A stretch of DNA of 32,723 nt from Histomonas meleagridis 2922-C6/04-290x (taxonomy: Eukaryota > Protista > Parabasalia). The notes under the pieces are model-generated. The model was not told the origin of the DNA, ran no database searches, and saw only the letters and a list, made by a program, of their open reading frames with translations. The stretch is taken from assembly GCA_020184695.1 (NCBI GenBank), contig JAANOX010000129.1, forward strand, positions 1 to 32,723. Reading direction: 5' to 3'. A program made the position numbers and the translations under genes. Positions 1 through 32,723 of this stretch are shown piece after piece (position 1 is the stretch's first letter; each line of letters opens with the position of its first letter).

Positions 1-239
1 AATTTATTTTGTTGTAAATTATTGGCAGCATAATTCAAAGAAAATGAAAAATGTCATTTTGTTATTGTACGATTATTTAAACACAATAATGCGAATGATA
101 ATGCTATATTAATAGTTCGCTAAACATGTCTGAATTAATAATTCAATTTGATTTCGAAAATGTATTTGATTTAGAAAACTTATTCGATTTACTAAATAAA
201 TATGTTTGTGTTAAAGTATGTGTTGTGTAAATATCTTAA

Positions 240-2140
240 GAACTTCCTTTATTTATAATCACCTGCCCTTTTCATTCATTCATCTCCGATATTATCTAAT
301 AAATAAACATTTATAAGTTTTTTAAGTGCAAGATAAATTATTTGTACATTTTTACTTTGTAATAACCCACATGAAAGATTCTCGAAAAATCCTAAATTAA
401 GATCATATGGGAAAACTTCATTTCCCATCAATTTATTATCAGATCCTATTAGTGAAACAATCGCAGATTGTAAAAATGAAAATTAGATATTTAAAGATAA
501 TTCTTTATCATGTTGTGTTATTTGATTAACATTTAATTCTTGATTATTATCGAAACGAATGTTGTTATTATATGAATTAAATTAATCGTCCATAAATATT
601 TGGAATACAATCACATTAGAAATCAGAAACAATAATATTACTTTTATAAGTAATAAATTTTGTTTTTGTGTCACTATCTGCATAAAAAATATTACCATTA
701 AAATTAATATTTTTTTTCTTCTATTTCAAATGTAATATTAAATTTTTTTTCAATATCATTTATTATTTTTTGAGTTCCAAACATTTTCCCAGATGGTATT
801 TCTATATTAATATTATTTTTATAGAAATGTTATTAATTTTTATTGTACTATATATATAATGATGATTCCAATCACCTTGTTGAATTTTACTTAAAATTTC
901 GTTCTCTGAAAGGAACCACTTCGATTAAATACATTATTTTTTGATTTATTATTATAACAATCTATATAATAATGAGTAAAAGGTCTTGCTGTTTTTACTG
1001 TTTCATAGATTGGAAAATCAATATTTTGTTCAGAAATATAACGAATTCAGGTTTGAATATATAACTTAATTAAAAATATATTATTAGGTTTCATACAAAC
1101 ACTTTTTAATTTGATGACATCTCCGAATTTTATTGATTCATCTGCAGCAATTATTGCAAAAATAAGGACAAGATAATATTCAAAAAAAATCATTAAAAAT
1201 TGTTAATATAATTTCTTTAGTTAATTTTTTGATTATCAAATTAGAATTCTGATTTAATATGTTTCTAAATCCATAAATAATTTGTGGGAATGTTAGAATA
1301 ATTGAATGCAATTGATACTGTGCAATTAACATAAAATACTTTATAATTAGCATGGAATGCTTTAAAGATATTCATTTGTAATATATAAGCATTTATAAAA
1401 ATTTATTTATATATTGATGCTACTAAATTCTAAAATTTAACAATAAGCAAACTTTTGCAAAATATAAATTTCTAGAAACACAACAAAATACAATAATTAT
1501 ACTCAAAATTTAAAGTTTAGAAAATTAATGATTACATAATTTTATTTATATTAATTAAAATATTGAAACCTAATTAAACTCCGAAGATCATCAAAATAAT
1601 TAACCAATTTTTTTCGAAAACACCACTCATAAATGTATAATTGATATGAATATTGAGTATAAATCGATCGTCTGAAAGCCATTGAATAAACTCTCAATTT
1701 GATAGAGTAAAATTTTGATAAATATCTTCCATAGTGTTGATTTTATCGAGAAAATTTCTCATCATGCTGAATTGAAATTTGAATCAAAATATTTTCACTG
1801 AAAAAGTTATCACACTTTGAATAATCATCCAATAATTCATACTTTCTTAGAGTTATTAGAAAATTTGTGTTGATATAAAAACGATTGTTTTTTCAACTTC
1901 AAATATTGAATAATATCTCAAAAAGCATATTTTATGACATATTCAATCTATCCATTATAATCCAGCTCGACCTATGTGATTTATTGGCAATTTAACCACA
2001 ATTTCATCATCATCATCAAAAAAAAAAAAATCCATTTTACCGATTTTTGTTGAAAGGTCCATTAAAAGTGCATATTTTAAATCATTCTTTTTGGTGAAAT
2101 TACGAAAGGAATCTTTGATTGCTATTGAACACAAAATCAA
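240..2140 (-). pseudogene. Heavily degraded coding-like remnant(s), family unassigned
   Basis: Minus-strand stretches translate into protein-like runs (e.g. SFLQSAIVSLIGSDNKLMGNEVFPYDLNLGFFENLSCGLLQSKNVQIIYLALKKLINVYLLDNIG, ~270-480) broken by stops and frameshifts. No diagnostic motif; limits approximate. Confidence 0.2.
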
Positions 2141-2186
2141 CTGTTGGTGTTCAGAAAGAATGTTGATACAAAAAGTGGATTTTTTC

Positions 2187-2616
2187 CCCTTAAATCGACT
2201 TTTTTGAAGAATTTACTGATTCTCTTTTTCCATTCTTGGTCTATAATATTATCATATTATCGACTATATTTATGCAAGGAATCATATAAAATTTTTTTGC
2301 CATTTTGGAGAAAAATTACATTATTTTAAAACTCTTTGACATTGCAAAAACCAATTGGAATTTATACTAAAAAATAAATCTCATGATATGCATAAGTTAA
2401 ATATAAAATTTCATCAAAAAATATGGAAATTTTTGAATCATCACGTATTTCTAAAAAAAATTTTATCATATATTTTTCAATGTTATCCAAATGTTTAACT
2501 GATGTACATATGTTGCTTTGAGTATCTAAGAATTAAAATGATTTTATATTGGAAAAAAATCCACTTTTTTAAAATTTACCTCAAAACACCGAAATTTTAT
2601 TCATTTATATTTACAT
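2187..2616 (+). repeat. ~430-bp dispersed non-coding repeat, copy A (diverged inverted copy at 18731-19164)
   Basis: The reverse complement of 18731-19164 aligns by eye along its length, e.g. shared ctcatgatatgcataagttaaatataaaatttcatcaaaaaatatggaaatttttgaatcatcacgtatttct and caccgaaattttattcatttatattt. Confidence 0.9.
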
Positions 2617-3048
2617 ATGTAGCTTATATTTTTAAATAAAACCTAGACCATTCAAATCAAAATTTCCTGTATGATATTTTTTAATTTAGCGAAAAAATTT
2701 GTACATCACGCTATTATCATCATATTGATTGATTTAGTGAAATTTTGCAAATTTTTGATGAAAAGTGCAGATTTCTAGGTCATTTCTTAGTATTATAATA
2801 ATAAATTAATTTTTTATAAATGGATACATAGTGCGCATGTAATGGATATGCTTAACTTGATTTTTCTTTAAATTTTGATTTTTGAAAATTATTATCAAAT
2901 TTCATAATTCTTTTTCCAATCAAGCATATCCATTTAATAGATCATCCAAAAATAAACTTATCTATATCAAAAAAGTTAATCAAAACGACTTAGATATCAA
3001 GTTATGGTTGATTTTATGATGATTTACGACTCTTAAATAAATTGTTTT

Positions 3049-4502
3049 TTGAATCATTTGAAATCGTGATCATCATTTAGTAAAGTATTGATTTCACACG
3101 AATTTTGTGTTGCTCTAACTTCTTGAAATAATCAAGGACTTACATAAAAAATCAAACTATTGAAAATAACACGTAAAGGCATCTTTCTTTCGAAATATTT
3201 TTTAGGTCACAATTATTATTGCTTCTTTGAACAATATGATCTCGATGAATATGAAATTCACATTCATGATGTTTATCATCTTTATTTCTCATTCAGTACA
3301 AAAATTTGATGACGCTACGGCAACACTAACAATTACAAAGTCAAGTGAATTTACAGACGAATACAAAAACAAAGCAAAGCATGTTATCATTTCAAGTGGA
3401 ATAACAAATATTCCTAATAAAGCTTTTTATTATGAATGAACTTTATTGAGTACTGTTGAAATTAGTAACTCAGTCGAAACAATTGGAGAAAGAGCATTTG
3501 GTTATTGTTCTGTTTTAAAAAAAGTTTCAGTTGGAGAAGGTATTACAGATCTAGGAGAATCTGCATTCCAATATTGTAAAGCATTATTAAACTTTACTTT
3601 TAAAGGTCCTCTTACAACAGTTGGATCAGAAGTATTCTATAGGTGCACTAGTCTTGAAACTGTAATTTTTGAAGAAGGTGTTCAGTCAATAGGTTACTTT
3701 ATGTTTTATAAATGCTCTAATCTTCAATATGTTACAATTCCAAGTACAGTTACTTCAATATCAATCAATCCATTTACTTACTGCAGTAAACTTCAAATGA
3801 TAAACATTTCAGAAAACAATCAGCATTATTTACAAGTTGATGGTGTTTTATTTGATAGGAGTTTGAAAAAGATTATAAGTTAAAAAAATGGGAAAACCAT
3901 CAAAAGAATATAAACTTCCTGATTCAGTAATTTCTATTGAAAAATGTGCATTTGCAAATTGTATTAATTTATTATCAATTACATTAGGAACAAATGTGAA
4001 TACTATAAAAAATTTTGCATTCTCTGAATGCGCGTTTCCAAGATTAGTAATTCCTGACTCTGTTATAGAAATTAAAAAACAAGCTTTTTATGATTGCCAT
4101 CAATTGGAAACAATAGTCATCGGTAAAAATGTAAAAGATATTCAAACTCTTGCATTTGGTTATTGTAAAATACTGAAATGTATTTACTTTTTTGGTGAAA
4201 CTTCTCCAAATATTGAAATGGATTCCTTTAGAAATGTTTTAGCGAAATCTGTTATGGTAAGTAAAACATATAGAGATAAAACATTTGGAGAATTAAAAAT
4301 AACCAAAGATACAATCGAAGGATGTACTTTGAATCCAACACCAACATTTACACCAAATGAAACAAATTCATTTTCACATACAAATGATGATAATTAAGTA
4401 ATCCTCTCAAAAGAATTTAATTAAGATAATTTTGTTGTTCACCCATGATCAAAAATTTTATTGAATAAAACATCAAAATTATCCCTAACCTTTGCATTTT
4501 AT

Positions 4503-4533
<31 letters not shown>

Positions 4534-4684
4534 TGAAATGTTCTAAATTGAATTAAATCACTTTTAATCACCAAAACATTTCTTAATTTTCTTCTGATTA
4601 CTCTCTGATAATTTTAATCTTCATTTCGGATATTAAATATTCCTTGTATAACTAGCTTTCAATGTTATAATTTTTTTATCTATT
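3049..4684 (+). repeat. Left arm of a ~1.63-kb near-identical inverted duplication (right arm 7657-9289)
   Basis: Sequence from ttgaatcatttgaaatc (3049) to tttttttatctatt (4684) recurs as a reverse complement at 7657-9289; the ORF track gives the same peptides on opposite strands. Confidence 0.97.
3227..4397 (+). pseudogene. BspA-like leucine-rich repeat (LRR_5/TpLRR) protein, copy 1; interrupted by an in-frame TGA (3437-3439) and a stop/frameshift at ~3881-3890
   Basis: Repeated TpLRR-type motifs (IGERAFGYCSVLKKVSV, IEKCAFANCINLLSITL, IKKQAFYDCHQLETIVI), hydrophobic N-terminus MNMKFTFMMFIIFISHS and short PT-rich tail EGCTLNPTPTFTPNET. ORFs 3227 and 3446 are in the same frame. The true start is probably a downstream ATG. 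Confidence 0.9.
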
Positions 4685-4716
4685 CAATGTCAGACCATAA
4701 AAATCAATCAACTCAA

Positions 4717-5232
4717 TTAAATGAAAGTGTGAAAACAATTGGATCTTATATGTTTCAATTTCAAAAACAGTTTCTTTGATATCATCAAATCCATTTGTTG
4801 ATTGTGACAATCTTCAAATTATAAATATTTCCAAAGAAAATCCATATTACACAGAACGTGATGGAGTTTTATATGATAAGAGTATTACAAAACTCATAAG
4901 TTATCCATATGGAAATTCATCTAAAGAATTTAAAGTTCCAGATTCAGTTATATCAATAGAAGAAAGTGCGTTTGAAATGTGTATAAAGTTATTATCAATT
5001 TCATTTGGAAGAAGTGTAAAAATTATAAAAAATAATGCATTTTCTGAATGTTTATTTACAAACATAACAATTCCTAACTCTGTTGTAGAAATTGGAATAG
5101 GTGCTTTTTCCATATGTGAAAAATTAAGCACGATTTTCATTGGAGCAAATGTAAAAAAAGTATTGGTAGTTCTGCCTTTAATTTTTTTGTACTTCACTCA
5201 AATGCATTTATTTTTTTATGGTGAAACAGAGA
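4717..5232 (+). pseudogene. BspA-like LRR fragment, truncated at both ends
   Basis: NPFVDCDNLQIINISKENPYYTERDGVLYDKSITKLISYPYG and IEESAFEMCIKLLSISF are paralogous to copy 1. The match stops abruptly after FFYGET. Confidence 0.85.
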
Positions 5233-6650
5233 TTAGACACAGGGTATTGGCATAACGGTCGTCATAAACGGTCGCATCGGTGGTAAAAAAATCCTTATCA
5301 AATTCTTTCATTACTTTAATTGCATCACCAATAAAATCAATTTCAAGAGAAGTTAAAGGTGTTAAATAAGATGTATTATCAATAAAATTACAAAAATCGA
5401 TATAATTATCAAGATCATTTGAATCGTTTTCAAATTTTTTAAAACAGCCATTAAAAATCATTTGTAATATATTTATTTTATATGATGTTAATTCATTAAT
5501 TAAATCAAATAAATCATTTAAACATTTATTTGGAATTTGTACTAAATTCTTTTGAAGTTTTCTTGAATCAATATAAAGTGAACCTCTATCAGCACAAACT
5601 CTAAATCGTGTTAAAGTTTCTATATCTTTTTTAAATTGTTTTATATCATTTTTTACTTTATTAAAATCAAAAATTAGATCTTTTTTTGTGAATCGAATTC
5701 TATTTCATCCAAATTTTCATCATTTTCAAATAATTTAATAATTTTTGTATTTCCACCTCTTTCAAATAAATAAGAATTTGGATCCCAAATTTGTCCAACG
5801 TGATATATTGGATAATATTCATTATATTGTTGAGCTAAAGCTTCTGCATCTTTATAAGATATTTCAATTGTATTTAAAACATGATATTTAATACTATCGA
5901 ATAAAATATTTGATGAAACCATTTGATTGAAATTTGGTCCATTTTTCAAATAAATCATTTAAGTCATTTATTTTCTTGGTGTTGATTCCTTAATTGTTGG
6001 CTTTGTATAATTCGTGATAAATTTTTTACATGAAAAATTGTTTCATTAAACGAACATCGAGTTAAATTTAATAACTCTATTAATGATGGAGTAATAATAA
6101 TTTTTCTTCATTAAAACAAACTTCGACTTTAAAAATAGAGAAAGTTCCGCAGTTATATTATTTTCGGCTTTTTTCCAACATTCTAATAAACCTTTCGCTA
6201 AATTTTCAAGTATTGTTATATCGATCATTCTAAATAATTGACATGCAGTAAATATTTCTTTTTTTACCACTGAATTCTGATATAATTTAATATTTCTTTT
6301 GCTCGAGAATTTTTAATTGTATCATGATCGGATTTCTTCTTACCATTAACTATAACAGAAAGGATAAAACACTTTACAATATTTATTAAATCAATACAGC
6401 AATGTTTTATATATGTTTAATCATAAATAAAGAACAAGATCCAACAAATTAATTATGATATTCCATCGATTATTGCAGAAGAATATAGAAATGTTGATGA
6501 AATCAAAACTCTTCGTGGTACATGTGACGCGGCGCATTTTTTGGTATTATCATCCATGAAATAGAATATTATCCTGACGCACAGAAAGATTACCCTTTTT
6601 TGTACGTTAAACCAAAAGTAACGTATTTTTTGATCATTTTTCTTCAATAT
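5232..6650 (-). pseudogene. Fragment of an axonemal dynein heavy-chain N-terminal stem (DNAH6-like), frameshifted
   Basis: Joined minus-strand frames read LFRMIDITILENL ... KLFENDENLDEIEF ... RGSLYIDSRKLQKNLVQIPNKCLNDL ... NYIDFCNFID. This resembles the DNAH6-type stem as I recall it (F.ENE.LD ... GLLLID.R.L...L.P.P..CL). No motor domain present; not database-verified. Confidence 0.55.
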
Positions 6651-7028
6651 CTCTAAATTACGAAATCATCCAAATGTGAAAATTTAACAAACAATTTTCC
6701 TCATTATTATGGATAATTTAACTCTGAAAGCTTTCCAATTTATCAATATTAATATTTTTTTCTATGTAATAATAATAATTTTTATGTTTCTCACTTTCTA
6801 ATGCAAATCAACACTTCTATTTATTCTAAAAAATATTTTTCATATATAATCCTTTTCATTGCCAAAGTTTTGGGCAAAAATAAAAAATTCATAATTATCA
6901 GATATTAAAGGTAGTTAAAACTCGATGGTTTTTTAAAATTATTTTTTTGTTATTCTCATCATATACATAAAAGGGTAAAAAGGGATAATGAAATCTATTG
7001 GTGTATTCAGTATCATCTATTGCAACAC

Positions 7029-7542
7029 AATATATAATCGTAATAATATATATAATCGTAATAATATATATAATCGTAATAATATATATAATCGTAATAA
7101 TATATATAATCGTAATAATATATATAATCGTAATAATATATATATAATCGTAATAATATATATAATCGTAATAATATATATATAATCGTAATAATATATA
7201 TATAATCGTAATAATATATATATAATCGTAATAATATATATATAATCGTAATAATATATATATAATCGTAATAATATATATATAATCGTAATAATATATA
7301 TATAATCGTAATAATATATATAATCGTAATAATATATATAATCGTAATAATATATATATAATCGTAATAATATATATATAATCGTAATAATATATATATA
7401 ATCGTAATAATATATATAATCGTAATAATATATATAATCGTAATAATATATATATAATCGTAATAATATATATAATCGTAATAATATATATAATCGTAAT
7501 AATATATATAATAGTAATAATATATATAATAGTAATAATATA
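7029..7542. repeat. Minisatellite, ~27 units of 18/20 bp (AATATATA[TA]TAATCGTAAT)
   Basis: Visible tandem array with length variation in the (TA) run; the last two units carry ATAGTA instead of ATCGTA. Confidence 0.97.
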
Positions 7543-7656
7543 TTATTTATAATCCTGATATTAGCATATATCATATCAAAAGCTTATAAAAAATTCATTT
7601 AATTTATTTTATTCACTGATACAAAATATAATTCACACTAATATTTCGAAAAATAA

Positions 7657-9289
7657 AATAGATAAAAAAATTATAACATTGAAAGCTAGTTATACAAGGA
7701 ATATTTAATATCCGAAATGAAGATTAAAATTATCAGAGAGTAATCAGAAGAAAATTAAGAAATGTTTTGGTGATTAAAAGTGATTTAATTCAATTTAGAA
7801 CATTTCAAATAATAATAATAATAATAATAAATAAAATAAAATGCAAAGGTTAGGGATAATTTTGATGTTTTATTCAATAAAATTTTTGATCATGGGTGAA
7901 CAACAAAATTATCTTAATTAAATTCTTTTGAGAGGATTACTTAATTATCATCATTTGTATGTGAAAATGAATTTGTTTCATTTGGTGTAAATGTTGGTGT
8001 TGGATTCAAAGTACATCCTTCGATTGTATCTTTGGTTATTTTTAATTCTCCAAATGTTTTATCTCTATATGTTTTACTTACCATAACAGATTTCGCTAAA
8101 ACATTTCTAAAGGAATCCATTTCAATATTTGGAGAAGTTTCACCAAAAAAGTAAATACATTTCAGTATTTTACAATAACCAAATGCAAGAGTTTGAATAT
8201 CTTTTACATTTTTACCGATGACTATTGTTTCCAATTGATGGCAATCATAAAAAAGCTTGTTTTTAATTTCTATAACAGAGTCAGGAATTACTAATCTTGG
8301 GAAACGCGCATTCAGAGAATGCAAAATTTTTTATAGTATTCACATTTGTTCCTAATGTAATTGATAATAAATTAATACAATTTGCAAATGCACATTTTTC
8401 AATAGAAATTACTGAATCAGGAAGTTTATATTCTTTTGATGGTTTTCCAGTTGGGTAACTTATAATCTTTGTCAAACTCCTATCAAATAAAACACCATCA
8501 ACTTGTAAATAATGCTGATTGTTTTCTGAAATGTTTATCATTTGAAGTTTACTGCAGTAAGTAAATGGATTGATTGATATTGAAGTAACTGTACTTGGAA
8601 TTGTAACATATTGAAGATTAGAGCATTTATAAAACATAAAGTAACCTATTGACTGAACACCTTCTTCAAAAATTACAGTTTCAAGACTAGTGCACCTATA
8701 GAATACTTCTGATCCAACTGTTGTAAGAGGACCTTTAAAAGTAACACGATTTAATGCTTTACAATATTGGAATGCAGATTCTCCTAGATCTGTAATACCT
8801 TCTCCAACTGAAACTTTTTTTAAAACATAACAAGAACCAAATGCTTTTTCTCCAATTGTTTTGACTGAGTTACTAATTTCAACAGTACTCAATAAAGTTC
8901 ATTCATAATAAAAAGCTTTATTAGGAATATTTGTTATTCCACTTGAAATGATAACATGCTTTGCTTTGTTTTTGTATTCGTCTGTAAATTCACTTGACTT
9001 TGTAATTGTTAGTGTTGCCGTAGCGTCATCAAATTTTTGTACTGAATGAGAAATAAAGATGATAAACATCATGAATGTGAATTTCATATTCATCGAGATC
9101 ATATTGTTCAAAGAAGCAATAATAATTGTGACCTAAAAAATATTTCGAAAGAAAGATGCCTTTACGTGTTATTTTCAATAGTTTGATTTTTTATGTAAGT
9201 TCTTGATTATTTCAAGAAGTTAAAGCAACACAAAATTCGTGTGAAATCAATACTTTACAAAATGATGGTCATGATTTCAAATGATTCAA
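7657..9289 (-). repeat. Right arm of the inverted duplication
   Basis: Reverse complement of 3049-4684. The outer junction coincides with the perfect 12-bp palindrome AAGTCTAGACTT (9288-9299). Confidence 0.97.
7941..9111 (-). pseudogene. BspA-like LRR protein, copy 2; same in-frame TGA (8899-8901) plus its own frameshift at ~8300
   Basis: ORFs 8899-9111, 8281-8892 and 7941-8324 match copy 1. This copy keeps the intact ISYPTG segment but has an extra C (tttcccaag vs tttccaag). Confidence 0.9.
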
Positions 9290-9399
9290 GTCTAGACTTA
9301 AGTTTAATTAAGGATAGACAGCATGCTGTTTTCACATACTAATAACTTATATCAAATCAAAATAAAAATTTAATATATAGAAACATTTTATTCATACAT

Positions 9400-12723
<3,324 letters not shown>

Positions 12724-12826
12724 AGAAAATCACGTTTGATTGCACAACAATTGCCAGAAGAATAAAATAACGAACGAAATGTAAACAATTCAATTACCAA
12801 TTAAAAGCGACAAGAAATTTTTGTAA

Positions 12827-13397
12827 ATGAGTGAAAGCAAAAGTAAATATGTTCATCCTTCTTGGAGCCCAATACAAAACTATAAGAAAAGTGTTAGAGG
12901 CACAGCACCTCAACATTTGCTTGACCCAAAAACTAGACACAAAATTTATAATTCAGTGTATTGGCTTCAATATTGTTTTGGTGTTAATTTAGTCGTTTTT
13001 GTTGATAGAGCACAAATGATTAAAGGCGTTGGTGGTCTTTATGGACATCTTAAACTTCCATGTGAATTTTTTTGTGCTTATTTTTCAAACTTCTTTGAAC
13101 TTGAACGAATTTTGGTGTGGTGTCTCACTTCCTCCTCTTACGCCAAGGGTTGGATTGCCTCCACGCCATTCACCATTAAATCATCTTAATGAAGCCCTTC
13201 GTGAAGAAGTTTTTGCAGAAATGGGAATGGCCCCTGATGGCCAACTATTTGAAGAAATAGAAGAAAAAAAGAAACTCAAACTGAAAGGCAAGCTCAAGTT
13301 CAAGTCAAAGAAAAACACAGAGAAACCTGTTATTGTTGATGAAATCGCAGAAGAAAATCGTATCCGCGCGCTTTTGGGCTTAAAACCATTGAAATGA
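12827..13397 (+). pseudogene. PRP38: Pre-mRNA splicing factor PRP38 homolog, frameshifted and lacking its central region
   Basis: VRGTAPQHLLDPKTRHKIYNSVYWLQYCFGVN...VDRA...VGGLYG...PCEF(L)CL.FKLLELE matches the PRP38 N-terminus (HGTNPQYLV...IYES.YW...CFG...VGG.YG...P..FLCL..K.L). It runs directly into the domain end FWCGVSLPPL; the KYVR..GA.Y.RL segment is absent. Confidence 0.85.
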
Positions 13398-13669
13398 TTC
13401 GTAAACGGCCACTTGTAAATAAACGTGTACACCTTCAACGTTTCAATATATTATTAAATTCGAAAACGCTTTTGATAACTCCTTATATTACAATTAAATT
13501 TAGAAAAAATGATTTTGAACATATAATAATAAAAAATAATGAAGATATTTTAATTATCTAAGATTTTAATTAACTTTATTTCACATTAAATAATCAAATT
13601 TACTTATTAATCAGTAATGCCCATTCAAATAAAAATACTTAAACTCTTTCATTGCCACCTGAAATTCTA

Positions 13670-14400
13670 AAAATGTGGCAAGCACGTATGGAAAAAAATG
13701 TTAATTTTATTTTCATAAAGAGAACGAAAAATTTCATTTCGATGAAATTCGATCGTTGTTTCAGATGCTTCTTTAAATGATGAATTGTTTTGTTCTCATA
13801 AATAAATAATTTCTAAGTTTCCACCTGCAATTGCATATTTAGATGTATTTTTAATATTAGAATTATTTGATAATAAATATTTAAAACATTTAATCAAACT
13901 AAAAAATGCACAATAATCAATTAATGAAACATTTTTAGTATTAACAAATGAACATCTTTCAGAAAGTGATGGTTCAATTATTTGATTAAAGTCAAATTCA
14001 TTATGTGATGATATTTCTTGAAGCTTTTCTAAATCATCATTTCGCAACCTCTAATGGATTAACTCCTTCTTTTACATATTGCATATGAAATTTCCAAGCA
14101 TCTTTTGATAATTTATGAGGTTCTGCCCATTTGTTCATTAATTTGTTTATTTCTTCTTTTTGTTTTATATTGAGAAAAATATAATGTGTTCACATTCTTT
14201 ACTGAAGATGGTTCACCTATTTCTTCTTCTGATCATCTTTTCAAGAAGGAAATATGATTCTTGCTTTTATTTTCAGTAAATATTTACAAAAATATTTGAA
14301 CAATATTAACTTCAGTTTTACTTTGGTCTTTTTTTCTTCTTCTTTTGCATTTAAAAATCAATAAATATTTAATATATGTATTTTTCATCATTAGCTTGAG
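13670..14400 (-). pseudogene. Ankyrin/DUF3447-type parabasalid family gene, copy 1, disrupted
   Basis: RNDDLEKLQEISS...SLIDYCAFFSLIKCFKYLL...YAIAGGNLEIIYL*EQNNSSFKEASETTIEFHRNEIF. Paralogous to 16110-16690. Limits approximate; family name from recollection. Confidence 0.7.
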
Positions 14401-14579
14401 AAACAAATGCTGAAATATAAGTATGGTAACAAGATAGTTAAATGTATATGGTAGTACATCAACAAATAAATTAATTGTTTCTTGAACTGATGTTTCTAAA
14501 TTATTTTCGCTTCGCGCCGTTTGCGGATCAAAGCGAAGCAAACAATAAGAAATTTTTAAAATAAACTTATTAAGATATA

Positions 14580-15866
14580 TAGGGGGGTCCAAAAGTTCGT
14601 GTAATCCCCTTTATTTCAATGAGTAAACATTACTGTAATTTTATATTTAATATATATAATATTCATAAAGTGTTCTATAATTTATTTATGTATTAATTTG
14701 AGTTTTATAAATTGTGAATCGAAATATTCACATTTTGAAAACGATAGCGACCGTTTGAGTCCACTTATGAACCAGGAATTTCGGTCGGTATATCGTTATT
14801 GTTATCTTAGAGGATTATCTCCAAGAGAAGCACATGAAGAAATGATACGAGCATATGGAGAAGATTGTCCTCATGAAAATACTATAAGAAAATAATTTAA
14901 AAGATTTGAAGAAGGCTCAGAATCACTTGATGACGAACACCGTACAGGGAGACCTAAAAATACCTCATTAGTTCCAAAAGTGCAGGATCTTTTAATGAAC
15001 TATCCATTTTTATCAGCAAAAAGCTATTGCCAATATGTTGGGCGCTCCTAAGACAACAATTCTTAGGGTTTTACATGATAAAAATGGGTTATGTGAAGTT
15101 GAATTTTCGATGGATCCCCCATCAACTCATCGATGATCAAAAAAAGCCGATAGGGTTCAGGCTGCACACGAAATGTTAGAAATTCTCAGAAACAATAAAA
15201 ACCCCTAGTGCAACATAATTACAGGTGATGAAACATGGATATATCGGGAAAACAACAATACAAGTCAATGGCTTCCAATTGGAAGCAAAAGGCCAGAAAT
15301 TCCCAAAAGAATTATGACGGTTAACAAAACGATGATTAGCGTATACCTAAGTACGGCAGGGATTATCTTAATAGATCCTTTACCAAATCATATAAAATTT
15401 AGAGCAAAGAATAACATACAAGGTATACTTCAAAAGTTAAATAATAATATAAAACAAAGAAGAAAAATGTCGGAGTTTCAGGTTGTTTATTACATATCGA
15501 CAATGCACCGTCACACAACGCGACCGTTACCTGACGAGATCCAAAAATTAGGCATTAGAAGAATGTCTCACTCCTGCTTATTCACAAGATATTGCTCCTT
15601 GTGACTTTTGGCTATTCTGGTGTTGTGAAAGAACGGATCAAAGGCTACACATTAAATAATGAGAACGAATTAATTCAAAAAATTTCGGAAATTCTCAATG
15701 GAATTTCAACACAAGAAATTGAAGATGTATATGAAGAATGGTGCCGCCGTCTCGAATGGGTTATTAATAACAAAGGGGAGTACTATACAAATTAATAAAA
15801 AGATTTTTTATATCTTGTTTATTTATTGAGAAAAAGTTGAATTACACGAACTTTTGGACCCCCCTA
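14580..15866 (+). mobile_element. Full-length (~1287 bp) Tc1/mariner DNA transposon with 26-bp perfect TIRs and TA target duplication
   Basis: Left TAGGGGGGTCCAAAAGTTCGTGTAAT (14580-14605), right ATTACACGAACTTTTGGACCCCCCTA (15841-15866), TA on each side (14578-79, 15867-68). The boundary could shift by 2 bp depending on which TA is the TSD. Confidence 0.95.
14767..15795 (+). pseudogene. Mariner transposase (DD34D type), inactivated by a stop and several frameshifts
   Basis: HTH region (A.EEM..AYGEDCP...TIRK*FKRF...SLDDEHRTGRP), IITGDETWIY, LHIDNAPSH and HPAYSQDIAPCDFWLF. Manual frame restoration is consistent with 34 residues between the second and third Asp. Confidence 0.92.
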
Positions 15867-16109
15867 TAGATATAAAATTATAAAAAAGATATGAGTATAA
15901 TAGAAAAATATTGGGATTGAAAAAATTTGTTAATGTGTTAATATTAAAAAAACTATAAAAATATGCGTGTAAAAATTATAATTGATAAAAGAAAAGACCA
16001 AAAACATGAGGTGAGCGGGTTGTTATTAGATACTTTCCCAAATGAGCATCTGCTAGCCAGATCTTTGGAATTTTTCATAAATTTTTTTAATTTTTCTAAT
16101 TTTTAATAT

Positions 16110-16690
16110 GACATATTTTATTTTTCATGTATGTATTTGAAGATATCATTTCGATGGAATTCAATTGCTATTTCATATGCATCCTCAAATGATGAATGAT
16201 TTCTTCATTTCCACCTGCAATTGCATGTTTACATGTGTTATTTACATTTGCATTATTCATACGTAAATATTTAAAACATTTAATAGAAGAAAAATGCTGC
16301 ATAATCAATTAATGAAACATTTTTTTTATTAATAAATGAACATCTTTCATAAAGTGATGGTTCAATTGTTTGATTAAAATCAAAATTTGGTTGTGATGAT
16401 ATTTCTTGAAGTTTTTCTATTTCATCATTTCGAATTATTTTTGCAATTTCATTTGGATTAACACTTTCTTTGATTAATTTCTTGTTAATTTCCCAATCAT
16501 TCTTTGAAAGTTCTTTAATGTTTCCCATTTTTGGTTTCAAATAGTCATTCTCTCTGGAATTTTTGGACATGTAAGGTATAAAATATGATTCTTCTCTCAC
16601 CTGTTCAATTATGTTCGATTCACATAAATTTTCTTGAATCATTCTCTCAAGAAAATAATTTGATTCTTGATAACATATTTTCAAAATCAT
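16110..16690 (-). pseudogene. Ankyrin/DUF3447-type family gene, copy 2, disrupted
   Basis: VNPNEIAKIIRNDEIEKLQEISSQPNFDFNQTIEPSLYERCSFINKKNVSLIDYAAFF, then shifted IKCFKYL...AIAGGNEEIIH/SFEDAYEIAIEFHRNDIF. Confidence 0.75.
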
Positions 16691-17996
16691 TTTTCAAGAA
16701 AACTTTATGTATTTTACTTTGTATCTGTTTGTTATCTTCAATTTTTTTTTATTTCTTTAATGATATTCATATAGACTTTTGAATTATTCATTCCTGCTAC
16801 AAATAGTGAATAAATTATTTTACTAATGAATACTGACAATTATTATCAAATATATCAAACACTGAAAGAACTACTTGAGCAACATTTTCTTTATTTAAGA
16901 AAAATATTTTTTATTGAATAAACTGAATTGTTCATTTTTGTTTTGCAAAGTCCAGGACAAGTAAAAATTTAGTGAAACAAAATACCAGGTCGCTTTAGCT
17001 ATGATCGGCGCATTCAAAAAGCGAAAATTGAATAGGTTATCTAAACGTTACAAGCAACCATCGACTCAATAAAGTTTTCGTCTGATTCAGTCACCAGAAA
17101 AATCTTCCAAATAGTATTCAATGCACCTGTTACAATGAATGTACCAGCCATAACAAGAAAAGCAAGTTCACAAGAAGATTATATACCAGGACAACTTTCA
17201 TAAAATTAATTATTACTTAATACAAAAGATTGAATTTTATGAATACAGCATATATAATACCAAAGGCGAAGCATCCAGTTACTTAATTTTCAGTCCAAAT
17301 GTACAATTTGAAGGAAAAATTATTAGATTTTACACTTTTGGACAAACCAATTTTTGCAACACTTATTACATCTGCTGTTGATTATCTTAGCGTTCGAAAA
17401 GGTATCGATATTGATCAACTTAATAGAGAGATTCACGTATTCAAACAATTCTTCAATGTTGTATTTAGAATAACGTTGACCATATCATTTTAGGCGCATT
17501 TGGTTGTGGAGCATTCCATTATAATCTCAATAAAATTTCGGATAATTTAAAGAAATGAGTTGTATTAAATGAAGAGACAAACATCAAACAACTAAAGGCT
17601 GTAACAAATGAGTAAGTGAGTGTTAGTGAACAAAATATTGCACTTAATTAATAAATTGAAATCATTTAAAGAAATTAACTGTATTGAATGTTAAGATAAA
17701 CATCAAATGAATAAGTGAGTTGTATTAAATGGATAAATGATTTCCAAATTCTCAAATGATTTTGAGAGTCGCAGACTCAAAAAGCTCTATCGGTTTGCTG
17801 TGGTGCTCCAAGATTTACATAAAAGAATTATTAATAAATAAAATCAAATAAGTTTCCTTGATATAGCATACCGAATTTGTCAAACTTCAAATCAAAAATA
17901 AAACTTGGTTTAAAACTTTCAATAAATTATCAAAAAAAATTATAATGAAAAACATTCCGAATAATTTTGTTGTTTTATTCAATGAAAAGGGTATTT

Positions 17997-18735
17997 TTAT
18001 GCACGAACACCAAGATTTTGTTCTTTGTTATCATCATTGCTATTATCATCTTTAATAATAATCATTTTATCATTATCATTAAATGATCCTTCATTAATTT
18101 GATTTCTTTTCTTTCGAATGTAAATTAAAAATGTAATAATTAATGAAGCAACAATAACGATTCCAATTGCAACAACAACACCAATATAAAGTTTTGTCTT
18201 ATCTTCATTTTTAATAACATTGTTTTCAATAATATAAAAACCTGAATAAGACATGAAATAATCAGAATAAAGACTAACTGTATAATCATAATATATAACT
18301 GATGTTGAAATATATGTTGATATTGAATTGGTATTGGTGAGAATCATTGAATTGATATATGAGCTATAAAAACTTAATGTTTGTGTCATTGATAAAATAT
18401 ATGTCACTGAATATGAATGTGTTAAAGTTACATCAGAAGAATATGTTTCTGTAAATGTGGAATATGATGAAAATGAATTTAATTCAGTAAGTGTATTTGA
18501 ATGTGAACCTGTACTTGATATTGAAAATGAACCTGAATTGGTAAATGTATTTGGATATGTATTTGAATTTGACATAGGAAATGTATTTGAATGTGAACCT
18601 GACATAGTAAATGTATTTGAATGTAAACCTGACATAGTAAATGTATTTGAATGTGAAAATGAACTTGATTGTGTAAAAATATTTGTTTCAGTTGGTGTAA
18701 ATGTTTGTGTATGTATTGGATTACATCCTTCAAAT
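17997..18735 (-). pseudogene. Orphan C-terminal half of a BspA-type surface protein (S/T-rich stalk, transmembrane helix, short tail), 5'-truncated
   Basis: The frame begins EGCNPIHTQTFTPTETN, similar to EGCTLNPTPTFTPNETN of the BspA copies. It has S/T-rich repeats, the TM segment LYIGVVVAIGIVIVASLIITFLIYI and a positive-inside RKKR. No LRRs upstream. Confidence 0.75.
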
Positions 18736-19164
18736 GAAAATATAAATGAATAAAATTTCGGTGTTTTCAGGTAAATTTTAAAAAAGTTGATTTTTTCTCA
18801 ATATAAAATCATTTTAATTCTAAGATACTCAAAGCAATATATGTACATCAGTCAAACATTTGGATAGCATTGAAAAATATAAGATAAATTTTTTTTTTTA
18901 GAAATACGTGATGATTCAAAAATTTCCATATTTTTTGATGAAATTTTATATTTAACTTATGCATATCATGAGATTTATGTTATAGTATAAATTCCAATAT
19001 GTTTTTGCAACGTCAAAGAGTTTTGAAAAAATGTAATTTTTCTAAAAAAAAAAAAAAAGTTTTTTTATGATTCCTTGCATAACTAAAGTTGATAATGTGA
19101 TGATATTATATTTCAAGAATGAGAAAAGCGCATTTGTGAATTCTTCAAAAAGTTATTTTAAGGG
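18731..19164 (-). repeat. ~430-bp dispersed repeat, copy B
   Basis: Diverged reverse complement of 2187-2616. Confidence 0.9.
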
Positions 19165-19642
19165 ATTACAATATAGACCCTTTAGCTATGTTTATAAGAG
19201 TATCCTACGTATACGGGCAATGCCATGCGTGGAAACAATACAAGTTCCACAAAAAGTATTTGAGTAATAAAAAATATTGAAAGATTAAAAACATCAACAT
19301 TCTTTCTGGAAATGATTTTTTCTTTTTTTATACGATATATTTATATTTTATTTTCTTGAATATAGTTAGAACACTAATAGTTAATTTTATATTCAAGGGC
19401 AATCAAAGATTCCTTTTGTAATTTCACCAAAAAGAAGGATTTGAAATATACATTTTGAGTTTTGATGAATTTGTATAGTTTATTATAAAAGTGATGTGTT
19501 TTTCGATTTTCATTGAATTCATTTTACCTCGGGTTGCGAGACCTCATAGAAAATATTGAATGAATAATGGCACTTGTCGGGAAAAGAGTTTTTTTGGGCT
19601 GTGCAAAATCATTGGAATTTATTCCAGGATGGTGAGTGCTTT

Positions 19643-19716
19643 ATGTGCAATTTAGAGGGGTTCGGCAGAAAATGCCGAAGGCCTTCTGCCGCAACCCCTC
19701 TATTATTTTCGCACAT
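19643..19716. other. Long GC-rich hairpin with a GCC-GAA-GGC apical mini-stem, inside a ~330-bp GC-enriched island (~19525-19856)
   Basis: TAGAGGGGTT-CGGCAGAA (19653-19670) pairs with TTCTGCCG-C-AACCCCTCTA (19684-19702) with one bulge; ATGTGC/GCACAT closes the outside. Confidence 0.8.
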
Positions 19717-20559
19717 GGAAGGCTCCTTCTGCGATGATAAAATCGGAGCATAACGATAACAAATATCGATAAAACCGTTTATTTCATTATTATAAATATT
19801 TTTATTTCCTTTTCCCATGGGATTTTCCATACGTCCCGGGTACGCGTCCCCAGTCACTTTTTGAATAGAAAAACGATCAAAATATGCAAAAAATGAATTT
19901 TATCTATTGCTTTTATAAGCATTTCATCATTAAAAATAATATGAAGGCAAAGAGTAGTGATTATATTATAAATTTTAATAAAATTAATTGAACACATAAA
20001 AAATTATAAAAATTTTTCAAAAAAAAATACGATAGATTATTTGAATCACCGATATATATATCGTTCGAATAACCGGCAAACATGATCGGTGTATAACTTT
20101 TTCTTAGTTTGGGTCGTCACAGTCAACTTTTTCTATGCTATTCAATTATTGTGATAGAATTTCTGTAAAAATTTTGTTGTAAATCGTATCGTAGTTGACA
20201 TTAAAATTTCGGTGAGAATAAAAATGTCAAAACCTCATATCCAAATATTCATATAGAAATACACTTGAATTAAAAGACATTTATTTTTTCATTCATCTTC
20301 TCTTGTGGTAATCTTATTTATTACACGTATTGACCAAGATATTTATATTTTAATTTCGTTAATGAAATGAGCAGAAAATAATCGTTATTCATACAAAAAA
20401 ATGTTATTCGTGAGGTGTATTGTACTCCCAAAAAATAAATAAATTTTCCAATAATTATATATAAATAATGTAAACTCTATTATCAGGGTGTATAAAAATA
20501 TGAAATTAATCTATAAATAAATTAATTCTATACAATTAGATAATACATAATTCCCAAAA

Positions 20560-21090
20560 ATAAATACTTGAGGAATTGTAATGTTATTTATTTTTGTGCG
20601 ATTATAAAATGCATAATCTGTAATTTCATCTGAATTAGAACTTAAATTAATTGTTTCTAATGATGAACAATTATAAAACACTAAACTATCAATTACATTG
20701 ACTGAATTTGGAATTGATATAATAATAATTATTTAATTTTATGCAATTCGAAAAAGCTGAACTTCCAATTTTTTCAATATTTTCTCCAAAATTAATTGTT
20801 TCTAATGATAGACAATCGGAAAATGTACAATATTGAATTGTTTTAACTAAATTTGGAATAGTAATGTGATCTAATTTTACGCAATTCCTTCAATATTTAC
20901 TCCAAAATTAATTGTTTCTAATGATGAACAATTAGAAAAAGCTGATGCAGAAATTGTTTTGACTGAATTACTTAAGTTAACTGAAATAACAAATTTCCAT
21001 CCACTAAATACATTATGTGGAATAGAACAATTAGAATTATACTAATGGAATGTTTTAAATGATATTTTGAAGTGTATCTTTCATATTCAT
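20560..21090 (-). pseudogene. Degraded BspA-like LRR gene missed by the ORF track
   Basis: Manual translation: starts MNMK like the other BspA copies, then SVKTISASAFSNCSSLETINFG, VKTIQYCTFSDCLSLETINFGENIEKIGSSAFSNCIKL, IPNSVNVIDSLVFYNCSSLETINL, with stops and frameshifts. Confidence 0.85.
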
Positions 21091-22380
21091 AAATATTTAT
21101 ATAATATAACATAGAACTTAATAGATTCATTCATTATTGTTATGTTATTTATATAAGTAAAAAGACATGATACAATACGATATATAAAATCTAATAACAT
21201 TATAATCTATATTGTGGAATCATATAACTGAATAAGTATAAATATATATCGAACAAACAATTATGGTTATAACCACATATATTATTATATTTAAAAATAG
21301 AATATAACCCATTATCAGAAAAGTATAATTATTTTTGATCAGAAATTACGATGAATAAAAAATTGAAAAATCAGAGTGATTATGGCAAAAATGCATTATT
21401 TTTACTAACAACGGATTCTGATAAATTACTGGTATCTAATAAATTAAATAAGATATTATATTTATGAAAATATACTCGTTACAATGAATGGTTCGTCGTA
21501 ATTATACGACAATATTGAATGCTTATTTTTTTTCTCAATTTTTTTCATTGGCATTTTTTTCACCTATTTTTGAATACCATCACAAAAACTTACACTACCG
21601 TCTGTTCTGAGTGAAAATGTCTGTTCTAAGGTGAAAATCTGCCAATTTATGAAATAAAATATTGTATGAATTTTGATCGTTTTTTGGATTTTTTGCGAAT
21701 AATTTGCGATTTTCTCGCTCAATAAAGCAATATCATCAATCATAATATGAATATATTGTTCATTATTGACGAGGAATATGAGAAATTTCCTACGTTTCCA
21801 GTTCAGTTTTGATAATAAATAAAGGAATTGATTATGATTATCCGACAATTTCATTAGATATGTTAATGGTGTAACTGCATATATACATTTAAAAAGTAGG
21901 TATGCATCAAGTTCGATTTATCAACATGCAATTTTTTGTAATTTTTTCGTTTTTATTTTTTATTTTATTTAGATAATTATATAAACATAAGAGATCAAAT
22001 GATATGAAAATAAATAAATTTGCATGCAAGCCATGACATTTTGTTGAAGATTTTTCTTTAAATGATCATTTTTTATAATGTGAAGTTGTAAATATATTGT
22101 GCTTATATCGTAACTTAAACGATCAATTAATGACTTTTTGAATGAAAAAAGCAAAGAATTGTATTTTGTATCGTAAAAAACTATTTTATGAATTTGTGGT
22201 GTATTATATTGGCATTAACTGAGGTAGGACCAATTATAAATCAACAAAAATTAATTTCAAAGCAATATACAAAAGTGCTAATTAGCAAACTCTTGACATT
22301 AATCTCATCGCAATAAGCAAAGTTACATGAACAGCAAAACTTGATAATTATCTTATAACAATACTTGAATTTGGTAATGT

Positions 22381-24719
22381 TTATGCATTTTCGTTTTCGA
22401 AATATATATTTCTAATTTTATTTCTAAATGGACAATTGTTCTTATAATGACCTATTTCTTTGCATACACTACATCTCCTTCCTTCTTCCATGCTTATTTT
22501 TTGTTGTAATTTTACCCACTCACTATAGCCAATGCAATCTTTTGTTCCATGTTGCAATGAACAAATTTCACAAATCTTTGGATGATTAACATTTTGTTGA
22601 TGCATTTTTGTTGTTCGTATTCTGCATCTTGGAATTCCAGGTGCATCTTCAAATATTAGTCCATCAATATCTTCAATCTTATTTCCTCCCTGAATTCTAA
22701 GCATGTTTTCATATATATAATTTAATTGTTTCAATGTTTCACGATATGCATCATTCGAACGACTTGCAAGAGAAGCGATCTCTTTTCCTCTATGAAGTAA
22801 TTCAAGATATCTAGCCTTTTGGTTTTCTTCTTTTAATTCACTTATATCTTCTTCTTCGTTATCTTCTTCTTCAAAGTATATTAATTCTTCTTTTTCACCA
22901 TCGTCAAATTTTACCATTATATCTTCTATTTCACCATTTAATTGGTGATTTTGCTCTTTAATCCAAAATGGATTTATAAAACGACCAACTTCATTGATTT
23001 TATCAAGATAAATATATAAGGAAATTAAGTGAACACATGGAATTCCTGAAACCATGTGTTCATTGCAAATACATTTTTCAGGAGTGACCATTATTGAATC
23101 TTCCTCATATTCTGGAAGACAACAAATATAATTGTTTTCCACCATTTGAGTTATTTTATAATTTTTTGCCCTCTCCAAATTTTTCATTAGTTTTATTTGT
23201 ATTTTTGGGCATAATTCATATAGAAATGGTGATTCCATTTTTCTTCTTCTATAATCTTTTTGGCGGTTGGAATGATATGCATTCATATCGCATATATTAA
23301 TTGCTTGTCTTATTGCAAGCAAATTATTTGTCGATTTATTTAACCTGCATTTAATCATTCTATTTCTTGATTCTGCATTACTAGTGGTATTTATTCCTTT
23401 CGTGAAAACATTGATTTTTGATTTAGCAAATTTCGTTATCAAAGGAATTACATTTTCTTCCATGTATTTTTTAATTTTAGGATGTATTGTTTGTAATTTT
23501 TCGATTAATTCATCAACTACTTCTGGGTTATTATCATAGCATATTTGATGAAACATTAATGATGCAGCTTTTTTTTGATCTTTACTCAAACCAAACTCAT
23601 TTAATTTTTTGTTAAAATTGTTTTCTTTATGTTTTGCACATAAAAGGTGATTAAAATTGATTCCTTCGGCGTTTAACTTTTTAAATGCAGGTATATAAGC
23701 TCTGTCTTCATCCGTTATTATAGTTTTACAATGAAATTCTTTCAATGTATATAAATTATGAATTAGCCAATTAATTATTGTTTTATCCATCATGGCTGAA
23801 AATAAAACACCACCAGATCTTATTCTACAGTCGTTATCTAATAGTGTTATTGGCGTCATTTCCCAACGCAATTGATGTGTTGGGAGTTGAGTTCCATCAA
23901 TTTGGATTATGTCTGAGAAACAATCAAGATTATGTAATTCGTAGTCCATAATTGTCAAAATAGCAATTCTTCTTACTTTTTCAGAAAATCCAATATCAAA
24001 TGAGAATACTTTCCCACCATTTTTTTCTACAAAATCTTGAAGCATAAGAGTTTCAGGTAAAAAGTTTTTGAGCTCTTTTTTATAAATAATTTGTGCTATA
24101 TCAAATGTTGTAAGATTTAATTCAGGTGCAAAAATTGGAATAATATCTTGTATTTGTGTGGGCGTAAGAATTGTACCCAATCTTTTAATAATCACATCCT
24201 TGGTGCCTTCTTGTAATACGCTTAAATATCTAGTGGGTTCATAATCGTTGTGATTATTAATTAATATAGATTTTTTAGATATATAAAATTCATTTGAACC
24301 TGTTTTTGTAATTTTTATGATGAATGGACATTTTGTTTTTTTAGTCTTTTTGAAATTACGAATTCTACCTCCTTTTTCACAATAGAGTGTGCATCTGATG
24401 TCATTTTTACCGTCCCATCGGCATAATTTAAATCCATTCTCCAATGCGATCTTTTTCAAATATTCAATGATTTCAAACATATCTTCTGAGTGAATTTTGG
24501 AAGTTCGACTTGATTGAAAAAATTAATACCTGATTGTTTGATTGGTAATAATATATCTACATTTTGAATAAATAATTTTGGAATTGGGAAATTTTGTTGA
24601 ATTGCATAAACAATAATTTCTTTTTCTAATTTTTGAAAAAAATGAAATGGTACTTTTTGATCCGAAGGTACCATTTCATATAATTTCTCAATTGATAAAT
24701 CAAATAGATTTGTTTCCAT
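22381..24719 (-). CDS. Mutator-like (MULE) DDE transposase with FAR1/WRKY-type N-terminal domain, SWIM finger and C-terminal zinc knuckles; one apparent frameshift at ~24497
   Basis: 699-aa ORF: YCEKGG...KTKCPF...NNHN; IQIDGT (D1), IITDED (D2), LLCAKH (CxxH), NAESRN (E); SWIM CICNEHMVSGIPCVH; CSVCKEIGHYKNNC. Adding one A to ccaaaattcac joins ORF 24456-24719 in frame. Confidence 0.92.
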
Positions 24720-24720
24720 T

Positions 24721-24731
24721 AAATGAAGTGA
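24721..24731 (-). promoter_or_regulatory. Tandem parabasalid-type initiator (Inr) TCACTTCATTT just upstream of the MULE ATG
   Basis: The minus strand reads TCACTTCATTT-A-ATG, i.e. two overlapping matches to the Trichomonas Inr consensus TCAYT(T/A). Confidence 0.6.
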
Positions 24732-25173
24732 TCTCGAATATTTCGAAACAGGTCATTGGATATAATTCAATTTTGATATACATGACGTTAAATGTTCTCA
24801 AATATTTTTGATTTTCTACTGATATGACGTTAATGTTCTCCAATATTTATATATTATACATTACATGACATTAACCAAAAATTTTTATAAAATTAATTCT
24901 GAGATTTTCTGCTTTTTGATATAATAATCAGGAAAATTTTTACTCAGAATTTTGATAAAGTTTTACCAAATTGATCATTCGAATATAATATGAAAATTTC
25001 AAATAGTGTTTCTAAATGTATCTAAATACATTGAATAATTTCAAATAATTTTTATGGATAATTAATCAATAATGTAATAAGATCGTATTTTTAAAAAAAA
25101 AATTTCTCACGATAATGTTGTAGGATAGGGTAGGATAAAATCATTAATATATTGTTGTCGATCAAAAATTATG

Positions 25174-25200
25174 ATATATATATATATATATATATATATA
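25174..25200. repeat. (TA)n microsatellite
   Basis: About 13 AT dinucleotides, directly visible. Confidence 0.9.
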
Positions 25201-25406
25201 AGGAATATAAATTTTGTACAATATATATTCGTTTTAATATTTCTAAATGTATATTAATATTGGTAGAAATTAATAAATTTTGTATATAAGTTGAATAATA
25301 ATTATTCATAAATTGGATAGAAAAGTAATTGAGTGATTGATTAAAATGTCAATCTAATTTTACATATAGCAATGTAATTATTTAGGATGTCATTATTTTG
25401 TACAAA

Positions 25407-25615
25407 ATAATAATGTTATACATAATAGTGTTATTATTAATAGTGTTATACATAATAGTGTTATTATTAATAGTGTTATACATAATAATGTTATTATTAA
25501 TAGTGTTATTATTAATAATGTTATACATTATAATGTTATTATTGCTAGTGTTATACATAATAGTGTTATTATTAATAATGTTATACATAATAGTGTTATT
25601 ATTAATAATGTTATA
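25407..25615. repeat. Tandem array of alternating 15-bp subunits (TAATGTTATACATAA / TAGTGTTATTATTAA types)
   Basis: Directly visible; runs straight into the (CA)n module. Confidence 0.92.
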
Positions 25616-25680
25616 CACACACACACACAGCGCTATTTGAGCTTCGCGTTTCACGCTTCGCTCAATCCCGCGCTAAATAA
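25614..25680. other. Structured module M1: (CA)n-AGCGC-TATTT-GAGC-ttc-GCGT-ttc-ACGC-ttc-GCTC-aatccc-GCGCT-AAATA
   Basis: Nested stems; homologous to M2 at 28856-28920 with compensatory changes. Confidence 0.85.
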
Positions 25681-25763
25681 AAGAAAGCATTGGCGCCAAG
25701 AGGAAGAATGAAAATTAGAACCAACGGTCACATTTAAAGATAAGCATGTGCGGAAAATCTAAC

Positions 25764-25876
25764 TATAACTTGTAACGTAACGTTACCTGTAACTTTGACA
25801 ATTTGGAAAAAAGAAGAAGGAGGATAAAAAGTGAGAGGAGGCTCTGTTACCAGGTTACGTTACGTTACAAGTTATA
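25764..25876. promoter_or_regulatory. ~30-bp inverted repeat built from GTAAC/GTTAC pentamers around a purine-rich spacer; candidate origin or protein-binding site
   Basis: TATAACTTGTAACGTAACGTTACCTGTAAC (25764-25793) vs GTTACCAGGTTACGTTACGTTACAAGTTATA (25846-25876), ending 52 bp before the helicase ATG. The repeat is seen; the function is inferred. Confidence 0.6.
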
Positions 25877-25928
25877 AATTAAGCTTAGTTTTAAAGTAGT
25901 AATTTGATTTTTTAATGCAACTGAAAAG

Positions 25929-27278
25929 ATGTCAGAAGTTACGATTAATATAAACAATTCTTTCTGTTTAATGAACATCAGAAATAATGCTCCATATGAT
26001 TCAAACGGAGACGAAGCAATAAATGATTTAAAGAAATGTTTTTTAGTATGTGATTCAACACCGGAAGTGTTCATATTCATAGATTATGACGCATTAAATG
26101 ATTGTGTGAAAGTATCATATACATCAGAAAATATTGCCAAACAAAAGTTGAAAAAAATAATTATTGGTAAAAGAACTGAAGGAAACAAAACAAAAAATGT
26201 TTCCGCTTGGAATTTATATATAGAAAATACAAAAGAATTTACTGTTAAAGCATTAAAATTTTATCCAAATGATCCTCAGATTTTTTCTTACTTTAGAGGA
26301 TATGATTATAAAAAGCTTGATGAAGTCAAAAATGAAATTATCCAACCGTTTTTAGATCATGTGAGAGAAGTAATAGCAAATGGTAATGAACAAATTTATA
26401 AATATATTTTAATATGGATTGCAAGCATTCTTCGAAAACCAAACTTCAAAACTGGAATTGCATTAGTTATATTAGGAAATCAAGGAACAGGAAAAAACAC
26501 ATTCTTTACAGATGTAATATGCAAATTAATGGCAAGATACGCAAATGAAAACGTTACAAATATTGAGTCAGTCGTAGGAAAATTCAATGCAACATTAGAA
26601 AATAAAAAATTACTGGTTTTAAATGACCTTCAAAGTATTGATACCAATAAATTTTTAAATTCTGATGCTTTGAAGTCTATAATAACAGATAAAACAATGA
26701 ATATCAATCAAAAGAATGAACCGATGCGTGAAACGGAAAATGTTGCTAATTTTATTATGGTTTCAAACAATGATGTTCCAATCAAGATTGAAAGCTATGA
26801 TATAAGATATCTTGTGACTAAAACTAGTGATAAACATTTACAAGATTTTAAATATTTTGCAAAATTGGCAAAAACATTTACACCTGAATTTTATGAAAAT
26901 TTATTTACATTTTTCATGATGATGGATGTGTCAAAAGCAAATTTAAGAATAATACCAAATACTGAAGCAAAAGAAAATATGAAAAAAGCTTATATGTCAA
27001 GTTATGAAATTTTCGCTAGAGATGACTATGATAAAATCAAAAATATTACTGGACCAGACTTGTTTAATTTATATTGTGATTTTATTGATAAAAATAAATT
27101 TAACAGTTGCAGTAAAAGGACTTTTATTGCAAATATGAAAAAATTCACTGGAAATGCTTCTGCAAAAAGGATTGATGGAAAAGTATTTAAAGTGTATAAT
27201 TCATTACCAGAAGTATATGATAGGTTTGAAAAAGTCCATAAGACATTAGAAGAGCAAATAGTTGCTGATGAATTATAA
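25929..27278 (+). CDS. SF3 (D5-like) helicase lacking a primase domain
   Basis: Walker A GNQGTGKN, Walker B LLVLND, motif C NFIMVSNN. Aligns by eye to residues ~305-735 of the ORF at 30411. Confidence 0.88.
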   Translation: MSEVTININNSFCLMNIRNNAPYDSNGDEAINDLKKCFLVCDSTPEVFIFIDYDALNDCVKVSYTSENIAKQKLKKIIIGKRTEGNKTKNVSAWNLYIENTKEFTVKALKFYPNDPQIFSYFRGYDYKKLDEVKNEIIQPFLDHVREVIANGNEQIYKYILIWIASILRKPNFKTGIALVILGNQGTGKNTFFTDVICKLMARYANENVTNIESVVGKFNATLENKKLLVLNDLQSIDTNKFLNSDALKSIITDKTMNINQKNEPMRETENVANFIMVSNNDVPIKIESYDIRYLVTKTSDKHLQDFKYFAKLAKTFTPEFYENLFTFFMMMDVSKANLRIIPNTEAKENMKKAYMSSYEIFARDDYDKIKNITGPDLFNLYCDFIDKNKFNSCSKRTFIANMKKFTGNASAKRIDGKVFKVYNSLPEVYDRFEKVHKTLEEQIVADEL

Positions 27279-27490
27279 CTGATGCTTTATGAATATGTTT
27301 ATTTTTATCAAAAAAGTACCATTAAAATTTTGAGGGTTAAAAATGACCTAAAAGTGAACCCTCAACGAATCGGAGAAAATGAGCATTTTCTGAAGAATTT
27401 AAGCAAATATAATATACATATCAAATGAATCACAAAATTTCGCTCTATTCAATGCTAAGAAATTCATGTTTCAAATCGATGATATCATAA

Positions 27491-28623
27491 CTAATGCTTA
27501 CTTTCAAAAAATTCTTTTTCAATTTCTGACTGTTTATGATGAGTATTACCGCGGAGAAATGAAGCAGTGATTTTATCCTTGTATGAACGTTTCCCAGGAA
27601 CGGTAAAAAGTACTTTATACTTATTTGTTTTATAATTAAATGATAAAATTTTTTCAACGGTACCGTTCCATTTACCAGGAATTGTTGACGCATATTTAAT
27701 ATTATCAGGCTTATTCTTACCAATCGGTATTAATTTAAATCTTGGTTTTGTTATTACCGTTCCGTCTTGAGCAATTAAAACGTACATGTTTCCTTTTCTT
27801 TCATCAATTTTATAACATTCACGGCTGATTTGAAATCTTTTCTTAGTTATTCCGAGAGCTCTCCGAACTCCGGCGCCGTATGGCGCCTCATGACGTGGTA
27901 ATATATAACGTACAAATGAACCGACAGGAAGAATGAGATATTTTATTCTTTTCTGTTTATCTGAAGCTTCTAAACATTTAAAGATATATTCTTTTTCTAA
28001 ATCTTTATTATCAAACATTTCTTTTGGAGAACAACCGATGGCTGAATGGTAAGTATTATTATAAATATTCAGAAACTTTTTCATTCTTTCTGGAGTAATG
28101 AACGTATATTTTTCATCATGTGATTGATGTTTTGATTTTTCCGTTGGAGTATTCATATCTCTTATTGTTCGCATGAATCTATCAATAATGCCTAAAGACG
28201 AATGGTTTTTATCTGATATTGTATGAACGGCAACTTTATTTTTAGGAAGAAGTTTTAAATTATTTTTTTCAATAAATGCTGGTTCTTCATCTGACGTTAA
28301 TTTTACCGGATGAAATTTGACAATGAATTGTTTTAATGTTTCATGAACTGCCGAAGCTGATTTTGACATCAACCGTAAACAATAGACATATCTATTATTT
28401 GTGCCAATAAACACATGCCAATATCTTGGAGTCTTTCCTTTGGTGTTATCATATAAGGTTTTATATCTTTTGTTTTAATAAATTTATCCTTCAATCTCCT
28501 TGAAATTACTTTTTTAATTTTCTTTTCACTAACATTTGTAAATTTATTTTGCACGTGTTTTTTAACGTGACTGTAAGTTTTAAAATGTGTTTTGTCAATT
28601 TCTCTATTAACGTTTAGACTCAT
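27491..28623 (-). pseudogene. Maverick-type rve integrase, frameshifted by an internal deletion at ~28449
   Basis: Joined frames: ...DIKPYMI / DNTKGKTPRYWHVFIGTNNRY...KLTSDEEPAF...NHSSLGIIDRFMRTIRD...IYNNTYHSAIGCSP, plus a C-terminal chromo/SH3-like segment (VEKILSFNYKTNKYKVLF). The strand expected to carry the first catalytic Asp is missing. Confidence 0.85.
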
Positions 28624-28659
28624 TTAAGAGTTATTAAAACGTTTTTTTAATTATATTAA

Positions 28660-28881
28660 ATGGGATTAGGTCGTATATTCGGTGGAATAAGAAAATTTAT
28701 TCAAAATGCAGGACGACTTGTAAGAAATGTTATTGATAAAGGAAAGAGAATTTACGGTAAGGTCTCGCCAATAATCAGTCGAGGAATTGAATTTGGTAAA
28801 AAGATTCCAGGAATAATTGATACAGTAAGAAAGCGTAAAGGAGATATAACAGATAACACACACACACACAGCGCTATGTGA
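28660..28881 (+). CDS. Small, very basic, amphipathic protein (candidate virion membrane-active or core protein); C-terminus derived from module M2
   Basis: MGLGRIFGGIRKFIQNAGRLVRNVIDKGKRIYGKVSPIISRGIEFGKKIPGII shows i/i+3/4 hydrophobic periodicity with many K/R. It is divergent from the integrase across a 36-bp gap. Confidence 0.6.
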   Translation: MGLGRIFGGIRKFIQNAGRLVRNVIDKGKRIYGKVSPIISRGIEFGKKIPGIIDTVRKRKGDITDNTHTHSAM

Positions 28882-28920
28882 GCTTCGTGCTACGCACTCG
28901 CTCCCACTCGCGCTACATAA
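28856..28920. other. Structured module M2: (CA)n-AGCGC-TATGT-GAGC-ttc-GTGC-tac-GCAC-tc-GCTC-ccactc-GCGCT-ACATA
   Basis: Same orientation and stem order as M1. Confidence 0.85.
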
Positions 28921-29039
28921 ACTAAAGGATGAACGGCTAAAATCGATTGAATTATCATAAATCGGTTGGTTTTGATTGAAAGTAATAAAATATATTTAAA
29001 TTCATGATGACATTTATATTTAAATGTGTGAGGCATTAA

Positions 29040-29130
29040 ACACACACACAGCACAACTCCACTTCGTTTCTATGTGCACTTCGCTTCGCTCGGTGTGTGC
29101 TCTCAGCTCATTCTCATTCGCTTCGAGAAT
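29040..29130. other. More diverged (CA)n-led GC-rich module M3 with GCTTCGC and TTCTC/GAGAA stems
   Basis: Shares ACACACACACAGC with M1/M2; GCTTCGC at 29083-29089; hairpin 29111-29129. Confidence 0.55.
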
Positions 29131-29158
29131 AAAATTAAATTTTGAAGTATATATCTAA

Positions 29159-29645
29159 CATGATAATGATAAATATTAGGTTTTTAAAAGTTGAATTTTC
29201 AAACATATATATCCTTACATGATAATGATAAATATTAGGTTTTTAAAAGTTGAATTTTCAAAATATATTCTTCAAAGTCCTTGTGTCCACGGTTGTCTTA
29301 TGGACGAACACTTCTCTTAAAACTTACCCGCAACACGCAACTACGCAACACGCAATTTTCAAACATATATATCCTTACATGATAATGATAAATATTAGGT
29401 TTTCGAAAGTTGAATTTTCAAAATATATATATCCTTACATGATAATGATAAATATTAGGTTTTTAAAAGTTGAATTTTCAAAATATATATCTAACATGAT
29501 AATGATAAATATTAGGTTTTTAGAAGTTGAATTTTCAAAATATATTCTTCAAAGTCCTTGTGTCCACGGTTGTCTTATGGACGAACACTTCTCTTAAAAC
29601 TTACCCGCAACACGCAACTACGCAACACGCAATTTTCAAACATAT
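29159..29645 (+). repeat. Composite tandem array A-A-B-A-A-A-B (A ~59 bp, B ~90 bp)
   Basis: A (CATGATAATGATAAATATTAGGTTT...GTTGAATTTTCAAA) starts at ~29159, 29218, 29378, 29438 and 29495. Identical B copies (TATTCTTCAAAGTCCTTG...CTTACCCGCAACACGCAA...) lie at ~29266-29355 and ~29543-29632. Confidence 0.93.
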
Positions 29646-30196
29646 GATGTTGTATAATATATATTGCTACAAATTATTTTAATAATACCCTTTTATAAAA
29701 GACATAGTCAGACATAATATTATTAACATATAAATTGTTAACATATAAAATTGTTGAAATATAAATTGTTGAAATATAAATTGTTGAAAATATAATATAT
29801 ATACATATTGTCTGTCTACGTCTTTTATAAAGGGTTATTATTATAATAATTGTTAGCAATATATATTACGCAATATATATATATATTATTGTTGTTATGT
29901 TGCGTAATTGCGTAAATTGTCGTGTTGCGGGTAAGTTTTAGATGAAGTTATATGTCTACGGACAGACTGGGACATCAAGGACTTTGAAGAAATACTATAA
30001 AAATAACCAAAATAACATACTTTTAATACATATATTTTTACACAACATTTTTTAAAACTTATGTTGTTTGTAATTATATTGTTAATAATATTTTTGTTGC
30101 GTAATTGCGTAAATTGTCGTGTTGCGGGTAAGTTTTAGATGAAGTTATATGTCTACGGACAGACTGGGACATCAAGGACTTTGAAGAAATACTATA
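29266..30196. repeat. Large imperfect palindrome centred at ~29760
   Basis: Inner arms 29656-29715 / 29807-29867 surround four ~14-bp ATATAAATTGTT(G/A)A units. Outer B copies (29266, 29543) face two diverged inverted B' copies (29899-29994, 30096-30196) that are identical to each other. Confidence 0.88.
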
Positions 30197-30250
30197 GATT
30201 TACTATAAATCTGCTGTAATATTGATTGTTGAAAAATAAATAATTTGTTT

Positions 30251-30289
30251 ATAAGTATTGTTTTCATAAGTATTGTTTTCATAAGTATT
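30251..30289. repeat. Short direct repeats ATAAGTATTGTTTTC (x2.6) upstream of the Prim-Pol-helicase
   Basis: Directly visible; the core GTATTGTTTT recurs at ~30362. Confidence 0.7.
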
Positions 30290-30410
30290 ATGTTTCAAAA
30301 TATATATATATATTAATATGTTTGGAAAAATATATATCAAAAATATTACTTTTAAAAAGCAGTATTGTTTTTATATAATTTCATTTTTTTTCCTCTTATA
30401 AAAATAGATC

Positions 30411-32618
30411 ATGTCGCAGACTACGACAACATTAAAAGAACGTATTGGTAATAATATCATCAACTTATATAATTACAATAAACACGACAAAAGACAACCC
30501 GGAAGAAATACTGTTACAGGCAAAGCTTTATTAAATAATAAAATTAAAAATTTATCAGTAATAGATATTGATATAAATAAATCTTTAGATAACGATACTA
30601 AAGATAAAATACGTAATAATATTTTATCTAAGTTATCTGATGATGATATTATTGTAAAAACAGCTTCAGGCGGTTTACATATATACTGTAATACTGATGA
30701 ATTTATTGCTAATAATAACAGAATGATTAAATGTTATAAATCTAATGAATTTGATATAGATATATTTAATTGTTATGATGAAAATAAACGTTCATTAATT
30801 GTAATGGCGGGTTCAAAATATAGAGATTCATCACATAAATTACCTATTTCAACATATGAATTTATTAGAGGTAATTATGACAGTATTATTATCAGAAATG
30901 TTAATGATATATTAAAGGATTTAGATATAAAAATAACTATAGAACAACCACAGGAAGTTCAAAATATTATTAAGATGTATAATAACTCTGACAATATCAC
31001 TGTCGGTTTTGCTAGAACATTAATGTATGGTTTAGAAGGTCTTGAAATACATAATGATTCTGGTGATATACCTTTATCAAAAGAAATTACATTATTCCCG
31101 CTATTTCAAGCTATTAATAGTTTACCTAATGAAGTAATAAATGAAGCATATGACTTTATATATAATAATTGTAACTTAACGCCTAATGCTAAATCTAACT
31201 TTTATAATGCTAAAGAGAGATATATGCATTTACAAACTCATTACGGAGTTTTAATTAAAATAATCAAACTTTATAATAACGATTTTTATAAGAAATTCAT
31301 TAAAAATGATGTTGACGATATTGTTATACATGATATAATACTTAATGATAATTTTAGCATGACAAATATACGTGAGAAAGCTGAGAAACATATATATAAA
31401 TGTTTTAAGGATATTGTTGAAGATCTAAGCAAAGTAATTAGATTTGTAGAAAGTAATAATTTAATGTTTATTATTAAAACGTTTGATATTCATAATGATA
31501 AATATGTTATTGGTTATATGACAAATACTAATATGAAAGAATTGCTTAAAATGATTAAACTTTGGAAAGATGATAGAAAAACAATCACTGCTTACGACGC
31601 TTTTATAGCATATCAATCAAAACTAACTATAAAGGGAGTTAGATTCTATAGTAATAACAATAAAGGTATATTTTCTATATTTCAAGGATATAAATACAAA
31701 TCTGTTGATAAAATAAACATAGATATAATATCTAATTTCTTAAATATGATTAAAGAAGTAATTGCTGATAATAATAATGATATATATAATTATCTATTAA
31801 ATTGGGTATCATATATAATACAAAATCCCGGTAAAAAAACTGAAACTGCAATTGTTTTAAAAGGATTGCAAGGTATTGGTAAGAATACATTTACTGACGT
31901 TATTTGTGAATTATTATTAAGCGGATATGATGAAAAAAATATTAATCAAATAGGTGAATTAACAGGTAATTTTAACAGCGTTGTTGAAAATAAGATGTTA
32001 TTAGTATTAAATGAATTAAAAAATGTCGGTGAAGACAGACTTGCAAATTTTGATACTTTGAAATCAATTATTACTGATAAAACTATTAGAATTAATGAGA
32101 AAAATCAACCTAGAAGAACTTCTGAAAACGTTGCTAATTGTATATTCGTTACTAATAACAGTTATCCTGTAAAAATAGAATCAGGTGACAGAAGATATGT
32201 CGTATTATTATGTAACGGTAAATATAAGGACAATCATGATTATTGGAATAATTTATATAACAGTTTTACTCCTGAGTTTTATAATCATTTATTAACATAT
32301 TTTATAAAAAAAGATATTAATAATTATAATCCCAGAATTATACCTGTAACAGAAGCTAAACAAGATTTAATAGAAGCATCAAGAAACCCTGTAGAACAAT
32401 TCATATGTGATAATTATGATAAATTATGTGAGGGTTGGTTATGTTCAGAAGTATTATATAATAAACCATATGATATTAAAGAAAGGTCTTTTCAACTTCA
32501 ATTAAAAGATAAGTGTTATAGAAAACGTCAAACTTCTGGTGAAAGAAAGTGGTATAATATATTAAAAGATGAGTATAAAAATATATATCATCAAACAGAA
32601 CATATTGACAATGATTAA
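30411..32618 (+). CDS. Intact 735-aa Prim-Pol (AEP) primase-polymerase fused to an SF3 D5-like helicase
   Basis: AEP motifs VIDID, KTASGGLHIY, FDIDIF...IVMAGS; helicase motifs GLQGIGKN, LLVLNEL, NCIFVTNN and SGDRRY. Confidence 0.92.
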   Translation: MSQTTTTLKERIGNNIINLYNYNKHDKRQPGRNTVTGKALLNNKIKNLSVIDIDINKSLDNDTKDKIRNNILSKLSDDDIIVKTASGGLHIYCNTDEFIANNNRMIKCYKSNEFDIDIFNCYDENKRSLIVMAGSKYRDSSHKLPISTYEFIRGNYDSIIIRNVNDILKDLDIKITIEQPQEVQNIIKMYNNSDNITVGFARTLMYGLEGLEIHNDSGDIPLSKEITLFPLFQAINSLPNEVINEAYDFIYNNCNLTPNAKSNFYNAKERYMHLQTHYGVLIKIIKLYNNDFYKKFIKNDVDDIVIHDIILNDNFSMTNIREKAEKHIYKCFKDIVEDLSKVIRFVESNNLMFIIKTFDIHNDKYVIGYMTNTNMKELLKMIKLWKDDRKTITAYDAFIAYQSKLTIKGVRFYSNNNKGIFSIFQGYKYKSVDKINIDIISNFLNMIKEVIADNNNDIYNYLLNWVSYIIQNPGKKTETAIVLKGLQGIGKNTFTDVICELLLSGYDEKNINQIGELTGNFNSVVENKMLLVLNELKNVGEDRLANFDTLKSIITDKTIRINEKNQPRRTSENVANCIFVTNNSYPVKIESGDRRYVVLLCNGKYKDNHDYWNNLYNSFTPEFYNHLLTYFIKKDINNYNPRIIPVTEAKQDLIEASRNPVEQFICDNYDKLCEGWLCSEVLYNKPYDIKERSFQLQLKDKCYRKRQTSGERKWYNILKDEYKNIYHQTEHIDND

Positions 32619-32723
32619 AAATAAGAGATTTCAAATATATTATTTTTAATTATTTTTTAAAAACAGCTACTGTATTATTATCAATTATTGTAGTTATTTT
32701 TCCAATAATCATACTGTTTATTT

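Follow-up and report, generated by a model that had tools for sequence, protein, structure and literature searches.

Integrase-carrying virus-like elements of Histomonas-type gut protists are marked at one end by a conserved module in which a DNA hairpin adjoins a CA/TG repeat and which most likely serves as a signal in the copying or insertion of the element. We found it in a 32,723-nt stretch of the Histomonas meleagridis genome (contig JAANOX010000129.1; this whole stretch is referred to below as the window) and, as a shared design, at the same place in related contigs, where a (TG)n tract goes with a GC-rich hairpin whose triloop, on the TG strand, reads G-N-A. We put at about even the chance that the module is a terminal cis-acting DNA signal of integrase-encoding Polinton-like elements of tritrichomonad parabasalids (Histomonas and its gut relatives), with a 181-bp mini-element borrowing the same end. 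No published description of the module was found.

Large parts of protist genomes consist of Polinton-like viruses and Mavericks, and the module addresses a gap in how ends are defined and copied in elements that use a primase-helicase as opposed to a protein-primed polymerase. It is compact, structure-conserved and strand-asymmetric, and delimits such elements both in parabasalids of the Histomonas type and in gut metagenomes from humans and animals. As a marker, it could help in annotating element borders, nested insertions and mini-elements in repeat-rich genomes; it also accounts for assembly breaks at its sites and suggests a testable link of the (TG)n tract to the preference that PrimPol enzymes show for GTG templates.

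Sequence and fold of the module

The window contains just two such copies, M1 and M2 (Table 1), which share 82% identity over 67 nt. Each is preceded by (AC)7A. BLAST likeness between them is limited to positions 25615–25681 and 28856–28921, stopping sharply on both sides, and the 17-nt lead motif has two exact matches in the window (0.00 expected in shuffles). M1 is built as the first-pass annotation had described it, namely AGCGC (A, 25629–25633), TATTT (B), GAGC (C), TTC, GCGT (D), a TTC loop, ACGC (D'), TTC, GCTC (C'), AATCCC, GCGCT (A', 25670–25674) and AAATA (B', 25675–25679). M2 (28870–28919) keeps this order of parts, its inner stem reading GTGC/GCAC and its B/B' TATGT/ACATA. The apical loops on the minus strand are likewise GAA (M1) and GTA (M2), and GCGAAGC occurs twice within M1.

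Both modules fold into a nested three-tier hairpin (A/A', C/C' and D/D'), as DNA or RNA and on either strand (z −1.6 to −4.1). The two compensatory pairs originally proposed for the apical stem D/D' were borne out. As for the third, assigned to B/B', the base in B' that changed from A to C has a nested partner too, which changed from T to G; this, and a minimum-energy fold that makes no use of B/B', leave both the third compensatory change and the suggested pseudoknot ambiguous. A pseudoknot or switch topology is not needed.

Conservation among related loci

A model built from M1 and M2 and run with filters off over 80 kb matched L026 (35.9 bits, E 5e-8) and both copies in L017 (E 4.6e-4 and 3.6e-3), with no match in a further 90 kb. 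Folded alone, the L026 and L017 modules take the same shape (z −2.6 to −6.3). The whole sample comprises about five independent lineages and ten instances. Pair counts were taken from an alignment of six sequences that had been fitted to the model: 12 of 17 pairs show changes on both sides, with 99% of cells paired; none of 500 shuffles reached the observed level of pair conservation and slid controls fell far below it. The two inner helices consist of Watson–Crick pairs throughout, with no G-U pairs. Loops on the TG strand read GAA, GTA, GCA, GCA and GTA, with the G and the A fixed, the middle base free and the stems drifting, and of eight GC-rich triloop hairpins that lie upstream of (TG)≥4, six have a G-N-A loop. 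Conservation of this loop is confined to one strand, which in the window is the minus strand. The structure has been kept across five lineages while its sequence drifted, in support of the initial proposal that it is selected and tied to the virus-like genes. The constant company of (TG)n is partly built in because the relatives' copies were first spotted via CA/TG runs.

Modules of type II are conserved in sequence and fold poorly (z −1.1 to −2.1), with no stable common fold found for them. The only further match of the type II model in the 80 kb, a weak one, is M3, a (CA)5-led degenerate module that was absent from the first-pass list and folds on the minus strand with z −2.4.

M2 forms part of the mini-element E2, a second copy of which (95% identical) lies in H. 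meleagridis locus L016 (5058–5237) between flanks that differ on both sides. The two copies agree at all 51 module positions and at 102 of the remaining 116 (Fisher p = 0.006), which suggests that the M2 module is under selection within a diverging repeat.

A chance by-product of CA microsatellites lying beside GC-rich low-complexity DNA might be entertained in an AT-rich genome of which microsatellites occupy 1.6–1.75% (PMC8529796). That explanation is effectively refuted, because zero matches are expected in shuffles, the model finds matches in relatives, and the module occupies the same place in six unrelated contigs, shows strong covariation and is perfectly conserved between the E2 copies.

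Neither a CA/TG tract nor a model match was found in the Trichomonas vaginalis relative L012 (57% protein identity) or in the 15-kb larger relative L014. The contigs of three close gene relatives (L001, L002 and L015) end short of the expected module place. A scan of IMG/VR and JGI metagenomes with the module pattern gave chance matches only, in GC-rich bacterial contigs, and IMG/VR held no relatives of the integrase.

Modules lie at the edges of separate units

Table 1. Features of the window around the modules
Feature	Position	Strand	Evidence or remark
15-bp satellite array, outer flank abutting the M1 tip	25405–25613	.	TRF; unlike the flank of the L026 copy
Element A (whole)	25615–28855	-	Gene order as in L015 and L013
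Module M1 (type I)	25615–25690	-	107 bits; collinear with L026 module and non-coding region
M1: (AC)7A, (TG)n on minus	25615–25629	-	
M1: hairpin, GAA triloop (minus)	25629–25674	-	
M1: conserved flank motif	25675–25690	-	
GTAAC/GTTAC inverted repeat, 26 nt (arms 25764–25789 and 25851–25876), between M1 and helicase gene	25764–25876	.	96% complementary
Short SF3 (D5/VapE-like) helicase, 449 aa, intact, without PrimPol and helix-bundle part	25929–27278	+	Pfam DUF5906/VapE
rve-type integrase gene of element A	27491–28623	-	Pfam rve; 183 relatives; two tblastn pieces in different frames
159/135-aa gene homolog, 5' piece only	28660–28857	+	tblastn, 68–71% identity to L013 and L015 products
Mini-element E2, 181 bp	28856–29036	-	
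E2: module M2, (AC)n-proximal 75 nt, GTA triloop on minus	28856–28930	-	
M2: (AC)7A	28856–28870		
Module M3, degenerate, type II-like, ends in (TG)5 on minus	29037–29113	-	Type II model, 15.9 bits, E 0.05
Non-coding region of unit B, rich in repeats (tandem, 59/60 bp; several inverted)	29130–30410	.	
PrimPol + SF3 helicase, 735 aa, intact (unit B)	30411–32618	+	Pfam

M1 and M2 had been taken for two signals inside one cluster; they are instead the tips of separate units, and the homology of relatives starts or stops exactly at (AC)n. All ten instances share one polarity and have unrelated outside flanks. Homology between the window and L026 begins at (AC)n and extends through the module, the flank motif and the GTAAC palindromes as far as the helicase gene; outside, the flanks are unrelated. 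Loci L013 and L016, whose genes are 91–93% identical, cease to be alike at the final (TG)n base, and the nucleotide homology of L013, L015 and L016 to the window stops at 28856. L032 carries a type II module at the corresponding place, upstream of its short helicase. We also considered (TG)n as the left end of the next unit, with a canonical TG...CA junction, and dropped the idea: no CA run precedes the tract in M1, M2 or L026, and homology between copies takes in the tract.

Read along the minus strand, element A consists of a gene piece, the integrase, the antisense helicase, the non-coding region and the M1 hairpin with (TG)n. The gene piece belongs to a gene that is head-to-head with the integrase in relatives; its remainder, and that of element A, is missing from the window. 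The integrase shows one frameshift and no internal stop (full-length relatives have ∼380 aa). Element A is a cut remnant of a Polinton-like element with M1 at its tip. Its helicase aligns with residues 311–672 of the 735-aa protein of unit B and has a PDB match to the NrS-1 helicase region; the notion that this gene had been cut by M1 was dropped, as the entire family measures 445–465 aa. The inverted repeat, whose GTAAC motif also stands upstream of the short helicase in L026–L031, is a candidate set of helicase-binding origin iterons.

At 1.3 kb from the PrimPol-helicase gene, M3 sits on the outer margin of unit B's non-coding region; part of this region is common to L001, where it occurs on both sides of the helicase gene. 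The 735-aa protein (84% identity with P0001, 57% with a T. vaginalis protein) has the PrimPol plus SF3 architecture and retains the DxD and sGGLH motifs, and its modelled fold (pLDDT 88) matches NrS-1 polymerase, African swine fever virus (ASFV) PrimPol and the SaPI5 primase-helicase. There are no exact sequences of the window's own helicase proteins on record.

These locations bear on the view that the module acts in RNA, as a transcript 3'-end or terminator hairpin or as a small structured RNA gene, which we consider very improbable. It does fold well with RNA parameters (z to −4.1), and in M1, M2 and L026 the plus strand reads TAAA or ATAAA after the hairpin. Yet M1 is preceded by the satellite and no gene ends upstream of it, so the transcript 3'-end role offered in the first-pass annotation as an alternative is unlikely. 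Furthermore, modules are found 245–480 nt upstream of the helicase start or 800–900 nt past the integrase stop, no T run follows on either strand and, unlike a terminator, the module coincides with homology breakpoints. As anticipated, Rfam had no match at the gathering score in the whole window; at E ≤ 5, positions 25300–29300 yielded two weak unrelated matches elsewhere and none at the module.

Chains of units

In the window, L016 and L017, units abut directly at (TG)n and their modules are in direct orientation, never inverted; the units following E2 are cut at differing internal points. Stringent LINEs and their SINEs, such as eel UnaL2/UnaSINE1, have a 3' stem-loop plus microsatellite tail, and resemble our units in the succession of hairpin and short tandem-repeat tail, the variable upstream cuts, the tail-to-head chains and the short non-autonomous partners that share the end module only. 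The modules might, on this analogy, be independent small retroposon-like repeats that use target-primed copying to insert into one another's tails and are mere neighbours of the virus-like genes. This we regard as improbable, even though each unit ends on the minus strand in a hairpin and then (TG)n (M1, M2, M3 and the relatives' copies), E2 is a discrete unit at two loci, and compensatory stem changes would suit an enzyme-recognised structure. Pfam detected no reverse transcriptase in the tested ORFs of the window and 137 kb of related loci, and the retroelement share of the Histomonas genome is 0.01% (PMC8529796). Collinearity with the helicase gene and its non-coding region holds for both M1 and the L026 module, type II modules stay after the integrase in L013 and L016, and the 'body' of element A carries genes on both strands; the carrier also has DNA-virus hallmark genes. 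The lack of G-U pairs in the inner helices and of visible flanking duplications also argues against retroposition.

A proposed DNA-level signal at the element tip

The best reading of these data, in our view, is a DNA-level terminal signal, which would act as a replication-priming or origin site or as an integrase end. Its layout on the integrase-sense (window minus) strand comprises a short conserved A/T motif (TTTAT.TAG), a GC-rich hairpin of two to three tiers capped by a G-N-A triloop and, directly from the hairpin base, (TG)n, with the end of the tract as the element tip. The hairpin would form in DNA rather than RNA, either as a cruciform or within the single TG strand, and would mark the element end; d(GNA) triloops are known for unusual stability (PMC3201870). 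The exposed (TG)n consists of overlapping GTG triplets, and it is at this template motif that both characterised PrimPol/SF3 enzymes, pRN1 ORF904 and NrS-1 polymerase, start their primers, just 5' of GTG (PMC2034472, PMC8718748); copying would therefore begin at the very tip and produce a new strand starting with (CA)k. The GTAAC palindrome between module and helicase gene may serve as the helicase-loading site, and elements with only the short helicase, as well as the mini-element, would have the enzyme supplied in trans. Any integration step would necessarily see the same tip. The data show the structure with its conservation, strand asymmetry, position and polarity, from which action in DNA and not RNA, priming and reliance on an enzyme in trans are inferred.

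A priming or origin role is compatible with the site beside the helicase non-coding region and with the published GTG motif, and in pRN1 a stem-loop of conserved structure beside the ORF904 gene is needed for replication; the same plasmid, however, survives the loss of its GTG motifs (PMC4234260). Also counted against the terminal-signal reading are the carriers of type I modules, which have the short helicase without PrimPol and helix-bundle parts (the helicase beside the module is of this short type in the window, L026 and L032), the absence of an adjoining helicase in L013, L016 and L017, the two relatives without a module (L014 and L012), the poor folding of type II and the failure to see an opposite end or a duplication. 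No complete element with both ends is present in the sample, and no unit has two clean ends.

A possible, if doubtful, alternative is that the module is mainly an integrase end or attachment site, with the subterminal hairpin placing the rve integrase at the (TG)n tip, resident tips of this kind as favoured targets and head-to-tail chains as the outcome. Integrated copies end exactly at the tract, the integrase is the one gene that accompanies all module types, and units succeed one another directly at (TG)n in the three loci mentioned; besides, the L017 module is near-palindromic and can therefore act as an inverted repeat in either orientation. The encoded rve-type DDE integrase and the T/G and C/A tip also recall the ends (TG...CA or TGT...ACA) of rve, IS481EU and Ginger elements, but the polarity here (5'-ACAC... 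/ ...TGTG-3') is the reverse of the TG...CA rule of rve-type elements, a hairpin replaces the short inverted repeats and several genes are carried (PMC10045372, PMC2836005). Moreover, a matching opposite end and a target-site duplication were not found, the varied internal cuts after E2 are unlike two-ended integration, and the G-N-A constraint on one strand is left unexplained.

We also raise, as a speculation that is unlikely to be right, a 'microsatellite-tailed' genome end of a kind new for small eukaryotic DNA viruses and elements: copying would start in the GTG tract at the tip, and incomplete copies, keeping this end and losing a variable far side, would enter the genome at resident (TG)n tails. 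If true, target-primed retroposition would here have a counterpart based on DNA alone, and mini-elements like E2 would ride along.

Comparison with known ends and origins

Structured DNA at genome ends is used for copying in parvoviruses (terminal hairpins) and at hairpin ends recognised by HUH enzymes, and is likewise recognised as a single strand or cruciform. Here an HUH nuclease is absent and the hairpin is subterminal with a repeat tail, not covalently closed or fold-back. Helitrons, with their Rep/helicase gene, have a 3' hairpin ∼10 nt before CTRR-3'; our elements lack both CTRR and an HUH Rep, and their helicase is of the SF3 type.

Terminal inverted repeats of Polintons, Mavericks and Polinton-like viruses are comparable as end sequences of protist elements that encode an integrase, a capsid and a packaging ATPase, and differ from the direct, dinucleotide-tipped modules, with which neither a long inverted terminal repeat nor a duplication of 6 bp was seen (PMC10120064, PMC4642659). 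The relative L014 encodes a Pox_A32-type ATPase, and Pfam searches with the relatives' capsid-sized proteins and a 699-aa neighbour had no match.

The pRN stem-loop origin is similar in being a hairpin beside a PrimPol/SF3-type replication gene whose structure is kept while its sequence is poorly conserved, with GTG motifs in or near it and a proposed role in helicase loading and priming (PMC4234260). It differs in its size (∼100 bp), its location on a circular archaeal plasmid and not at an end, the lack of a dinucleotide tract or G-N-A triloop, and the dispensability of its GTG motifs (PMC4234260); the module, by contrast, is the tip of an integrated element in a eukaryotic host, and many of its carriers have no PrimPol domain. 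The d(GCGAAGC)-type d(GNA) mini-hairpins are defined by physical chemistry and not as a genetic element (PMC3201870). Here the G-N-A loops are closed by C:G in M2, L026, L017 and type II and by T:A in the main loop of M1, and M1 contains the literal heptamer twice.

Sequence and fold of the modules

The (CA)n-led module is a strand-asymmetric, structure-conserved hairpin plus dinucleotide tract; it delimits Polinton-like elements, as well as a mini-element, at one end. Its two type I copies in the window, M1 and M2, both open with (AC)7A, followed by AGCGC (A), a 5-nt B arm, GAGC (C), a 4-bp apical stem (D/D') closed by a 3-nt loop, GCTC (C'), six bases, GCGCT (A') and the B' arm. The first-pass annotation had described both sequences exactly, including the minus-strand apical loops GAA (M1) and GTA (M2) and the two GCGAAGC occurrences in M1. 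The lead motif has two exact occurrences in the window, compared with none expected in shuffles, and BLAST similarity between M1 and M2 is confined to 67 nt (25615–25681 and 28856–28921, 82%), ending on either side.

Both modules fold as DNA or RNA, on both strands, into one nested hairpin each (z −1.6 to −4.1), with A/A' outermost, C/C' in the middle and D/D' at the apex. The D/D' stems of M1 and M2 differ at two pairs, both compensated, as had been claimed. The same annotation had proposed a third compensatory change in a B/B' helix that crosses A/A' as a pseudoknot. The computed fold does not use B/B', and the base changed from A to C in B' can alternatively pair, nested, with a spacer base that has itself changed from T to G. 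We retain both the crossing and the nested readings of this change, and a pseudoknot is not required. The modules had been assigned to no named family, and they have no match in Rfam; no tRNA match to them was found either. The third (CA)n-led stretch, M3, is a degenerate relative.

Features of the window and their positions
Feature	Positions	Strand	Remarks
PrimPol plus SF3 helicase, 735 aa	30411–32618		Assigned by homology, motifs and predicted structure
Short helicase, 449 aa	25929–27278		Corresponds to residues 311–672 of the 735-aa protein
rve-type integrase gene	27491–28623	minus	Relatives ~380 aa; broken once, by a frameshift
M1	25615–25690		(AC)7A at 25615–25629
M2	28856–28930		(AC)7A at 28856–28870
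M3	29037–29113		Led by (CA)5
Head-to-head gene, first part	28660–28857		Protein-level comparison; 135–159 aa in relatives
Satellite	25405–25613		15-bp unit (45-bp higher-order); immediately abuts the M1 tip
GTAAC/GTTAC inverted repeat, 26 nt	25764–25789 / 25851–25876		Between M1 and the short helicase
54-nt motif	27355–27407		Intergenic; the helicase and integrase genes converge on it
59/60-bp tandem repeats and clustered inverted repeats	29130–30146		Within 1.3 kb of non-coding DNA upstream of the PrimPol-helicase gene
699-aa ORF	22381–24480	minus	Intact
ORF with (AAT)n/(TTA)n run	10192–11508	minus	Run at 10656–10931
Inverted duplication, ~1.6 kb	3049–4684 / 7657–9289		98–100% identical; BspA-type LRR gene pieces
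18/20-bp AT-rich tandem array	7028–7606		Between the arms of the LRR duplication
Second inverted-repeat pair	2065–2622 / 18728–19456		86–92%; 16–17 kb apart

Modules at element borders

Nucleotide homology of the window to three related loci, L013, L015 and L016 (the last being H. meleagridis WSYJ01000164.1), runs through the integrase and the intergenic region into a gene head-to-head with the integrase and stops at 28856, where the (AC)n tract of M2 begins. The remainder of the head-to-head gene is absent throughout the window. The stretch 28858–29036 is 95% identical to positions 5237–5058 of L016 and its flanks differ between the two loci on both sides; thus, M2 forms the tip of a separate mini-element of 181 bp, termed E2. 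Between the two copies of E2 the module is identical at 51/51 positions, compared with 102/116 in the remainder (p=0.006). L026, a gut-metagenome relative whose short helicase is 64% identical to that of the window, is collinear with the window from the (AC)n tract to the helicase start, taking in the hairpin, a common flank motif and the GTAAC/GTTAC palindromes, and the flanks outside M1 and the L026 module are unrelated. M1 is thus the tip of the unit comprising the short helicase and the integrase (element A).

Exact borders of this kind, and the integrase that constantly accompanies the modules, would suit an end recognised by the integrase, the main rival to the replication signal that we prefer; the polarity of the tip, however, is opposite to the TG...CA rule (PMC2836005, PMC10045372). 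An RNA 3'-end signal, the alternative raised in the first-pass annotation, does not agree with the module positions.

The GTAAC/GTTAC repeat is kept upstream of the helicase in related loci L026–L031 and is a candidate helicase-binding origin. In L026, an HNH_3/NUMOD4 homing-endonuclease-like ORF (2861–3439) adjoins the short helicase.

Conservation of the structure in related loci

Modules in relatives were first noticed by their CA/TG runs, and the copy set is small. In the L026 module, (CA)6 is followed by outer and inner stems of 5 and 6 bp, and the loop is GCA on the TG strand. L017, from a human-gut metagenome, carries two copies (92% alike) on either side of a 6.5-kb block that terminates in the integrase. 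In both, the outer stem is GTGTGTG/CACACAC, the inner stem is 12 bp long and the loop is GCA, with (TG)5 following. Folded alone, the L026 and L017 modules adopt the same shape as M1 and M2 (z −2.6 to −6.3). A covariance model trained on M1 and M2 alone and run unfiltered over 80 kb recovered all three of these type I modules (35.9 bits and E=5e-8 for L026; E=4.6e-4 and 3.6e-3 for L017), with noise below them, and had no match in a further 90 kb. In the model alignment 99% of the cells pair and 12 of the 17 pairs are altered on both sides, counts drawn from six sequences that represent about four lineages and were aligned by fitting to the model; these values were equalled in 0/500 shuffles, and sliding the partner abolishes the signal. 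The two inner helices consist exclusively of Watson-Crick pairs. The loop has a fixed G and A around a variable middle base (A, T, C, C), on stems whose sequence drifts; a G-N-A loop is found in six of the eight GC-rich triloop hairpins located before a tract of at least four TG repeats.

A second sequence type (type II) has a terminal (TG)5–7 and contains small GTA-loop hairpins. In L013 and L016 it is located 800–900 nt past the integrase stop, and in a further locus, L032, it precedes a short helicase by ~480 nt. Its sequence is conserved and its common fold weak; M3 matches the type II model only marginally (E=0.05). L013 and L016 are 91–93% identical in genes and 77–87% in non-coding DNA, and their similarity stops at the last TG. 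In 10/10 instances (AC)n opens the leading strand and no outside flank is related to another; along the integrase-sense strand, the hairpin is invariably followed by (TG)n and then by the end of homology.

Directly after the integrase gene, L013 carries a MITE-like palindromic structure of GGTGAAAT/ATTTCACC units (3920–4200), then ~280-bp repeated units and a scaffold gap. In metagenomes, almost every contig with the short helicase is 1.4–2.5 kb long, and contigs of the P0144 integrase family end 60–450 nt past the integrase stop, the assemblies breaking in the repeat-rich end region.

Chains of units

On the minus strand, the window reads as the non-coding part of unit B, which holds the PrimPol-helicase, followed by M3-(TG)5, E2-(TG)7, a cut element A up to M1-(TG)8, and the satellite. 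The L016 chain comprises E2-(TG)6, a virus-like block whose first gene is without its last part relative to L017, type II-(TG)5 and host DNA with a PP2C gene. Thus, units succeed one another directly at (TG)n. The cuts in the two units after E2 fall at different places within the gene block. The units showed neither an inverted partner nor an opposite end, and no target-site duplication. A retroposon-like unit would fit a hairpin with a tail, the chaining and the variability of the cuts, but no reverse transcriptase was found in the ORFs scanned and retroelements make up 0.01% of the host (PMC8529796).

The 54-nt motif recurs three times in a ~215-bp tandem array of L016 (4262–4897), just before its E2 copy. 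Parts of the repeat-rich stretch upstream of the PrimPol-helicase gene recur in another related locus, L001, inverted and flanking its helicase gene on either side.

A putative end-proximal replication signal

The module probably acts as DNA, as suggested by the unusual stability of d(GNA) triloops in DNA (PMC3201870), the all-Watson-Crick inner pairs and the coincidence with breakpoints of DNA homology. We favor its interpretation as an end-proximal replication signal. The (TG)n tract is a run of GTG triplets; the primers of pRN1 ORF904 and NrS-1 polymerase begin just 5' of a GTG template motif (PMC2034472, PMC8718748), and pRN plasmids have, beside the replication gene, a stem-loop of conserved structure and variable sequence that is needed for replication (PMC4234260). 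Priming inside the tract would yield strands headed by (CA)k, and loss of repeats at the tip would be tolerated; the GTAAC palindrome (25764–25876) is a candidate helicase site. The weak points of the replication-signal reading are the lack of a PrimPol domain in type I carriers, the existence of some carriers in which no helicase adjoins the module, and the tolerance of pRN1 to loss of GTG motifs (PMC4234260).

The closest known counterparts are the pRN stem-loop origin, d(GNA) mini-hairpins, Polinton-like terminal repeats, the stringent LINE/SINE 3' stem-loop with tail and the TG...CA ends of rve-type transposons; each has some features in common with the module, and each has a defining feature that the module lacks. 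No prior description of the module was found in the literature searched, and we rate it as a new form among known cis-elements, terminal or origin, in mobile DNA.

Genes and host context

The 735-aa protein is a PrimPol plus SF3 helicase. Its relatives number in the hundreds, the named ones being from Trichomonas vaginalis (57%), Histomonas meleagridis (59%), Streblomastix and Monocercomonoides. It retains the DxD and sGGLH motifs within its first 120 residues, has a predicted model with pLDDT 88 and matches the helicase region of NrS-1 polymerase, full-length ASFV PrimPol and the SaPI5 primase-helicase. The 449-aa protein was considered as the product of a cut gene, which was rejected: its whole family is uniformly 445–465 aa long, so it is a short helicase. 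In a 15-kb contig (L014), an integrase and a helicase of these kinds occur together with a Pox_A32-type packaging ATPase, which makes the family Polinton-like.

The window is AT-rich and also contains BspA-type LRR genes, a phosphodiesterase gene and a PRP38 piece. The 699-aa ORF has no family assignment, just a weak CCHC knuckle at its C-end, and had no relative in any fetched related locus; it may be of host or other-element origin. The ORF at 10192–11508 has a weak CDC45-like match, and its long trinucleotide run would encode a poly-Asn tract. The second inverted-repeat pair encloses the LRR duplication together with the phosphodiesterase and PRP38-piece host genes.
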